In this document: in pieces, positions 1 to 64,000 of the stretch
Layout of the letters: every line of letters begins with the position of its first letter
Numbering within the stretch: position 1 is the stretch's first letter
Origin: Desulfatiglandales bacterium
Lineage (GTDB): Bacteria; Desulfobacterota; DSM-4660; Desulfatiglandales; Desulfatiglandaceae
Direction: 5' to 3'
NCBI GenBank assembly: GCA_963662465.1
Contig: OY759599.1
Coordinates: 6,816,001 to 6,880,000, forward strand
DNA length: 64,000 nt
Program-made: the position numbers and the translations under genes
Notes under the pieces: generated by a model
Database searches by the model: none
Told to the model about the DNA's origin: nothing
What the model saw: the letters and a program-made list of their open reading frames with translations, nothing else

Positions 1-612
1 CCATATGTCGAACCGCCCTACCTTGTTCATAAAAGAAAGATCGATCAGTACGGCTACGCCGCGGTTAATGGGAATTACTATTGGATTCCGGGAACGCGAC
101 GTCATGACGTCAAGGTCCTGCAATATGCCGATTATTTAGATATTTATCACCAAAGAAAACTCTTGGGACGTTATGTTTTGCCGCCTGACGGCGTCAGGAA
201 TGACGTCATCACTCCCGAGGGGGTAACAAAACCTTCTCACAAACCCTCGCAACGAAAAAAGCCAACGGCGCGGGAAGAAAACATTCTGCGATCAGATAAG
301 GCCATTAATGATTATTTGAATTTCGCTTTACCCAAAAGTGGTAAGGCCAGGCATCACTTCATCCGAGCGCTTTTCAGCCTATATCGAAAAACCGCTCCTA
401 CGGTTTTTATAAAAACGGTACAACGAGCCTTGAAATATCGCATTAAGGACATCAAAGTCATTGAAAACATAGTTGTTTTGATTTTAAGAGACGCTAGTAT
501 CGAATTGGGGACACCTGAAATTGAACCGGATTTCACGAAAAGGGATGCCTATATCGAGGGCTGTTTTACCGATGAGCCGGATCTTTCCATTTATGAGGAT
601 GAAAATGAATGA
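1..612 (+). CDS. istA: IS21 transposase IstA, C-terminal part (5' truncated by the window)
   Basis: Frame 1 is open from base 1 (PYVEPPYLVHKRKIDQYGYAAVNGNYYWIP...), an IstA-like C-terminal region; overlaps the istB start. Confidence 0.8.
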   Translation, partial: PYVEPPYLVHKRKIDQYGYAAVNGNYYWIPGTRRHDVKVLQYADYLDIYHQRKLLGRYVLPPDGVRNDVITPEGVTKPSHKPSQRKKPTAREENILRSDKAINDYLNFALPKSGKARHHFIRALFSLYRKTAPTVFIKTVQRALKYRIKDIKVIENIVVLILRDASIELGTPEIEPDFTKRDAYIEGCFTDEPDLSIYEDENE

Positions 613-1351
613 TGAGTTGATAAAGATGCTGAAATACCTTCGGCTCAATGTGTTGATTGAAAACTGGGATCGGTATCTCAAAATCGGCGCAAAAGGGGAT
701 TATTCCCATGCGCGACTGTTGGAATATGTTGTTTCCGAGCAATATCAAATTAAAAAGGAAAACGCCCGCAAGATGAGAGTCAAACGAGCCGGTATTCCAG
801 AAAAATTTGTTTTGGAGACCTTTCCTTTCAAGCGCCAGCCTAATCTCAATAAAAAGAGAATCGAATCCATATACGACGGTTTTGATTACATGACCAAATC
901 CCGCAATATCATCTTCATTGGGCCGACGGGCACGGGAAAAAGCGGGCTGGCCACGGCGTTTCTGATCCACGCTATCAACCAGGGCTACAACGGGCTGTTT
1001 ATCACTTTCCCTGAACTGGTGGAACGTCTTTACCAATCGATGGCGGATAATACTCAGGCAAAGACCATCAAGAAGCTGTTATCCTATGATTGTTTGCTGA
1101 TTGATGAGCTTGGTTATATTCAAATAGAATCGGTTCAAGTGGGTCTATTTTTTAATCTAATGCAAAAAAGACATAAAAACAAAACGACCCTCATTACATC
1201 CAACCTCGGATTCGAAAAATGGAATTCCTTTCTTAAGAACAAGCATCTCACAGCCGCCCTGATCGATCGACTGACTGAAAGCAGTCATATCATCAATATG
1301 AAAAACTGCATAAGCTTAAGGCAGAGGCTTGATGAGGTTCCGGAGACATGA
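605..1351 (+). CDS. istB: IS21 helper AAA+ ATPase IstB
   Basis: Walker A GPTGTGKS, Walker B LLIDELG, ITSNL, AALIDRL. Confidence 0.93.
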   Translation: MNDELIKMLKYLRLNVLIENWDRYLKIGAKGDYSHARLLEYVVSEQYQIKKENARKMRVKRAGIPEKFVLETFPFKRQPNLNKKRIESIYDGFDYMTKSRNIIFIGPTGTGKSGLATAFLIHAINQGYNGLFITFPELVERLYQSMADNTQAKTIKKLLSYDCLLIDELGYIQIESVQVGLFFNLMQKRHKNKTTLITSNLGFEKWNSFLKNKHLTAALIDRLTESSHIINMKNCISLRQRLDEVPET

Positions 1352-1842
1352 CAAAACTTTTTTCGGCAAAGGAGCTTTACAGCGTGAGAAATGACATCCC
1401 GATTTCCGGTCTGATTGAAAACGTGCTGAATATACCGGCTCGCACAACTGAAGGGGTTTTCAGATTTCTTTGTCCTGTATGCGGGGAATTTAACACGGCG
1501 GTTAATCCAAAAACCAATCTGGCCAGATGTTTCTACTGTAAAAAAAACTTCAACACCATTGATCTGGTGATGATTGTCAAAAAGGCAAATTTTGTAGAAG
1601 CCGTCCGCTTTCTGAAAGCACACAAAAATAGATGTCAAAGTCATTGTGTTTCCAAAAAATCGGAAGATCACACTCAATCTCCCCAGCATATTGCCGACAT
1701 TGTAAAATCAATCATGCCCGCCAAACCGGATTCTGACCATCCAGAATCCATTGAAAGCATATCGAAGCGGGTTTTATGCATCGAGAAGATGCTTGAGCAA
1801 ATGACCCATCAAATGGGAATTATAGTAAAAACAATCACATAA
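1348..1842 (+). CDS. CHC2/primase-type zinc-finger protein
   Basis: FLCPVCGE...ARCFYCKKNFNTIDLV...FVEAVRFL resembles the DnaG zinc-binding domain; ATGA overlap with istB. Confidence 0.75.
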   Translation: MTKLFSAKELYSVRNDIPISGLIENVLNIPARTTEGVFRFLCPVCGEFNTAVNPKTNLARCFYCKKNFNTIDLVMIVKKANFVEAVRFLKAHKNRCQSHCVSKKSEDHTQSPQHIADIVKSIMPAKPDSDHPESIESISKRVLCIEKMLEQMTHQMGIIVKTIT

Positions 1843-2257
1843 CTCATTTCCTGGAATTTCATGCGAAAATAGGGTGTTCTGTTTTGATAGTCGTGTAACG
1901 CTAATCAAATTTTGGAGGTGGAAATGCGAGGCGGAAAGCGTGCTGGAGCCGGTCGAAAAAAGAAGCCGGATCACTTGAGACGTGAGTTGGTGACAATTCG
2001 ACTACCGAGGTGGATGATTACACAGCTTAAAAACAATGGTGAAATTGGCTATTTGATTGAGGATCTACTGGCAAAAAAGGGTTCCCTGAATCCACCCCGG
2101 GCGGCCACCCAAAATCCCCCACCTGTGGCCACTTGAAAATCCCCCACCTAAAGAGGTTCAAAATGTAGATTTTTGATCTTCGGCTCAATTCACAAAATGG
2201 TGACAGGACGTTATACCATCTCCCAATGCAATTTAATTGAATTGGGAGGAAGAAAGG

Positions 2258-4942
2258 ATGAACGTTTTGAAGCCGGACAAGAAATCTACCATCATTACCC
2301 TACTTAAAAATGGCGTTGGTCAGCGTGAAGTACATCGTAAGACCAATATTGACAGGAAAACGATCCGAAAATACGCAAAAGAAAGTGGCTTTTTACCCGA
2401 AGATTCCGACTTAAATTCAAGATCCCCCACCCTGGCCACCGGGGCTGATTGCATCATCAGTGAAAATCCCCCACCCCGGCCACCGGTAAACAGCACATTC
2501 AAGGGAGAAAAACGGGCGATTCCACTCCATGCCAGATCAGCATGTGAGCCTCACCGAGAATGGATTGAAAAGCAGGTGAAGCTCGGGAGGAATGCCGTAG
2601 CGATTTACCAAGATTTGGTCGAGCGATTTGCCTTTACCCACAAATACAACAGCGTAAAGCGGTTTGTAAGGGGACTGAGAAAAGAGGACCCCAAGCAATT
2701 CGATCGATTGGAGTTTTTACCAGGGGAAGAGGCTCAGGTAGACTATGGCACGGGAGCCAAAACGCTTCATTCGACAGGGAAATACCGTAAAACTCGTCTC
2801 TTTATAATGACGTTGAAATACTCCAGGCGCTCATTCCGGAAAGTAGTTTGGCAATCAAGCAAAGAAACATGGGCAAAACTTCATGAGGAGTCATTTCGAT
2901 ATTTCGGAGGTTGCCCCCAATATGTGGTTCTGGACAATTTGAAAGAGGGCGTCATCAAACCGGATCTTTACGAACCTGAATTGAACACCGTCTATGCGGC
3001 CATGCTGGAGCATTACGGGGTTGTTGCAGATCCGGCAAGAGTTAGAGACCCAAACCGGAAAGGGACTGTTGAAAATGCCGTACAGCATACCCAAGACACA
3101 GCTTTAAAAGGTCGCACATTTGAATCGATTGAACGACAGAATGAATGGCTTATGCACTGGGAGGAACAATGGGCTGCTCAGCGGATACACGGGAGAACCA
3201 AGCGACAGGTTGAAGAAATGTTTCAAGAAGAAAAACCGTACCTTAAACAACTTCCCTTAACTGCATTCAGCTATTTCAGCCAAGAAATCCGTACGGTCTG
3301 GGATGACGGCGCCATTCAGGTGGGGAAATCCTATTATTCAGCCTTGCCGGCGCCCCTTTATACAAAGGTTATTGTCAGGATTTATGACAGAGAGATTGAG
3401 ATTATCAATCCTGTAACAATGGAGATTTTCCGCAGGCACGCCAAGAACAGCAGGCCGGGATCTGTCAATATACCGCCGGAAGATAGGATTTTTAATCCTT
3501 CACGTCAAACAACGTATCTCTTTGCCAAAGCAGAGAGCATTGGTCCCGCAACTTTAAAATTATGCAAGGTCTTGTTTGAGGAAGAAGGCAGAACCGGTCA
3601 AAGACGAATACAGGGGATTGTCAACCTGGTCCGACATTATGAGGCCCGTTACGTGGAACAGGCCTGCATCAAAGCCAATAATGTGGGGCTGCGCAATTAC
3701 AAATCCATCCGCAACCTTGTCAAAACGTTAGCCGAAAAAAACCAGGAAGAAAAGGATTCTGAGGGGCTGATTCAGGAACATAAATTAATACGCCCTCCGG
3801 AAGATTATGCTGCATTCTGGGAGCAGCACGCCGCACAGACACCGGTTTCGGAGGAAGGAGCAAACCGTTTTGTCATGCCCAAAGAGCAACTACCCGCAGT
3901 TTGGAAAAATGCAAGCTGGGAGAGAGTGATTGATGTTTTTGGCCTGGAAGTTGATGGAAACCGCCGCTGTAAGGCCAACGAGACATGGATCAAATCGCCT
4001 TTTACAGGCGAAAAAACTGCTTCGCTGCATTTGAACCTGACGGAGAATATCTTCAAGGATTTCAGCAGTGGCCTGGGGGCGAAAGTCGGTGTACTCAATT
4101 TCTGCCAGGATCTTTTAGCGCTGCGAGGCCAGGCAATGAATTGCTATGAAGTTGCCTCCTGGATGGTGGAAAATGGAATTTCAAATTTGGATATACGTTC
4201 ACGCGAGGTTAAAAACCATGTTCCTGAACTCAAAAAACCGAAAGAAAACAAACCGATTCAAGTGGATTTAAGGCGTTTTGTACAGCCGCAACATCCAGAA
4301 TTAAAACATCGACAGGTTTCAGAGGCGACATGTCGCTATCTGGGATGTGGTTTTCTCCCGGAAAGGCCGAATGGAAACAAACAGTCACCTCTCAATGGCC
4401 GGTTGGTGTTTCAAGTGCGGGGAATGTCCGGCGCTATACTGACACATGTCGGTCGTGCATTGACACTGCAGCAAGAAAAAACGAATGGGAAATACTGGAG
4501 CTTTCCGTTCTTCAAAAAACTGGAAATATACAACCAGGACAAACTGTTATCAGATGCTTCAGCAAAGGATCAAGTTCAGCGGCTTGGCTTGGTGCTGGTA
4601 GAAGGTTTTTTTGATGTGGCAGTTTTGGTCGAATCGGGTTGTTTGAACGTCGGAGCACTGATGGGGTCGCACATGACCGAACAACAGGCAGCCCGAATAA
4701 AGTTAATCAGCTCACACATTGAGATTCCCAAAATTACCGTTTTTTTGGACAGGGATGAAGCTGGGAGGATTGGCGCACAAAAAGCAGTTACTGTGCTGCG
4801 GAAAAATGGGTTTTCAGCCGAGGCCTTTGACTGGAACCAGACCCTTGGGTCGTCATTTGTGAAAATCCCAATGGCCGTTATGGATCCAGGCGATATGTCG
4901 TTAAGGCAGCTAAAGTGGTTGAGAAAAAAGGGAAACATTTGA
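2258..4942 (+). CDS. istA: IstA DDE transposase fused to a DnaG-like primase (degenerate zinc-binding domain plus TOPRIM core), 894 aa
   Basis: N-terminal HTH; DDE motifs AQVDYG / VVLDNLK / KGTVENAV; C-terminal KSPFTGEKTASL...FKDFSS, GRLVFQVR...VGRAL, LVEGFFD, GALMGS, FLDRDEAG, DPGD. Confidence 0.88.
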   Translation: MNVLKPDKKSTIITLLKNGVGQREVHRKTNIDRKTIRKYAKESGFLPEDSDLNSRSPTLATGADCIISENPPPRPPVNSTFKGEKRAIPLHARSACEPHREWIEKQVKLGRNAVAIYQDLVERFAFTHKYNSVKRFVRGLRKEDPKQFDRLEFLPGEEAQVDYGTGAKTLHSTGKYRKTRLFIMTLKYSRRSFRKVVWQSSKETWAKLHEESFRYFGGCPQYVVLDNLKEGVIKPDLYEPELNTVYAAMLEHYGVVADPARVRDPNRKGTVENAVQHTQDTALKGRTFESIERQNEWLMHWEEQWAAQRIHGRTKRQVEEMFQEEKPYLKQLPLTAFSYFSQEIRTVWDDGAIQVGKSYYSALPAPLYTKVIVRIYDREIEIINPVTMEIFRRHAKNSRPGSVNIPPEDRIFNPSRQTTYLFAKAESIGPATLKLCKVLFEEEGRTGQRRIQGIVNLVRHYEARYVEQACIKANNVGLRNYKSIRNLVKTLAEKNQEEKDSEGLIQEHKLIRPPEDYAAFWEQHAAQTPVSEEGANRFVMPKEQLPAVWKNASWERVIDVFGLEVDGNRRCKANETWIKSPFTGEKTASLHLNLTENIFKDFSSGLGAKVGVLNFCQDLLALRGQAMNCYEVASWMVENGISNLDIRSREVKNHVPELKKPKENKPIQVDLRRFVQPQHPELKHRQVSEATCRYLGCGFLPERPNGNKQSPLNGRLVFQVRGMSGAILTHVGRALTLQQEKTNGKYWSFPFFKKLEIYNQDKLLSDASAKDQVQRLGLVLVEGFFDVAVLVESGCLNVGALMGSHMTEQQAARIKLISSHIEIPKITVFLDRDEAGRIGAQKAVTVLRKNGFSAEAFDWNQTLGSSFVKIPMAVMDPGDMSLRQLKWLRKKGNI

Positions 4943-4999
4943 TTTCCATCGCCACGTTCTCGGTGGCGCGGAAATTTGTTTAACCTAAACGGCCATCCG

Positions 5000-5475
5000 A
5001 AGGAATCGGGCTTATGTATAAGCGAATATGGTCGGACTTTTTGAATCTCGTTACACGATAATCATAGGGCTTGATTGTTTTGGAGGTGAAAATGGGAGGC
5101 GGAAAACGTATGGGAGCCAGTCGAAAAAAGAAATCAGATCATTTGAGACGTGAACTGCTGACAATTCGATTGCCGAAGTGGATGATTTCACAGCTCAAAA
5201 ACAAATGTGAAATTGGCTATTTGATCGAGGATCAATTAAGGAATCGGGCTTATGTATAGGCGAATATGGTCGGACTTTTTGAATCTCGTTACACGATAAT
5301 CATAGGGCTTGATTGTTTTGGAGGTGAAAATGCGAGGCGGAAAACGTACGGGAGCCGGTCGAAAAAAGAAATCAGATCATTTGAGACGTGAACTGCTGAC
5401 AATTCGATTGCCGAAGTGGATGATTTCACAGCTCAAAAACAAATGTGAAATTGGCTATTTGATCGAGGATCAATT
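5000..5475 (+). repeat. 238-bp imperfect tandem duplication covering the RHH-like gene and its upstream region
   Basis: 5000-5237 matches 5238-5475 with about 4 substitutions. Confidence 0.93.
5092..5259 (+). pseudogene. RHH-like gene copy 2, C-terminus replaced at the duplication junction
   Basis: MGGGKRMGASRKKK...EDQLRNRAYV; GGxRxGAGR motif degraded. Confidence 0.7.
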
Positions 5476-5527
5476 GAGGAAGATAGATTTTTTGGATATC
5501 CCGGATGACTATGACATTGATAACTGA
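5330..5527 (+). CDS. Small RHH-like (BrnA-like) DNA-binding protein copy 3
   Basis: MRGGKRTGAGRKKK...LLTIRLPKWMISQLK; GGAGGTG ribosome-binding site. Confidence 0.8.
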   Translation: MRGGKRTGAGRKKKSDHLRRELLTIRLPKWMISQLKNKCEIGYLIEDQLRKIDFLDIPDDYDIDN

Positions 5528-5550
5528 AATCGAGAAAGGAGAAACTGAAT

Positions 5551-6324
5551 ATGCCGATGTCAATGCAGGAAATAGAGAAAAGTCTAGGAACGCTACGTTT
5601 AAGCGGTATGCGAGCAACATTAGAAACCCGAGTGATACAGGCAAATCAAGGAGAATCTTCTTTCCTGGAAGTCTTTTCATGCCTGCTTCAGGATGAGTTA
5701 GATTACAGGCGGTCGTGCCTGATAGAACGTAGATTTAATGCTTCCGGTCTTCGTGAGAGAAAAACATTGACTGAGTTTGATTGGGGCTTTAATCCAAGAC
5801 TTCCAAAAAAGGAAATTTTTGAACTGGTGACCATCAAATTTATACACAACGGTGAAGACGCACTCCTGATCGGTTCTCCCGGGACTGGGAAAAGCCATAT
5901 CGTTAAAACAATTGCTCATGCTGCAACACAGGCATGCCATCAGGTTGTTTATCGTGAGGCCCATACTTTCTTTGAAGATGTCTTCGAAGCAGCCCAAACA
6001 GGGAAGACAAAAAAAATAACAAAGCTTTTTTCAGAAGCAGACTTGCTAATAATAGATGATCTTTTCCTGAGAAAAAGGGTCCCTGAACATGCGGCAGATG
6101 ATCTTCTTGATATCATACTGAATCGTTATTCCAAAAGAAAAAGTACACTCATAACATCAAACCGTCCGGTGGAGGACTGGGGTAAACTGCTCAGAGACAA
6201 TGCCGCATCCTCTGCGATCCTTGACAGGTTGCTCCACCGAGGCCATTTGCTCAAATTTGAAGGAAAAAGCTACAGGCTAAAGGAGGCTGCAGAAAAACTT
6301 GCCATAGGGAAGAAAAAAGAATAA
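5551..6324 (+). CDS. istB: IS21 helper ATPase IstB
   Basis: GSPGTGKS, LIIDDL, ITSNRP, AILDRLLH. Confidence 0.93.
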   Translation: MPMSMQEIEKSLGTLRLSGMRATLETRVIQANQGESSFLEVFSCLLQDELDYRRSCLIERRFNASGLRERKTLTEFDWGFNPRLPKKEIFELVTIKFIHNGEDALLIGSPGTGKSHIVKTIAHAATQACHQVVYREAHTFFEDVFEAAQTGKTKKITKLFSEADLLIIDDLFLRKRVPEHAADDLLDIILNRYSKRKSTLITSNRPVEDWGKLLRDNAASSAILDRLLHRGHLLKFEGKSYRLKEAAEKLAIGKKKE

Positions 6325-6865
6325 AGTGTAACCGTTCTGTCGCTGAAGATCTTTCCAATGCCACGGTCAAGATCCTACATGGCCACCTTCACAGGTGGGG
6401 GATTTTGGGGTGGCCACAAGTGGGGGATTTTGAAGTGGCCATCCGGGTCCACCTGATGATTATGATTTCAATAGCTGAAATCGACGGACCCATTCATCTC
6501 TTTTCTACGATTTGATTGAAAACGCCTTCCAACCGACATCTGAAATAGCCCCAGGTTGTATCCAACACTGAAGTCCCCCACAAGTCAGCGTGTTTGTCCA
6601 TAGCTTAGCACGGCTTTTCGGATCGAACCTGTCGCAAATATCCAGGTCAAATTTCGATACGGCCTGCTGGTTTGTAGTCGTTTGCTCAGCCGTTCCGGCA
6701 TCAATCTCCTTCTCCAACTTAAGCCATTTTTCCGCTGCGGGGTAGCAGCAAAGGCGGGGTTCTATTCAATTCTTGGGGCGGGGTGAGCATAGCTGCAGGG
6801 TAGTCGTGCGAACGAACGTATCAGTTTTCATGAGCAGAAGTGTATCAGTTTATCTGAGCGCCATA

Positions 6866-7156
6866 GGGGAGGGCATACTCCAAGGCACGAAACAAATCTT
6901 GTAACTTAAGTGAGTAGATGTAGGTAATGGCATTTACCCGTTTGACAATATCTGACCTGTACCAAGTGTTAAGGCTTTTTATATCGATCACCCAACCAGG
7001 TTTTTTTTCATTTGGTACTACTATCCATGGATATTCATTTGGATAAATCTCAATCGCCGATTCAGCCTTTATCCATAAGATGGAAAGATACTCACGGTCA
7101 GGGCAAGTAGAATCTTTGATAAAGTCTGCGAGAAAATCTTGAAAATTTTCTTTCAT
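6866..7156 (-). pseudogene. Hypothetical, probably cassette-borne gene, 3' end cut by element A
   Basis: AT-rich ORF MKENFQDF... runs into the IS21 terminal repeat. Confidence 0.55.
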
Positions 7157-7200
7157 ATCATCACGTCTCATCTTCGCTAAGCATAAATATTTTCGCAGCC

Positions 7201-7246
7201 TCGCACGGTAGGAACGCCGGTTACCCGGCGCCCCCCGCACAGAACC
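7201..7246 (-). ncRNA. Group II intron 3' remnant (end of domain V plus domain VI)
   Basis: Minus strand GGTTCTGTGCGGGGGGCGCCGGGTAACCGGCGTTCCTACCGTGC matches the typical DV-DVI 3' end with its hairpin. Confidence 0.75.
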
Positions 7247-7250
7247 ACTA

Positions 7251-7637
7251 TATAATGCCCATCAAAACCAGTTTATAACTTGGGTATATTACCCATTTCA
7301 CCCAAGAACCGGTGAAGAAATTTATGTGGTAGGTACCAGAAACCATCGTGGAGAAACTTGTTTTGTAACAAAGAAACCTGATGGTCGCCATGAATTGATA
7401 CCTGCGTGGATGACCAATCCAAAGTATGAAAAGATATCCCTCGGCTCAAAACCCGCTATCGAAATCAGGGCGCTTAAGAATTTATATTGCTTAATAGTGA
7501 ATAGAAAAATACCGTTTCCTCCTGATGAAGTCAATTCGAAAACAAGGAGGAAAGATGACGAAACAAAAATATCATCAACTTCGGCTTTGGGATTATTTAC
7601 CATCACCGATCGAAATTCCAAGAGAAACACGAAATAG
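7251..7637 (+). CDS. DUF5372-like small protein associated with serine recombinase elements; start uncertain (GTG 7326 or upstream)
   Basis: In-frame YNAHQNQFITWVYYPFHPRTGEE...LIPAWMT. Confidence 0.55.
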   Translation, partial: YNAHQNQFITWVYYPFHPRTGEEIYVVGTRNHRGETCFVTKKPDGRHELIPAWMTNPKYEKISLGSKPAIEIRALKNLYCLIVNRKIPFPPDEVNSKTRRKDDETKISSTSALGLFTITDRNSKRNTK

Positions 7638-7716
7638 ATTGATTGATTTCCTTGCAGAGCTTCTGTCAGGTTTCTGGCAAAATTCTGAGGGTAACAGAAA
7701 TAGAAAAGAGAAGTAG
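7555..7716 (+). CDS. Small hypothetical protein upstream of the recombinase; C-terminus altered by the 558-bp insert
   Basis: AGGAGG ribosome-binding site; removing the insert couples it to the recombinase by an ATGA overlap. Confidence 0.55.
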   Translation: MTKQKYHQLRLWDYLPSPIEIPRETRNRLIDFLAELLSGFWQNSEGNRNRKEK

Positions 7717-8267
7717 TTTCACTAACGTAAAATCGCGGTCTGATATTGGAAGCAGTCAAGAGACTGGAGTTGTTGAAGCAAGCAGCTTAATCCGACTCAG
7801 AAAAATCGTAACGATAAATCATAAATAGCTTATTTTCCGATAGAAATAGGTGTTTAACTGAAAAACGTACACGGTATTCAAAAATATTGGACGAATTTGA
7901 AGGTGAAAAGGAGCGATGAAAATGAGAGGTGGGAGTCGAAAAGGCGCTGGTCGAAAAAGGAGTCCTGAACATCTGAGGCGTATCCCCGTCACGATTCGGT
8001 TACCGAAGTGGATGGTTTCACAGATCAAAATGAAAGGCGAGATAGGGTATTTGATTGAACTCGAATTAGCGACGAAAAAGGGTTTTCTCGACTTACCAGA
8101 TGATTATCTGGTCGGAAGCTGACTAAGGTGCGGTTATGGTCGCTCTTTTAATGGATATTTCGGCAGGAGCCACCGGAGCCTTCTATGACCTCGTCGCAGC
8201 TTACAATTACTCATATGGGGGTCAAAATTCGGTTGTCGCAAGAGGTCAATTTTCGGTTGACATTTCG
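7710..8267 (+). mobile_element. 558-bp mini-element carrying only an RHH-like gene, with an IS21-type right end
   Basis: Direct repeat AGAAAAGA at 7702-7709 and 8268-8275; tandem GGTCAAAATTCGGTTG / GGTCAATTTTCGGTTG at 8220-8259; left end degenerate. Confidence 0.6.
7922..8122 (+). CDS. Small RHH-like protein copy 4
   Basis: MRGGSRKGAGRKR...VTIRLPKWMVSQIK...LPDDY. Confidence 0.8.
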   Translation: MRGGSRKGAGRKRSPEHLRRIPVTIRLPKWMVSQIKMKGEIGYLIELELATKKGFLDLPDDYLVGS

Positions 8268-8284
8268 AGAAAAGAAAGGTGGAA

Positions 8285-10372
8285 ATGAGCATGAGCAATA
8301 AAATCAATGCTGAACATATTAGTCGGGAAGCATGTATATATATCCGTCAGTCAACACCGGGCCAAGTTCTACAGCATCGTGAAAGCCAACTTTTACAATA
8401 TGGCTTGGTAGAAAGGGCAAAAGAATTAGGATGGAACGAGAAAAACATATGGATGATAGATAGTGATTTGGGAATAACTGCATCGGGATGCGTTGACAGA
8501 AAAGGATTCCAGAATCTTCTTTCATCTGTGTGTGAAGGAAGAATAGGGGGTATTTTCTCGATTGAATCATCGAGGTTGGCCCGCAACGGTCGAGAGTGGC
8601 ATACGTTGCTTGAGATCTGTGCACTTAAAAAAACGGTTCTTGTAGATCAAGGAGCTGTTTATGACCTAAACGTGTCAAATGATCGTTTGCTCCTGGGCTT
8701 AAAGGGAGAAATGAGTGCAATGGAATTGAGCCTATTAAAGGAACGTTCTCAGGCGGCAATACAACAAAAAGCGAAGCGGGGAGAATTATATCTTACTGTA
8801 CCGGCAGCCTATATAAAGACCAGGGATAATAAGCTGAAAAAGAATCCTGACAAACGAATTCAAGAAGTCATTGATTTGGTATTCACGAAATTCAAGGAAT
8901 ATGGCGCCCTTCGTCGGGTGTATCATTGGTTTTTAGATAAACAGATTGAGATTGCTGTTGTTTCCAGCGGTAAAGGGGAACGTAGGATAGAGTGGAAACT
9001 ACCGTCTGCTCATACCTTCTCGCATATAGTGAACAACCCAATTTACGCCGGCGCCTACGCCTATGGCCGGACTAAAACAGAGGTAACTTTTGAAAATGGG
9101 CGCAAGCGACTGAGGAAGGGTATTCGTAAGGAACAAAAGGATTGGGACGTTTTAATATTGGATCACCATGAAGGTTACATCACATGGGAAGAGTACCAGT
9201 ATAACATGGAGATACTAACTCAAAATACAAATAAGAAAAGGCCGGTGGTGAGAGGAGCTGTTCGCGGAGGAAAGGCATTGCTTGGAGGTTTGTTAAGATG
9301 CGGTCATTGCGGTAGAAAGTTAATTGTACGATACCAAGGCCGTAATGGAACTCATAAACGTTATGAGTGTAGCCGCAAACGAGGTAACGAGACAGGAAAG
9401 GCGTGTATATCATTTGGTGGATTCCGTGTTGACCGGGCTGTTACGGATTTTCTTTTGAAAGTATTATCACCGATAGGATTAGAAGCTTCTTTAGAGGCGA
9501 TAAAGAAAATCAACCATGAATCGGATTCAGTGAAACGGCAACGGGAACTGGAGTTGGAACAAGCGCGTTATGAAGCTTTACGGGCAAAACGTCAATACAA
9601 TGCAGTGGACCCTGATAATCGTTTGGTAGCATCTACATTGGAGAAGGATTGGAATGACGCTCTTGTTAAGGTAGCAAGATTGGAGAATGAGATTACCGCT
9701 ATGGGGTCGAACACCCCTTCGCTTTCCCCTGAGGAAGAGACCGAGATCAGAGATCTGTCACAAGATTTACCTCGTGTATGGAATGATCCGTGTTGCTCTT
9801 TGGATTTAAAGAAGCGTATAATCCGGACGGTTATCAAAGAGATCGTTGTTTATTTGGAAGAGCAAAAGATCAAATTAATCATTCACTGGGAAGGGGGTGA
9901 GCATACGGAATTGGAGGTACTGAAGAATAAGTCTTCCAGTTACCCATTGAAAACCGATGTTGATACAAAAAAGATAATATCCGATTTGGCTAGAATTATG
10001 CCTGATAAACACATCGTGGCCTTTCTCAACCGTGTGGGTACAAAGACTACAAAGGGATATACCTGGAATCCGGTAAGGTTGCGTTCATTTCGAAATAGGC
10101 ATAATATCCCTGTATATCATGAAGGAGAGAGGCAGCGACGAGAAGAATATACGGTAGCTGAAGCAAGCGAAAGGCTGGGTATTGGCAGCACCAAAGTTTG
10201 GAGACTTATACAACATGAGATTCTACCCGCCAAGCGAGTATGTTCCGGTGCTCCATGGATCATTTCAAAAAAGGACCTTGAATCTGAAGTGATAAAAAAG
10301 GCAGCTCATTCCGGGCTTCCAAAGAGCCCGCTTTCAAGAAACTCAAAACAACAAGTCTTTAATTTTCAATAA
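8285..10372 (+). CDS. Large serine recombinase (resolvase, recombinase, zinc ribbon and C-terminal HTH domains)
   Basis: Catalytic YIRQST, SSRLARN, NPIYAGAY, LLRCGHCG, C-terminal YTVAEASERLG. Confidence 0.93.
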   Translation: MSMSNKINAEHISREACIYIRQSTPGQVLQHRESQLLQYGLVERAKELGWNEKNIWMIDSDLGITASGCVDRKGFQNLLSSVCEGRIGGIFSIESSRLARNGREWHTLLEICALKKTVLVDQGAVYDLNVSNDRLLLGLKGEMSAMELSLLKERSQAAIQQKAKRGELYLTVPAAYIKTRDNKLKKNPDKRIQEVIDLVFTKFKEYGALRRVYHWFLDKQIEIAVVSSGKGERRIEWKLPSAHTFSHIVNNPIYAGAYAYGRTKTEVTFENGRKRLRKGIRKEQKDWDVLILDHHEGYITWEEYQYNMEILTQNTNKKRPVVRGAVRGGKALLGGLLRCGHCGRKLIVRYQGRNGTHKRYECSRKRGNETGKACISFGGFRVDRAVTDFLLKVLSPIGLEASLEAIKKINHESDSVKRQRELELEQARYEALRAKRQYNAVDPDNRLVASTLEKDWNDALVKVARLENEITAMGSNTPSLSPEEETEIRDLSQDLPRVWNDPCCSLDLKKRIIRTVIKEIVVYLEEQKIKLIIHWEGGEHTELEVLKNKSSSYPLKTDVDTKKIISDLARIMPDKHIVAFLNRVGTKTTKGYTWNPVRLRSFRNRHNIPVYHEGERQRREEYTVAEASERLGIGSTKVWRLIQHEILPAKRVCSGAPWIISKKDLESEVIKKAAHSGLPKSPLSRNSKQQVFNFQ

Positions 10373-10396
10373 CGTACGGAGGTGTGTATTATGCCG

Positions 10397-11301
10397 CTAT
10401 TACCCTGGGGGACGTGTTGCAGATAGCGGCTGATAAAGGTTTGAATCGGCAGGGAGATGAGTTCCACCTTCTCACGACCGTAATTGAAGGTCACGTTCCC
10501 GTTTTCAATGCTGTAGATGCGTTTGTTTGAAATTGGCCCGCCTCTCAAGTAACGCGCCAGGTAAATCAACACGCCTTCGCCGTATGAATAGGTCTCTTTG
10601 AGCTTGACGTTCCATTTTTTGCGGCGGCCCAGTTTATTGAAGAGGTTCCGGGCCTGCTGAGGCCCCATACCCTCGGGCAGAACCAGTTCGTTCCGATCCA
10701 GGGCTTTTCTCAAATAGTAGAGGTTCTTGCCTCGAAATACCGCCCGGACGATGCCAAAGGGCAAAAGGAATTTTTTTGATGAAGCGATCCACTCGCCGGC
10801 GATCAGCCCACCGGCCGTTACCAGACAATGCAGATGCGGATGAAAGTCCAGTTTTCGGCTCCAGGTATGCAGTGAGGCGATGATGCCGACTTTGCCCCCC
10901 AAATGCTTCGGATCTCCAAGGAGTTCGGAAAGGGTTTCAGTGGCGCTTTTGAACAGCAGATTGCCCATAAGCTTGCGGTTCAACCGCCATAAGTCGTGCA
11001 ATTCATCGGAGATGGTGAAAATAACATAGAAATGTTCGGTGTTTAAGATGCGAGCCTTTTGTTTTGCCAGCCAACGTTCCACCTGGGTAAAAGCGCAGAG
11101 GGGGCACATACGATGTTTACACGAGTTGTACCAGTGCCTTTTGAAGTGACCGTCCGGGCACGCCTGCACGTGACCCCCCAGAGCAGATGTGCGGCAACTC
11201 ATCAGACGGTGTGCCGCTTCACGAATATGTTCCGGAAGAAGATGGGTCTGATCATAGAGGGCATAGCCTATAAGAAAGATGCTCTGAATCGTCGCTTCCA
11301 C
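10397..11301 (-). pseudogene. IS91-family (HUH/Y2) transposase, 3' truncated by the recombinase element
   Basis: Zinc-binding CRTSALGGH...SCKHRMCPLC, LHTW...HPHLH, YLARY; breaks after YLQHVPQGNS. Confidence 0.88.
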
Positions 11302-11361
11302 TGAAACCTCCTTTATTTACTGGGAGTTACGACGTTAGTTCCCCCGCTGTCCAGCGGGTCT

Positions 11362-11422
11362 GTCCAACGGGCTCTTCAGCGGGCGCGGCTTTTTGCGATC
11401 CGCTGAAAGAGCTTGGTTATGC
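11362..11422 (-). other. attC site 8 (61 bp)
   Basis: R'' GCATAAC, paired L boxes, R' GTTGGAC; R'' complements the cassette core GTTATGC at 12051-12057. Confidence 0.88.
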
Positions 11423-11461
11423 CCGTTTTGCCTCATGCCTTGCTTTGGATGTTTGGTGTTA

Positions 11462-11713
11462 TTATGTCGGTTCAGACTGAACCATCTGCATTTCCTCAGT
11501 CAACGTTTCTGGCGATATATCTTGTTCATTGGGCCAAGTCACAGCACCAAATAGAACTCCAACCTGATTAAAATAATTTATATTCTTAAGTTCTCTGAAC
11601 ATTCCTCTTTCCAGATAGGGGCTCATGTCAAAAATTCCTTTTCGCCCATCTTCCGTCTCGACATAAATTTTATAGCCAGGTTTCGGCTTCACGATTTTTA
11701 CATCCCAGTGCAT
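11462..11713 (-). CDS. DUF2442-family antitoxin-like protein (cassette 8)
   Basis: YKIYVETEDG...FDMSPYL...VTWPNEQDISPETL. Confidence 0.85.
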   Translation of the reverse strand: MHWDVKIVKPKPGYKIYVETEDGRKGIFDMSPYLERGMFRELKNINYFNQVGVLFGAVTWPNEQDISPETLTEEMQMVQSEPT

Positions 11714-11722
11714 GGAATCACC

Positions 11723-11989
11723 TCATAGTGGCTTGATTTTATAAGGATTCTCGCCCAATGTGGCAATCTCCCAGTTGGCCAAAAGCTCATCCCGGTGAAG
11801 CTCTATCCAGGCCTGAACCAGTCTCAACTGTTTCCTGGGTAGCCTTCCGGCAAGTATCTCTCCCTCGTCAATGCCGATTGATGCCTCAAATTCGGCATAC
11901 TTTGCATGGATATGCGGCAAATTATGATGCTTGTTATCAAGCAGATACATACGGATTATTATTCCGTAAAACATCGAAATTATTGGCAT
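11723..11989 (-). CDS. DUF4160-family toxin-like protein (cassette 8)
   Basis: MPIISMFYGIIIRMY...HNLPHIHAKY...WIELHRDELLANW. Confidence 0.88.
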   Translation of the reverse strand: MPIISMFYGIIIRMYLLDNKHHNLPHIHAKYAEFEASIGIDEGEILAGRLPRKQLRLVQAWIELHRDELLANWEIATLGENPYKIKPL

Positions 11990-12050
11990 ATAATGTCCTC
12001 ATGTTATGTTTTTTCTGGTTATTTTATAATTTCTCCGGCAATTTATAAAG

Positions 12051-12098
12051 GCATAACTTTTAATTCAGCGACTATGTTCGCTGCAATGGTTGTTGAAT
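12051..12098 (-). other. attC site 7, unusually short (48 bp)
   Basis: Minus strand ATTCAAC-aacca-TTGCAGCG-aacatagt-CGCTGAA-ttaaaa-GTTATGC; R'' complements the core GTTGAAT at 12249-12255. Confidence 0.75.
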
Positions 12099-12131
12099 TG
12101 CCCGGGTAAGTGGGGTGTATAATTCACCTTA

Positions 12132-12207
12132 CTGCCGCTGAAGCGTTGCTTTTTCAATGTCTACATAACGCAGTTATGCAGCTGAAAAAGCAACGCTTCA
12201 GCGGTAG
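12132..12207. repeat. Long hairpin forming the cargo of gene-less cassette 7
   Basis: 22-bp perfect arms CCGCTGAAGCGTTGCTTTTTCA / TGAAAAAGCAACGCTTCAGCGG with inner stem CATAAC-gca-GTTATG. Confidence 0.9.
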
Positions 12208-12248
12208 CATAAAATCGGATAATTGTACAGCCCGCTCCCGGATGTCAC

Positions 12249-12340
12249 ATTCAACGTTTGAACTCAGCGGCTGGCCACCCAAACTTTCCGCGATTAGCGC
12301 CGCCGCGCCTCTTCCAGTCCGCTGAAGTGATTTGTTAGCG
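12249..12340 (-). other. attC site 6 (92 bp)
   Basis: R'' CGCTAAC, L boxes TTCAGCGG / CCGCTGAG, R' GTTGAAT. Confidence 0.85.
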
Positions 12341-12607
12341 CCACATTTGCTCTGAGCTCTAAATCTCTATGACTGTTTGGTACGATTGGTAAAATCATCA
12401 AATATGAGCTCTGCTCACGTTAGTTTCTTTTCTTACCAACTTGATCCTAAATCACAGCCAACAGACTGGGCTGCTGAACTCATCGGTTCCTCCTCTATGA
12501 TCATTTTTGGAACCTATAATATCATGCTCAAAAAGCTAAATCACGCAGGCTTGCCGAAGGAACACAAAATAACATAAAAACAAAAGATAAGAATCTGATA
12601 GAATTTC

Positions 12608-13048
12608 CTATATCCGCTTGGAACGATAATGAATCAACCTCCACCCGTAATAACCACCACGAACAAAGACAAAAATACTTTCCCATTTTTGACCGCCAGG
12701 TCTTTCAATTACCTTTACTTCACCCACGCAACCATCATCATTTATAGAAATAAAGTCATACTTTATGATCATGCCAGCCCAAGTATTAGCAATCAACTTA
12801 TGCATACTATCATAATCCCTATATCTTCCTTCATCCATTGCGGTTACATGTTTGTGCAATATTGCATCAGCAAGGCGATCACCATCTTGCTGTGAATACT
12901 TGCCACCAAACTTCATGACAATATTGCTCAATTGCGTTGAATCTTGAGCATATGCATCGGATACGCATATCAACAAAATTGCCGCAATGGAGCAGAAAAT
13001 CACTGGAAAGATAAAAATTACATTGGTCAAAATTCTTTCATTTTTCAT
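12608..13048 (-). CDS. Hypothetical exported protein (cassette 6)
   Basis: AGGAGGT ribosome-binding site; hydrophobic N-terminus ending AYA; lies between attC sites. Confidence 0.65.
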   Translation of the reverse strand: MKNERILTNVIFIFPVIFCSIAAILLICVSDAYAQDSTQLSNIVMKFGGKYSQQDGDRLADAILHKHVTAMDEGRYRDYDSMHKLIANTWAGMIIKYDFISINDDGCVGEVKVIERPGGQKWESIFVFVRGGYYGWRLIHYRSKRI

Positions 13049-13272
13049 ATAAAATACCTCCTGATTAAGATTTACCATGCTATGAATCTATCATCGATTC
13101 AAAAAAGCTGCATAATAGATATTCACGGAAATAAATTTTTTTCTCTAAAATGCCATTTCCACAGAAGCTGAAACCCAGTGTTTTCATGCATTCCGGACAT
13201 CAGCTTTCGTGGATATAGTGCAAATTTTTTATTTCCGATAATGTATAATATAGTAATCATTGCCCTCCGTCT

Positions 13273-13399
13273 TACTAACGTTTGGGTAACGGGCAGCAAG
13301 GGTTTCCAAAAAAATTACTCAAAAGCACATCATTTAAAAATTTTTCAAATTCTTTTAAAAAAGCAGACCCTTGCTGTCCGGTTCACCTGCTGGTTATGT
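13273..13399 (-). other. attC site 5 (127 bp)
   Basis: R'' ACATAAC directly after the stop codon, stem CAGCAAGGGT / ACCCTTGCTG, R' GTTAGTA; R'' complements the core at 13757-13763. Confidence 0.85.
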
Positions 13400-13722
13400 T
13401 AAATACGAATTGCTTTGAATCCAGATTCTTCGCCTTGATGAAAATAAATATTACCTACTAAATCATCATTTTGTATGGTTGCAGAACCTCTACCAAAAGC
13501 TGGGTCCATTTCATCATTACCTTCCCAAGAGAACTCAATTGTATCGTCTTTTTTGAGTTTCGAAGGTCGATAATCTATATAACCATGAACATAGCCAAAC
13601 TGAAATTCACCTATGCCCTTTTTGCCAAATTTAATGAAACCTTTGACCTCAGCATCTATAAAGTCTTGATCCCATTGATCCATTTCTACAATTCGCCATC
13701 TTCCAATAAATTTTTTACTCAT
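13399..13722 (-). CDS. Hypothetical beta-rich protein (cassette 5)
   Basis: MSKKFIGRWRIVEMDQWD...FSWEGNDEMD...GRG; fills the cassette. Confidence 0.75.
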   Translation of the reverse strand: MSKKFIGRWRIVEMDQWDQDFIDAEVKGFIKFGKKGIGEFQFGYVHGYIDYRPSKLKKDDTIEFSWEGNDEMDPAFGRGSATIQNDDLVGNIYFHQGEESGFKAIRI

Positions 13723-13756
13723 AAATATTTCATTTTTTTTTAAATGGTTGATCAAA

Positions 13757-13873
13757 ACATAACGCCTGTAACCAGGCGCTGCACTAAATTTGGATTAAAG
13801 GTAATGTTATCAAAACCGCAAATCTTGGGTTCATCAGCGGCCTATTCCGCTCTGGTTGATATAAATATTATGC
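13757..13873 (-). other. attC site 4, degenerate
   Basis: R' GTTATGT intact; likely R'' reads GCATAAT (AAC changed to AAT), otherwise complementing the core GTTATGC at 16173-16179; weak stem. Confidence 0.5.
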
Positions 13874-13899
13874 AATTTGCACTAATGTCCCACTTTCTT

Positions 13900-15697
13900 C
13901 AGCAATTCCCGCTTAGATTCTAAAGGCGCTAGGACAGTACCTTTTGGCATTTCCTTTTCGTAAAGCTTTACGTTGAATGAATAGCCTGAAAAGGCTTTTT
14001 TCTCCAATTTTTAAAATAAAACAGGAATTTTTTTGGCAATTCTCAGAAAAAGCTGGACTTTCAGATCAACTTGGCCGATGATTACTGCCTATGGGAATCA
14101 GAAGCCAAAAAGGAAGAAAAGAGAGAGGCAAGATTGGAGTTCGCAAGCATCTTAATGCAGATGCAATTTTCAAGCGTCTGCATAAAGATTTTTCTGAAGT
14201 CTCTGACTGCCGTGAGGATCCCGATATTACTATTGCGGATGCCTTGATGTCCGGGTTTGCAATGTTTTCGCTCAAGGAGCCATCGTTGCTTGCCTTTGAT
14301 GAAAGAAGAAAAACCGATAGTAATCTTGGGAACATATACCATATTGGAAAGATCCCATGTGACAGTACGATGCGCACCATTCTTGATGAAGTGCTCGCAG
14401 AAGAACTTCGGAAACCGTATAGGAATATCTTCTGGGAACTGCAAAGGGGAAAGGTGCTTGAACGTATGGTATTTTTCGAAGGTTGTTATCTTCTATCTTT
14501 GGATGGAACGGGTTTCTTCTCATCGAAGAAACTTTCCTCTGATAGTTGTTTGGTAAAAGTATCGAAAAAAACCGGCGAAAAAACCTATTATCAGCAGATG
14601 TTGGGGGCAGCAATTGTCCATCCGGATTTCAAAGAGGTCATTCCGCTTGCTCCGGAATTCATAGTCAAGCAGGATGGCCAAAGCAAGAACGACTGTGAGC
14701 GTAATGCCGCGAAACGTTTCTTGCAAAAGCTAAAAGAGGAGCATCCCCATCTGCCTATCATTATAACAGAGGACGCGTTAAGTTCGAATGCACCCCACAT
14801 TGAAGAAATACAAAAGCAAAATTTTCATTATATTCTGGGAGTTAAAAAAGGAGATCACCATTTCTTGTTTAATCACGTCGAACAAGCGCGGATAAATGGT
14901 GACGTCACTGAATTCGAATTGGTCGATAAAGAGGATCCGGAAAAAATACATCGTTTCCGATTTATTAACCAGGTACCTCTCAATGCCTCTAACAAGAATA
15001 TGCTGGTTAACTTTCTGGAATATTGGGAAATTACACCGAAAAAAACAAAACATTTTAGTTGGGTGACAGATTTTTTAATAGGAAAGGACAATGCATACCA
15101 GCTAATGCGAGGCGGCCGTGCGAGATGGAAGATCGAAAATGAAACCTTCAATACTCTTAAGAACCAAGGATATCATTTTGAACACAACTACGGGCTCGGC
15201 AAGAAGAATCTGAGTGTTGTTTTTGCGATGCTCATGATGCTGGCATTCTTGGTGGATCAAACTCAACAGCTTTGTTGCCCTCTATTTATAGCCGCATGGC
15301 ATAAACTCGGCTCAAAAAGGGAATTGTGGGAACGGATGAGAGCTTTGTTTAGAGATTTTGAATTCAAATCGATGAGGATGCTCTATGAAGCCCTCTATTA
15401 TGGCGTAAAGTTTCAAGCGCCAGTTATTCTATATAACAGTGGTTAAATTTGTCATGCCCAAGTTCGCATACAAAAATGCTCTCATTAATAAAAAACTGGA
15501 GATTCCGGAAATGGATATCTCTGCCCTAACTCGTGCTTTTATGCTCTTACTCTTGTCAAAGAAGCTCAACCTGCAAGAAATCGAGGGAGGTAATAGTGGA
15601 TTTAATACAATTTTTCTGAAAAGGATCTGATCTCAGGGTTTGTTTTTGAAATATGTTTTTCAAACTCTGTGAGTAAATTCTTGACCGGGAATTGCTG
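13900..15697 (+). mobile_element. 1798-bp DDE insertion sequence copy 1 (IS4-like, possibly ISNCY ISDol1-like)
   Basis: 12-bp inverted repeats CAGCAATTCCCG; 9-bp target duplication CACTTTCTT at 13891-13899 and 15698-15706. Confidence 0.93.
14091..15446 (+). CDS. DDE transposase, 451 aa
   Basis: SLDGTG, TEDALS, RARWKIENETFNTLK. Confidence 0.93.
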   Translation: MGIRSQKGRKERGKIGVRKHLNADAIFKRLHKDFSEVSDCREDPDITIADALMSGFAMFSLKEPSLLAFDERRKTDSNLGNIYHIGKIPCDSTMRTILDEVLAEELRKPYRNIFWELQRGKVLERMVFFEGCYLLSLDGTGFFSSKKLSSDSCLVKVSKKTGEKTYYQQMLGAAIVHPDFKEVIPLAPEFIVKQDGQSKNDCERNAAKRFLQKLKEEHPHLPIIITEDALSSNAPHIEEIQKQNFHYILGVKKGDHHFLFNHVEQARINGDVTEFELVDKEDPEKIHRFRFINQVPLNASNKNMLVNFLEYWEITPKKTKHFSWVTDFLIGKDNAYQLMRGGRARWKIENETFNTLKNQGYHFEHNYGLGKKNLSVVFAMLMMLAFLVDQTQQLCCPLFIAAWHKLGSKRELWERMRALFRDFEFKSMRMLYEALYYGVKFQAPVILYNSG

Positions 15698-15705
15698 CAC
15701 TTTCT

Positions 15706-16131
15706 TTATTCATTATACAGGTGAAATTCTGGATCCTCTCCAATTTTTTTTACAATTATAGGGTATTCTACATTTGATTTAGCTTCTATTCGTTTTCTGC
15801 TTTTTTTTATTTGAAATATCCATTCATCGCCAAAGTCATATAAGAAATAGAACTTTAAATTACCAAGTGGAAAAATAGAGTTCAATGAAGAATTATATGA
15901 TCTACATTTATAACCATAAAACTCGTCCTTATTTCCAAATAATATTTTTTTATTTCTTGGCGTTCTTCCCAGGTAGAACATATGTGCGTGATCAAAACCA
16001 AAACCATTTGCTTCTCTTATTATATCAAAAAGATCGTGCAATTGAGCGTTTTCGTCTATGTCTATTATACGTACAGTTTCATGATCATAATGCCACCCTT
16101 CTAAGCATTCTACCGTCAATCTAAAAATCAT
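15706..16131 (-). CDS. pRiA4b ORF-3-like protein (cassette 4)
   Basis: RIIDI...LHDLFDII...DHAHMF...FLYDFGDEW. Confidence 0.75.
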   Translation of the reverse strand: MIFRLTVECLEGWHYDHETVRIIDIDENAQLHDLFDIIREANGFGFDHAHMFYLGRTPRNKKILFGNKDEFYGYKCRSYNSSLNSIFPLGNLKFYFLYDFGDEWIFQIKKSRKRIEAKSNVEYPIIVKKIGEDPEFHLYNE

Positions 16132-16172
16132 TTTTAATCATTCCTATGTCTGAAATGAGGATTAGTTTACGT

Positions 16173-16452
16173 GCATAACGGGCCGGGCTGTTAAGCCGCG
16201 AGACTCGGAGGCCTTGAAAGGAAATGGTTTTTTATTTCTTTTCAAGGCTGAGAATCGCAGTCGGCTTCAACGCCGTGGATGGGTGGAGCGCGCAGCGCGG
16301 AACCTGTCCACGGTGTTGATCAGCCCGGCCCGATGGGGTGGAGCGCGGAGCGGTCCACCCCATCGCTAAGCTCACCGGCGCAAGGGCAAAATCAAGGCGT
16401 TGGGAGTTTAAAAGACGGAGCCCTTGCGTCCGAGTTCAGCGCCGGGTTATAA
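16173..16452 (-). other. attC site 3, interrupted by a 185-bp structured insert (16180-16364)
   Basis: R'' TTATAAC (16446-16452); without the insert the plus strand reads GCATAAC-GCTAAGCTCACC, like attC1 and attC2. Confidence 0.75.
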
Positions 16453-16520
16453 TGCGTTCTTCCACTATTTAAAATCATAACAAACTGAATTATAATTGAA
16501 ATAACAATAATATAACAGCA

Positions 16521-16606
16521 TTATAACGACAAGCTCACCAGCGCCTCCACCGGTCCCCGCTGGAACCGCCGGACTATCAGGCGTCTGGCGCAGCGTTTGG
16601 TTGGGT
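16521..16606 (-). other. attC site 2 (86 bp)
   Basis: R'' ACCCAAC complements the core GTTGGGT at 24005-24011; R' GTTATAA. Confidence 0.88.
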
Positions 16607-16775
16607 GTTGGTGCTCCATACTGAGGTTGATTGTTTCATCATATGGCCCAATAATACAGTTTTAAATAATGCAGCTGTTCTCACACGCTACCATCCGAAT
16701 GTTTACGAGGCAAGGGCTGGAATATAAGAATCGGTTCCCATAGAAACCTATGGGAACCTAAAAGGAATATCTATT

Positions 16776-17231
16776 TTATTTTTCTTTGGTCAGCGTAGTG
16801 TCCCACCTTATATTATCGGTAGGCAGTCCAGTACTTATGTCTATCACCGTTCCACTGTTAAGAATTTCTGCATCACTTGCAATAAAACCAGCACGCGTAT
16901 TGAACTTAATTTCTGCTATATCGGCCCCTTTTAAGGTTCCTCGAATCATATCATAGTTATCGACCGGGTAGCTCCCGCTCTGTAGACTGCCCACAATGAG
17001 ATTCCCTTCTTGAGTTATAGCAATGGTTCCATCAAAAGTTTTTCCACATGAGCTCTTAGTAGCAGCGCGCCAGTTACCGGATAGGTTATAGACCAATTCT
17101 CCGTTTGCAAGTTTTACGGTATTTGGCATATCAGCATTTAGTGCTGTGGATTTTGCATCATCCCGCATAGCGGAATTGCAGCCAACAACAAATAATAAAA
17201 TGAAGAAACCCATGACTATCCATCTTTTCAT
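16776..17231 (-). CDS. Hypothetical lipoprotein (cassette 2)
   Basis: MKRWIVMGFFILLFVVGC lipobox; AAGGAG ribosome-binding site. Confidence 0.75.
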   Translation of the reverse strand: MKRWIVMGFFILLFVVGCNSAMRDDAKSTALNADMPNTVKLANGELVYNLSGNWRAATKSSCGKTFDGTIAITQEGNLIVGSLQSGSYPVDNYDMIRGTLKGADIAEIKFNTRAGFIASDAEILNSGTVIDISTGLPTDNIRWDTTLTKEK

Positions 17232-17520
17232 TTTTAATATTCTCCTTTCACTTGAAACTGGGATTGAAAACTTCAACGCTAATCAAAACTGAACCAAGTT
17301 TGCTAATGGAAATTGAACCATTGGCTGTCACCGCCGGTGAGTACGGCCCTCAGGTATAGCGGACGATGAGGGATCCATAAGTGGCGGCAAAGGAGTCGTT
17401 GATGTAGATTTACTTTTCAATAAATTTTTATAAAATCTATTTTCTTTGGATTTGGTTTTCTTCTTCCAAGACAGAGGCTTGGTTAAGTGGAAATGCGATT
17501 TACTTTGTAGAATGGATGGT

Positions 17521-17557
17521 GAAGGCCCGAAGTAGCCGCTTCGGGCCTTCTTTTTTG
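17521..17557 (+). terminator. Intrinsic terminator-like hairpin near the left end of element C
   Basis: GAAGGCCCGAAG-tagccg-CTTCGGGCCTTC followed by a T-run. Confidence 0.65.
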
Positions 17558-17632
17558 ACCACCGGATAGAGCCGGAAGCCACACACACGCCAATTTTATA
17601 TAAGTGTGTTTCCGGCCAATTGCAAGGCCGGA

Positions 17633-18049
17633 ATGATGGGAGATGTCCTTTTAAGAGTGGTTCAATGCCGATGTTGTGGTTGCTTTTTTCACGTCTGTCG
17701 GTCGTGTTGGCGTGGCCAGGCCTATTGTGGGGAACGATGTCGCAGGATACGCCAAAGACAGCTGCACCGGAAAGCTCAGGGGAAATACCGCAATTCGAAA
17801 AAAGGGAAAGAGCGCTGTCGTTTGTACGAAAAAACAAAAAAATCCAAAAAAAATGGACTGAACCCTGGTGATGATAGTTCAACACCTCAAAAAGACTGTG
17901 ATATTGAACCCAAAAAGCGGTCGGGGAACCGACCCAGCTGTCTTTTTTGCGGGTCGATCGGGGTTGTTGTGGACCATTTTCCTCGCCGTGCTTATGCAGG
18001 GAGGGTTTTTTCAGATGTAACAGGCTTTGAGAAAACCCCATATCCATGA
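17633..18049 (+). CDS. Cys-rich, basic putative zinc-binding protein
   Basis: CRCCG...CRSC...YCGERC and C-terminal CLFCG. Confidence 0.65.
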   Translation: MMGDVLLRVVQCRCCGCFFHVCRSCWRGQAYCGERCRRIRQRQLHRKAQGKYRNSKKGKERCRLYEKTKKSKKNGLNPGDDSSTPQKDCDIEPKKRSGNRPSCLFCGSIGVVVDHFPRRAYAGRVFSDVTGFEKTPYP

Positions 18050-18061
18050 CAGGAGAAAAAA

Positions 18062-18481
18062 ATGATCAAAAAAAGAGTCCTTTTTCCCGAAAGAGTGCGT
18101 GTCATCAATGGAAGCTTCGGCTTTCTGGAGCATCGTTTTTTGAGAAACGGCTTTTGGGAGAGCCTGAATCATCATGAGCTGCTGCTCTACATTTTTCTGG
18201 TGTTGGTATCTGACAAAAACGGGCTCTCTTATTATGGTTACGACAGAATCTGCCGGATTTTAAAGGTGCATTTGGATCAATATATCGATGCCCGCGATGG
18301 CTTGTTGGACAAGGATCTGATTGGGTTTGATGGCCGTCTGTTTCAGGTTCTTTCGCTTCCCAGACGTCCTGTGATTGTGAAACAGGTAAAGGAGATCCGG
18401 CAAGGAAATTGGGTCAGTCTTGGAGAAACCATAGAGGAAATCTTTCGGGAGACTGGGTATGGAATCCATCCGAACCGTTGA
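18062..18481 (+). CDS. Putative winged-helix protein resembling replication-initiator N-termini
   Basis: LNHHELLLYIFL...GLSYYGYDRICRIL...ARDGLLDKDLI; CAGGAG ribosome-binding site. Confidence 0.6.
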   Translation: MIKKRVLFPERVRVINGSFGFLEHRFLRNGFWESLNHHELLLYIFLVLVSDKNGLSYYGYDRICRILKVHLDQYIDARDGLLDKDLIGFDGRLFQVLSLPRRPVIVKQVKEIRQGNWVSLGETIEEIFRETGYGIHPNR

Positions 18482-18688
18482 TATTCATTTGCTGGAGTTG
18501 CGTTACGCTCATTGCCGGATAATGAATCACCAGGCTTTAAAGCGATTGAGGGATTCCATCGAAACTTACGGGCAGATCGTTCCGGCCCTGGCTATTGAAG
18601 AAAAAGACAAACTGATTCTGATTGATGGCTACCTGCGTGTTCGAGCGCTTTGTGCTTGTGGAAAGGACCGGATATGTGTCCAATTCTC

Positions 18689-20486
18689 CAGCAATTCCCG
18701 GTCAAGAATTTACTCACAGAGTTTGAAAAACATATTTCAAAAACAAACCCTGAGATCAGATCCTTTTCAGAAAAATTGTATTAAATCCACTATTACCTCC
18801 CTCGATTTCTTGCAGGTTGAGCTTCTTTGACAAGAGTAAGAGCATAAAAGCACGAGTTAGGGCAGAGATATCCATTTCCGGAATCTCCAGTTTTTTATTA
18901 ATGAGAGCATTTTTGTATGCGAACTTGGGCATGACAAATTTAACCACTGTTATATAGAATAACTGGCGCTTGAAACTTTACGCCATAATAGAGGGCTTCA
19001 TAGAGCATCCTCATCGATTTGAATTCAAAATCTCTAAACAAAGCTCTCATCCGTTCCCACAATTCCCTTTTTGAGCCGAGTTTATGCCATGCGGCTATAA
19101 ATAGAGGGCAACAAAGCTGTTGAGTTTGATCCACCAAGAATGCCAGCATCATGAGCATCGCAAAAACAACACTCAGATTCTTCTTGCCGAGCCCGTAGTT
19201 GTGTTCAAAATGATATCCTTGGTTCTTAAGAGTATTGAAGGTTTCATTTTCGATCTTCCATCTCGCACGGCCGCCTCGCATTAGCTGGTATGCATTGTCC
19301 TTTCCTATTAAAAAATCTGTCACCCAACTAAAATGTTTTGTTTTTTTCGGTGTAATTTCCCAATATTCCAGAAAGTTAACCAGCATATTCTTGTTAGAGG
19401 CATTGAGAGGTACCTGGTTAATAAATCGGAAACGATGTATTTTTTCCGGATCCTCTTTATCGACCAATTCGAATTCAGTGACGTCACCATTTATCCGCGC
19501 TTGTTCGACGTGATTAAACAAGAAATGGTGATCTCCTTTTTTAACTCCCAGAATATAATGAAAATTTTGCTTTTGTATTTCTTCAATGTGGGGTGCATTC
19601 GAACTTAACGCGTCCTCTGTTATAATGATAGGCAGATGGGGATGCTCCTCTTTTAGCTTTTGCAAGAAACGTTTCGCGGCATTACGCTCACAGTCGTTCT
19701 TGCTTTGGCCATCCTGCTTGACTATGAATTCCGGAGCAAGCGGAATGACCTCTTTGAAATCCGGATGGACAATTGCTGCCCCCAACATCTGCTGATAATA
19801 GGTTTTTTCGCCGGTTTTTTTCGATACTTTTACCAAACAACTATCAGAGGAAAGTTTCTTCGATGAGAAGAAACCCGTTCCATCCAAAGATAGAAGATAA
19901 CAACCTTCGAAAAATACCATACGTTCAAGCACCTTTCCCCTTTGCAGTTCCCAGAAGATATTCCTATACGGTTTCCGAAGTTCTTCTGCGAGCACTTCAT
20001 CAAGAATGGTGCGCATCGTACTGTCACATGGGATCTTTCCAATATGGTATATGTTCCCAAGATTACTATCGGTTTTTCTTCTTTCATCAAAGGCAAGCAA
20101 CGATGGCTCCTTGAGCGAAAACATTGCAAACCCGGACATCAAGGCATCCGCAATAGTAATATCGGGATCCTCACGGCAGTCAGAGACTTCAGAAAAATCT
20201 TTATGCAGACGCTTGAAAATTGCATCTGCATTAAGATGCTTGCGAACTCCAATCTTGCCTCTCTCTTTTCTTCCTTTTTGGCTTCTGATTCCCATAGGCA
20301 GTAATCATCGGCCAAGTTGATCTGAAAGTCCAGCTTTTTCTGAGAATTGCCAAAAAAATTCCTGTTTTATTTTAAAAATTGGAGAAAAAAGCCTTTTCAG
20401 GCTATTCATTCAACGTAAAGCTTTACGAAAAGGAAATGCCAAAAGGTACTGTCCTAGCGCCTTTAGAATCTAAGCGGGAATTGCTG
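18689..20486 (-). mobile_element. 1798-bp DDE insertion sequence copy 2, inverted relative to copy 1
   Basis: Same inverted repeats and identical transposase; target duplication CCAATTCTC at 18680-18688 and 20487-20495. Confidence 0.93.
18940..20295 (-). CDS. DDE transposase, 451 aa
   Basis: Identical protein to 14091-15446. Confidence 0.93.
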   Translation of the reverse strand: MGIRSQKGRKERGKIGVRKHLNADAIFKRLHKDFSEVSDCREDPDITIADALMSGFAMFSLKEPSLLAFDERRKTDSNLGNIYHIGKIPCDSTMRTILDEVLAEELRKPYRNIFWELQRGKVLERMVFFEGCYLLSLDGTGFFSSKKLSSDSCLVKVSKKTGEKTYYQQMLGAAIVHPDFKEVIPLAPEFIVKQDGQSKNDCERNAAKRFLQKLKEEHPHLPIIITEDALSSNAPHIEEIQKQNFHYILGVKKGDHHFLFNHVEQARINGDVTEFELVDKEDPEKIHRFRFINQVPLNASNKNMLVNFLEYWEITPKKTKHFSWVTDFLIGKDNAYQLMRGGRARWKIENETFNTLKNQGYHFEHNYGLGKKNLSVVFAMLMMLAFLVDQTQQLCCPLFIAAWHKLGSKRELWERMRALFRDFEFKSMRMLYEALYYGVKFQAPVILYNSG

Positions 20487-21146
20487 CCAATTCTCAAAAG
20501 AAAACGAACAAAATGCCATGTTTTCGCTTTTAACCAAGGCCAATGAACGGCAATGGGAAGTCATTGAGCAGTCTGTTTTACTTCAGGAATTACATCGGCG
20601 TTTTGGGTGCAGCCTCTCCCATATTGCAACCCGAATAGGGCGCGACAAGAGTTTTGTAAAACGGCGGCTGGACCTGGTTGAAGCCCTGCCGGAAAATATT
20701 TTGAGAACCGTGATTGCAGGCTCACTTTCAACCTGGGCTGCCAGCCGTGTCATGGCGCCGTTGGCGCGCGCCAACGGTGAAGACGCACAAAAACTGTTGG
20801 CCCACCTGGAAAAAGAACCTCTATCCACAAGGGAACTGGCCCGTTTCTACGCACATTACCAGAAAAGCAACCGGTCTGTTCGAGACCACATGCTGGAAAA
20901 TCCATCCCTTTTCATAAAAGTTCTCGAACAAAGAACCCAGTCTAAACAAGCCAAAGAAGTTCATGATGGACCGGAAGGCAAATGGTTCAAGGATATTGAA
21001 ATGGTATATGCGGTTCTCAAACGTCTGGTGAAAACCGTTTCGCATGTCCATTACCCAAAAAGCGATCAGTTGAAGAAACAAACGCTCAAAACCTGGGTGA
21101 AAAAGATAGAAAAACAAGCACTGGAACTCAAGAAAGCGACCCAATT

Positions 21147-22529
21147 ATGATCCGACAATCCAAAAAAGATGCCATTGTGGAATTGAAAAAAACCGGCATG
21201 AGTTTGCGCGACATCGCCAAAACCCTGAAGGCCGGTCGCAATACCGTCACGAAGGTTTTAGATGATCATGACGAAGAGGCGGTACCCCAAAGGAACTCCC
21301 GGTATGAAGAACATGTCCCGTTGATCCGCGAGCTTTTCAAGGAATGTAAAGGAAATGCCGTGCGAGTAGCCGAGGAACTGGAAAGCCGCCAACAGATCAA
21401 AATCCCTTATCAGAGTCTGACCTGGATTATGAGAAAGTACGAGATCCGGGAACGTAAAAAAAGACGGGCGGGCCAATACCATTTTAAACCCGGTCAGGAG
21501 ATGCAGCATGATACGTCACCCCATCTGGTTGTCATTAATGGGAAAAAAATGTCGACCCAGTGCGCGTCCCTGACCCTGGCCTTTTGCCGAAGGATTTTTA
21601 TTCAGTATTACCCCTGTTTTACCCGGTTTGAGTGCAAGGTTTTCCTAAAAAAAGCATTCGAGTTTATGGACGGGGTGTGTTCCCGGTGCATGGTTGACAA
21701 CACCAATGTTATTGTGGCCGGCGGCACCGGGCCTGATGCATTGATTGCGCCTGAAATGAAATACTTCGGCGATATGTATGGAACCCGGTTTGAGGCCCAT
21801 GCTGTAGGAGACGCCAATCGAAGTGCCCGTGTGGAAAGGCCTTTTCATTTTGTGGAAAACAATTTTCTTCCCGGTAGAACATTTGTTAGCTGGCAGGATT
21901 TGAACCGGCAGGCAATCGACTGGTGCCGGAATACAAGCGATAAAAAGTTTAAACGGGCTTTAGGGATGACGCCGGATGAGGCCTATGTCATTGAAAAGCC
22001 ATATCTCATTGATTTACCGGCATACCAGCCGCCAGTCTATGTGGCAGAACACAGGGTAGCCGATGTTCAGGGATATGTGCACTTGGACACCAACCGCTAT
22101 TCAGTCCCTGAAGCGCTGATTGGGAACTCCCTGGAAGTACAGAAACATTGGCTCAAGGTCATCGTTTACGACAAAAACACAAAAGTGGCGGAACATGACC
22201 GCATACTGGATAAACGCAACACCCGAACAACCCTGCCCGGTCACCATGTTCCCATTCGAAGAAAAAAAGATCCCCGAATCCCTTCAAAAGAAGAACAGCT
22301 GTTGACGGGAGAGGATGCCATCCTGGATGAGTATGTGGCTGAACTGAAGAAAAGAAGTCACGGTCGCGGTGTGGTCAAGTTACGTCGGTTGCTTCATCTG
22401 AAACGCACTTATCCCGGGGAACCTTTTTTGAAAGCCATAACACAGGCGCTTAAATATGGACTTTTTGATTTGTCGCGTCTGGAAAACATTATTCTCGATT
22501 ATATCGCGGGAGACTTTTTTGATCTATGA
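21147..22529 (+). CDS. istA: IS21 transposase IstA
   Basis: N-terminal HTH; MQHDTS / MVDNT / ARVERPF. Confidence 0.9.
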   Translation: MIRQSKKDAIVELKKTGMSLRDIAKTLKAGRNTVTKVLDDHDEEAVPQRNSRYEEHVPLIRELFKECKGNAVRVAEELESRQQIKIPYQSLTWIMRKYEIRERKKRRAGQYHFKPGQEMQHDTSPHLVVINGKKMSTQCASLTLAFCRRIFIQYYPCFTRFECKVFLKKAFEFMDGVCSRCMVDNTNVIVAGGTGPDALIAPEMKYFGDMYGTRFEAHAVGDANRSARVERPFHFVENNFLPGRTFVSWQDLNRQAIDWCRNTSDKKFKRALGMTPDEAYVIEKPYLIDLPAYQPPVYVAEHRVADVQGYVHLDTNRYSVPEALIGNSLEVQKHWLKVIVYDKNTKVAEHDRILDKRNTRTTLPGHHVPIRRKKDPRIPSKEEQLLTGEDAILDEYVAELKKRSHGRGVVKLRRLLHLKRTYPGEPFLKAITQALKYGLFDLSRLENIILDYIAGDFFDL

Positions 22530-23245
22530 AAAAGAAAATTGAACAGTTACTCATTGATTTGAAGTTTAAAGGCATGCTGAAGGCTCTCGAAGAACAGTTG
22601 GCTTCGGCTGAAAAGAACGGTTTTTCCATTCACGAGGTCATCTACAATCTCCTGGCTGAGGAATTACGTTTCCGGCAGGAGCGCAGCATGATCTATCGGG
22701 TCCAGATTGCAAAGCTTCCATGGGAATGGACCCTCAACTCCTTTCCGTTTGATCTTCAGCCGGGAATACAGAAGAGCCGGATCATGACGTTGTCCGGCCT
22801 TGACTTTATCAGCCGAAGAGAAAACATCGTGTTCCATGGAAAAACCGGCGTCGGCAAAACGGGATTGGCCGTGGGGATCCTTCGTCAAGCCATTATTGCC
22901 GGGTACCGGGGGCGTTTTTATAATGTTCAGGATTTGCTGGATCAGCTCTATGCGTCTTTGGCAGATCGGTCCACCCCGAAACTCCTCAATGCCCTTTGCA
23001 GATATGACCTGCTTCTGCTCGATGAACTGGGATACCTGACCCTCAAAAAAGAGCAGATGAACGCCTTTTTTAAACTCATGAAAGATCGCTATGAAGCCGG
23101 TCGGTCCACAATTATTACGACCAATCTTCAACCTGAACAATGGTATTCGCTGCTTGAACCAAAGGACATGGTCGATGCCTTGCTGGATCGTCTCAACCAT
23201 CGCTGCATCAACATTCATATTGATGGTCCTTCCCTCAGAAAATGA
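22526..23245 (+). CDS. istB: IS21 helper ATPase IstB
   Basis: GKTGVGKT, LLLDELG, ITTNL, ALLDRL. Confidence 0.93.
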   Translation: MKKKIEQLLIDLKFKGMLKALEEQLASAEKNGFSIHEVIYNLLAEELRFRQERSMIYRVQIAKLPWEWTLNSFPFDLQPGIQKSRIMTLSGLDFISRRENIVFHGKTGVGKTGLAVGILRQAIIAGYRGRFYNVQDLLDQLYASLADRSTPKLLNALCRYDLLLLDELGYLTLKKEQMNAFFKLMKDRYEAGRSTIITTNLQPEQWYSLLEPKDMVDALLDRLNHRCINIHIDGPSLRK

Positions 23246-23343
23246 GATGTTCGCCAAAGGGCCGGTTTTGAGGTCTGAATATCACCGGTCTGTTTGAATC
23301 TCGTTACACGAATATCAGAAATTACCTTGTCTTGGAGCTTGAA

Positions 23344-23541
23344 ATGAGAGGTGGAAAACGGGTAGGCGCCGGCCGAAGAAAGAAACCGGAACATTTGAGA
23401 CGTGAACTGCTCACCATTCGTCTCCCCAAATGGATGATTCTACAGCTGAAAAAAAACGGGGAAATTGGATATTTGATTGAGGATCAATTGGCGAAGGGAG
23501 GCCTCCTGAATTTACCGGACGACTATGACATAGACAAATAG
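23344..23541 (+). CDS. Small RHH-like protein copy 5
   Basis: MRGGKRVGAGRRKK...TIRLPKWM...LPDDYDIDK. Confidence 0.8.
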   Translation: MRGGKRVGAGRRKKPEHLRRELLTIRLPKWMILQLKKNGEIGYLIEDQLAKGGLLNLPDDYDIDK

Positions 23542-24004
23542 TTCCTCAATAAGCATTGCCCTTAACCGAAAAATCTAATCCCCTCTTCTCTGCCATCACC
23601 ATATTGATGGTATCCTCATCACTGATTCTTCAACCAGAACGCTACGTGTCTCACCAGCATTTTTAAAATACCATCTGATATACTCTTTCATGCAACCTCT
23701 AACAAATTTACAAGAAAACCCTTCTAAAAGGAAAAGACCAGTGCGCAATATCTGGTTCCGTTTGGAGTAGCAAAACTGGTTCCATTTTGGTTAGCGCCCA
23801 AGATTGAAAACCGATTCTTCTATTAAAAATATCTTGAAGAGTACTTGAAAACAACATTTCTCGTAGTGGTGGCACCTCCTTTCGAATCTTATTGTACGGG
23901 GCTAACAAGTTCGTGTAAAAATTGCATTGGCTCGTAGCATTATCGGTTATTTGTCTACGGTTTCCATAACCAGCGCTATTTTTTTTGGAATCTTACCTCC
24001 GCAC

Positions 24005-24090
24005 ACCCAACGATAAGCTCACCTGCGCCTCCGACCAATGTCGCGAGAACCGCATGACTTCCAGGCGTCAGGTGAAGCGCCAGGTTCGCG
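24005..24090 (-). other. attC site 1 (86 bp)
   Basis: R'' CGCGAAC, L boxes TTCACCTG / CAGGTGAG, R' GTTGGGT. Confidence 0.88.
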
Positions 24091-24154
24091 CTTCGTTAAT
24101 TTGGAGGGACCTGAGGTCCTTCTTGCAGGGGCTAGATTCTTTGGCTCCGAAAAA

Positions 24155-25606
24155 TTATTGAGGAAGCACCTTTACATTTGGCTCTAATTTTACGGCCCCA
24201 CCACCTGTGGCTAAAGCATTGTAAATTTCACTCATTCCGTCGTGCACTGTAAACGACTCTTTCCAACCGCCACTGATGGTAACCATTCCAGTTTTTTTCC
24301 AATTCGGCGTTTCTGAATAAGTACCATCGGCAACCTTGATGAGTGAACCATCCTCGGCCGCTTCTAAGGCAAGCTGGATCGTTTGGTAGCAGGGGTCTTG
24401 GCCACATTGTCCGTCTGAAATTACATACAAGGTGGATGCGTAAGAGGTCGTAAAAGGTATATTATCACCATACCCTGTTTCAGCTGAATTACTTGCGTAT
24501 GCCCTTACATGATAGGTAATTCCGGGATTCAGCCCTGTAATTGAACTTGTGAACTCTCCTTTTCCACTACCATCTACGGTATGGCTGTCACTGGTGGTGG
24601 GATCACCCGAGGTATTCCAGCAAACCCCTCTGACCGTTACTGTATCGCCGCCTTCTGATACAACCGTACCGCCACTTTGAGCGCTGGTGGATGTGATGGA
24701 AGATATGGAGGGATTCGTGGTAACACTAGGAGACGTGCAGCTTTTAAAAGAGAAAAATACGGTATTCGAAATGTAAGCATCTTCCTGCTCCAGATATGCG
24801 TCTGCGCGCAAAAGGTGTATCCCCGGTTGATTCCAATTGTACATAAGCATTATGGGAGTATATAGCACCAGATCAAACGTTCCTTGAGGCAAATTGGTGC
24901 TCATGTATTCCAAATTTTCATTTACAATATAGGAGTGATAATAATTTTCACCGTCATCAGATGTGAGGGTTGTGCCAAGATACGGAGAATTGCCTATGCA
25001 CGATTCAAAGGGAGCTGCCGGGCCGATTGAGAGAGACACACTTGTCTTGCAGGATTTGGTTTGGTAAGTGATTTCAGTGCTGGCAAGAAGATTGGACGAT
25101 GAGTCTAAAACTTCAATTCCCAAAGTACCGCCACCGTTAATCTGATTAAGTGTGCTGGACGACAAGTTTGGAAACGGATTATGAAAGTAAGGAGAAGAAT
25201 CAACGTTCAAAGAGTAATTAGAGATCGGAGAACCATCCAATTTGATGATTACATATACTCTCTGCAACGTATCCAGCACAATTTTGACCATCTTTATGGG
25301 ACCGGTTCGAGTGTCGGCCGTTACCACCGGCTCGCAATAAGTTTGTGTTTCCCCCCATTCACCCAACCCTAGACTTAATATTTGCACTTCATTTGCTCGA
25401 TCTTTTTCCATATCAGAAGGAATTTCAAATGTGGACTGCTCCGCTAATGACGCATCTCCGCTTGAGAAACCGGCTGAAATGATGTCACTATTTGTCCTAT
25501 CTTCCCCAATAATTTCTGTGTCACAAAATGCTGGCGGATTAAAATCAGGGCTAAAAAAAACAAAACTCATAGTAGATAGCGCTATAAAAAAGATTACACT
25601 TTTCAT
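24155..25606 (-). CDS. Secreted Ser/Thr-rich protein with an FN3-like module (cassette 1)
   Basis: Signal peptide; ITSTSAQSGG...RGVCW...ITGLNPGITYHVRAYA...YG; C-terminal PCYQTIQLAL...IKVADGTY. Confidence 0.75.
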   Translation of the reverse strand: MKSVIFFIALSTMSFVFFSPDFNPPAFCDTEIIGEDRTNSDIISAGFSSGDASLAEQSTFEIPSDMEKDRANEVQILSLGLGEWGETQTYCEPVVTADTRTGPIKMVKIVLDTLQRVYVIIKLDGSPISNYSLNVDSSPYFHNPFPNLSSSTLNQINGGGTLGIEVLDSSSNLLASTEITYQTKSCKTSVSLSIGPAAPFESCIGNSPYLGTTLTSDDGENYYHSYIVNENLEYMSTNLPQGTFDLVLYTPIMLMYNWNQPGIHLLRADAYLEQEDAYISNTVFFSFKSCTSPSVTTNPSISSITSTSAQSGGTVVSEGGDTVTVRGVCWNTSGDPTTSDSHTVDGSGKGEFTSSITGLNPGITYHVRAYASNSAETGYGDNIPFTTSYASTLYVISDGQCGQDPCYQTIQLALEAAEDGSLIKVADGTYSETPNWKKTGMVTISGGWKESFTVHDGMSEIYNALATGGGAVKLEPNVKVLPQ

Positions 25607-25702
25607 GGTACTTCCTCCTAATTCGAATTGTCGAGTAGCCAGGGGATGTCACCATCCCCCAGCCCTCTAAGAACCGTGCGTGCGCCGTTAAACGCACACG
25701 GC

Positions 25703-27559
25703 TCAAGCATTCCAAAGGCAAGCCCTTTCGGGGCTACCCGGTTGTGACGTTTTATGCTCTTTACGCCTGTCTGCCTTCTGCTGACTGCGTTGGGCATATC
25801 GTTTCCTGAAATATTGTTCATATTTCGGATCGAAGGGGTTCGCATCCCCTCGAATTTTGACATGGCGTTTTATCCTGACGTTGTGAGCCTTCTCAAGTTC
25901 AATTCTGGCGGATTTCGCATAGCCGTCCTCGATCACCGCTGAAAAGGACCACGGGCCAGATCCTTTTGACCAGTATTTATCCACCAGCCAACTCTTACTC
26001 TTGCCCGAATGTTTCCTCCTCATCCATTGCCAAATATAGCTGTAGATACGGTGATCTACAAACCCGAAAGTTCTACCTGAAACCACATGCCTGTGGTAAT
26101 TGGCCCACCCCCTGATTTTGGGATTGAGTACTTTAATCAGAATGTCGGCTCTTGATGCCGCATGCTTTCGGATTGTTTGCCGGATATTGCCTAAAAAGGC
26201 TTTCACGTTTTTGCGAGAGGGCTTTATCAAAAGTTTTCCTCCGTATTTGCGTGAACTTTGTCCGAGAAAATCAAATCCTTCTTCTATCCTTGTGATCAAC
26301 GTTTTTTCCGCTGAAAGCGAAAGACCTCTTCGCTCCATAAATGCTTCAATTTCCAGCTTGATCTCATTTAGCATCTCTCTGGAATTCCCGGTGATGATAA
26401 AATCATCAGCGTAGCGGATTACGTTTATCTTGGACCGTATATTTCCCTGAATTCTTATCGGGGCGGTGCTTTTGGCTGCCGCTTCCAGACCATCCAGGAC
26501 CATATTAGCCAACGTTGGAGAGATAATCCCGCCTTATGCAAAGAAAGTAATTATGCAAAGTAAGCCATAAAATTCATAGTAATTCAAGGGTTTCTTTTTG
26601 ATTTACTTAGCATAATCTCCACTTATGATGACTGAGAAAAAGTTCAAATAATCATTAGATGGAACAAAGGAGATATTTTTGTCCAAAACAAACCAAGGAT
26701 ACTGCATTGTTTAATTGGATTTCAAGTCTGCAGTAGCCGTGATATTATGCAAAGTAAATCCACTGAAGGTGCTGTAAATCTAATAACTTAACGATCTACT
26801 TCGCATAATCGCGAACTTTGCATAAGGGGGTTTATGCAAAGCTTTGCATAACCCGCCTTGCGGGGTTCCTCTGTATGTTGGATAGAGCTTGCCTCTTTCT
26901 ACATACCCGGCTTTCAGCCATTTCTGAAGCGTCTGTTTATCCATCGGGATATTTTCCAGCATCCATTGATGGCTGATTTCGTCAAAACAGGCCTTTATAT
27001 CTCCCTCCAGAATCCATACGGGTGAGTGGCGCTTGGCCAGAGAAATAAAACACTGACCGATGGCATCCGCACATCCCCGATAGGGTCTGAACCCGTAAGA
27101 GTTCGGATCGGCGGTGGTTTCCGCCACCGGATCAAGCGCCAATTTGTACAACGCCTGCATGGCTCTGTCCTTCATTGTGGGAATGCCCAATGGGCGTTTC
27201 TTGCCGTTTTTCTTGGGTATGTAAATTCGGCGCAGCGGTTTGGGTTGGTAGGCTCTTCGGCGCAGGTCGTTTACCGCCTGCATTTTGTCAATGTGGGTGG
27301 ACCATATGACTTTATCCACTCCCGGTGTGCGTTTACCCCGGTTGGAAGTAACGCGCTTGATAGCCAACAACTTGGCATAAAACGAATGAGTCAAAAGCCA
27401 CTGTATCACCTTGACTTTTCCCCATCGCTTTTCCTTCACAGCCTTTGCGATACGCACCTGCAGTCTTCTAACGTGCTCGCCGACGGTTTTCCAGTTTATG
27501 GATTTCCACCAGTTTGTTCCGTCCAAAGGTGCACCAGTCGCCAAAACGGCCACCGTCAT
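25703..27559 (-). pseudogene. ltrA: Intron reverse transcriptase/maturase (510 aa rejoined), split at GTPQGG by a 318-bp insert
   Basis: RPLGIPT, SYGFRP, GDIK, GTPQGG|IISP, RYADD, GFDFLG, X domain. Confidence 0.92.
26534..26851. mobile_element. 318-bp non-coding element with TTATGCAAAG termini
   Basis: Inverted repeats TTATGCAAAG / CTTTGCATAA with internal copies; flanking direct repeat CCCGCC at 26528-26533 and 26852-26857. Confidence 0.85.
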
Positions 27560-28194
27560 TCGCCCGTTTCACTGGCTGTTTTCCCCTGTTTGAAGATTCG
27601 ACAGATTATCTCGCAATGGAACACCGGTCAGAAGTCTGCTCTCTTTCGAGCCGGATCATGTAGGTAGTTACACCCTCAATCCGTATCCCCATCATTACAA
27701 CGAGGCATTCGCTTTTTCTGACATCCTTTACCCGCAACCCCATGGGCTCACCTTGCGGTTCGCTTTCCCCGTGGGGAGGATTACGGGCTTACCATGTTCC
27801 GCGTAAGTACCAGAGCAGGTTAGGTTCCGCCTTTACGCCGGTGGCACAACATCCGCGACGGAGGAGTTCGCAGCCTCCGTTCCTGGCCACGTACCTTTTG
27901 GTCCAAGCCTTTCAGCATCTTAGGCTTGTTCTCGTGACGACGCTGCAGCGATTCACATGTGTTAACCGTACTGCTCAATTCTAGCTCCCTTACCGCATGA
28001 TGCTTGCAGAGTTGAGGTCCCCTCACGGTTTCCTCTCCCGGAAAATTCCGCGGGCTTCATTGTCCCGAGAGCTTCACACCCCCGGATTACTCCGGACGCA
28101 TGTCCCGGTAGAATACCTGTTGCAGAAAACAGGGTTTTGTTATATGGTTTATATCAATATATAAAACAGCTACTTACGCGACATCACGTCGCAC

Positions 28195-28215
28195 ACGAAC
28201 CAGTTATTATACGGT
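28195..28215 (-). other. Putative attI core
   Basis: Minus strand ATAATAACTG-GTTCGT|A; core GTTCG complements the attC1 R'' CGAAC; lies between intI and cassette 1. Confidence 0.6.
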
Positions 28216-28349
28216 TTTTTTTGTCATCAAATATCCGTTTCCGCATGTTATCCGACAAAATCGAACCAATCTCCCACTGGAATCTATATTCTGTAAATTA
28301 TTCGATGGAAAAATGCAAGGGCAATGTTTTTATTCTCTGTAAAATATTT

Positions 28350-28571
28350 AATTAGCAATTCTTATTAGAGATGTGGCTTTCGCTCTCGTTCATACGTTCT
28401 AATGTGGGAATAGTTTTGGGACGCTCCGCGTCCTGCGGCAAACTCGAAAAACACTTGTTTAAATTGGGGATATTCATGATTTAGGACGCAGATCGTCCAG
28501 AAGCGGGTTCCAACATAGGGCGTGTAAAGCAGGATGAGGAGATCGTAATTCCAAAATGAGAATTGCTAATT
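28350..28571. mobile_element. MITE-like element between attI and intI
   Basis: 13-bp inverted repeats AATTAGCAATTCT / AGAATTGCTAATT; no 9-bp target duplication. Confidence 0.5.
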
Positions 28572-30186
28572 TCCGGTTTTTTCAGAGGCTCATTATGATT
28601 TGCCGGTTGAAAGCCGGCATGAAATTATTATTGACAAAGATAAATGGCATGGCGTATGCATTCCGTATATTGTGCGTATTTGTAATATTGAACATCCAAT
28701 AGGAGGGCATATCATGATTCCAGTTCCGCCAGACATCATAGCGCGTTTTCAGCATTTTCTGGATCGGAAACCCGTTCAAAAGCGATTTCAGGCATATTAC
28801 AAAAAATGGCTTCGATTTTACTGGGATTTTTGCCAAAAATATCATCATCCGGTCTCAAAATATGAAAGCCTCAGTCATTTTATCGAAAAACTCCATCAGA
28901 AAAAACAGAAAGATTATCAAATCAAACAAGCCTCGGATGCCGTTTCTTTGTATTATGAAATCGTCAAAGACAGGCCCTCGGTTGCCGAACATGTGACAAT
29001 TCGAAAGAATGCTTCCGTCAAAAAGGCCGAGATCTTTCCAGATAACGATACAAGTGTTTTTGTCGCGCCCGCCGAGAAACGTTCAAATGCCGTTCAAGCC
29101 GGGCCTGTGGACGTCCCGCTCTCCCGGACGGGTTGTTGGGTTTCGGGGAACAAAAATTCGCCGGAGGCGATATCAAAAACTACCTGTCAAGAGGCGGATC
29201 GAAAACCTTCCGGGTTTTTTGACAAAACTGTTTGCAATAAACGGCAAACATCGGATCAACCGGTTGAAATCGGCACAAGCTGGAAATTCGCCTTTGATGG
29301 CCTCCGTGATGAGATCATGGTTCGGCAGTATTCTCCCAAGACATTGAAGAGCTATTCAATGTGGGTCCGCAAGTTTCAGGCCTTCACCAAATCCAAAACG
29401 TTGGCATCGGTCACCGACGAAGATTACAAAGCCTTTTTGACATTTCTGGCTGTGAAAAGAAAGGTGTCCGCTTCAACTCAGAATCAAGCATTCAATGCCT
29501 TGTTGTTCTTTTTCCGTCATGTTATGAAACGGGAACCTGGCGACATAAAGAACGTTGTCAGAGCAAAGCAGAAACCGTATAGGCCGGTGGTGTTGTCGAG
29601 GCGGGAAATTGATCTGGTTTTGACGCATCTTTCCCATCCATATGACCTCATCGTGAAATTGCTCTACGGTTGCGGATTACGATTGTTTGAATGTCTCAAC
29701 CTTCGCCTTAGTGATTTCGACCTCGAGGGTTGTATGTTGACCGTACATGACGGCAAAGGAAAAAAAGACCGCTCCATTCCTTTGCCGGAAACGGTCATAC
29801 CGGAAATCCGTAACCAATTCGATGTGGTCGCCGATTTGCATGAAAAGGATTTGAATGCCGGGTACGCCGGCGCCTTCTTAAAGGGGCGGTTGGATAAAAA
29901 GTATAAAAATGCGGCCAAAGAATTGGCTTGGCAATGGGTTTTCCCCGGCCTTTCTCTTACCACCGTTAATTCTACTTTGTCATTCTCCATTTGAGGGTTA
30001 TTTTCAATATATGCTATTGATTTAATTTATATTTTTCTCTTGACATGGTCAGAATAACATGTTAGTTTCGACCCATGAAAAAACGAAATCAATGGGGCGT
30101 TGGTATGAGTACCAACAGCCCACCAGAACAATCGTAGTCTTGATAAAGGAGCGACCCATGCCAACAGCCCCCTCGGGGGCATAGAT

Positions 30187-31512
30187 GTGTATTTTGGTGA
30201 GTTCCACGATAGATATTCTCCGTTATTTCAAACACATAGCAGAGTAGCGGCAAGAAAGTCTCTTCAATATTTTAAAGGCTTGGTCCAAGCAAAGAAAAAG
30301 AACATGGAGCGGATGGCCGAGGCTGTTCCTTTTTCAGATGATCAAGCTCTTCAACATTTTTTGACAAATTCTCGGTGGGATGAACAACTGATTGTCGACC
30401 AAATTGCGGCAGACGCAAACAATCATATTGGGGGAAAACAAGACAGCTGTTTGATCATTGATGAAACGGGGTTCCCCAAGAAAGGAGATAAGTCGGTTGG
30501 GGTTAAAAGGCAGTGGTGTGGGCAACTTGGGAAGGTAGACAATTGTCAGGTAGGCGTTTTTTCAGCGCTTGGGTGCAGGGAACACGCTACTCCTGTTGGC
30601 TTCAAATTGTACCTTCCGGAAGACTGGACTGATGATAAGGAAAGATGTAAAGCTGCTGGTATTCCAGATGAATCCATTGTTTTTTACAGCAAGCATGACC
30701 TTGCTTTCCAGCTGGTCCTTGAGGCCCGGAAACAGGGCATTCAATTCGGCTGGGTCGGTGCAGATGGTTTCTACGGGGAAAGCCCTGCCTTTTTACGGTC
30801 TTTGGATCAAATCAATGAAACCTTCATGATTGACGTTCATAAGAATCAACGTATTTATCTCGAAAACCCGGAGCCGGTAGTTCCACAGAGAAGATCAAAT
30901 AAAGGTCCAGAGCCGAAAAAGGCAAAAGCCCAAACAGAACCTGTCAGGGTCGATAAGTGGTCAGAACAACAGCCGGAAGATGCTTGGCAGAGAACGAATG
31001 TAAGAGACACGACCAAGGGAAAGCTTCAGGTCGACGTTCTGCATAGACGTGTATGGCTTTGGGACGGGGAGGAACTGGAGGCACATTGTTGGCACCTGAT
31101 TGTTCGGAGGGAGGTTGCTGGAAATAAAGTAAAATTTACTTTGAGCAATGCTCCAGAGAACACTTCGCTGGAACGTTTGATATTTATGCAGGCACAGCGC
31201 TACTGGATAGAGCGTTCATTTCAAGACGCAAAGGTTGAATGTGGTTTAGGGGAGTACCAGGTGCGAAAGTGGCGGAGTTGGCATCACCACATGGCAATGG
31301 TCATGATGGCAATGCTATTTTTATTAGAGCAACGCCTTTTATATAAAAGGGATATCCCCTTATTGAGTTGTTTTGACATTGTTTGCATTCTTTCATTTCT
31401 TTTACCCCAAAGAGCCTTCACAACGGATGAAGTTTTTCGGCAAATGGAAATTCGCCACAAAAAGCGTCAATCTGCAATTGACTCAGCATATCGTAAACAG
31501 CTCGCAGAATAA
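30187..31512 (+). CDS. IS701-family transposase
   Basis: IIDETGFPKKG..SVGVKRQWCGQLGKVDNCQ, ADGFYG, RYWIERSFQDAK. Confidence 0.93.
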   Translation: MYFGEFHDRYSPLFQTHSRVAARKSLQYFKGLVQAKKKNMERMAEAVPFSDDQALQHFLTNSRWDEQLIVDQIAADANNHIGGKQDSCLIIDETGFPKKGDKSVGVKRQWCGQLGKVDNCQVGVFSALGCREHATPVGFKLYLPEDWTDDKERCKAAGIPDESIVFYSKHDLAFQLVLEARKQGIQFGWVGADGFYGESPAFLRSLDQINETFMIDVHKNQRIYLENPEPVVPQRRSNKGPEPKKAKAQTEPVRVDKWSEQQPEDAWQRTNVRDTTKGKLQVDVLHRRVWLWDGEELEAHCWHLIVRREVAGNKVKFTLSNAPENTSLERLIFMQAQRYWIERSFQDAKVECGLGEYQVRKWRSWHHHMAMVMMAMLFLLEQRLLYKRDIPLLSCFDIVCILSFLLPQRAFTTDEVFRQMEIRHKKRQSAIDSAYRKQLAE

Positions 31513-31535
31513 GCGGAAGGTTGGTTGTGGGAAAG

Positions 31536-31890
31536 CAGCAATTCTAATTACGGCTTTTGAGTTAAGCCGCAGTTTGTTTTTTTTGTTGCCATTCACGGGT
31601 AGCGAATTCACCTTATTCCCAGATTCTGTTCAGGAATAAGGGAAAAAACATTAGGCGCTGGATGTTATTGTAGGGGCAAGCCCCTGTGCCTGCCCTGCTG
31701 ATGCTGTCCAAACGCCTTAATAGAGGACAAGCAGGGTAACCACGGGGGGATTGCCCCTACGGCACGACATAAAACTGGATGTGTAATGAGATGTGTTTGT
31801 GGGAGCAACTTTCAGAACTACGAGAAATTGTGGAGGAATGCCGTCTGTACTGCGTTTTGCGATTAAACGACATCATAATGAGAATTGCTG
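31536..31890. mobile_element. 355-bp MITE inside the IS701 element
   Basis: Inverted repeats CAGCAATTCT / AGAATTGCTG; 9-bp target duplication GTGGGAAAG at 31527-31535 and 31891-31899. Confidence 0.88.
31670..31760. repeat. Inverted REP-like pair (REPIN-like) inside the MITE
   Basis: GTAGGGGCAAGCCCCTGTG ... CACGGGGGGATTGCCCCTAC. Confidence 0.7.
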
Positions 31891-32868
31891 GTGGGAAAGT
31901 GACAAAGTAGAATTAAGAACACAGGAGAAAAAAAAAGATATCACATCCATGAAAGTCATGTGCAACGAGCCATCAGGGATACCGTACGAAAGACAAAACT
32001 GTACAAACGCGTCACCGCGCATACTTTTCGCCACAGTTTTGCGACCCATCTGTTGCAGGCTAACTACGACATCCGAACGATCCAAGACCTCTTGGGGCAT
32101 AGCGATGTTCGGACAACGATGATCTATACGCACGTCATCAAAAGCATGCCGGCAAAAGAGATTAGAAGCCCGCTCGATTTTGATCCGGAAAACTCCTGAT
32201 TCTTGCTATCTCCGGCCACGCAATCGGGTAGAGTCGTTGAATTTCATGGCGCCAAATTCCACCTTGGACGAACTGGCGCCGACACTTTGGACATTGGATC
32301 ACCTAATTCTTGCACCGATCCAGTGGTCGCACAAATTTTTTGAATTACTGTGCCATTTATGTACCTTCGGTCAGTTTTACAGCTTCCAGGTCCGCATATT
32401 ACTTGCCATACTCAATGCACAGGTCGAACCGATACTTAGTATCTGCTGAATTTCTCAATTTGCTTTATTTTCAGAGCATTACAAATTAATTAAGGCATTT
32501 GAAGTAACCTGAAATTGCAATTTTGCCATGAAAAAGATAAAAATCACGAGGGCAGGAATCCATTTAAACGCTTTAAATATAGGAAAAAATAGAAATCCAG
32601 CAGATACTACTTAGTTCACTACCAGAGGTGGTGGTTTATGTCATTTAATCAAAAACTAATGGATGACGTTTATTCGGCCATGCAGCTTGGACAGATAGCC
32701 CAGAAGCCACCCTCAGGTGCGGCTTCAATGATCGGCGTGAATTCTGCCTATCTCAAAAGCCATAATTAGAATTGCTGAAGGAACCTTGATGGACTCCGGT
32801 CCTTTTATTAGACTGAACTCAATCAGCGAAGATGTCGCTTTGTGATAATTTTATGAGGATATTTTTTT

Positions 32869-33648
32869 ATGCCCTACGAAACCATAGAATATGCGATTGT
32901 TGAACCTGGCATCGGGGTGTTATCCCTGAACCGACCGCGCAAGTACAATGCCGTGAGCATTCAGATGATGGAAGAGCTGGAGGCTTTTTGGAAGGAGCAT
33001 CTTTATGATCTTGAAACCCATGTGATTGTGTTGAAGGGCAACGGCGACCGGGGGTTCTGTGCGGGCTTGGACATGAAAGAAACCATGAAGACGGCGCCAA
33101 ACATGTCGCCGGACCAGTTTTACCGGTTTCAGGCACGCCTGGCCCGGCTTAACCTGGCCATGCGGCAGGCTCCTCAACCCATTGTGGCGGCGGTTCACGG
33201 CGCGGCGGCGGGCCTGGGGTTCAGTTTTGCCCTGGCCTCGGATTTAAGGGTGATTACCCCCGATGCACGGTTTTCTGCCGCCTATATCAACATCGGCCTG
33301 GGTGGTGCGGACATGGCCTGCAGCTATTTTCTGCCCCGCTTGATCGGTGCGGGGAGGGCCTATGAGTTCATGCTTACGGGCAATTTCATGTCATCTGATG
33401 AGGCCATGGCCCTGGGGCTTTGCAGCCGCTTGGTGGAACCTGATCAGCTCGTGGATGCCGCGATGGCGTTGGCGCGAACCATGAACGGAAAGAATCCCAT
33501 GGGGTTGCGGCTTACCAAGGAGGCCATCAATGTGAATCTGGATGCGGGGGGCCTGGAGCAGGCGTTGCAGGTGGAGGACCGAAACCAAACACTCCTTTTG
33601 CTGCGCGGCATGGTGGGCAAGGGGGATAAATCGAGCCGGTATTTTTGA
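32869..33648 (+). CDS. Enoyl-CoA hydratase/isomerase family protein
   Basis: LNRPRKYNA, FCAGLD, AAVHGAAAGLG. Confidence 0.92.
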   Translation: MPYETIEYAIVEPGIGVLSLNRPRKYNAVSIQMMEELEAFWKEHLYDLETHVIVLKGNGDRGFCAGLDMKETMKTAPNMSPDQFYRFQARLARLNLAMRQAPQPIVAAVHGAAAGLGFSFALASDLRVITPDARFSAAYINIGLGGADMACSYFLPRLIGAGRAYEFMLTGNFMSSDEAMALGLCSRLVEPDQLVDAAMALARTMNGKNPMGLRLTKEAINVNLDAGGLEQALQVEDRNQTLLLLRGMVGKGDKSSRYF

Positions 33649-33863
33649 TGGATTATGGAAAAGAAAATCAACGATAATAAAAAAATCGGATGGGTCAGCC
33701 GGTTTCTGGCATGGATCGCCAAGGGGCAGAGTAGATCGTCCGGCCAATTGTGCGGTCGGTGAGGCGTTTCATCCACCCCTCGTGCCGGCGGCATGAAAAA
33801 AACAGTTCGTAAGTCTTAGCAAAGGGCGCTTAAAAAGTTGAACAAATAGGGGAAAATAACTGC

Positions 33864-33930
33864 TAAGAACCACATTCACACAGGCACCCGGCAAAAAGCT
33901 GCTGGATGCTGGTGATGCGGGGTGTTATGC
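33864..33930 (+). other. Degenerate orphan attC-like site
   Basis: AAC...TTCAC...GGTGATGC...GTTATGC immediately before a TA pair. Confidence 0.5.
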
Positions 33931-33955
33931 CAAAAGACACCAGGAGGAAAATGGC

Positions 33956-34141
33956 ATGTCTGCAATCAAAGAGAAAATGATAGAAATGATACAGGGCCAA
34001 CCTGAAGATTCTTCATATGCTGAAATTCTTAGAGAGTTGGCGTTTGAAAAAATGATTGATCGTGGTCTAAAGGACTCTCGAGAAGGCAGAACCGTATCTA
34101 ATGAAGAAATGAAGGCAAAGATAGGCCAATGGCAACAATAA
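33956..34141 (+). CDS. Putative antitoxin
   Basis: Small protein, IDRGLKDSREGRTVSNEE; overlaps the toxin gene. Confidence 0.8.
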   Translation: MSAIKEKMIEMIQGQPEDSSYAEILRELAFEKMIDRGLKDSREGRTVSNEEMKAKIGQWQQ

Positions 34142-34419
34142 GATGGACTGAAGAGGCTGTCAATTGGCTTCAAGATATTTATAATTACATCGCTGAAGAT
34201 AGTCATGCTGCTGCCCAAAAGGTGGTTGACGGAATATACGATAAAGCGCAGATATTGAAGGTTTTTCCGAACATTGGTTACAAATATAGAGATGAACCGG
34301 AAGGTGAAATTCGAATTCTTCTGTATGGCCATTATAGGATAGCCTATATTATCAAGCAAAATATTGTGGAAATACTTGGCGTATTTCATGGTGCAATGAA
34401 GCTTGAAAATCACATATAG
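34129..34419 (+). CDS. RelE/ParE-family toxin
   Basis: IRWTEEA..LQDIYNYIAED...FPNIG...YRIAY...ILGVFHG. Confidence 0.9.
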   Translation: MATIRWTEEAVNWLQDIYNYIAEDSHAAAQKVVDGIYDKAQILKVFPNIGYKYRDEPEGEIRILLYGHYRIAYIIKQNIVEILGVFHGAMKLENHI

Positions 34420-34550
34420 TGCCTTATTCCATGGTTTTCTGTCACAAAAAACAAGAAAACCTTTGCGTCTTTGCGTCTCTGCGCGAGAAAATTTGGTTGC
34501 GGCTTGCCGCGTTAGTTATAATTGCGATAACATTGCCGCTGCAGCAGATT

Positions 34551-35912
34551 TCAACGGAGTTTCTCAATCTCCCCCTGAACAATATTGATGTGAGACGTCA
34601 ACTTGGGTGCAAGGGGGGACTCGGGATAATCCTCAAGAAGGGTTTTAAGGATTTTGTAAGAGGTCTCAAGCAGTTCTCTTTTTTTCTTCGGATCATTGGT
34701 TTTTTTGGCCTCCAGAAAAAGTTCCGCGGCCCGGTTTCTTTCAAGGTTGATGAGGCTTTCAATAGCTCGGTTCTTGAGGTTGGTTGAGGCGACATCCGAA
34801 ACTCCGGTTCTTTCCATTTCCCGCAGCCTGTCGACGACCCCTTTGTAGTCTTCCTTCTCGTATAATCTGATGGCGGCCTCATAGGTCTGTTTCAGATAAT
34901 CCTCTTTGACCTTGACGTTTTCTTCATATGCGGTTTCCATTTCCTCTATATTTTTTAACGCCCTGTCAATGATTTCGGTTTCAGGCCCTTCTTCCTTTTC
35001 GGTCTTCTCTTTTAACAGCAGACGTTTCGCTTCGGAAAATTCATGGTTTTGGACCAGCGTATCGACTTTTTCCTGTAGCGGCGCTATTTGGGGGGGTGCA
35101 TTCTGGTCGGCGGCGGCTTCCGGGGGCTGAAAAACAGAAATAAAGCCTGGTTGATCCGGTTCGGGCACACGGTCGATTCGATTTTTGAGATCAAAGGCCA
35201 GGGCCGCTCGGTTATCCTGGGTGTGGGTAATCTTTTCAAGTGTGTTGACGGCCAGGGTCTTTTGCCCCAGCGCCAGCTGCCATCGGGCAATCTCCCCTCG
35301 AAGCTGCACTACATCGGGGGTGTGTTCAAGCCCTTCGGCAGCCTTCGATCCGATCTCGATGGCTTCTTCCAACATGCCGTCTTTGGCCAGGGATAGGGCG
35401 AACACGATGGCTATTTCAGGGGTGAGTGCTTCCGGAAAGTTTGTTTCCAATGCCAGGCACCGATGAATGACGCCCTTATAATTTCCACTCCGATAGCGAT
35501 TCAGAATTTCATTTCTTTCCCGTATGAAAACAGCGAGAGGATTTTCATCATCCGTTGCCTTATTTATGGTTTCAAAGTATGTTTTTTCCATGAGCGACAT
35601 GGCGTTAAAAAGGGAATGGGTCAGGGTTTTACAGGTTTTGTTCGTTATGGGGGCGCCGGCGGTTTTTTTGAGTAAACGGTAAGCGTCCAGAAGGGCTAAA
35701 GCCGTTGTTCTGGTACTATCGGACAGGTTGTCGGTTTTTGAAAATTCTTCAAGAAACTGGATCCGTTTTTCCACTTGCGACACAGGGATTGTGAGCCTTG
35801 TGCCCTCTTTTTCAGTGGGTGTATGAACAACCGGCGGTTGTTTGGGTGCGACGCCTGCGCATCCGGCGGTGCAGATCAATGTCAACGATAGAAAAATGAG
35901 TGTTTTTTTCAT
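34551..35912 (-). CDS. TPR-like lipoprotein
   Basis: Lipobox TAGC; helical repeats; LLEDYPESPLA. Confidence 0.7.
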   Translation of the reverse strand: MKKTLIFLSLTLICTAGCAGVAPKQPPVVHTPTEKEGTRLTIPVSQVEKRIQFLEEFSKTDNLSDSTRTTALALLDAYRLLKKTAGAPITNKTCKTLTHSLFNAMSLMEKTYFETINKATDDENPLAVFIRERNEILNRYRSGNYKGVIHRCLALETNFPEALTPEIAIVFALSLAKDGMLEEAIEIGSKAAEGLEHTPDVVQLRGEIARWQLALGQKTLAVNTLEKITHTQDNRAALAFDLKNRIDRVPEPDQPGFISVFQPPEAAADQNAPPQIAPLQEKVDTLVQNHEFSEAKRLLLKEKTEKEEGPETEIIDRALKNIEEMETAYEENVKVKEDYLKQTYEAAIRLYEKEDYKGVVDRLREMERTGVSDVASTNLKNRAIESLINLERNRAAELFLEAKKTNDPKKKRELLETSYKILKTLLEDYPESPLAPKLTSHINIVQGEIEKLR

Positions 35913-35923
35913 TTGGTTAGCCT

Positions 35924-38908
35924 TTATTGAGGTTCAAATTGTCTTTTGAGTTTCCAGGTGTTTTCACTTTTTGTTGCCTGGGTCAATACTTCCTGGTCCG
36001 TGGATGAATGAGGCGGCTTTTCGGCATTGTTCAGCGGAAGGCCGGTTGCCGGTGAAACGGGTATGGGATTCAGCCCCGGCAGGTCCTGGGTTGCGGGTCG
36101 CAGCAATGGGTTGAAGGCCAGGTCCGCGGGCTGAAGCAGGCATTTGAAAATTTCTGTTTTGACAATGGCTTCGGCCGTATCCATCCACAGGGGAAGGGCG
36201 CCGGAAGACCCGTAGAGGGCCATGTGAGGGCCTTTCATGGGCTGATTGTCGTCGTAGCCCACATAGCTGGCGATGGTGTAGCCGTTAGGAATGTCAAGCA
36301 GTCCGGTGACGCTGTCGGGCCCGGGAATGAGGCCCACAAAACTGGAGTTGGTGAATCGATTGGCCGTACCTGTTTTACCGAAAGAGGGTAGGGGAATGTC
36401 GAAGATGCGCACTGCTGTTCCGGCTTTTTTCCCGGTTCCCCGTTCCATGACTTTTCTGAGGATTTCGGAGATCAAAAGCGTTACCCTTTTTGAGAGTACC
36501 ACTTTCGGTTCGGGGACATATTCCCAAAGTGGTTTTCCTTCCCTGTCAACGATCTTGGTGATGATGGGGACCATGGCGGGTCCATTTGCGGAACCCAGCG
36601 AATAGGTTTTTCCGGTTAAAAGGGCTTCATAAGCCATTGCCCCCTCCATGATGCTGATGGCATTGGGTCCGAGGGGAAAGGAGAGCACCGGATCCAGCTG
36701 GGTGGAGATCCCAATTTTTTTGGATAGGTAGATGACAAAGGATATGTTCACCAGGGTTCGGAAATCTCTGATTTTGGAAAGGACTTCCAGGCTGTATTTT
36801 TCCTGGCCCATGAGTTTCCTGAACTGGTTTTGTGTATGGGTATCGAGTAATTCCAGAATGTCGGACGGCATCAGACCATCGATAACGCCTTGGCTGCTCG
36901 GTTGAAGGGCGCGGAGTCTTCTAAAATCGTATCGTAAAATGTGCCGGTCCTCATCGGTTACGGCTGAATTGGCCCCTGAAAGATCAAAATGGAGGCGCTT
37001 GACATCCTCCAGATTGTTTTCGTGGCCGGCAAAGATGATGTCTGTTTTCGCCTGTGTCTTGGCTTCTTCAAAAGCGGCCTCCATGAGCGCCGTCTCATCA
37101 ACGATGATGCCCCATTGATCCCTGATGCGCGTTTTATAGGCTTCATAGGTTTCATCCGGGCGTCTGCCAAGTCCCACAATATCCACCACCTGACGGAATT
37201 CGTTCATATTGAGCCGATCCGTGAGATGATAGAGCAACCATACGGTTGCCAGGTTTTCCGAATCAGCGCCGGCCCATGTCATCGATACCGTTTCGCTCTT
37301 GGGGGTATGGTCGGGCCGGGGGACATATACGGTGCCTTCAAATTGATAGACGTCCTGAATGTTTTTCAGAGGATCCAGGTTGTTCCATTTGAGCTGAAGT
37401 GCCGCGGCATAAACAATCGGTTTGAAGATGGAGCCCATTTGCCTTTTTGCATCGACGGCCCGGTTGAAGTGGATATTGGAAAAACCGCCTACCATGGCTT
37501 TGATCATGCCGCCATGAAGGGCCACAACGCTTCCTTCCAGCCCCGGAATCGCCGAGAGAACCAGCGTTTCCACTGTCTCTTTCCCCTGTGGCCCCTTGTT
37601 CATGGGGATGATTTGAACCGGCGCCAGGTCTCCGGTTTGAAATGTATTGAGAAGGGCCAAAACATGTTCCTTTTTGAAAGTTGCCCACGGGCCGGTTTTG
37701 CCTTTCAGCCAGGCTTCTCCAATGGGTTTGAGGCCTTCATATCCGATGAATCCCTCGCCGTTTTCCCATGTCACGCGAAGACCCGCATCTTTAAGCCCTT
37801 TCTCCACGGCGGTGACGCGGGCCAGGAACGGCAGGGCGCTGGAATCGTTTTTAATGCTCTCTTTAGGGGCATCTTTCCAGCGGGTTACGGTTTTTGAAGG
37901 GGCCAGGCCGCTCAATCCCATATCCATTTGCGGCAGATGCATCCGCAAACTCAAAAGGGCCGCATCCTGAATATCCTTGTCCACGGAAGTATAGATGCCG
38001 ATGCCGGATGTGGCAATGTTTTCCACCCCCTGCTCTTGAAGGATGTTCTTAAAATAGTCGGATTCCAGCTGATTTCGAATGTAATCCAGAATGACGTTCA
38101 ACCGATAGGTGATCCGTCCTTCCTTGAATGGGACGGGCTTTTCCTTTGCGGCCGCGCATTCGCCGTCGCTGATGTAATTTTGCGCCAGCATTTTGTCTAG
38201 CACATAGTCCTTGCGCGCCTTGGCCGCGCGTTCTGCCGCCTCTTTTTCGGTTTGGCTTTTTCGGATAAACGGATTGTATTTATTGGGTCCCTTGACGGAC
38301 CCCACGATAAAGGCGGCTTCAACCAGATCAAGATTGCGGGCGTCTTTGTCGAAAAAATATTGGGCCGCGATTTTAAGCCCCTTGCCATAACCGTTTACAA
38401 AAAACTGGTTGGCGTACATCTCCAGGATTTCTTCCTTGGAATATTGCCTTTCCAGGAGAAAGGCCTGAAACATTTCCCTGAATTTGGCCTGGTATGACCT
38501 TTTTTCCCGTTTGAAAACGTTTTTAGCTGTTTGCTGGGTCAGGGTGCTGCCGCCCTGAACCACCCGACCCGATTTGAAGTTGGCCAGAAACGCTCTGACA
38601 ATGGCTTTGGGATCAAATCCTGAATGATGAAAAAAATTTTTGTCTTCGGCGGCGATGAGGGCTTTGATAAATATTTTTGGAATGTCGTTATAGTGGATAT
38701 ATTTGCTGTGGGTTTTTTCAAAAAAGACGCCGATGGGTGTTTGACCGTCCGAATAGTACACCGGGCTTTCGGAATTGATCACGCCATCGATGGCGCCCCG
38801 CTGGATTCGTTCGGAGGTTTCTTTGCTGATGTCGTAATAAGTGTACCCGAGAAAAGCGATGGGAACTAAAATCAACAGGCACAGCATCAACAATAATATG
38901 CGTTTCAT
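35924..38908 (-). CDS. Class A penicillin-binding protein (transglycosylase/transpeptidase)
   Basis: AAEDKNF, GGSTLTQQ, SIFK, GKTGT. Confidence 0.9.
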   Translation of the reverse strand: MKRILLLMLCLLILVPIAFLGYTYYDISKETSERIQRGAIDGVINSESPVYYSDGQTPIGVFFEKTHSKYIHYNDIPKIFIKALIAAEDKNFFHHSGFDPKAIVRAFLANFKSGRVVQGGSTLTQQTAKNVFKREKRSYQAKFREMFQAFLLERQYSKEEILEMYANQFFVNGYGKGLKIAAQYFFDKDARNLDLVEAAFIVGSVKGPNKYNPFIRKSQTEKEAAERAAKARKDYVLDKMLAQNYISDGECAAAKEKPVPFKEGRITYRLNVILDYIRNQLESDYFKNILQEQGVENIATSGIGIYTSVDKDIQDAALLSLRMHLPQMDMGLSGLAPSKTVTRWKDAPKESIKNDSSALPFLARVTAVEKGLKDAGLRVTWENGEGFIGYEGLKPIGEAWLKGKTGPWATFKKEHVLALLNTFQTGDLAPVQIIPMNKGPQGKETVETLVLSAIPGLEGSVVALHGGMIKAMVGGFSNIHFNRAVDAKRQMGSIFKPIVYAAALQLKWNNLDPLKNIQDVYQFEGTVYVPRPDHTPKSETVSMTWAGADSENLATVWLLYHLTDRLNMNEFRQVVDIVGLGRRPDETYEAYKTRIRDQWGIIVDETALMEAAFEEAKTQAKTDIIFAGHENNLEDVKRLHFDLSGANSAVTDEDRHILRYDFRRLRALQPSSQGVIDGLMPSDILELLDTHTQNQFRKLMGQEKYSLEVLSKIRDFRTLVNISFVIYLSKKIGISTQLDPVLSFPLGPNAISIMEGAMAYEALLTGKTYSLGSANGPAMVPIITKIVDREGKPLWEYVPEPKVVLSKRVTLLISEILRKVMERGTGKKAGTAVRIFDIPLPSFGKTGTANRFTNSSFVGLIPGPDSVTGLLDIPNGYTIASYVGYDDNQPMKGPHMALYGSSGALPLWMDTAEAIVKTEIFKCLLQPADLAFNPLLRPATQDLPGLNPIPVSPATGLPLNNAEKPPHSSTDQEVLTQATKSENTWKLKRQFEPQ

Positions 38909-38909
38909 T

Positions 38910-39713
38910 TTAGAAGAGTTCTCCCGCCATCAGTTTTGTCCTCAGAATTTCCTTGAGGTCGAGCCCTTTCATCTGTAACCCCTTACGTCCGTATTTCATG
39001 TTGGCTTCAATCACCAGCCATTGATCTTCATGCCGGATGAGGTCAATTCCCACATCGTTGAATCTGCATTTGCGGGCGGCGTCCCGTGCCGCTTCAATGC
39101 CCGATATGGGAATGTCGTCAAAGCTGATGCTGCCCCCCTGGCTCAAGTTGGTCCTGAAATTGTCCGGGGACCTGATTCGCCAGTAAGCTACCGCCGGTTG
39201 ATCATTAATCAAGACGACTCTCAGGTCCCGGTCGTGGTGAATGAATTCCTGGATGTAGGCGATTTTCGTGAGTGCCAGATAGGCCGCCAGTTGTTGTCCG
39301 TTTTCGATCCTGTAAACCCCTCTGCCCCGGGCCGAAGACCTGGGCAGTTTCGCGATAAACGGGTACGTAAAATGGTTCAGGATGTTTTTGTGGTGAAGGC
39401 GATAAAAAATCCGGGTCCGGGGGTGGGGAATTTCCAGCATGAAAAACAGGGTGGTCTGTTTTATTTTTTCGTCCGCATAAAGGTAGGTTTCCAGGCTCGG
39501 GAAGATTTTTTTTCCCATGGTGGTTAGGAACTGAGCATAATTGAGGGTGGGGTAGAGAACGAGGGCGGCGTTCCTGATGAAGTCTCTTTCCTCGGGTGTG
39601 TAGTCCTGGAAGTTGGGTTTGACCCCAAGGGTCCATACTTCGGGGACGCCCTGAAGTCGGCTGCCGAGGGCCGGGTAGATGGCTTGCGCTTTTCTCACGG
39701 GTTCGATACCCAT
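38910..39713 (-). CDS. RimK-family ATP-grasp ligase
   Basis: GRGVY, YIQEFI, DLRV, FRTNLSQGG, IEAN. Confidence 0.85.
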   Translation of the reverse strand: MGIEPVRKAQAIYPALGSRLQGVPEVWTLGVKPNFQDYTPEERDFIRNAALVLYPTLNYAQFLTTMGKKIFPSLETYLYADEKIKQTTLFFMLEIPHPRTRIFYRLHHKNILNHFTYPFIAKLPRSSARGRGVYRIENGQQLAAYLALTKIAYIQEFIHHDRDLRVVLINDQPAVAYWRIRSPDNFRTNLSQGGSISFDDIPISGIEAARDAARKCRFNDVGIDLIRHEDQWLVIEANMKYGRKGLQMKGLDLKEILRTKLMAGELF

Positions 39714-41014
39714 TTTTTGACGTCCAGGGATTTTTCAACGGCCTTCGCCATCACTTCTTTCAGGTCCAGGGTCAGCAATTGACGATTCTCCATGACCAGT
39801 CTGCCGTTAATGATGCTATGGCTCACGTCCTGCCCCCTGGCCGCATAGACCAGATGGGAAAAGGGATTGTACATGGGGGTCAGGTGGGGTTTGTGGGTAT
39901 CGATGACAATGATGTCAGCCTTTTTTCCCGTTTCAAGAGAACCGGTTTCATGGGAAAGGCCCAAGGCTTTCGCCCCTTCAATGGTGGCCATTTTCAACAC
40001 GGTCAGGGCATCCATGACCGTCGGGTCCATGGCCTGGACCTTGTGAAGTTTGGCCGCCATGTCCATTTCCGTAAAGAGGTCCATGTTGTTGTTGGAAGCG
40101 CTGCCGTCGGTTCCGATGCCGACCTTTATTCCCTGAGCGATCATCCGGGGTATCGGCGCAATGCCGGAACCCAGTTTCATGTTGCTTTCCGGGTTGTGAA
40201 TCACGCTGATCCCGTGTTCGGCCATTTTGTCGATCTCCGATAGATTCAAATGGACGGCGTGATCCGCGATCAGGTGCGGTCCCAGAATGCCGAGGGCGTC
40301 AAGATGTTCCAGGGGCGTTTTGCCGTATCTTTTTTTGATATCCGCCAGTTCCGCCAGGGTTTCGGCAAAATGGATAATCATGGGCCTCTTGTGCGTCAAG
40401 GCCATCTGGTTGGCTCTCTGGAGCAGTTCGGGATTGCAGGTAAATAGCGCGTGGGGTTCCACGGCAATGGAAACCAGGGGGTTGTCTTTCCATTTTTCAA
40501 TGAGCCACTCCGTGTAGGCAAAACCGCTCTCCAGATCCCCATAATTGGGGGAGGGGAAGTCGTAGAGCACTTCGCCCACGAGGCAGCGTAGGCCCGATTG
40601 AAAAGCCGCCTGAGCTACCTGGTCCTCAAATAGGTACATGTCGCAGAAAGTGGTGGCGCCCGACAGGATCATCTCCGCACAGGCCAGCTGCGTCCCGGTG
40701 TAGATGAAATCGGCATCCATGTTTTTTTCCACCGGGAAGATATAATGGTTCAGCCATTCCATGAGGGGCAGGTCGTCCGCCAGACCTTTGAAAAGACTCA
40801 TGGCCGCATGGGTATGACCGTTGATCAGCCCCGGAAGTATCAGGCCGCCCTTGGCGTCGATTGTTTTTAAGGCTTTATACGCCTCGGGAATTTGATCCCC
40901 CAAATAGCTGATGGCGTCTCCCGACACGCACACCATGCCATTTTCAATGACCCTGTTTTCAGCATCCATGGTCAAAATCGTTCCGTTTTGAATGATGATA
41001 TCAAATGACTTCAT
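39695..41014 (-). CDS. mtaD: Amidohydrolase, MTA/SAH deaminase-like
   Basis: PGLINGHTH, IHFAET, HNPESNMKL, GTDGSASNN. Confidence 0.75.
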   Translation of the reverse strand: MKSFDIIIQNGTILTMDAENRVIENGMVCVSGDAISYLGDQIPEAYKALKTIDAKGGLILPGLINGHTHAAMSLFKGLADDLPLMEWLNHYIFPVEKNMDADFIYTGTQLACAEMILSGATTFCDMYLFEDQVAQAAFQSGLRCLVGEVLYDFPSPNYGDLESGFAYTEWLIEKWKDNPLVSIAVEPHALFTCNPELLQRANQMALTHKRPMIIHFAETLAELADIKKRYGKTPLEHLDALGILGPHLIADHAVHLNLSEIDKMAEHGISVIHNPESNMKLGSGIAPIPRMIAQGIKVGIGTDGSASNNNMDLFTEMDMAAKLHKVQAMDPTVMDALTVLKMATIEGAKALGLSHETGSLETGKKADIIVIDTHKPHLTPMYNPFSHLVYAARGQDVSHSIINGRLVMENRQLLTLDLKEVMAKAVEKSLDVKKWVSNP

Positions 41015-41050
41015 GTGAACCTCTGTTTTTCAAAAAGCGAATGTCAAATT

Positions 41051-43300
41051 CTAAGCTAAATTATGGACTGTGTTCAGCGCCGACCCGGCCTTAAACCATT
41101 TTATTTGTTCCTTTGTCAGGGTGTGGTTCAGGGCCATTTCAAAACTGGGTCTATCCTTCGGTTTAATGATTGCCCGAATTGGTTCATGGGGTTTCAGGGT
41201 TTTCAGGTCAACCAGACTTATCCGGTCATGCTCACTGATGGTGTCGTAATCCGAAGGATTTGAGAACGTCAGGGGCAAAATACCCTGTTTTTTGAGGTTG
41301 GCTTCATGGATTCTGGCAAAGGATCGGGTGATGACGGCTTTTGCGCCCAGATATCGGGGGGTCATGGCCGCATGTTCCCGGCTGGACCCTTCACCGTAAT
41401 TTTCATCGCCCACAATGATAAATCCGCCGCGGTTTTTTTGATAGATGCCGGCAAGGTCCGAGAACCTCACCCCTTTTTCTCCGGTGAAAAGGTTTGTGCC
41501 GTGGCCGGTTTCACCGGTAAAGGCATTTAAGGCGCCCGCCAGCAGGTTTTGTGAAATGCGGGTCAGATGCCCCCGGTATTTCAGCCAGTCTCCGCCCGGG
41601 GAGATGTGATCCGTGGTGGTTTTGCCGCGGGTTTTGGCGAGAACCGGCAGGTTTAAAAAATCTTTTCCGTCCCACGGCGCAAAGGGCTTGAGGAGTTCCA
41701 GCCGATCTGAATGAGGATCAATTTTTATGACCACAGTCTCTGCTTCTTCCTCGGAGGCCATGTAGGCTGAGGTGAAGCGCGTAAGACCTTTTTCCGGAAG
41801 CGGGGGCGGATTGGGGGGGGCAAGCTGAAAGGGTTTCCCGTCAGCCCCCACCAGGGTATCGGTCTCGGGATTGAATCCGGCATCTCCTGAAAGGGCAAGG
41901 CACGCCGCCATCTGGGGGGAGGTCAGAAAGGCCAGGGTTTCCGGATTGGCGTCGTTTCGCGCCTTGAAATTTCGGTTAAAGGTCGTAAAAATGATGTTTT
42001 TCAGACCTTTTTGAATGTCTTTCCGGTCCCATTGGCCGATGCAGGGGCCGCAGGAGGCGGCAAGAATGACGGCGCCGGCATCCACCAGTTTTTGAAGAAT
42101 GCCGTCTCGTTTGATGGTTTCATAAATTTGCTCGGAGCCCGGCGACAGCATGAAAGGGACTTTGGCTTTGCATCCGTGCCGTCCCCCTTGTTCAAGGATC
42201 TCAGCTGCGGCATACAGATCCGAATAGGAGGAATTGGTGCAGGACCCGATGAGTACGGCGGATACCTTGTCGGGCCACTTCTCCGATACCGCCAGTTGTT
42301 TGAAATCCTCAACCCGTGTGATCCGATCCGGGCTGAAGGGACCCGCATGGGCGGGTTTTACGGCGCCGAGATCCAGTTCCAGGTACTGGTTGTAGACGCG
42401 CTCCGGATCGGTGGCGCAGATTTCGTCTTGGCGCAATATCTCCGATAGCGCGGCGGCTGCGTCGGCATCTGCCTTGCGGTCGGTGTTTTTCAGATAGGCA
42501 TCCATGCTTTCGTCATAAACAAACACGGAACTGGTGGCGCCCAACTCGGCTCCCATATTGGTGATGGTCGCTTTTTGAGCGGCGGAAAGGGCCTTGGCGC
42601 CCTCGCCAAAATACTCAAAGATTTTTCCGGTCCCCCCCTTGACGCCGAATCGATTCAGCATTTCCAGGATAACGTCTTTGGCCGATGCCCATCCGGTAAG
42701 TTTTCCCTTCAGCCTGACTCCCACAAGATGAGGAAACGTGGTTTCCCAGGGAAGTCCCGCCATGACCTCCGCTGCGTCGGCGCCGCCCACCCCGATGGCG
42801 ATCATGCCAAGTCCCCCCGCATTGGGGGTGTGGGAATCGGTTCCGATCATGAGACCCCCTGGAAAAGCATAATTTTCCAACAGTACCTGGTGAATAATGC
42901 CTGAACCGGGACCCCAGAATCCGATGCCGTATTTCATGGCCGCCGAAGAGAGAAACGCATATACCTCCTCATTGGCGGTCAGGGCTTTTGCTAGATCCAC
43001 TTCGGCGCCTATCCCGGCCCGGATGAGATGATCGCAGTGGATGGTGGCGGCAACATGGGTTTTTTTCTGCCCGGTCTGCATGAATTGAAGCATGGCCATC
43101 TGGGCCGTGGCGTCCTGCATGGCCACACGATCGGGATAGAGGAATATCTGATCGACGCCGGCCTTCGGCTTTTTGGATGAATTTTGGTGTGCCTCATGAA
43201 GAAAGAGGATCTTTTCAGTATAGGAAAGGCCCCGTTCCAGTTCACGGCGTTTCCTGGTGATAATATCCCGGATTTTATCCCGGTCAAAGGGATGATGCAT
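41051..43300 (-). CDS. Aconitate hydratase (mitochondrial-type)
   Basis: DRVAMQDATAQMA, HCDH, DSHT, GSCTNSS, CGPCIG, GSSREHA. Confidence 0.93.
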   Translation of the reverse strand: MHHPFDRDKIRDIITRKRRELERGLSYTEKILFLHEAHQNSSKKPKAGVDQIFLYPDRVAMQDATAQMAMLQFMQTGQKKTHVAATIHCDHLIRAGIGAEVDLAKALTANEEVYAFLSSAAMKYGIGFWGPGSGIIHQVLLENYAFPGGLMIGTDSHTPNAGGLGMIAIGVGGADAAEVMAGLPWETTFPHLVGVRLKGKLTGWASAKDVILEMLNRFGVKGGTGKIFEYFGEGAKALSAAQKATITNMGAELGATSSVFVYDESMDAYLKNTDRKADADAAAALSEILRQDEICATDPERVYNQYLELDLGAVKPAHAGPFSPDRITRVEDFKQLAVSEKWPDKVSAVLIGSCTNSSYSDLYAAAEILEQGGRHGCKAKVPFMLSPGSEQIYETIKRDGILQKLVDAGAVILAASCGPCIGQWDRKDIQKGLKNIIFTTFNRNFKARNDANPETLAFLTSPQMAACLALSGDAGFNPETDTLVGADGKPFQLAPPNPPPLPEKGLTRFTSAYMASEEEAETVVIKIDPHSDRLELLKPFAPWDGKDFLNLPVLAKTRGKTTTDHISPGGDWLKYRGHLTRISQNLLAGALNAFTGETGHGTNLFTGEKGVRFSDLAGIYQKNRGGFIIVGDENYGEGSSREHAAMTPRYLGAKAVITRSFARIHEANLKKQGILPLTFSNPSDYDTISEHDRISLVDLKTLKPHEPIRAIIKPKDRPSFEMALNHTLTKEQIKWFKAGSALNTVHNLA

Positions 43301-43488
43301 GGTTTTGTGTCTCCTGTTTGGATCTTGTCCGATCTATCTGTTTACAATGGAACAGCATAACTGTCAACGGTTACGGAAATCATTTATCCTTGGCATAAAC
43401 CGGATGGAATTGGTAGGATAAATGCGAGTGAAAAGCAAATGGTTTCGTCACTCGTCACTTGTCACTTTTCTTCAAGGAGAAATTGAAA

Positions 43489-44757
43489 ATGCAAAATCAA
43501 AACCACCCGGATGCCGACAATACTGCAAACATCATCCAGTGGGATGCGCGGAAACGGCCTCTCGTACCCGATTTTCCCATCATCCCGTTTATTGAGGGGG
43601 ATGGCATCGGCCCTGACATCTGGGCTGCGAGCAAATTGGTTCTGGAGGCAGCGATAGAAAAGGCCTATGCCGGAAAGCGGCGGATATTCTGGCGGGAAAT
43701 TCTGGCCGGGGAAAAAGCGCAAGGGCGGTTTGGGGGGGAGAACCCGCTTCCGAAAGAGACGCTTTCCGACATATTCCGTTACGGCGTGGCCATCAAAGGT
43801 CCTCTTACCACGCCCATTGGGGGCGGATTTCGCTCTTTGAACGTCGCCCTTCGTCAGGCTCTCGACTTGTATGCCTGCGTGCGTCCGGTCTGCTATCTTG
43901 AAGGCGTTCCCGCGCCCGTGACCCATCCCGAGCGGATGGATGTGGTGATTTTCAGGGAAAACACGGAAGACGTGTATGCGGGGCTGGAGTGGCCTGCCGG
44001 ATCCCCTGAGGCGCGTGGACTGTTGACCTGGGTTAATGCCAAATCCGAGGCTGCGGGCGGCACGACCGTTTCTCTGGAGAGCGCTGTCGGCATCAAACCC
44101 ATGAGCCGTAAAAATACGGATCGTCTGGTTTCGATGGCTATTCAATATGCCTTGGACCACCACCGGAAGAGTGTGACCCTGGTGCATAAGGGGAATATCA
44201 TGAAATACACGGAAGGTGCATTCAGGGACTGGGGGTATGGGGTTGCACGGGATAAATATGGGGATGTCACCCTGACGGAAACGGAATTGAATGAGGAATT
44301 CCGGGGCAAACAGCCCGTCGGTCGGATCGTGATCAAGGACCGCATCGCCGACGCCATGTTTCAGCAGCTTCTCCTGCGCCCGGAAGAGTACGACGTGCTG
44401 GCCACCCCCAATCTGAACGGCGATTATCTCTCCGATGCGGCCGCGGCCCAGGTGGGCGGCCTGGGCATGGCCCCCGGCGCCAATATGGGGAATTGTTGCG
44501 CCTTGTTTGAGGCCACCCATGGCACGGCGCCCAAGTATGCGGGGCAGGATAAGGTCAACCCCGGCTCTCTGATCCTGTCCGGGGTTGAGATGCTTCGGTT
44601 TATGCAGTGGCATGAGGCGGCGGAAACGGTGGTTGCGGCCCTTAAAAAGACCATTCAACAGAGAACCGTCACCTATGATCTGGCCCGACAGATGAAGGGC
44701 GCAAAAGAAGTCCGGTGTTCGGAATTCGGCCTGGCCATTGTTGAGAATATGGGATGA
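43489..44757 (+). CDS. icd: NADP-dependent isocitrate dehydrogenase
   Basis: [41 protein letters not shown]. Confidence 0.95.
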
Positions 44758-44761
44758 AAAA

Positions 44762-46051
44762 TCATCCTCTTTCCTGAATGGGCACATAATCCCTTTTGTG
44801 AGCCCCGGTGTAGATCTGTCGCGGGCGGTAGACTTTCCATTTGGGATCATCCGCGCTCTCCTTCCACTGGGCAATCCACCCGGGCAGGCGGCCGATGGCA
44901 AACATGACCGGGAACATGTTGAGGGGAATGCCGATGGCCCGCAGGAGAATGCCGGCGTAAAAATCCACGTTGGGGTAGAGGTTGTGATCTATGAAGTAGC
45001 TGTCCTTCAACGCCACCTCCTCCAGTTTCTTGGCAATGGGCAGGAGGGGATCTTTCCTGTGGAGTTTTTCAAGCACCGTGTTGCACACTTTTTCCATGAT
45101 GCGGGCCCTGGGATCAAAGGTTTTGTAGACCCGGTGTCCGAATCCCATCAGCCGAAAGGTATCCTTTCGGTCCTTGGCCCGGGCAATGAAGGGGGCTGTA
45201 TCTCCGCCGTTGTCATATATCTGCTGCAGCATCTCGATCACCGCCTGATTGGCGCCGCCGTGAAGGGGTCCCCATAATGCCGATATGCCGGCGGAAATGG
45301 AGGCATAGAGGTTGACTCGGGCGCTCCCGACGGCCCGGACCGAGGAAGTGGAGCAGTTCTGCTCATGGTCCGCGTGCAGTATCCAGAAAACATTCAAGGC
45401 ATCCACCAGGTCCTCGTCAATGATATAGGGTTTCACCGGCGAGTCAAACATCATGTTTAGAAAATTGGCGCAGTAGGAGAGGTCGTACCTCGGGTACACC
45501 ACCGTATGGCCCAGGGAAATCCTGTAACTCATGGCCGCCAGGGTTCTGACCTTGGACAGAAGCCTGGAAAAGGTAATATTAATTGCTTCTTCCTGGCTGT
45601 GTTCTCGAAGGCTGGGGTAAAATGCTCTCAGAGCGTTGATCATGGAGGAAAGCATGCCCATGGGGTGCGATCCTCTGGGATAATTTCCAAAAAAAGCACG
45701 CATGTCTTCGTGAACCAGGCTGTGATCGTTCAATCGCACGGAAAAGTCTTGCAGTTCCTTGTGGGTGGGCAATTCTCCATTGATCAGAAGGTACGCTGTT
45801 TCCCTGAAAGAGGAATGCTCCGCCAACTGCTCCACGGGGATGCCCCGGTATCTCAATATGCCTTGCTCGCCGTCCATGAAGGTGATGCTGCTTTGACACA
45901 GGCCGGTGTTGCCGCAGCCCGGATCCAGGGTTATGAGCCCGGTTTCAGCGCGTAATTTGGAGATGTCAATCGCCTTTTCGCCTTCACTGCCGGTAACCAG
46001 GGGGATTTCATATGTTTTTCCATCAACGATTAATTGCGCGGTATTTTCCAT
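44762..46051 (-). CDS. gltA: Citrate synthase
   Basis: LHADHEQNCST, GPLHGGAN, MGFGHRVY, YPNVDFY. Confidence 0.95.
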   Translation of the reverse strand: MENTAQLIVDGKTYEIPLVTGSEGEKAIDISKLRAETGLITLDPGCGNTGLCQSSITFMDGEQGILRYRGIPVEQLAEHSSFRETAYLLINGELPTHKELQDFSVRLNDHSLVHEDMRAFFGNYPRGSHPMGMLSSMINALRAFYPSLREHSQEEAINITFSRLLSKVRTLAAMSYRISLGHTVVYPRYDLSYCANFLNMMFDSPVKPYIIDEDLVDALNVFWILHADHEQNCSTSSVRAVGSARVNLYASISAGISALWGPLHGGANQAVIEMLQQIYDNGGDTAPFIARAKDRKDTFRLMGFGHRVYKTFDPRARIMEKVCNTVLEKLHRKDPLLPIAKKLEEVALKDSYFIDHNLYPNVDFYAGILLRAIGIPLNMFPVMFAIGRLPGWIAQWKESADDPKWKVYRPRQIYTGAHKRDYVPIQERG

Positions 46052-46235
46052 GCTTTTTTCACTCCTCTGCAAAAATCTTTAACATAAGATTGCAATTGTT
46101 AAACACAAGCCGTATTCTGTAAGCGCTTAATTTTTTAAGGCGACTGCTTATTTAATGGATAACGCGGGGAGCCTGGTTTTTGCCGTTAATGGGCTGCCAA
46201 TGCTATCTTTGGATCTGTAACAGTGGAGGTGGAAA

Positions 46236-46730
46236 ATGAGAGATTTGAAAGAAATGAGTGTTAGAGATATTATGGTTGCCGAATATGTCACCGTCGGACC
46301 TGACGTCCCTGTCAGTCAGGCGGCCAGATTGATTTTCGGGGGCAAGACAAGGGATACGGGATACAAGGCGTTCGGCATCATGGTGGTGGACGAATTTTCT
46401 CGCTTGCTGGGCATGATTTCCATGGTTGATATCCTTTACCATTTGCGACCGCCTTTTATGAATTATGACCTGGGAAATGTGCAGCTTTGGGAAGGGGAGT
46501 TGGAAGTCTATCTGGACCATTTCACGGATTTGCGTGTGGAGCAGGTCATGAATGCCCCCGTCATCACCGTCACTCCCCGGGATGACCTCATGGTTGTGAT
46601 CGACAGGATGGTGAAAAGCGGGGTCAGACGCCTGCCGGTGGTGGAAAACGGTAAGATTATTGGGATTGTTTATCAGTCCGATGTTTTTCACAACCTTTGC
46701 AAGACCTGGCTGAATGGCGGAACTGATTAA
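46236..46730 (+). CDS. CBS-domain pair protein
   Basis: VRDIM...VEQVM...RRLPVV..GKIIGIV. Confidence 0.85.
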   Translation: MRDLKEMSVRDIMVAEYVTVGPDVPVSQAARLIFGGKTRDTGYKAFGIMVVDEFSRLLGMISMVDILYHLRPPFMNYDLGNVQLWEGELEVYLDHFTDLRVEQVMNAPVITVTPRDDLMVVIDRMVKSGVRRLPVVENGKIIGIVYQSDVFHNLCKTWLNGGTD

Positions 46731-46766
46731 AAACTATCCCATTTTAAAACAATTAGGGTATTTATT

Positions 46767-47357
46767 TTGAGCGATAAATTTGTATTAAAGGATGTTTACA
46801 AGCGTATCTGGGAACTGGCGCGACCGTACCTGGACACTCGAAAAAATGATATCCATACGGAGGTTTCAACCGGTTTCGCCCAGCGATTGCTGGCGCTGGA
46901 AGGCGGTGATGAGGACATTGTGATTCCGGCCATTATCCTCCATGACGTGGGATGGAAGAAAGTTCCCGAGGAGGTTCAGTTAAAGGCCTTCGGTCCCAAT
47001 ACCAGCATGCCGGAATGGAACCATGTCCACGAAGTTGAAGGGGCCAGGATTGCCGGAGAGATCCTTCGAAAAGTCAATTACGACGAGGATAAAAGCCTCG
47101 AAATTCAGGAGATCATCCAAGGGCATGATTCAAGGAAAGAACCTATTTCGCGTAATGACGGCATTGTTAAAGATGCCGATAAGTTATGGCGATATTCGAA
47201 AATTTCGATCCGCGGCGTACAAATGGGTTTCGGGCTGACGTTTAACGAATGTATCGAAAGGCTCGGTAGAAATCTTGAATCCTGGTTCCTGACGGAATCC
47301 GGAAAACGGATGGCAATGGAAGGAATCGAAGAACTCAGGAAGATCCGTGAAAAATAG
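46767..47357 (+). CDS. HD-domain protein
   Basis: IHT...ILHDVG...HE...HD...DADKL. Confidence 0.85.
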   Translation: MSDKFVLKDVYKRIWELARPYLDTRKNDIHTEVSTGFAQRLLALEGGDEDIVIPAIILHDVGWKKVPEEVQLKAFGPNTSMPEWNHVHEVEGARIAGEILRKVNYDEDKSLEIQEIIQGHDSRKEPISRNDGIVKDADKLWRYSKISIRGVQMGFGLTFNECIERLGRNLESWFLTESGKRMAMEGIEELRKIREK

Positions 47358-47373
47358 CCATTAGCGGTTGTCC

Positions 47374-47403
47374 CTGGTTTCCACGCCGGCGCGTGGGAAC
47401 CAG
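47374..47403. terminator. Palindrome between convergent genes (terminator or REP-like)
   Basis: CTGGTTTCCACGC-cggc-GCGTGGGAACCAG; a related palindrome lies at 16733-16758. Confidence 0.5.
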
Positions 47404-47430
47404 ATGAACATTGCTTAACGTCTCCAGCCT

Positions 47431-48702
47431 TTAGGCGGATGGTATGCTTCGCCTTCCGGCGGTTTTCGTTTTCTGGGGAGACATCCAGGCAAACGCTCCT
47501 TTTTTCGCTCGTCCTCTTGGTTCATGGGCGGGTTTGCTCCGTTGGGTGCGGTGAGGGCCTTTTCTTTGGAGTGTTAAAGGCGCGGCATTATAATCGAAAT
47601 CCGCCAAGGTTCGCCGTTCTATGGATGCGCCGATGGTTCTGTTGATGGCGCGCACCATGTTGTTGTCCTCTCCGGTAATTAGGGTGAAGGCTTCGCCGCT
47701 GCGCGTTGCCCGCCCGGTCCTTCCGATGCGATGAATGTATGCCTCGGGGGTGGCGGGGATATCGTAGTTGATCACATGGGAAATCTGCGTAACGTCAATG
47801 CCCCTGGCGGCGATATCCGTGGCGACCAGGATTTGGAATGTTCCGTCGCGAAAACCTTCCAGCGCGGCCTGGCGTCGTCCCTGGGAAAGATTTCCCTGCA
47901 GTGAAGTGGATCGGTATCCTGCCGTGGCCAGTTTTTGCCCCAGGCTTTTGGCGCGGTGTTTGGTGCGGGTGAAGACCAGCACCGATTCGGCGGTAGTATT
48001 CCCCAACAGCTTTAACAGCAGCGCCGTTTTTAAATGCTGGGCCACCGGATAGAGTGCATGACTGACCGTTTCAGCGGGTGCTGTGGTCCCTACCTGGACG
48101 GTGGTCGGATTTTGCAGGATATCCTTTGCCAGGCGACGTATTTCAGTGGGCATTGTCGCCGAAAAAAGCAGTGTCTGACGCTTTTTGGGAAGATGCGTCA
48201 AGATGCGCCGGATATCAGGGAAAAACCCCATGTCGAACATCTGATCGGCCTCATCGATGACCAGCACTTCCAATTGGGAAAGATTGACGGTATGGCGGCC
48301 GATGTGATCGAGAAGCCGACCGGGGCAGGCCACAATAATATCCGTGCGCTTCAGCTTCTGAATCTGGGGATTGATGCCGACGCCGCCGTATACAGAGGCG
48401 CTTCTCAGGTGGGTCTTGCGACCCAGGGTTTCGATGGCCTGATGAATCTGTTCCGCCAGTTCCCGGGTAGGGGCCACGATCAGGGCACGAACGGAACCGG
48501 TTTTTTTCTCCATCAACCGGTTCAGTATCGGCAGGACGAAGGCAGCCGTTTTGCCGGTGCCGGTTTGGGCCAGTCCCATTACATCGTGATTCTTGAGGAC
48601 CAGGGGAATGGCTTGATCCTGAATCGGGGTGGGGGTTACATATCCCGCCGCTGTGACGCCTGCCGCAACATTGGGATGAAAATTAAAACGCTTAAAATTC
48701 AA
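47431..48702 (-). CDS. rhlE: DEAD-box RNA helicase, RhlE-like
   Basis: PTPIQ, AQTGTGKT, PTRELA, DEAD, SAT, HRIGRTGR. Confidence 0.85.
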   Translation of the reverse strand: MNFKRFNFHPNVAAGVTAAGYVTPTPIQDQAIPLVLKNHDVMGLAQTGTGKTAAFVLPILNRLMEKKTGSVRALIVAPTRELAEQIHQAIETLGRKTHLRSASVYGGVGINPQIQKLKRTDIIVACPGRLLDHIGRHTVNLSQLEVLVIDEADQMFDMGFFPDIRRILTHLPKKRQTLLFSATMPTEIRRLAKDILQNPTTVQVGTTAPAETVSHALYPVAQHLKTALLLKLLGNTTAESVLVFTRTKHRAKSLGQKLATAGYRSTSLQGNLSQGRRQAALEGFRDGTFQILVATDIAARGIDVTQISHVINYDIPATPEAYIHRIGRTGRATRSGEAFTLITGEDNNMVRAINRTIGASIERRTLADFDYNAAPLTLQRKGPHRTQRSKPAHEPRGRAKKGAFAWMSPQKTKTAGRRSIPSA

Positions 48703-48728
48703 TAAACACCTTCTTTCTATGTTCCAGT

Positions 48729-48758
48729 AAAAAAAGCCCCGGAATTATTCCGGAGCTT
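48729..48758 (-). terminator. Terminator-like hairpin in the helicase leader
   Basis: Minus strand AAGCTCCGGAA-taa-TTCCGGGGC followed by a T7 run. Confidence 0.6.
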
Positions 48759-48802
48759 GTATGATTTTTAATAACAACCAGGAACACCAAATAATTCTCT
48801 AT

Positions 48803-48831
48803 ACTTTACGGATTATCAAAGTTAAAGTCAA
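48803..48831 (-). promoter_or_regulatory. Putative sigma70 promoter of the helicase gene
   Basis: TTGACT-17 bp-TAAAGT. Confidence 0.55.
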
Positions 48832-49183
48832 GTCTCCAGCAATTCTAATTAACGAGATGTGTTTGTGGGCGCCGCTTTTAGAGCCACTAGAAATCGTGGC
48901 GGAATGCAAAACAGTTTTTTTTACCCATCCAGCCAGGATGCCGATTACGCTGTGATGATGCCCATAAATATTAGGGGGCTTTGTCTGAGTCGTCAGATTC
49001 TTGATGAAGCCTTTTGACGCCCGGCATTTTCTCCGCCTCCTTGCTGATTTTGATGCCGTCGCCAGCCAATAGAAGACGTCCGTCAACTATTCCAGTAAAT
49101 GTCAAATTCTGATGAGTCGCCCGGCAAAGCCGGGGGTTTACCTAACTGAAATTAGGTTTGGCTCACCTGTCTGCTACTGGCCA

Positions 49184-50497
49184 TCAAAATCTGTAAGTGA
49201 AGTTAAAGGCCATCAGATGCATGCTGCTATCCTCAAACTCGCCGGTTACCTGTCCCACCGGGGCGCCATAGATTGAACTGTAATCACCCACGGCATTGTT
49301 GAATGTTGCGTCTGCATGAGACTTATAGCTGTATGAAAAGTCGAGCGACCAATTGTCGGAATTATAGCCTCCGCCCAATGAGTATACCCAGCGATCGGTA
49401 CAGGGAATGGCGGGAGTTAGGGTGCTGACCGGATTAGGGTTCTGTTCGAATGCAATGCCTGCCCTGATATCGAAGGATTTGTTGATTTTGTATTGTCCAC
49501 CCAAACGATAGGCCCATGTATCACCCCAGTCTTGTTTCACGCTTTGATCAGGGAGTGTGTTATCATAATCAAGTGTAATATTTTTGAAGGTAGACCAGCC
49601 CGTCCATTCGGTATCGAATTCAAAAGTCCATTTCTCCAATGACCAGGCCAGCCCCAGAGACAATATATCCGGAAGATCAAGATCGGCTTTACCCGTGACC
49701 GTGGGCATTCCCGTAATTTCATGTTCTATTCCTGATTTGTGCTTGATTTTGCTTCGATATGAGGCGCCGAATTTCAAGGTTTCGATGATTTGATAGAGAA
49801 ATCCAATGTTATATCCCAATGCCCAGTCATCGCCCGTCAGTTTCGAATGTAAATCCGTGCTGGAAACAAAAGGACTGGATGGATTGGGGAGTTTGTTTTC
49901 CATTTTAAAATCAAGGTATTGGCTTACCAGACCCAAAGCCACACTGATTTTTTTATGGGGTTTGTAGGCGATCGTCGGATTAATCGACATGGTTGAAATT
50001 TGTGAGTTGGTACCGCCCGCAATATAACGACCTTCCCAATCGCTCGGCCACTCTACACCGAGGCCGAAATCGCTGAATACTCCAAGCCCAGCACTCCATT
50101 GGTCATTAATTTTATAAGTAGAGAACAGGCTTGGAATCAGGAATTCTCCCTGTATGGCGTCGGTTTTACCTGGGCCCCCGGCAGCGGACGTACCGTTGCT
50201 ATCAAAAGACACATTGCAAATAGCGTAGTCCGCGTTGGCCGAAACCTGAAGTCCCTCCAGCTGTACAATGCCAGCCGGATTGTAGTAAACGGCGGACGGC
50301 TTATCGGCTTGAGCCGTGAAAGCACCTCCCATGGCGCTCGCTTTTGCGTCGTGATCGGAAAACGCAAAACCGTTTGCCAACACCTCCGAAGGCAAAAGAA
50401 AAACACAAAGAAGGCAAAGAAATCCGATTGTTTTAAATTTAGAGAGACTATCTATCCTTTGTTTATCTGTCATTTTTGGTATTTGAAAGCAGGACAT
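49184..50497 (-). CDS. FadL/OmpP1-family outer-membrane transporter
   Basis: ANGF...AMGGAF...YYNPAG; C-terminal FTYRF. Confidence 0.9.
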   Translation of the reverse strand: MSCFQIPKMTDKQRIDSLSKFKTIGFLCLLCVFLLPSEVLANGFAFSDHDAKASAMGGAFTAQADKPSAVYYNPAGIVQLEGLQVSANADYAICNVSFDSNGTSAAGGPGKTDAIQGEFLIPSLFSTYKINDQWSAGLGVFSDFGLGVEWPSDWEGRYIAGGTNSQISTMSINPTIAYKPHKKISVALGLVSQYLDFKMENKLPNPSSPFVSSTDLHSKLTGDDWALGYNIGFLYQIIETLKFGASYRSKIKHKSGIEHEITGMPTVTGKADLDLPDILSLGLAWSLEKWTFEFDTEWTGWSTFKNITLDYDNTLPDQSVKQDWGDTWAYRLGGQYKINKSFDIRAGIAFEQNPNPVSTLTPAIPCTDRWVYSLGGGYNSDNWSLDFSYSYKSHADATFNNAVGDYSSIYGAPVGQVTGEFEDSSMHLMAFNFTYRF

Positions 50498-50618
50498 GGT
50501 TTTCTCCTTTCATTCCTCTATATTCTACTTTTTTCAATTCGTACGATGTCGCACCGGCCATGAACGGCATACCCCATTAAGGGAGGCGCTCTGGCGACTT
50601 GCTTTGTATCGGAAAACA

Positions 50619-50756
50619 TCATTTTTTCCCGAAACAGAAAATCCGGAAAGCGCTATGGCATGATGTAATCTGGCACGGCAGGGCACGCAAAATTCGATTC
50701 TTGAGCGAAATCGATTCGATGTTAATGGATGGAAACAGGGACTTGTACTTAGACAT
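50619..50756 (-). pseudogene. N-terminal remnant of an NADH:flavin oxidoreductase (old yellow enzyme family)
   Basis: AGGAGG + MSKYKSLFPSINIESISLKNRI, then similarity is lost; stop after 45 aa. Confidence 0.5.
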
Positions 50757-50925
50757 TTTGCCCTCCTTAATCAACTGATAAATCCGCTAAAATGCGAAAT
50801 TCGACACAAAGAAATCTCTCAAAAATCCTCCGGCTTGCGAGGGATATTTGCGCATAAACGAAATGGAGGAAAATACAATCGTCCGGCAACTGCTCGGAAA
50901 GTGAGCGGCTGCCGGGGAAGTACAG

Positions 50926-51426
50926 CTAATATTCAATCCCCTTTCTGGCCTTCGCCCCATTGTAGTAAGGATGCTTGACCTGCACCATTTCGGTGGCGTA
51001 ATCAGCCGTTTCGATTAGGTCGGAAGGCGCGTTTCTGCCGGTCATTACCAGCTCTACATGGCCCCTGCAACATTCAATCAGGTGCAGCAGATCCTGCTTT
51101 TTGAGTAGATCGAACAACAATGTATCCAAGATCTCGTCGCAGATCAGCACTTGGCCACTTTTAGCTTCACATAATGCAAATTGATAAGCATCCCTGGCGT
51201 GCTGGTAATGAACAGGATGAGCACCCCGAGACGTTATAAATGGATGTTTACCCGGGCACCAGTATCGGATATTCTCGATATTTTCTAAAATGCCGACTTC
51301 TGCGGATGTTCCGGATTTGAGAAACTGGACAAAATTGACCAGTAATCCCTCGCCTGCAGCCCTGACGGCAAGTCCAATGGCCCGGGTGGTCTTTCCCACC
51401 CCTTGTCCGTAATAGAGATGGACCAA
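50926..51426 (-). CDS. cobO: Cob(I)alamin adenosyltransferase
   Basis: YYGQGVGKTT, VQFLK, DE, ELVMTGR, KHPY, RKGIEY. Confidence 0.88.
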   Translation of the reverse strand: MVHLYYGQGVGKTTRAIGLAVRAAGEGLLVNFVQFLKSGTSAEVGILENIENIRYWCPGKHPFITSRGAHPVHYQHARDAYQFALCEAKSGQVLICDEILDTLLFDLLKKQDLLHLIECCRGHVELVMTGRNAPSDLIETADYATEMVQVKHPYYNGAKARKGIEY

Positions 51427-51495
51427 ACCGAAACCTTTGTCTTCAATGATACCCGACCTTTCTTGTGTGTAAAAAATGGCGCTAATCCTCCAAAA

Positions 51496-52584
51496 TTAAA
51501 ATACACTTGTCTTGAGGGTTGCTTCATAACCGGCCACTAAGGCTTTGCACAGGTTTTCAGGTCCACTGCTTGCCGCCTTTTCAAAACCGCTCTCCACCAG
51601 ACAAAACCGCTGGATCTGATCAATTACGGGTTTGAGTTTCCGAAGATAAATGGGCGTGGCTTCCAGACCGGACGCAGAGGCCTCAAAGATAGCATCGACC
51701 GCAATCTGAGCACTTTTCAAAGCCGCGCCTATCCCCTCAAAAGTGATGGGGAAAAGCAGTCCCGCGGCATCTCCGACCAGAAGCGCATTGCCTCGAGCTG
51801 GATGGAACCTATTGGAAATCAGCTTGTTGTGAAGTTGTGGCGCCATACAGCCATCTCGCCACAGCGCTTTCCGATCGGGGTCCCAACCGTATGGGGCCAA
51901 AACAGCGGATACTTCACGCCGGAGTTCTTTGAGTCCGCTCCCTTCAACCAGAACCGCATCTCCTTTAAAATTGACGTTGAAACGAGGGCGGGGAAGCGAT
52001 CTGGGAAAAAACCAGTGAAGATATCGATGATCCAAATCCAGCGGGATGTCATAGCATTCCCTAAACGGAATGGAATATTTAACATCAAGCTCAGGGAACA
52101 ATGATTTCCTGACAACTGATCCAGCGCCATCCGCCCCAACAACATAGTTTGAGGTGATATCCTGCTGTTTGCGTCCTTTTTGCAACCGAAGTGTACACTG
52201 ACCGTCGCCGGGTGATACCCCCATTACTCTAACGCCGTCCCACAGGACCGCCCTTTTTTCGAGAGCTTTACGGGTCAACCAGAAATCCAGGTCCTTTCTC
52301 CAGGATATCAGCGTCCGCCATTCCAAAGTCTGTGCGGGAATTTCCGGAACATGGAACATTTGACCGGATAAATATCGTGGCGGCGCCAGAATTTCCTGTG
52401 GAATGTCACCGAATTCCATTTGGATGACGTCCGTGGCCCAAGGCCCGGCAACCATGCCGGAACAGACTTTATCACGCGGCAATTTTTTCTTTTCAATAAT
52501 CAGGGTTTTAAATCCCTGTTCCACACATTTCTTGGCGGCCAGAGAGCCCCCTGGCCCGGCGCCCACCACCACAACATCCCACAT
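51496..52584 (-). CDS. Geranylgeranyl-reductase-family FAD oxidoreductase
   Basis: GAGPGG, PRDKVC, GADG, GDAAG..EGI. Confidence 0.85.
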   Translation of the reverse strand: MWDVVVVGAGPGGSLAAKKCVEQGFKTLIIEKKKLPRDKVCSGMVAGPWATDVIQMEFGDIPQEILAPPRYLSGQMFHVPEIPAQTLEWRTLISWRKDLDFWLTRKALEKRAVLWDGVRVMGVSPGDGQCTLRLQKGRKQQDITSNYVVGADGAGSVVRKSLFPELDVKYSIPFRECYDIPLDLDHRYLHWFFPRSLPRPRFNVNFKGDAVLVEGSGLKELRREVSAVLAPYGWDPDRKALWRDGCMAPQLHNKLISNRFHPARGNALLVGDAAGLLFPITFEGIGAALKSAQIAVDAIFEASASGLEATPIYLRKLKPVIDQIQRFCLVESGFEKAASSGPENLCKALVAGYEATLKTSVF

Positions 52585-52621
52585 GAATCACCTCCACGGC
52601 TATTTATAACGATGGGGCATC

Positions 52622-52942
52622 CTAGAATATGCGAAGCAGCAACGGCTCGGAGCTGGCGGAAATCTGGTAGGATTTCAGCACGGGCTCCCCGGTAATCATT
52701 TCCTTAAATCTCGCCAATTTGATTTCATATTCACCGGTTTTTTCATAGGCGGCAAGGTCCTCCTTCGTATCCCAAGCGGTAATGGCGATTCCCTCTCCCG
52801 CATTATCCATGGATTCCAAAAGATGGACAAAACGAAGGCCTTTTCGACCTTTGTGCTCAGGGATAACTTCATCGTTATAGAGCTTTCGTGCGGCCTCTTT
52901 TTTTCCCGGTTTAAGATTGACAAATGTCATACGGATGTACAT
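52622..52942 (-). CDS. ABM-family (dimeric alpha-beta barrel) protein
   Basis: LKPGKKE...KGLR...ITAWDT..L.AY. Confidence 0.75.
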   Translation of the reverse strand: MYIRMTFVNLKPGKKEAARKLYNDEVIPEHKGRKGLRFVHLLESMDNAGEGIAITAWDTKEDLAAYEKTGEYEIKLARFKEMITGEPVLKSYQISASSEPLLLRIF

Positions 52943-53025
52943 GGGAACACCTCCTGTGAATTTCTTTATGAGCATTCAGCGTTATTGGACCACCGCTTTT
53001 ACCAAGGGCAATCCATGAATTGCGT

Positions 53026-53544
53026 TCAGGACTCCGACGAAAATTCAGTCTTTACCACATTCTGGAATTCGTTCCAGAAAGCCCTGTTTTCAGTCTTCCA
53101 GTCAGGCCCGAATTTCAGGTCGAAATATTCGGCAAGTTCGTCAAAAAGGATTTTCCAGGGCGCCTTTCCCACTTCGACGGCTTCCAGCAAATTCGCCAGA
53201 ATACGATACATATCTTCCATCCGTTCTTTGGGCAGAAATCCGATAGCGCCTTTCCGAACCGATTGCATGAAAGCCTCTACATTCAGGGCAAGAGCGGTGA
53301 ACATTACTGTGGGAATCCCTTTTTTTACCGTTTTTTCTAATAGTTCAAGGCCATTGACGCCCATGATATCCAGGACCGCCAAGTCATAGGTGTTGGTGTG
53401 GATCTTTTGTTCCGCCGTTTCGAAACTCGAGGCGCTGTCAACGACCGCTCCCCCCAGTAATTCTTCGACGGCTTCCAGGACGTCGGTTTCATCGTCGACC
53501 AGGAGAATTCGCTTGCCCTGAAGGCCTGATTCGAGTTGAGCCAT
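53026..53544 (-). CDS. Response-regulator receiver protein
   Basis: LVDDE, LDIM, T, LPK. Confidence 0.88.
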   Translation of the reverse strand: MAQLESGLQGKRILLVDDETDVLEAVEELLGGAVVDSASSFETAEQKIHTNTYDLAVLDIMGVNGLELLEKTVKKGIPTVMFTALALNVEAFMQSVRKGAIGFLPKERMEDMYRILANLLEAVEVGKAPWKILFDELAEYFDLKFGPDWKTENRAFWNEFQNVVKTEFSSES

Positions 53545-53651
53545 GGCTTGCTCTCCTTATTAGGGTTTTAAATTGGAATATTAAGCCATTTCTTCCAATA
53601 AATTATATTAAATTTATGAAACTATTTCAGATTGAAAGTTATCGTGTCATA

Positions 53652-55007
53652 CTAATGACGAACTTCAATTAGTTTCGCCTTCTTCGATGGATCTTTCTCC
53701 AGGCTGTTGGGCGGTACGAGCTGAATCTTCGTTCGAACGCGCAATCGGGTCGATATTTCATCCTCCATCTCTTTTTTCAACCGACCCATTTCGCTTTCCG
53801 CAAGACCCTGAGCATATTCCACCTTCATTTGCAGAGGAGGGGTCACTTTGGGCGGCGGTCCGTCCAAAACAATGCGCATCTCCCCCGTTACCTTGGGCAA
53901 GAATCCGTCCACCACCCCTTTTATCCCTGCCGGAAATACGTTTACCCCCTTGACGATGAGCAGGTCATCCACCCGGCCCTTATATTTCATTCGCATGCCG
54001 GGCATACCGCAACTGCAGGGTTCGGTGATCAGTTCGATGATGTCCCCCAATCCGTATCGGAAAGACGGGCCCGCCTGCCATTCCAATGCGGTGTGCACCA
54101 TTTCACCGATGCCGCCGCCGTTGGACAAATCGATCGGTTCTTTTGTATCCGGGTCCACAATGTCCAGAAAGTGGTAATCTTCACAAACCAGATGCATGCC
54201 CTGGTATGTTTCGCTGTCGCAGGAAACGGCGCCGAATCCCCAGATACCGCCGGTACTATCGAAAATTTTCGCGTTGAACCCTTCCGTGAGTTGTTTGCGG
54301 GTTTCCGGAATCCCGGCTCCTGGTTCGCCTACTGCCATAATGATGTCAATACCGAGGTCACTGGCGGAAATCCCCGCGACTTCGGGGGCCTTGCGAATGA
54401 TGTATTCGGCAAAGGACGGAATACAAAACATGCCTTTAGCTTGGATGAGCTTGGCAAAATCCAGCACCCGTGCGACACCGGATTCCGCACCCACTGGTAT
54501 GCCAGCTATTCCCATGTATTCGTAGGCCCGCATGGGGACTATCCCCGCGAGCCACATGCTCAGCCCGGTTATGTGCAGCATGTAGTCCCCGGGCCGAAGC
54601 CCCGCTCGCCAGTAAGTGCGGGAGAGCACTTCACTCTGAATCTGTATGTCCCGGGCGGTAAAGGCTTCAAAAACAGGTACTCCCGTGGTGCCAGAGGTGG
54701 AATGAATGGCCCGGACATCTTTGGGAGAAGCGCACAGATATTCGCCAAACGTGTGCCCGTGTTTTTTACGCGAGACTTCCTGACTTTCCCGATCGCTTTT
54801 TTTGTCCATGAAGAGCGGCAGTTTTCTGAAATCCTCAATGGATTTGATGTCGCCGGGATGGGCGCCGCAACGGTCGAATCGTTCCTTGAAATAGCTGGAA
54901 TTGTCGTAAATATAATGCATCTGCTTTGTTAGTTTTTTCCATTGAAGGTCCCGCAGCTGTTCGCGGGACATATGTTCCGCTGCCATATTCCAACAATCTC
55001 TCTCCAT
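53652..55007 (-). CDS. Phenylacetate-CoA-ligase-family protein
   Basis: STSGTTG, RYGLGD, GRVDDLLIVKGVNVFP. Confidence 0.88.
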   Translation of the reverse strand: MERDCWNMAAEHMSREQLRDLQWKKLTKQMHYIYDNSSYFKERFDRCGAHPGDIKSIEDFRKLPLFMDKKSDRESQEVSRKKHGHTFGEYLCASPKDVRAIHSTSGTTGVPVFEAFTARDIQIQSEVLSRTYWRAGLRPGDYMLHITGLSMWLAGIVPMRAYEYMGIAGIPVGAESGVARVLDFAKLIQAKGMFCIPSFAEYIIRKAPEVAGISASDLGIDIIMAVGEPGAGIPETRKQLTEGFNAKIFDSTGGIWGFGAVSCDSETYQGMHLVCEDYHFLDIVDPDTKEPIDLSNGGGIGEMVHTALEWQAGPSFRYGLGDIIELITEPCSCGMPGMRMKYKGRVDDLLIVKGVNVFPAGIKGVVDGFLPKVTGEMRIVLDGPPPKVTPPLQMKVEYAQGLAESEMGRLKKEMEDEISTRLRVRTKIQLVPPNSLEKDPSKKAKLIEVRH

Positions 55008-55046
55008 TACTTTCGACTCCTTATTTTTGCTTATTTGAAACGCACG

Positions 55047-56288
55047 TCATTCGGTCTTTTCGAAAATGTGGACGGCCATGGAGGCCTCTTCAACCCCGAC
55101 AAACCCACCGCCGTTTTCAGTCATTCCCATCCTGGCGCCCTCGACCTGCTTTTTCGCGGCTTCGCCCCGCAACTGCATCACGATCTCGGCAATTTGCCCA
55201 ATGCCGGTGGCCCCGAGGGGGTGGCCTTTAGAGACCAGCCCGCCGCTCGGGTTTACCGGCATGGCGCCGCCGAGTGTGGTAACGCCGGACCTGGCTGCTG
55301 CCACAGCATCGCCCCAGGGGCAAAATCCAAGACCTTCATATAGGATGATTTCTCCCATGGAGGTCGCATCATGAAGTTCCAGCACATCAATATCTTTGGG
55401 CCCCACACCCGCCATGGCGTAGGCCTTTTTACCCAAACGGGCTGATATGTGGTCCGGCCCGAATCCTTCAGGGCGATCCGTTCCAGAGCCAAGAATCGAT
55501 GCGAGAATTTTGACCTTCCGGGAATTTGGATGTTTTTTGAGAAAGGCCGAAGAGCAAAGAATCGCGGCGGCGCCGCCGTCGCCGATGGGTGAGCACATGG
55601 GCGCGGTCAGAGGAAAGACAACCGGGCGGGCTGCAATAATTTCTTCGACGGTCATGGGTTTACGGTACTGCGCCAGGGGGTTATGCACGCTGTGATTATG
55701 ATTTTTCGAGGCAACAACAGCCAGATCTTCCTGGGTCGTTCCGAAGGACTCCATGTGCAATCGGCAATGACTGGCGTACATGTCCATGGCGAAACTACGC
55801 TGATTGTCCAGGTCGGTGCCTCCCTTCCGCAGTGCTTCTTCCGCCCAGCGGGTTCGAAGTTCTTCCAGGATTTCCATGTCCATGCCCGCATCGTAGTTCC
55901 TGAACATCTTTTCCGTGTCTTCCAGGAACAGCTTTTCCGCACCCACCGCCATGGATACATCGGCGTGACCGCCTGCAATGGATTGCCAAGCCAGATGAAA
56001 GGCGGTTGAACCGGTGGCACAGGCATTTTCACAGTTGACAATGGGAATCCCATCGATTCCGGCGGCCCGGAGAGCGATCTGCCCCCGCACCATTTCCTGC
56101 CCGGTAACCAGACCTTGCATGGAATTGCCGAAAAATGCATTTTCCAGATCGCTTTTGAGGACGCCGGCATCTGAAATTGCGGCGGATATGGCTTCACCGG
56201 CCAGGGATTTGACATTCCGTTCCACAAATTTGCCGAACGGGGTATGACCAATACCGATTATGTATACATCTTGCATTAGTGTCTCCAA
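55047..56288 (-). CDS. Thiolase-family protein (SCP2-type)
   Basis: NACATG, ELHDA, NPSGG..KGHPLGATG. Confidence 0.88.
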   Translation of the reverse strand: METLMQDVYIIGIGHTPFGKFVERNVKSLAGEAISAAISDAGVLKSDLENAFFGNSMQGLVTGQEMVRGQIALRAAGIDGIPIVNCENACATGSTAFHLAWQSIAGGHADVSMAVGAEKLFLEDTEKMFRNYDAGMDMEILEELRTRWAEEALRKGGTDLDNQRSFAMDMYASHCRLHMESFGTTQEDLAVVASKNHNHSVHNPLAQYRKPMTVEEIIAARPVVFPLTAPMCSPIGDGGAAAILCSSAFLKKHPNSRKVKILASILGSGTDRPEGFGPDHISARLGKKAYAMAGVGPKDIDVLELHDATSMGEIILYEGLGFCPWGDAVAAARSGVTTLGGAMPVNPSGGLVSKGHPLGATGIGQIAEIVMQLRGEAAKKQVEGARMGMTENGGGFVGVEEASMAVHIFEKTE

Positions 56289-56322
56289 TTCTTCACGGAA
56301 TAAGGGTCGACCGGCTCGGTTA

Positions 56323-56928
56323 TCATTTCGCCAAGACAGGCGGTCGGCCCAAACGGGTTAAAATTTCCGGCATGGCAGCCGCCAGACGCTCTTTGATCTG
56401 ATCCATCACCTGATCAGTGACCGACCAGTGATCGCATTCCAGCATGCAGAATTTCGCAGGCGGCATCAGTCCCGGCGGTTCATCGGCCACGATATCCTCG
56501 AATTGAAAAGGAAATGAGAGTTCCGCCAGGGTCGAGACTTTGTTTGCGGCACTGGGATAGGCCTCACAAATGGCCTGCTTGTGACTTTCACCCATGGCAA
56601 CGATGAAATCCGCACCTTTGACAGTTTCCAGATCCAACGGCTGGGAGCGGTGTTCGGTCACATCGATTCCCGCCTTTTTTTGCATGTAAAAAACCACACA
56701 CGGCATGGGTCGCCACCCGAACATGGGCTCTGGAATGGGAATGCCCTTTTCCCGATGAAGGCTTATTTGCTTCGGGCTGACGATGCCGGTGGACGACACC
56801 GTGATACCCGAAGTCACCATCCGATCCAGGGAGGCAAGCATGTGCCGGAAGAGATATTCGGCGATGATGCTACGATGCCGGTTTATGGTGCAGACAAAGA
56901 CCAGTTGTTTCGCGATCGAGTCACTCAT
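56323..56928 (-). CDS. Low-molecular-weight phosphatase / ArsC-fold protein
   Basis: VFVCTINRHRS CX5R motif; HRSQPL; ADFIVAM. Confidence 0.8.
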   Translation of the reverse strand: MSDSIAKQLVFVCTINRHRSIIAEYLFRHMLASLDRMVTSGITVSSTGIVSPKQISLHREKGIPIPEPMFGWRPMPCVVFYMQKKAGIDVTEHRSQPLDLETVKGADFIVAMGESHKQAICEAYPSAANKVSTLAELSFPFQFEDIVADEPPGLMPPAKFCMLECDHWSVTDQVMDQIKERLAAAMPEILTRLGRPPVLAK

Positions 56929-56973
56929 TATTATCTCCGTACCGCTTTATGTGCGCATCAGCGTTGCGTATGC

Positions 56974-57951
56974 CTAATCCTTTTCCAACGCAGGAAAGAC
57001 GGTCTGCCAGATGTCCATATCGGCAAGGATTTTATCGCATGCCAGATAGGGGTCCATCCGGTTTTCTTCAACCTGACTTGCATAGGTTTGAAATGTGGCA
57101 TCATTTTCAAGGGCCTGTTTTACCTTCCGAAGCAGCAACTCTTTCATAATCTGGGCGAAAATTCGTTTGCGATTCTCCCGGTTAAGCCGCTCTCCCGTGC
57201 CTGTCCGGGATAGAAATTGACGATGCGCTTCCACGGCCTCCATGCATTCCGCCGTGCCGACCCCTTCAATGGCCTGGGTTTGCACAATAGGCGGACGCCA
57301 CTGGCCGGGTTTGATTCGAATATCCAGGATGGCGGCCAGATCTTCCTCGGTGACGTTGGGCTCACCCTTGTCGATCTTATTGATCACGAAAATATCGGCA
57401 ATCTCCATGATTCCCGATTTCATGGCCTGGATATGGTCCCCGGCCGTGGGGGTCAGCACCAGGATGTTGGTTTCGGCGATACAACGGACATCCAATTCCG
57501 CCTGTCCCACCCCGACGGTTTCGAGTAAGATAAAGTCTTTGCCGAAAGCGTCCATGAGGCTGACCACCGCATGAACCTTCTGGGGCAAACCGCCCAAATT
57601 GCCCCGGGTCGCCATACTCCGGATAAATACGCCTGGATCAAGAAAGGTGGACCCCATTCTTATGCGATCTCCCAGTATGGCGCCGCCGCTGTAGGGGCTG
57701 CTGGGATCACAGGCAACCACACCCACCGTGGTTGATGCTTTTCGCATGTTCATGGTCAACTGTGAGGTGAGTGTGCTTTTGCCCGCTCCGGGGGAACCTG
57801 TAATGCCGATGCAATAGGCGTGTCCCGGATGATCCTTGATTTCTTTCATCAGGTCCGAGATGATCAACCGTTCGTTTTCAATCATACTGATCAGTCGGCT
57901 CATGGCATAGCTATCGCCCTGCAGCATCTTTTCTGTCAAATCCAGTATCAT
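56974..57951 (-). CDS. meaB: Mutase-associated GTPase MeaB
   Basis: GSPGAGKS, DPSSP..GG.LGDRIRM, ETVGVGQ, NKID. Confidence 0.92.
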   Translation of the reverse strand: MILDLTEKMLQGDSYAMSRLISMIENERLIISDLMKEIKDHPGHAYCIGITGSPGAGKSTLTSQLTMNMRKASTTVGVVACDPSSPYSGGAILGDRIRMGSTFLDPGVFIRSMATRGNLGGLPQKVHAVVSLMDAFGKDFILLETVGVGQAELDVRCIAETNILVLTPTAGDHIQAMKSGIMEIADIFVINKIDKGEPNVTEEDLAAILDIRIKPGQWRPPIVQTQAIEGVGTAECMEAVEAHRQFLSRTGTGERLNRENRKRIFAQIMKELLLRKVKQALENDATFQTYASQVEENRMDPYLACDKILADMDIWQTVFPALEKD

Positions 57952-57993
57952 TTTAATTCCCCCTTTGCGGTCTGCGATCAAGCGATTTCCGGT

Positions 57994-58389
57994 TTAGGCA
58001 TTGAGGTATTTAATAACATCTTCAGTGGGCGTATCCGGTCCGAAGATGGCATCAACACCCATCTTTTTGAGCGCCTCGATCTCATCACTGGGGATAATCC
58101 CTCCAACCAGAAATTTGACTTTTTTTCCTTTTTCTTTCAAGCCGTTGAGCACGGCAGGAATATCATGGGCATATCCGGAACTATAAAAACCCATGCCGAT
58201 CACGTCCACGTCCTCCTGCAAAGCGATTTCCACGACTTCCTCACAAACGCGGTATCGGATGAAAACGACTTCCTTGCCCAGGTCCCGAAACACTTCCGCA
58301 ATATACCGGATACCGCGATCATGGGCATCCTGGTCGCACTTGGCCAGAAGCACCCGAACTTTATCATCAACCTTTACCGTAGTATCCAT
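57994..58389 (-). CDS. Cobalamin-binding small subunit of an acyl-CoA mutase
   Basis: DAHDRG (DXHXXG), GGIIP, FGP. Confidence 0.9.
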   Translation of the reverse strand: MDTTVKVDDKVRVLLAKCDQDAHDRGIRYIAEVFRDLGKEVVFIRYRVCEEVVEIALQEDVDVIGMGFYSSGYAHDIPAVLNGLKEKGKKVKFLVGGIIPSDEIEALKKMGVDAIFGPDTPTEDVIKYLNA

Positions 58390-60085
58390 ACCCTAAAACC
58401 TCCTTTAACAACCCTTGAGTTTCACCCAATGTACAGTCTGCCCGAAAGGCGTCGATCATGGCCGGCATGACCCGGCCGCAGGATTGCGGCCATTCGTTTT
58501 TCATCGCCAGAATGGCCGCACGCAAATGTTCCAATGCGGCCTGGGCCTTTTTTTCGTCCCGCTGTTCGCGGAAGGCCTTGACCCGTTCGATGGCGAATTT
58601 TTCCGTATCCGGCTTGATTTTGAACAGGGGTGGATGCACTTCGTCATCCACTGCGTATTTGTTCACACCGACAATGGGTCTCTTTCCGTCATCGATGGAC
58701 TCCTGCCATTTGCGCGCTTCCCTGGCGAGTTGGCTCCGGAACCAGCCGGACTCCCAGCATTTCAGATAGCCGCCTTTTTCTTCAATTTTGTCCAATAACC
58801 GGAGCGCTTCTTCCTCGATTTTCCGGGTCAGGGATTCCACATAGTATGATCCGCCCAGAGGATCCATAACATTGGCGATATTGGTCTCGTAGAACAGGAT
58901 CTGTCCGGTTCTCAGGGCGATTTGCGCCGCTTTCTGGGAGGGAATGTTGGAACATTCGTCATAGGAGGCGGCCCACACGCCGTCGGCGCCGGCGAGAACT
59001 TGGGCCAGGGCCATGATAGTCACCCGGATAATGTTGTTCTCCGGCTCCTTGTGGTGCAGTAGAGAACCGGCGGTTTGGGGGAAATTCCGTAAGCGCAGCG
59101 ATTCCGGGTTGGTGCAATTGAATTTATTTTTGAAGATGTTCGCCCACATTTTCCGCTTGGCCCTGAATTTGGCCACGGTTTCAAAAAGATCCAGGCTGGT
59201 GTGGTCGTGTCCGTAGTACCTGGGCACGAATTCGTCGGGATCGAGCCCTACGTTGATGCACTCCTGGGTGATGAACATGGCGGTGGCCAGGGTGAAAGCC
59301 ACTTCCTGGGCGGGGGTGGCGCCGGCTTCGCCGGGATTGTAACCGGTGACGCTGGCCACCTGGGACATGGGCACATGCTTTGTGAAGAACTTTACGCATT
59401 CGGATCCAATCTTGTACGCATGGCGGGGAGGATAGCCCGCGGCATCCCAGTACCAGGAATGGTACCACAGGTTGCTGACCTTCAGGCGCAACTTGTCCCA
59501 GGGTATCCCGTTTCTTTCCGCATAAACCAGGTACCCGGCAAGGATAGCGAGCTGCCCGTCCGGGCTGGCATAAAAAACTTCCATTTTGGTGAGGTCGCGG
59601 CCGTTGTACAGATCGTCGTAATCCCACATGGTGGAAAGGGACATGCCGTCTTTTCCAACACGGCCCCTGGCCTCGGGAGCGTCTGGATCGTATCCCTGCT
59701 GAGAGGGGATATCCAACGCAACGTTTTGAACCAGCAGTTTGTTGACGTCGTCCTGCCCGATAAAAAGACCCCACCCGATCCGTTCCAGGTACTCCATCCG
59801 TTCGCGGGTGTCCTTACTCATTCCAAGCGCTACGGGTTGGCGCATCATCCATCCATCGACCGTGTAGGGGACATTGCGAAATCCCCTGGTATAGGGATAC
59901 TCCCCGGGAATGGCGACATCATCAAAGCTGATCCCTTCCATGTCGGCAGGGGTGTACATGGGTTTTATGGGAATCCCGCCGGACGTTCTGGCCGAAATCT
60001 CCTCATCATCCACCGTATCCTTGATACGTTGCCGCCCCTGTTTTTCCATGGCCGCCGCTTTTTCCTTGACTGATTTTTCAAACAT
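58367..60085 (-). CDS. B12-dependent acyl-CoA mutase large subunit (MCM family, atypical)
   Basis: PGEYPYTRG, VGKDG, EAGATPAQE, AKFRA.R, DPLGGSYYVE, IVGVNKY. Confidence 0.9.
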   Translation of the reverse strand: MFEKSVKEKAAAMEKQGRQRIKDTVDDEEISARTSGGIPIKPMYTPADMEGISFDDVAIPGEYPYTRGFRNVPYTVDGWMMRQPVALGMSKDTRERMEYLERIGWGLFIGQDDVNKLLVQNVALDIPSQQGYDPDAPEARGRVGKDGMSLSTMWDYDDLYNGRDLTKMEVFYASPDGQLAILAGYLVYAERNGIPWDKLRLKVSNLWYHSWYWDAAGYPPRHAYKIGSECVKFFTKHVPMSQVASVTGYNPGEAGATPAQEVAFTLATAMFITQECINVGLDPDEFVPRYYGHDHTSLDLFETVAKFRAKRKMWANIFKNKFNCTNPESLRLRNFPQTAGSLLHHKEPENNIIRVTIMALAQVLAGADGVWAASYDECSNIPSQKAAQIALRTGQILFYETNIANVMDPLGGSYYVESLTRKIEEEALRLLDKIEEKGGYLKCWESGWFRSQLAREARKWQESIDDGKRPIVGVNKYAVDDEVHPPLFKIKPDTEKFAIERVKAFREQRDEKKAQAALEHLRAAILAMKNEWPQSCGRVMPAMIDAFRADCTLGETQGLLKEVLGYGYYGKG

Positions 60086-60137
60086 ATGACCTCCTAAGGT
60101 TGATATTTGTTTCTGGTTTTCCAGTGTTGCGCGCCAC

Positions 60138-61307
60138 CTAGGTTGCTTTTCCGGGACCGGCGCGGCGCTTTGACGAATCTATCGCGGTCTTTCTGACCTG
60201 TTGAACCATCTGAACCATCAAGTCCACAAGATAATCCGCCTTTTCACCTTCATTTTTTTTTCTTGAAACCACGGTCACCGGTCGTGTTTGAACCAGGAAG
60301 ATATTGGCGGGAAAGGGGAGATCCGGATCTACTGCCCACTCCATATCCTGGGGGGCGCCATAATGGGTCTCCAATTGGACCGCATACTCCGCCAGTTTGA
60401 TCGCCTCCATATCCGAAAGACAGGCCGCCTTTCGTTTGTCCGCGGGAACACTTTTTTCCTCTATGCCCGATGGACCGTAGTCGAGCAGTTTTTCCTTGTC
60501 GGAAATACTCTTTTTGATCAGGGTCATGGATTCTTTTTCGATGACGAATCGATCCGGCGCGACCAAACCCTGAACGATGCTTTCTCCCAGCCCCCAACTT
60601 CCTTCCAATACGACTTTCGACGGATCTCCGGTCAACGGGTGAACTGAAAACCCCACCCCCGCGGAGCGGGCATGAATCATTTGCAATACGGTGACCCCCA
60701 TAGCGCTGCCTTCGGCGGGAATATTCATTTTACGTCGATAGGTGATTGCCCGGGTGGTGAACTGGGAGGACCAGCATTGCACGATTTTTTCCACCAGATC
60801 CTCAGGACCCCGAACATTTAGAAAGCTATCGTATTGGCCGGCAAAGCTGGAGTCTTTCAGGTCTTCCGACAGCCCGCTGGACCTTACCGCCACCGGGACG
60901 TTCTCCGCTCCGGCGGCGCGGCATAATTCCTCATAACAGGAGATAATGTACCGACGCATGACATCGGGCAGGGTCTGGCTATCAATGATGTCGCGGATGA
61001 CCCGACTCTCTTCCTGGAGATCCGAGATATCGTTTCGATCAGGAGGGATACTTTCCATGTAACGATTGACCCGTGCGGCCGTGCCGGTCTCTTTCACAAA
61101 CCGGTTGTAGGCATCGGTTGTAATGGCAAAACCGTTCGGCACCGGCAGGCCGGCGTGCCGCATTTCCGCCAACTTGGCACTTTTTCCGCCCACCCTGTCA
61201 ACGGATATTTCGCCGATTTCATGAAACCAGACTACAAAATTATCTTTCACGAATTGCCTCCTCCAGATCTCTGTTGCACCGGGTTTCACCCCTGGCTCTG
61301 AAACCAC
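60138..61307 (-). CDS. PEP-synthase ATP-binding-domain protein (phenylphosphate synthase subunit B-like)
   Basis: VGGKSAKL, VPNGFAIT, AVRSS..ED..SFAGQ, QDMEW, QTRP; no His or PEP domain. Confidence 0.85.
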   Translation of the reverse strand: MVSEPGVKPGATEIWRRQFVKDNFVVWFHEIGEISVDRVGGKSAKLAEMRHAGLPVPNGFAITTDAYNRFVKETGTAARVNRYMESIPPDRNDISDLQEESRVIRDIIDSQTLPDVMRRYIISCYEELCRAAGAENVPVAVRSSGLSEDLKDSSFAGQYDSFLNVRGPEDLVEKIVQCWSSQFTTRAITYRRKMNIPAEGSAMGVTVLQMIHARSAGVGFSVHPLTGDPSKVVLEGSWGLGESIVQGLVAPDRFVIEKESMTLIKKSISDKEKLLDYGPSGIEEKSVPADKRKAACLSDMEAIKLAEYAVQLETHYGAPQDMEWAVDPDLPFPANIFLVQTRPVTVVSRKKNEGEKADYLVDLMVQMVQQVRKTAIDSSKRRAGPGKAT

Positions 61308-61316
61308 GGCAACTTC

Positions 61317-62996
61317 CTAATCATCCAGAAAATAAACGACGCCCATGTTGGCATCTACTCGGATACGCTGTCCGGTTTTAATCTTCTTCGTTCCTTCAAA
61401 TACATTGAGCACCACGGGAATGCCGAATTCACGGCCCACCACGGCCGCATGGGCCAGACTGCCGCCCCGATCGATCACCGCGCCTTTGATCAGATTGAAA
61501 ACCGGTGTCCAACTGGGCGCGGTATTGACGGCCACCAGAATATCGCCCTCCTCAACAAGGCGCAGATCTTTTTCATCCAAAATCACCCGTGCAGGTCCTT
61601 CGCAAATACCGGTTGACCCTACGACTCCATACAGGTCCGCCTTAAGTTCCGGATCCACCTCCGGCATGGCGCCCATGAGGGCTTTGAAAAATATGGGATC
61701 AGCGAGACTGGCCAAATGAGGACCGATCTCTTCGTGAGATACCCCTTCCTTGAGCAAGAAAGGCGGGTTCCCTTCCTCGCACCACCGGCCCCAGTCCGCA
61801 CGACGTTTTTCAATGATCGGGCGCAGGTCGTAGTGTTGGGGGGCGTAAATGATCTTGTGGATTTCGTCGGGAAGGAGAAAAAATATGTCTTCCTTTTTAT
61901 CAAAGGCGCCGGCGGCCACATACCGCTTACCGATGGCGATAAACGCTCTTCGGGTAATGGCAAAACAGTAGTCTTCACAGTAGTAGGAATGTTCTTCGCC
62001 ATAGGAACCGGCTTGCTGGGCAACTTTGAGCAATTTGGCGAAATAATCTTTTTGCTGGGCCGGAATCTTGGCCAAAATCTCCTTTTCGGCGGCTTCTCGT
62101 TCTTCTATGGCTTTTTTCCGCTGTTTTTCGAGATCGAATTCACTAGACCGTTTCATGTACATTTTGATGATGCCCAGGGGCGGAAATGGTTCCTCGATCC
62201 ATGAGGGATCGATCATCTCGGCCCGGCGCTGGCTTCGCCATCCGTCTTCCTGGAGAAATGCATAAAACTGATCGAGCCAAAGTTTGCCGCTTTCGTTTTC
62301 TTCCAGCAGGGGAATGATGTCTTTCGCGGAGTTTTCGGTCAGAATTTCGGAGATCCCCATCTCTTTGGCAGCTTTGGAAAGATTCCACATTCTGCGGTCC
62401 ACTTGAAAGATCTTGTTGTCGAAACCGGTTATCAACTTGAGAAAAGTGGGATGGGTGTCATCGATTTGCAGCAGCTGCTTGCATACGTTTTCAAGGAGAA
62501 CATAGGGGAACCAGGTGATGTACATACCGAGAACGTGAAAATACCACATCTTGCGCGTCACCGAAAAGCAGTCCTCCACATGCTCCCATAGTGCCCTGTT
62601 CGAAGCGTTGTCCACATCAAACTGTTTCAACCGCTCATAAAGCGGCATCAACTCCTTGACCAGCATGCCTTTCCAGTTCTTGTCGTAGTCCTCCAGATAG
62701 GGCTGAATGAAGCTCCTGAATTTTTTTTCCCTTTCCTTTGCCTCTTCGGGGTCATCGACCCGGGAAAAACCGTAATAAACACCTCCGTTTTTTAGCCGGA
62801 AAAACGTCGTTCTGGAAAACGGCAGACTGACCGCTTCCATAGCGCCGGCGCCGCCGTGATAGCAAAACATACCCCAATACCAGCCGAAAAGGGGGGTCCA
62901 CGGCGGGGTACAATGGCCTTCGTCCAACAGCCAGATGGGTGTTGCCTTAAAATCCAATTCCGGGTCAAAATCGATACACGTGGTCAGATCTTTCAT
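61317..62996 (-). CDS. PEP-utilising mobile-domain protein (phenylphosphate synthase subunit A-like)
   Basis: C-terminal GDILV..T.PSW...GGSLAHAAVVGREFGIP; large helical N-terminus. Confidence 0.82.
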   Translation of the reverse strand: MKDLTTCIDFDPELDFKATPIWLLDEGHCTPPWTPLFGWYWGMFCYHGGAGAMEAVSLPFSRTTFFRLKNGGVYYGFSRVDDPEEAKEREKKFRSFIQPYLEDYDKNWKGMLVKELMPLYERLKQFDVDNASNRALWEHVEDCFSVTRKMWYFHVLGMYITWFPYVLLENVCKQLLQIDDTHPTFLKLITGFDNKIFQVDRRMWNLSKAAKEMGISEILTENSAKDIIPLLEENESGKLWLDQFYAFLQEDGWRSQRRAEMIDPSWIEEPFPPLGIIKMYMKRSSEFDLEKQRKKAIEEREAAEKEILAKIPAQQKDYFAKLLKVAQQAGSYGEEHSYYCEDYCFAITRRAFIAIGKRYVAAGAFDKKEDIFFLLPDEIHKIIYAPQHYDLRPIIEKRRADWGRWCEEGNPPFLLKEGVSHEEIGPHLASLADPIFFKALMGAMPEVDPELKADLYGVVGSTGICEGPARVILDEKDLRLVEEGDILVAVNTAPSWTPVFNLIKGAVIDRGGSLAHAAVVGREFGIPVVLNVFEGTKKIKTGQRIRVDANMGVVYFLDD

Positions 62997-63409
62997 TTTT
63001 CTCCTCCTGTAACCGGTATGACTCGAATGGCGCAAATTTTACGAGTGCAAAGGAGCGCTCGTTACTTTTGCCTTAAGAAAATTCGGGTCGGTGAGCAATT
63101 AAGTTAGAAGTAATATAAAAAATTTCGACGCGACATTATCACCTTCTTATTCATTCGAAAACATGCCTGTTGCGAGTTCATACGCACATTGTTGAACCTG
63201 AAAGCCCGTTTAATAGAAGAAAGCCATGTCTATATTTAATGTAAGTGCTGAATAGTGTCAAGCGGAATCTTTCAATGCACAACATTTTTAATGCCTCAAG
63301 CCCAAATTCGGTCGCAAATGAGGTGAACGTTAGCCTATTGTCTCTGTTTTGCTGATGCCGTTTAAGTCAAGATGAAGTATCCATTGCCGAACAATAGGGT
63401 ATGGGAATG

Positions 63410-64000
63410 TTAACCGTTGTTCTTTTCCACTGTTGGGAGATCGCTTTCTCGCTGTGCCATGACCGTTTCAAATTCTCCCAACAGGGCCTGGGCAAATACG
63501 GTATCCTCCAGGTTGGCGTCGATTTCGATGAGTTCGACGCGGTCGTTGGTCAGCAGGCGTTTCAACTCATTGACGAATATCATGTCTTCTTCAGGTGCGT
63601 AGAGTACGCCCCCCGGGGAATCGAATCCGGACCACCCCTGCATCGGAATAAAAAATTTCACCGGGCCTTTGGCCTTATTGAGCTTTTCCGCTACGGTTCC
63701 GGCGGTCAGCAACAGCTCTTCTTCATTTAACCGGGTCCCCATACGCAGTTCGTCCAGTTTGAGAATCCTGGAGCGGGAGGCATATTTGGCGGCATTTTTC
63801 CGCGTTGGCCCGCAGCCGGTTTGATTCATGCCGCAGGGTGTCATTATGAGGGGAATACCTCTTTTTCCCGCCATCTCCAATCGATGGGGACCGCCTGGGC
63901 GATTGCCTTCAAACAGTTCATCGCTCACCCCCATCAAGGCGAGATCGATGACGGCGTCGAAAAAACCTTCACCCACCAGTTTCTCCATGGCCTGGTCTCC
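63410..64000 (-). CDS. Tm-1-like (UPF0261) ATP-binding protein, 5' end outside window
   Basis: RLEMAG..GIP, AEKLN.AKGPV..FIP..G.S, IDANL.D..FA. Confidence 0.75.
   Translation of the reverse strand, partial: GDQAMEKLVGEGFFDAVIDLALMGVSDELFEGNRPGGPHRLEMAGKRGIPLIMTPCGMNQTGCGPTRKNAAKYASRSRILKLDELRMGTRLNEEELLLTAGTVAEKLNKAKGPVKFFIPMQGWSGFDSPGGVLYAPEEDMIFVNELKRLLTNDRVELIEIDANLEDTVFAQALLGEFETVMAQRESDLPTVEKNNG

Follow-up and report, generated by a model that had tools for sequence, protein, structure and literature searches.

An intact IS21-family insertion sequence whose IstA transposase carries a zinc-less DnaG-type primase, a candidate for self-primed replicative transposition

The window, by which we mean the whole 64-kb stretch of DNA analysed here, contains an IS21-family insertion sequence (IS) of 4,351 bp (2097..6447) with multi-repeat inverted ends, an istB gene and a gene in which istA is extended in frame by a primase sequence. 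This istA-primase fusion gene (2258..4942, + strand) was called on the window as a single unbroken open reading frame of 894 aa plus stop; it is matched by Pfam and NCBIfam families and occurs in three copies, 100% identical to each other, in a single-contig genome. The frame would extend over 2237..4942 (901 aa) if a TTG start were used, but the ATG at 2258 is preceded by a GGGAGG Shine-Dalgarno sequence and opens the start MNVLKP that is shared with relatives. The first-pass annotation had read the frame as IstA joined to a DnaG-type primase, a reading borne out by the family matches, and had named a stop or frameshift between the halves as grounds for rejecting it. Contigs of two DNA runs span the IstA/primase boundary and show 0 indels and 0 stops there; a 2,933-nt DNA contig crosses it with zero differences and a 1,076-nt contig of a relative crosses it gap-free. 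The product is an IstA transposase with a DnaG-type primase at its C-terminus, the two being joined via a variable linker.

The left terminal inverted repeat (2097..2149, + strand), recognized from inverted-repeat pairs I1, I3 and I6 and from a motif scan, holds two direct copies of AAAATCCCCCACC (2111-2123 and 2136-2148). The right one (6390..6447, - strand), recognized by repeat, copy-comparison and motif scans, carries the 13-mer twice in inverted orientation (6394-6406 and 6419-6431). Two more terminal 13-mers (2419..2475, + strand; 2419-2431 and 2463-2475) were found by repeat and motif scans in the 5' part of istA and are candidate inner transposase-binding sites, which we presume to be comparable to the L1-L3 repeats of IS21. 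Altogether the 13-mer AARATCCCCCACC occurs 6 times in the window, always within the element, versus 0.47 expected occurrences, and the element ends form a 40-nt inverted-repeat pair of 90% identity. The hexamer TCCACC stands on both sides of the insert (2091..2096 and 6448..6453), its right copy being identified by flank and empty-site comparison: the surrounding 5-kb element is present a second time without the insert, reading ...GAATCCACCTGATGA... with a single TCCACC, which makes the target duplication 6 bp long. The three identical copies of the IS lie at different places in the genome, together with one 562-bp remnant, and the identity among the three copies starts at 2095-2097. The second copy is flanked by the duplication CCGTC(C/A) while the third lacks a clean duplication (at most 7/8 if 8 bp). 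The element is intact and has been recently active, and the inverted repeats, target duplication and istB that had been claimed for it were each confirmed. Contigs of two metatranscriptome libraries (X8 and X11) cover 29/30 and 21/30 of the element bins, figures to which DNA carry-over may contribute and which, coming from contigs, cannot show transcripts. No joint of the element's right end to its left end was listed for the contigs, which as assembled sequences carry no weight for or against circular or tandem forms.

The second transposition gene, istB (5551..6324, + strand), encodes a helper AAA+ ATPase of 257 aa (PF01695, E 7e-51; NF038214, 212.5 bits versus a cut-off of 200). Between istA and istB lies a tandem duplication of a 238-bp unit (5000..5475, + strand; repeat family D1, 98% identity) which contains the gene for a small basic protein, present as a 62-aa variant (5071-5259) and a 72-aa form (5309-5527). 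A contig of a close relative joins 4999 to 5238, hence a single 238-bp unit exists there; likewise, one copy of the small gene is found in loci L026-L029 and none in more distant fusion elements. The element thus departs from the IS21 two-gene layout, restricted to istA and istB, in two respects: IstA is extended by a primase domain, and the two transposition genes are separated by a small gene in two tandem copies. The small gene has no Pfam family, whether the window copies at 1912 and 5309 or the copy of locus L015 are searched, and no NCBIfam family for the window copy at 1912 or the L015 copy. Its Atlas matches are unnamed clusters at 0.92-0.95, with ribbon-helix-helix-type families below 0.9, and these are leads only.

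The IstA half displays the hallmarks of its family. NCBIfam transpos_IS21 (NF033546) matches residues 14-333 (2297..3256, + strand) with 261.6 bits versus a cut-off of 160, and the solved IS5376 IstA (8b4h/8q4d) is matched at E 5e-24 with its helix-turn-helix (HTH) aligned at residues 15-42. The DDE triad D162/D226/E272 is identical in 19/19 fusions, so that the HTH and triad described as intact in the first-pass annotation are indeed so. Pfam rve yields no match at E <= 0.01 for the fusion protein itself; in the precomputed Pfam column PF00665 (rve) is present for most listed relatives, and relatives bear PF22483 (Mu-transpos_C_2) in the IstA C-terminal region. According to the conservation profile, this C-terminal region (residues 334-545; 3257..3892, + strand) consists of beta-strands, a helical part and a weakly conserved linker at about residues 486-545, where dN/dS reaches 0.10-0.90. 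A full-length AlphaFold model built on a 41-row alignment is poor overall (mean pLDDT 61.6, with the DDE core below 50) and unusable for domain packing; residues 497-538 (pLDDT <50) and 646-665 are unmodelled in it.

The primase half comprises a zinc-ribbon-like domain (residues 546-640; 3893..4177, + strand), identified by a weak alignment to Aquifex DnaG and fold matches to 2au3 and 1d0q, and an RNA-polymerase domain (residues 670-894; 4265..4939, + strand) in which the TOPRIM occupies residues 778-858 (nt 4589-4831, + strand). Over that TOPRIM, Pfam Toprim_2 and Toprim_4 both exceed their cut-offs. TIGR01391 dnaG matches residues 698-861 (E 5e-21), although its 74.9 bits stay below the equivalog cut-off of 283.6 and the match stops at model position 337 of 414. 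A profile search had been suggested along with the original reading, and it succeeded in part: dnaG, Toprim_2, Toprim_4 and NF033546 were recovered, whereas the fusion protein was not matched by rve, zf-CHC2 or Toprim_N at E <= 0.01. Four solved DnaG RNA-polymerase domains are matched by sequence (E 2e-7 to 3e-6), with E782/D786 and D831/D833 aligned to the motifs of solved DnaG structures. Structure prediction agrees with this assignment. The AlphaFold model of residues 531-894 has a pLDDT of 91.6, and its top Foldseek match is the zinc-binding plus RNA-polymerase domains of Aquifex DnaG (2au3, E 5e-16), other DnaG catalytic domains following at E 1e-11 to 3e-8. Among the fold matches listed, the 13 best (ranks 1-18) are DnaG primases, and the primases of T7, T4 and Twinkle come next; the matches extend over the primase-specific N-subdomain and the zinc-ribbon fold, at an identity to DnaG of about 20%. 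Far down the list, at ranks 42 and 48, come RNase M5 and a putative Aquifex TOPRIM protein.

At the level of single residues, the translation contains all the motifs quoted in the first-pass annotation (SPFT, DFSS, GRLVF, VGR, KY, VEGFFD, FLDRD and DPGD), which had described a zinc-binding homolog deprived of its ligands next to a preserved catalytic core. The zinc-ligand positions hold S580, T583, D601 and S604, substitutions that are identical in 19/19 fusions, and the ribbon fold is kept in the predicted model. In the same 19 fusions, which are 47-100% identical in the primase part, R715, R733, K745, E782, D786, D831, D833 and D876 are all invariant and D879 is found in 18/19; homologs lacking catalytic residues, which would have spoken against a primase, were not what we encountered. 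The equivalence of these residues to those of the E. coli enzyme is our assumption, based on motifs. The motifs GRxVFQ, xGR and KY/KW are also conserved among relatives. The C-terminal DnaB-helicase-binding domain is absent, the protein ending 15 residues past the last acidic motif. Among the 40 pairs listed of 68 with dS 0.05-1.5 (from 120 pairs), dN/dS amounts to 0.05-0.26 in the zinc-ribbon-like domain, 0.11-0.38 in the polymerase domain and 0.09-0.18 in IstA; these ratios indicate that the primase half is under purifying selection as part of the fusion. Template recognition by DnaG and by T7 primase depends on the zinc domain, and in metazoan Twinkle the zinc ligands have disappeared along with the primase activity. 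A 164-aa zinc-ribbon protein encoded by the surrounding element was considered as a trans partner for the zinc-less fusion and was discarded, its best BLASTP match to the ribbon of the fusion being E 0.74 with no other link between the two.

The fusion is not peculiar to this genome. At E <= 1e-30 the primase part is matched by 558 protein clusters of 491-1565 aa. Genome contigs were searched for relatives with a 14-row alignment, and in 24 of the 40 fusion-type loci the gene is whole, in a single stop-free frame, in answer to the suggestion that the architecture be sought elsewhere. Intact loci come from several phyla, mainly from Desulfobacterota and Acidobacteriota metagenome-assembled genomes. 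Eight of the 40 are broken (3 by one in-frame stop, 5 by frameshifts or degradation), and istB lies directly downstream of the fusion gene in 38/40. The distribution is sparse: of 401 genomes sampled from the phylum, 3 have any match at E <= 1e-15, and the fusion is present in just 2 of these. In a quick tree the primase domains of the fusions group in a single clade (SH-aLRT 99). Judged from these sequence comparisons, IS21 elements with the fusion constitute a large subfamily.

The closest non-fused relatives are primase-like proteins of about 350-400 aa that are 29-45% identical over all 364 residues and in which the catalytic residues are nearly invariant too. Genes for MobA/VirD2 relaxases adjoin them in 8/8 loci examined. 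These standalone proteins branch as the sister group of the fusions rather than as a parent clade, so that the tree gives no direction of transfer. Some relatives are annotated as 'ribonuclease M5' by JGI. Another standalone relative, in G279 (L023), was scanned together with 11 neighbouring ORFs, twelve in all; IS3 transposases, an HTH protein and a T4SS pilin match below threshold are encoded there. With no relaxase among these 11 scanned neighbours, it departs from the 8/8 pattern.

Comparison with known systems helps to delineate what is new. Like the canonical IS21 and IS5376, the element possesses the HTH/DDE core of IstA, IstB, the istA-then-istB order, multiple terminal repeats and a short target duplication. 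It differs from them by about 350 additional C-terminal residues of IstA, which make up the DnaG-type primase, by the small extra gene found between istA and istB in this lineage and duplicated here, and by its size of 4.35 kb, canonical IS21 elements measuring about 2-2.5 kb. With the DnaG proteins of Aquifex aeolicus (2au3), S. aureus (4e2k) and E. coli (1dd9) the fusion shares a zinc-ribbon fold followed by the RNA-polymerase/TOPRIM domain, with the catalytic E, DxD, D..D and basic residues; unlike them it has neither zinc ligands nor a C-terminal DnaB-binding domain, scores under the TIGR01391 cut-off and is attached to a transposase. The standalone primase-like proteins of conjugative or mobilizable elements resemble it more closely: both domains are present, the zinc ligands are mostly lost (SPF...CFST) and there is no helicase-binding domain. 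They are however separate genes, near those for relaxases, MobC or coupling proteins, with no IstA or IstB nearby. Functionally, they would be comparable to plasmid primases such as TraC of RP4 or Sog of ColIb, and by analogy with these they would act on single-stranded DNA without DnaB. T7 gp4 and Twinkle, both among the fold matches, also combine a DnaG-type primase lacking the DnaB-binding domain with a cooperating enzyme, but their partner is a helicase whereas here it is a DDE transposase. Finally, the IS-excision enhancer (IEE) of E. coli O157, a PrimPol-helicase, is likewise a primase-family enzyme tied to insertion sequences. According to two sources, IEE acts with insertion sequences thought to move by copy-out/paste-in, IS21 being listed among the families (bioRxiv 10.1101/2023.06.07.543989; PMC9943667). 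IEE is nevertheless an archaeo-eukaryotic-type PrimPol, encoded by the host or an island, which promotes excision in trans, while the present enzyme is a DnaG/TOPRIM primase inside the transposase itself. Full-text literature searches, in agreement with the first-pass annotation, returned no description of an IstA-primase fusion; only the related IEE preprint surfaced, which does not describe one.

What would a transposase gain from a primase? Recent structural work states that IstA, IstB and DNA suffice for IS21 integration in vitro (PMC11208146, PMC10122671). Since integration in vitro needs just IstA and IstB, any role of the primase should fall outside strand transfer, and since canonical IS21 elements do without a primase, the domain is dispensable for the transposition chemistry. 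IS21 is listed among the families with circular intermediates (bioRxiv 10.1101/2023.06.07.543989). A replicative copy-out/paste-in route for IS21 is a literature proposal without proof, and both this route and the role of the IstA C-terminus are called open in the structural work (PMC11208146). We propose that the primase half is catalytically active, that IstA would hold it at the IS ends, and that it would lay RNA primers on the strand left single-stranded in a replicative step of transposition, this step being the copy-out proposed for IS21, which would yield a circular or tandem intermediate. The second strand of the 4.3-kb element could then be started at the right place with no assembly of a host primosome, after which IstA and IstB would carry out ordinary IS21 integration.

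Such a self-priming mechanism is plausible from the sequence comparisons. Its favour comes from the mobility of the element, the identity of the primase, its conservation and spread, the standalone relatives located beside relaxases, and the listing of IS21 among families with circular intermediates. It is disfavoured by the sparse occurrence of the fusion, by the 8/40 broken loci and by an IS21 replicative pathway that is itself only proposed; in addition, activity of the primase is made less probable by the invariant replacement of the four zinc ligands, the dnaG score of 74.9 versus 283.6 bits and the missing Toprim_N and zf-CHC2 matches. For the reading that this is an intact IS21 element whose IstA-tethered, zinc-less and presumably active primase primes a replicative step, we estimate a probability of roughly 0.5. 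The wider proposal that these elements are self-priming DDE transposons, in which the tethered primase would prime the second strand at the IS end during copy-out independently of the host primosome, is tentative and falls somewhat short of even odds.

Several other explanations have to be weighed against these. That the fusion arose from faulty assembly or annotation, or from recent chance read-through of two genes with no selected function, found no support and is refuted by the three identical copies in a single-contig genome, by the two contigs that cross the boundary without differences or gaps, and by 24 independent complete in-frame loci from several phyla with purifying selection on both halves; that 8/40 loci are broken is as in any IS family. 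The DnaG-like half might instead have ceased to polymerise and now serve as a module for DNA or ssDNA binding, for targeting or for recruitment, its metal site being kept for DNA binding only; it could, for example, direct insertion towards replication forks or stretches of single-stranded DNA, or dock host replication proteins. The loss of zinc ligands in 19/19 fusions and the sub-threshold dnaG equivalog match would suit such a module, as would the zinc-ribbon-like domain being the most constrained, which is expected of a binding surface. Pure binding would however need fewer conserved positions than the six acidic metal-binding and three basic nucleotide/template-site residues that stay (near-)invariant over 47-100% identity and remain nearly so in standalone relatives, and the DnaB-binding domain that could recruit the replisome is absent; we therefore regard a binding module as unlikely.

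A catalytic role other than priming copy-out can also be envisioned. An active primase could serve the lagging strand at the two forks of a Shapiro-type strand-transfer intermediate, giving replicative transposition that yields cointegrates, or the replication of the element after its transfer on a conjugative plasmid. All the evidence for an active primase applies equally here, the closest relatives are located in conjugation and mobilization modules, and IS21 is known for replicon fusion. Yet IS21 cointegrates come from tandem IS21 copies, the element not being replicated, and the present data fit this explanation and copy-out alike; we hold it to be distinctly unlikely. Alternatively, the TOPRIM could work as a nuclease and, in the manner of TnsA of Tn7, cleave the non-transferred strand at the ends of the IS, thereby altering the transposition pathway instead of priming DNA synthesis. 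TOPRIM folds do form nucleases as well, and the low-ranking RNase M5 and Aquifex TOPRIM fold matches and the JGI label on some relatives point the same way. A nuclease nonetheless accounts poorly for the 13 best listed fold matches being DnaG, followed by T7, T4 and Twinkle, for the coverage of the primase-specific N-subdomain and ribbon, and for the conserved primase motifs, and no nuclease family is among the Pfam and NCBIfam matches at E <= 0.01. This possibility appears improbable, an outside chance at best.

IS21 serves structural biology as a model for transposases under the control of AAA+ helpers, and a natural, widespread and selectively maintained IstA-primase fusion strongly hints at a coupling of DNA synthesis to transposition in this family. 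To our knowledge, the general view is that bacterial DDE insertion sequences depend on host replication enzymes; an IS that supplies a primase would carry the concept of 'self-synthesizing' mobile elements over to them. Should priming by the IstA-tethered primase prove true, no earlier insertion sequence would be known to come with a part of its replication machinery, and there would be direct genetic evidence for a replicative step in IS21 transposition. The fusion family would also supply biochemistry with a compact, helicase-independent and zinc-less DnaG-type primase, as its sequence features suggest. The genome encodes in addition a separate Toprim_2 open frame of 632 aa, presumably the host's own DnaG.

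We show that a mobile IS21 element carries a transposase bearing a structurally complete DnaG-type catalytic module, which is kept by selection. The fusion gene is one open frame at 2237..4942 (+) of the window, encoding 901 aa when counted from TTG; an ATG at 2258, preceded by a GGGAGG ribosome-binding sequence, gives 894 aa and agrees with an N-terminus (MNVLKP) common to relatives. All the motifs quoted in the first-pass annotation were found in the translated ORF. Residues 14-333 match the NCBIfam model NF033546 with 261.6 bits (cut-off 160), and the N-terminal part matches the IS5376 IstA structures 8b4h/8q4d (E 5e-24) in an alignment that places the HTH at residues 15-42. The Pfam profiles rve, zf-CHC2 and Toprim_N, which that annotation had put forward for recognizing the two halves, gave no match to the fusion protein at E <= 0.01. 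The frame is unbroken between the halves, as had been claimed: a 1,076-nt contig of sequencing run X4, from a close relative, corresponds to window 3227-4302 with 25 substitutions and 0 gaps, and thus spans the junction of IstA and primase at 3848. Run X1 contains a contig of 2,933 nt identical to window 2119-5051, X1 being possibly the source sample and hence not independent. A single indel is listed across the element, the loss of 1 nt at 6009 (within istB) in a minor X1 contig.

The C-terminal half (residues 531-894) is a two-domain DnaG-type primase with replaced zinc ligands and without a DnaB-binding domain, an identification based on sequence matches to DnaG domains and on the fold matches of an AlphaFold model. 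Residues 698-861 match positions 184-337 of the 414 in TIGR01391 (dnaG) with E 5e-21, at a score of 74.9 bits that lies far under the equivalog cut-off of 283.6, and Pfam Toprim_2 and Toprim_4 both exceed their own cut-offs in this part. Sequence comparison of residues 531-894 with the solved DnaG RNA-polymerase domains 4e2k, 2au3, 5guj and 5vaz gave E-values of 2e-7 to 3e-6; VEGFFD aligns with DnaG EGxxD, FLDRDEAG with DGDxAG, and KSPFTGEKTASLHLNLTENIFKDFSSGLGAK weakly with the Aquifex zinc ribbon. The model of the primase part, built from 34 sequences, has a pLDDT of 91.6. Its best fold match is 2au3, the zinc-binding and RNA-polymerase domains of Aquifex primase (E 5e-16, 394 columns), followed by DnaG catalytic domains, the T7 and T4 primases, Twinkle and the isolated Bacillus zinc-binding domain 1d0q. 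All four zinc-ligand positions are occupied by other residues (S580, T583, D601 and S604), no DnaB-binding domain is present, and the C-terminus lies 15 residues past the last acidic motif. Judged from sequence and model, this half resembles DnaG in fold and catalytic residues, but it falls outside DnaG on three features, namely the zinc ligands, the helicase-binding domain and the model cut-off.

Residues were compared among 19 fusion sequences, the window and 18 loci, whose primase parts share 47-100% identity. All 19 agree in the DDE triad and in R715, R733, K745, E782, D786, D831, D833 and D876, D879 being retained in 18 of the 19. The absence of zinc ligands noticed in the window extends to the whole set, the four substituted ribbon residues being identical in 19/19 fusions. 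Nei-Gojobori dN/dS was calculated for 16 sequences (120 pairs, 68 with dS 0.05-1.5), and among the first 40 of these 68 pairs ranged over 0.09-0.18 for IstA, 0.10-0.90 for the linker, 0.05-0.26 for the zinc-ribbon-like domain and 0.11-0.38 for the polymerase domain. A 116-row alignment agrees: the motifs are conserved, and the linkers between them, at approximately 486-545 and 640-665, are variable.

Comparison of three genomic copies places the ends of the fusion IS at 2097 and 6447 (4,351 bp). The predicted inverted repeats are present, spanning 40 nt with 90% complementarity. The terminal repeat motif, the 13-mer AAAATCCCCCACC, occurs in two copies per end and in two more copies 310-365 bp inward of the left end; all 6 matches in the 64-kb window lie within the fusion IS (0.47 expected). 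The inner copies (window 2419-2475) overlap codons of an IstA proline-rich stretch (ENPPPRPP) whose residues N70, P72, P75 and P76 are nearly invariant in a 41-row alignment, and the stretch may therefore be constrained both as DNA site and as protein. The fusion IS is inserted in a small gene of a larger IS21-like element; since an uninterrupted second copy of this larger element reads across the site, the insertion and its 6-bp target duplication, TCCACC, are proven. Another genomic copy of the fusion IS is flanked on both sides by CCGTC(C/A), the remaining copy has no clean duplication (at best 7/8 if 8 bp), and a fourth location holds a 562-bp remnant of the left end. The anticipated istB is found at 5551-6324 (PF01695, E 7e-51; NF038214, 212.5 bits against a cut-off of 200). 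Between the fusion gene and istB lie small basic-protein genes at 5071-5259 and 5309-5527, one per tandem 238-bp unit (window 5000-5475). This unit is duplicated, at 98% identity, in all three copies of the window's genome, single in the X4 relative (4999 joined to 5238) and in loci L026-L029, and missing from more distant fusion elements. The fusion IS shares the defining features of the IS21 family but differs in not being a two-gene element.

The fusion recurs in other genomes. In a whole-length search, 115 of the best 120 proteins cover 100% of the query, with 61-93% identity, and the source names of the best 120 listed are only "IS21 family transposase", "transposase" and "ribonuclease M5". 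The primase part alone, scored against proteins of 491-1565 aa, matched 558 clusters at E <= 1e-30. Among 401 sampled genomes of the phylum, three had a match at E <= 1e-15; besides the window's genome, these were a genome whose fusion frame encodes 946 aa and another that has three standalone genes. Scanning one genome per species yielded 72 loci, 40 of them of fusion type (primase part at least 45% identical). Of these 40, 24 are complete in a single frame with no stops, five are truncated by the contig start with the IstA tail in frame, two show the primase part alone, three have one in-frame stop, five are frameshifted or degraded and one is a short fragment; istB lies downstream in 38. 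According to record titles, the hosts belong to several orders of Desulfobacterota (the isolate Desulfoferrobacter suflitae DRH4 among them) and to Acidobacteriota/Terriglobia, with single MAGs from Treponemataceae and Pseudomonadota; three or four copies are present in several of the MAGs. One Desulfatiglandales MAG contig (L026, locus 6001-7092) bears an in-frame stop within the primase part; this related MAG has three copies of the nearly identical element, the other two being intact.

Querying a 50%-clustered library with residues 531-894 gave 2,758 matches at E <= 1e-3 and 70 at E <= 1e-30. Outside the fusion cluster, the best full-length matches come from standalone proteins about 350-400 aa long, at roughly 30-45% identity. 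Zinc ligands are lost in most of these relatives too (SPF...CFST), and CPFH...CFGC is kept only in the most distant ones. Neither IstA nor IstB was found near any of 23 standalone loci (29-44% identity). A neighbour scan covered 47 of 97 predicted ORFs at 8 of 9 chosen standalone loci, omitting locus L071, the primase genes and ORFs that were small or far off; a MobA/VirD2 relaxase was near the primase-like gene at 8/8 loci, a type IV coupling protein at five, MobC at two and tyrosine recombinases at two. At standalone locus L023, no relaxase was found among the 11 neighbouring ORFs scanned. In a quick maximum-likelihood tree of primase domains (61 rows, midpoint root), all 19 fusion domains group in one clade (SH-aLRT 99), together with P0122, a protein of 383 aa that is perhaps split or a fragment. 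The adjoining clade (SH-aLRT 99) contains all 9 relaxase-context proteins, and the zinc-ligand-bearing forms fall outside. The tree, so rooted, supports a single origin of the fusion and leaves the donor lineage unplaced. The window's genome has two more Toprim_2 open frames (G000:C1:5364996-5365283 and 2926775-2927062), which at 348 and 362 aa are similar in size to the standalone family.

In PMC11208146, the extreme IstA C-terminus is described as invisible in the holo-transpososome and of undefined role, and IstB as contacted by the IstA beta-barrel preceding it. IstA and IstB are enough for strand transfer in vitro according to PMC10122671 and PMC11208146, so the primase would be unneeded for strand transfer itself. 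IS21 is listed among the families with circular intermediates in a preprint (bioRxiv 10.1101/2023.06.07.543989). We consider, with a probability of about 0.5, that the module is an active primase serving transposition-coupled synthesis, copy-out being the most likely step. IstA would be bound at the IS ends with the primase attached via a flexible linker, and the primase would prime the strand left single-stranded during copy-out of the element. Such helicase-independent priming on single-stranded DNA would fit with the relatives in conjugation modules and with the absent DnaB-binding domain. A module that is non-catalytic and serves binding or targeting is unlikely, a primase serving a different replicative step somewhat more so, and a TOPRIM nuclease is improbable; that the fusion is an artefact deserves almost no credence. 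As first stated, no prior description of an IstA-primase fusion was found in full-text searches of the literature, ISfinder lying outside their scope. The only related hit was the same preprint, which concerns IEE, a PrimPol acting in trans on copy-out/paste-in insertion sequences.

The element hosting the fusion IS is IS21-like, 5,028 bp long and equipped with inverted repeats of its own, covering window 1-2096 and 6448-6866 and extending upstream of the window; it has two genomic copies, the second at 2473-7500 of locus L015. Its genes encode a ParB-like protein of 298 aa, a 494-aa IstA that is divergent and scores under the NF033546 cut-off, a 276-aa IstB, a 164-aa zinc-ribbon protein of DnaG type whose cysteines are intact and whose start overlaps the istB stop in ATGA, and a small basic protein. 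The latter occurs in frames of 62-89 aa with an N-terminal RGGKRxGAGRKKK followed by TIRLPxWM, and has 41 matches in the genome; copies in the window lie at 1912-2096+6448-6475, 5071-5259, 5309-5527, 7916-8122 and approximately 23326-23535. No family was found for it in Pfam (window 1912 and 5309, L015) or NCBIfam (window 1912, L015), and Atlas returned only ribbon-helix-helix-type leads, below 0.9. The small basic gene accompanies three different IS21-type elements and also lies upstream of a large serine recombinase of 697 aa (8279-10372; Resolvase, Recombinase, zinc ribbon and HTH_17), which directly follows one copy and whose locus may be another mobile element. The third, high-copy IS21-type element lies at approximately 20518-23600 and at about 25 further genomic locations. 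Its IstA, in open frames of 509 aa, shares 25% identity with the fusion IstA, and the element makes up 25 of the 32 matches in the genome search that also found the fusion IS copies. In many copies of this element, the small basic gene follows it.
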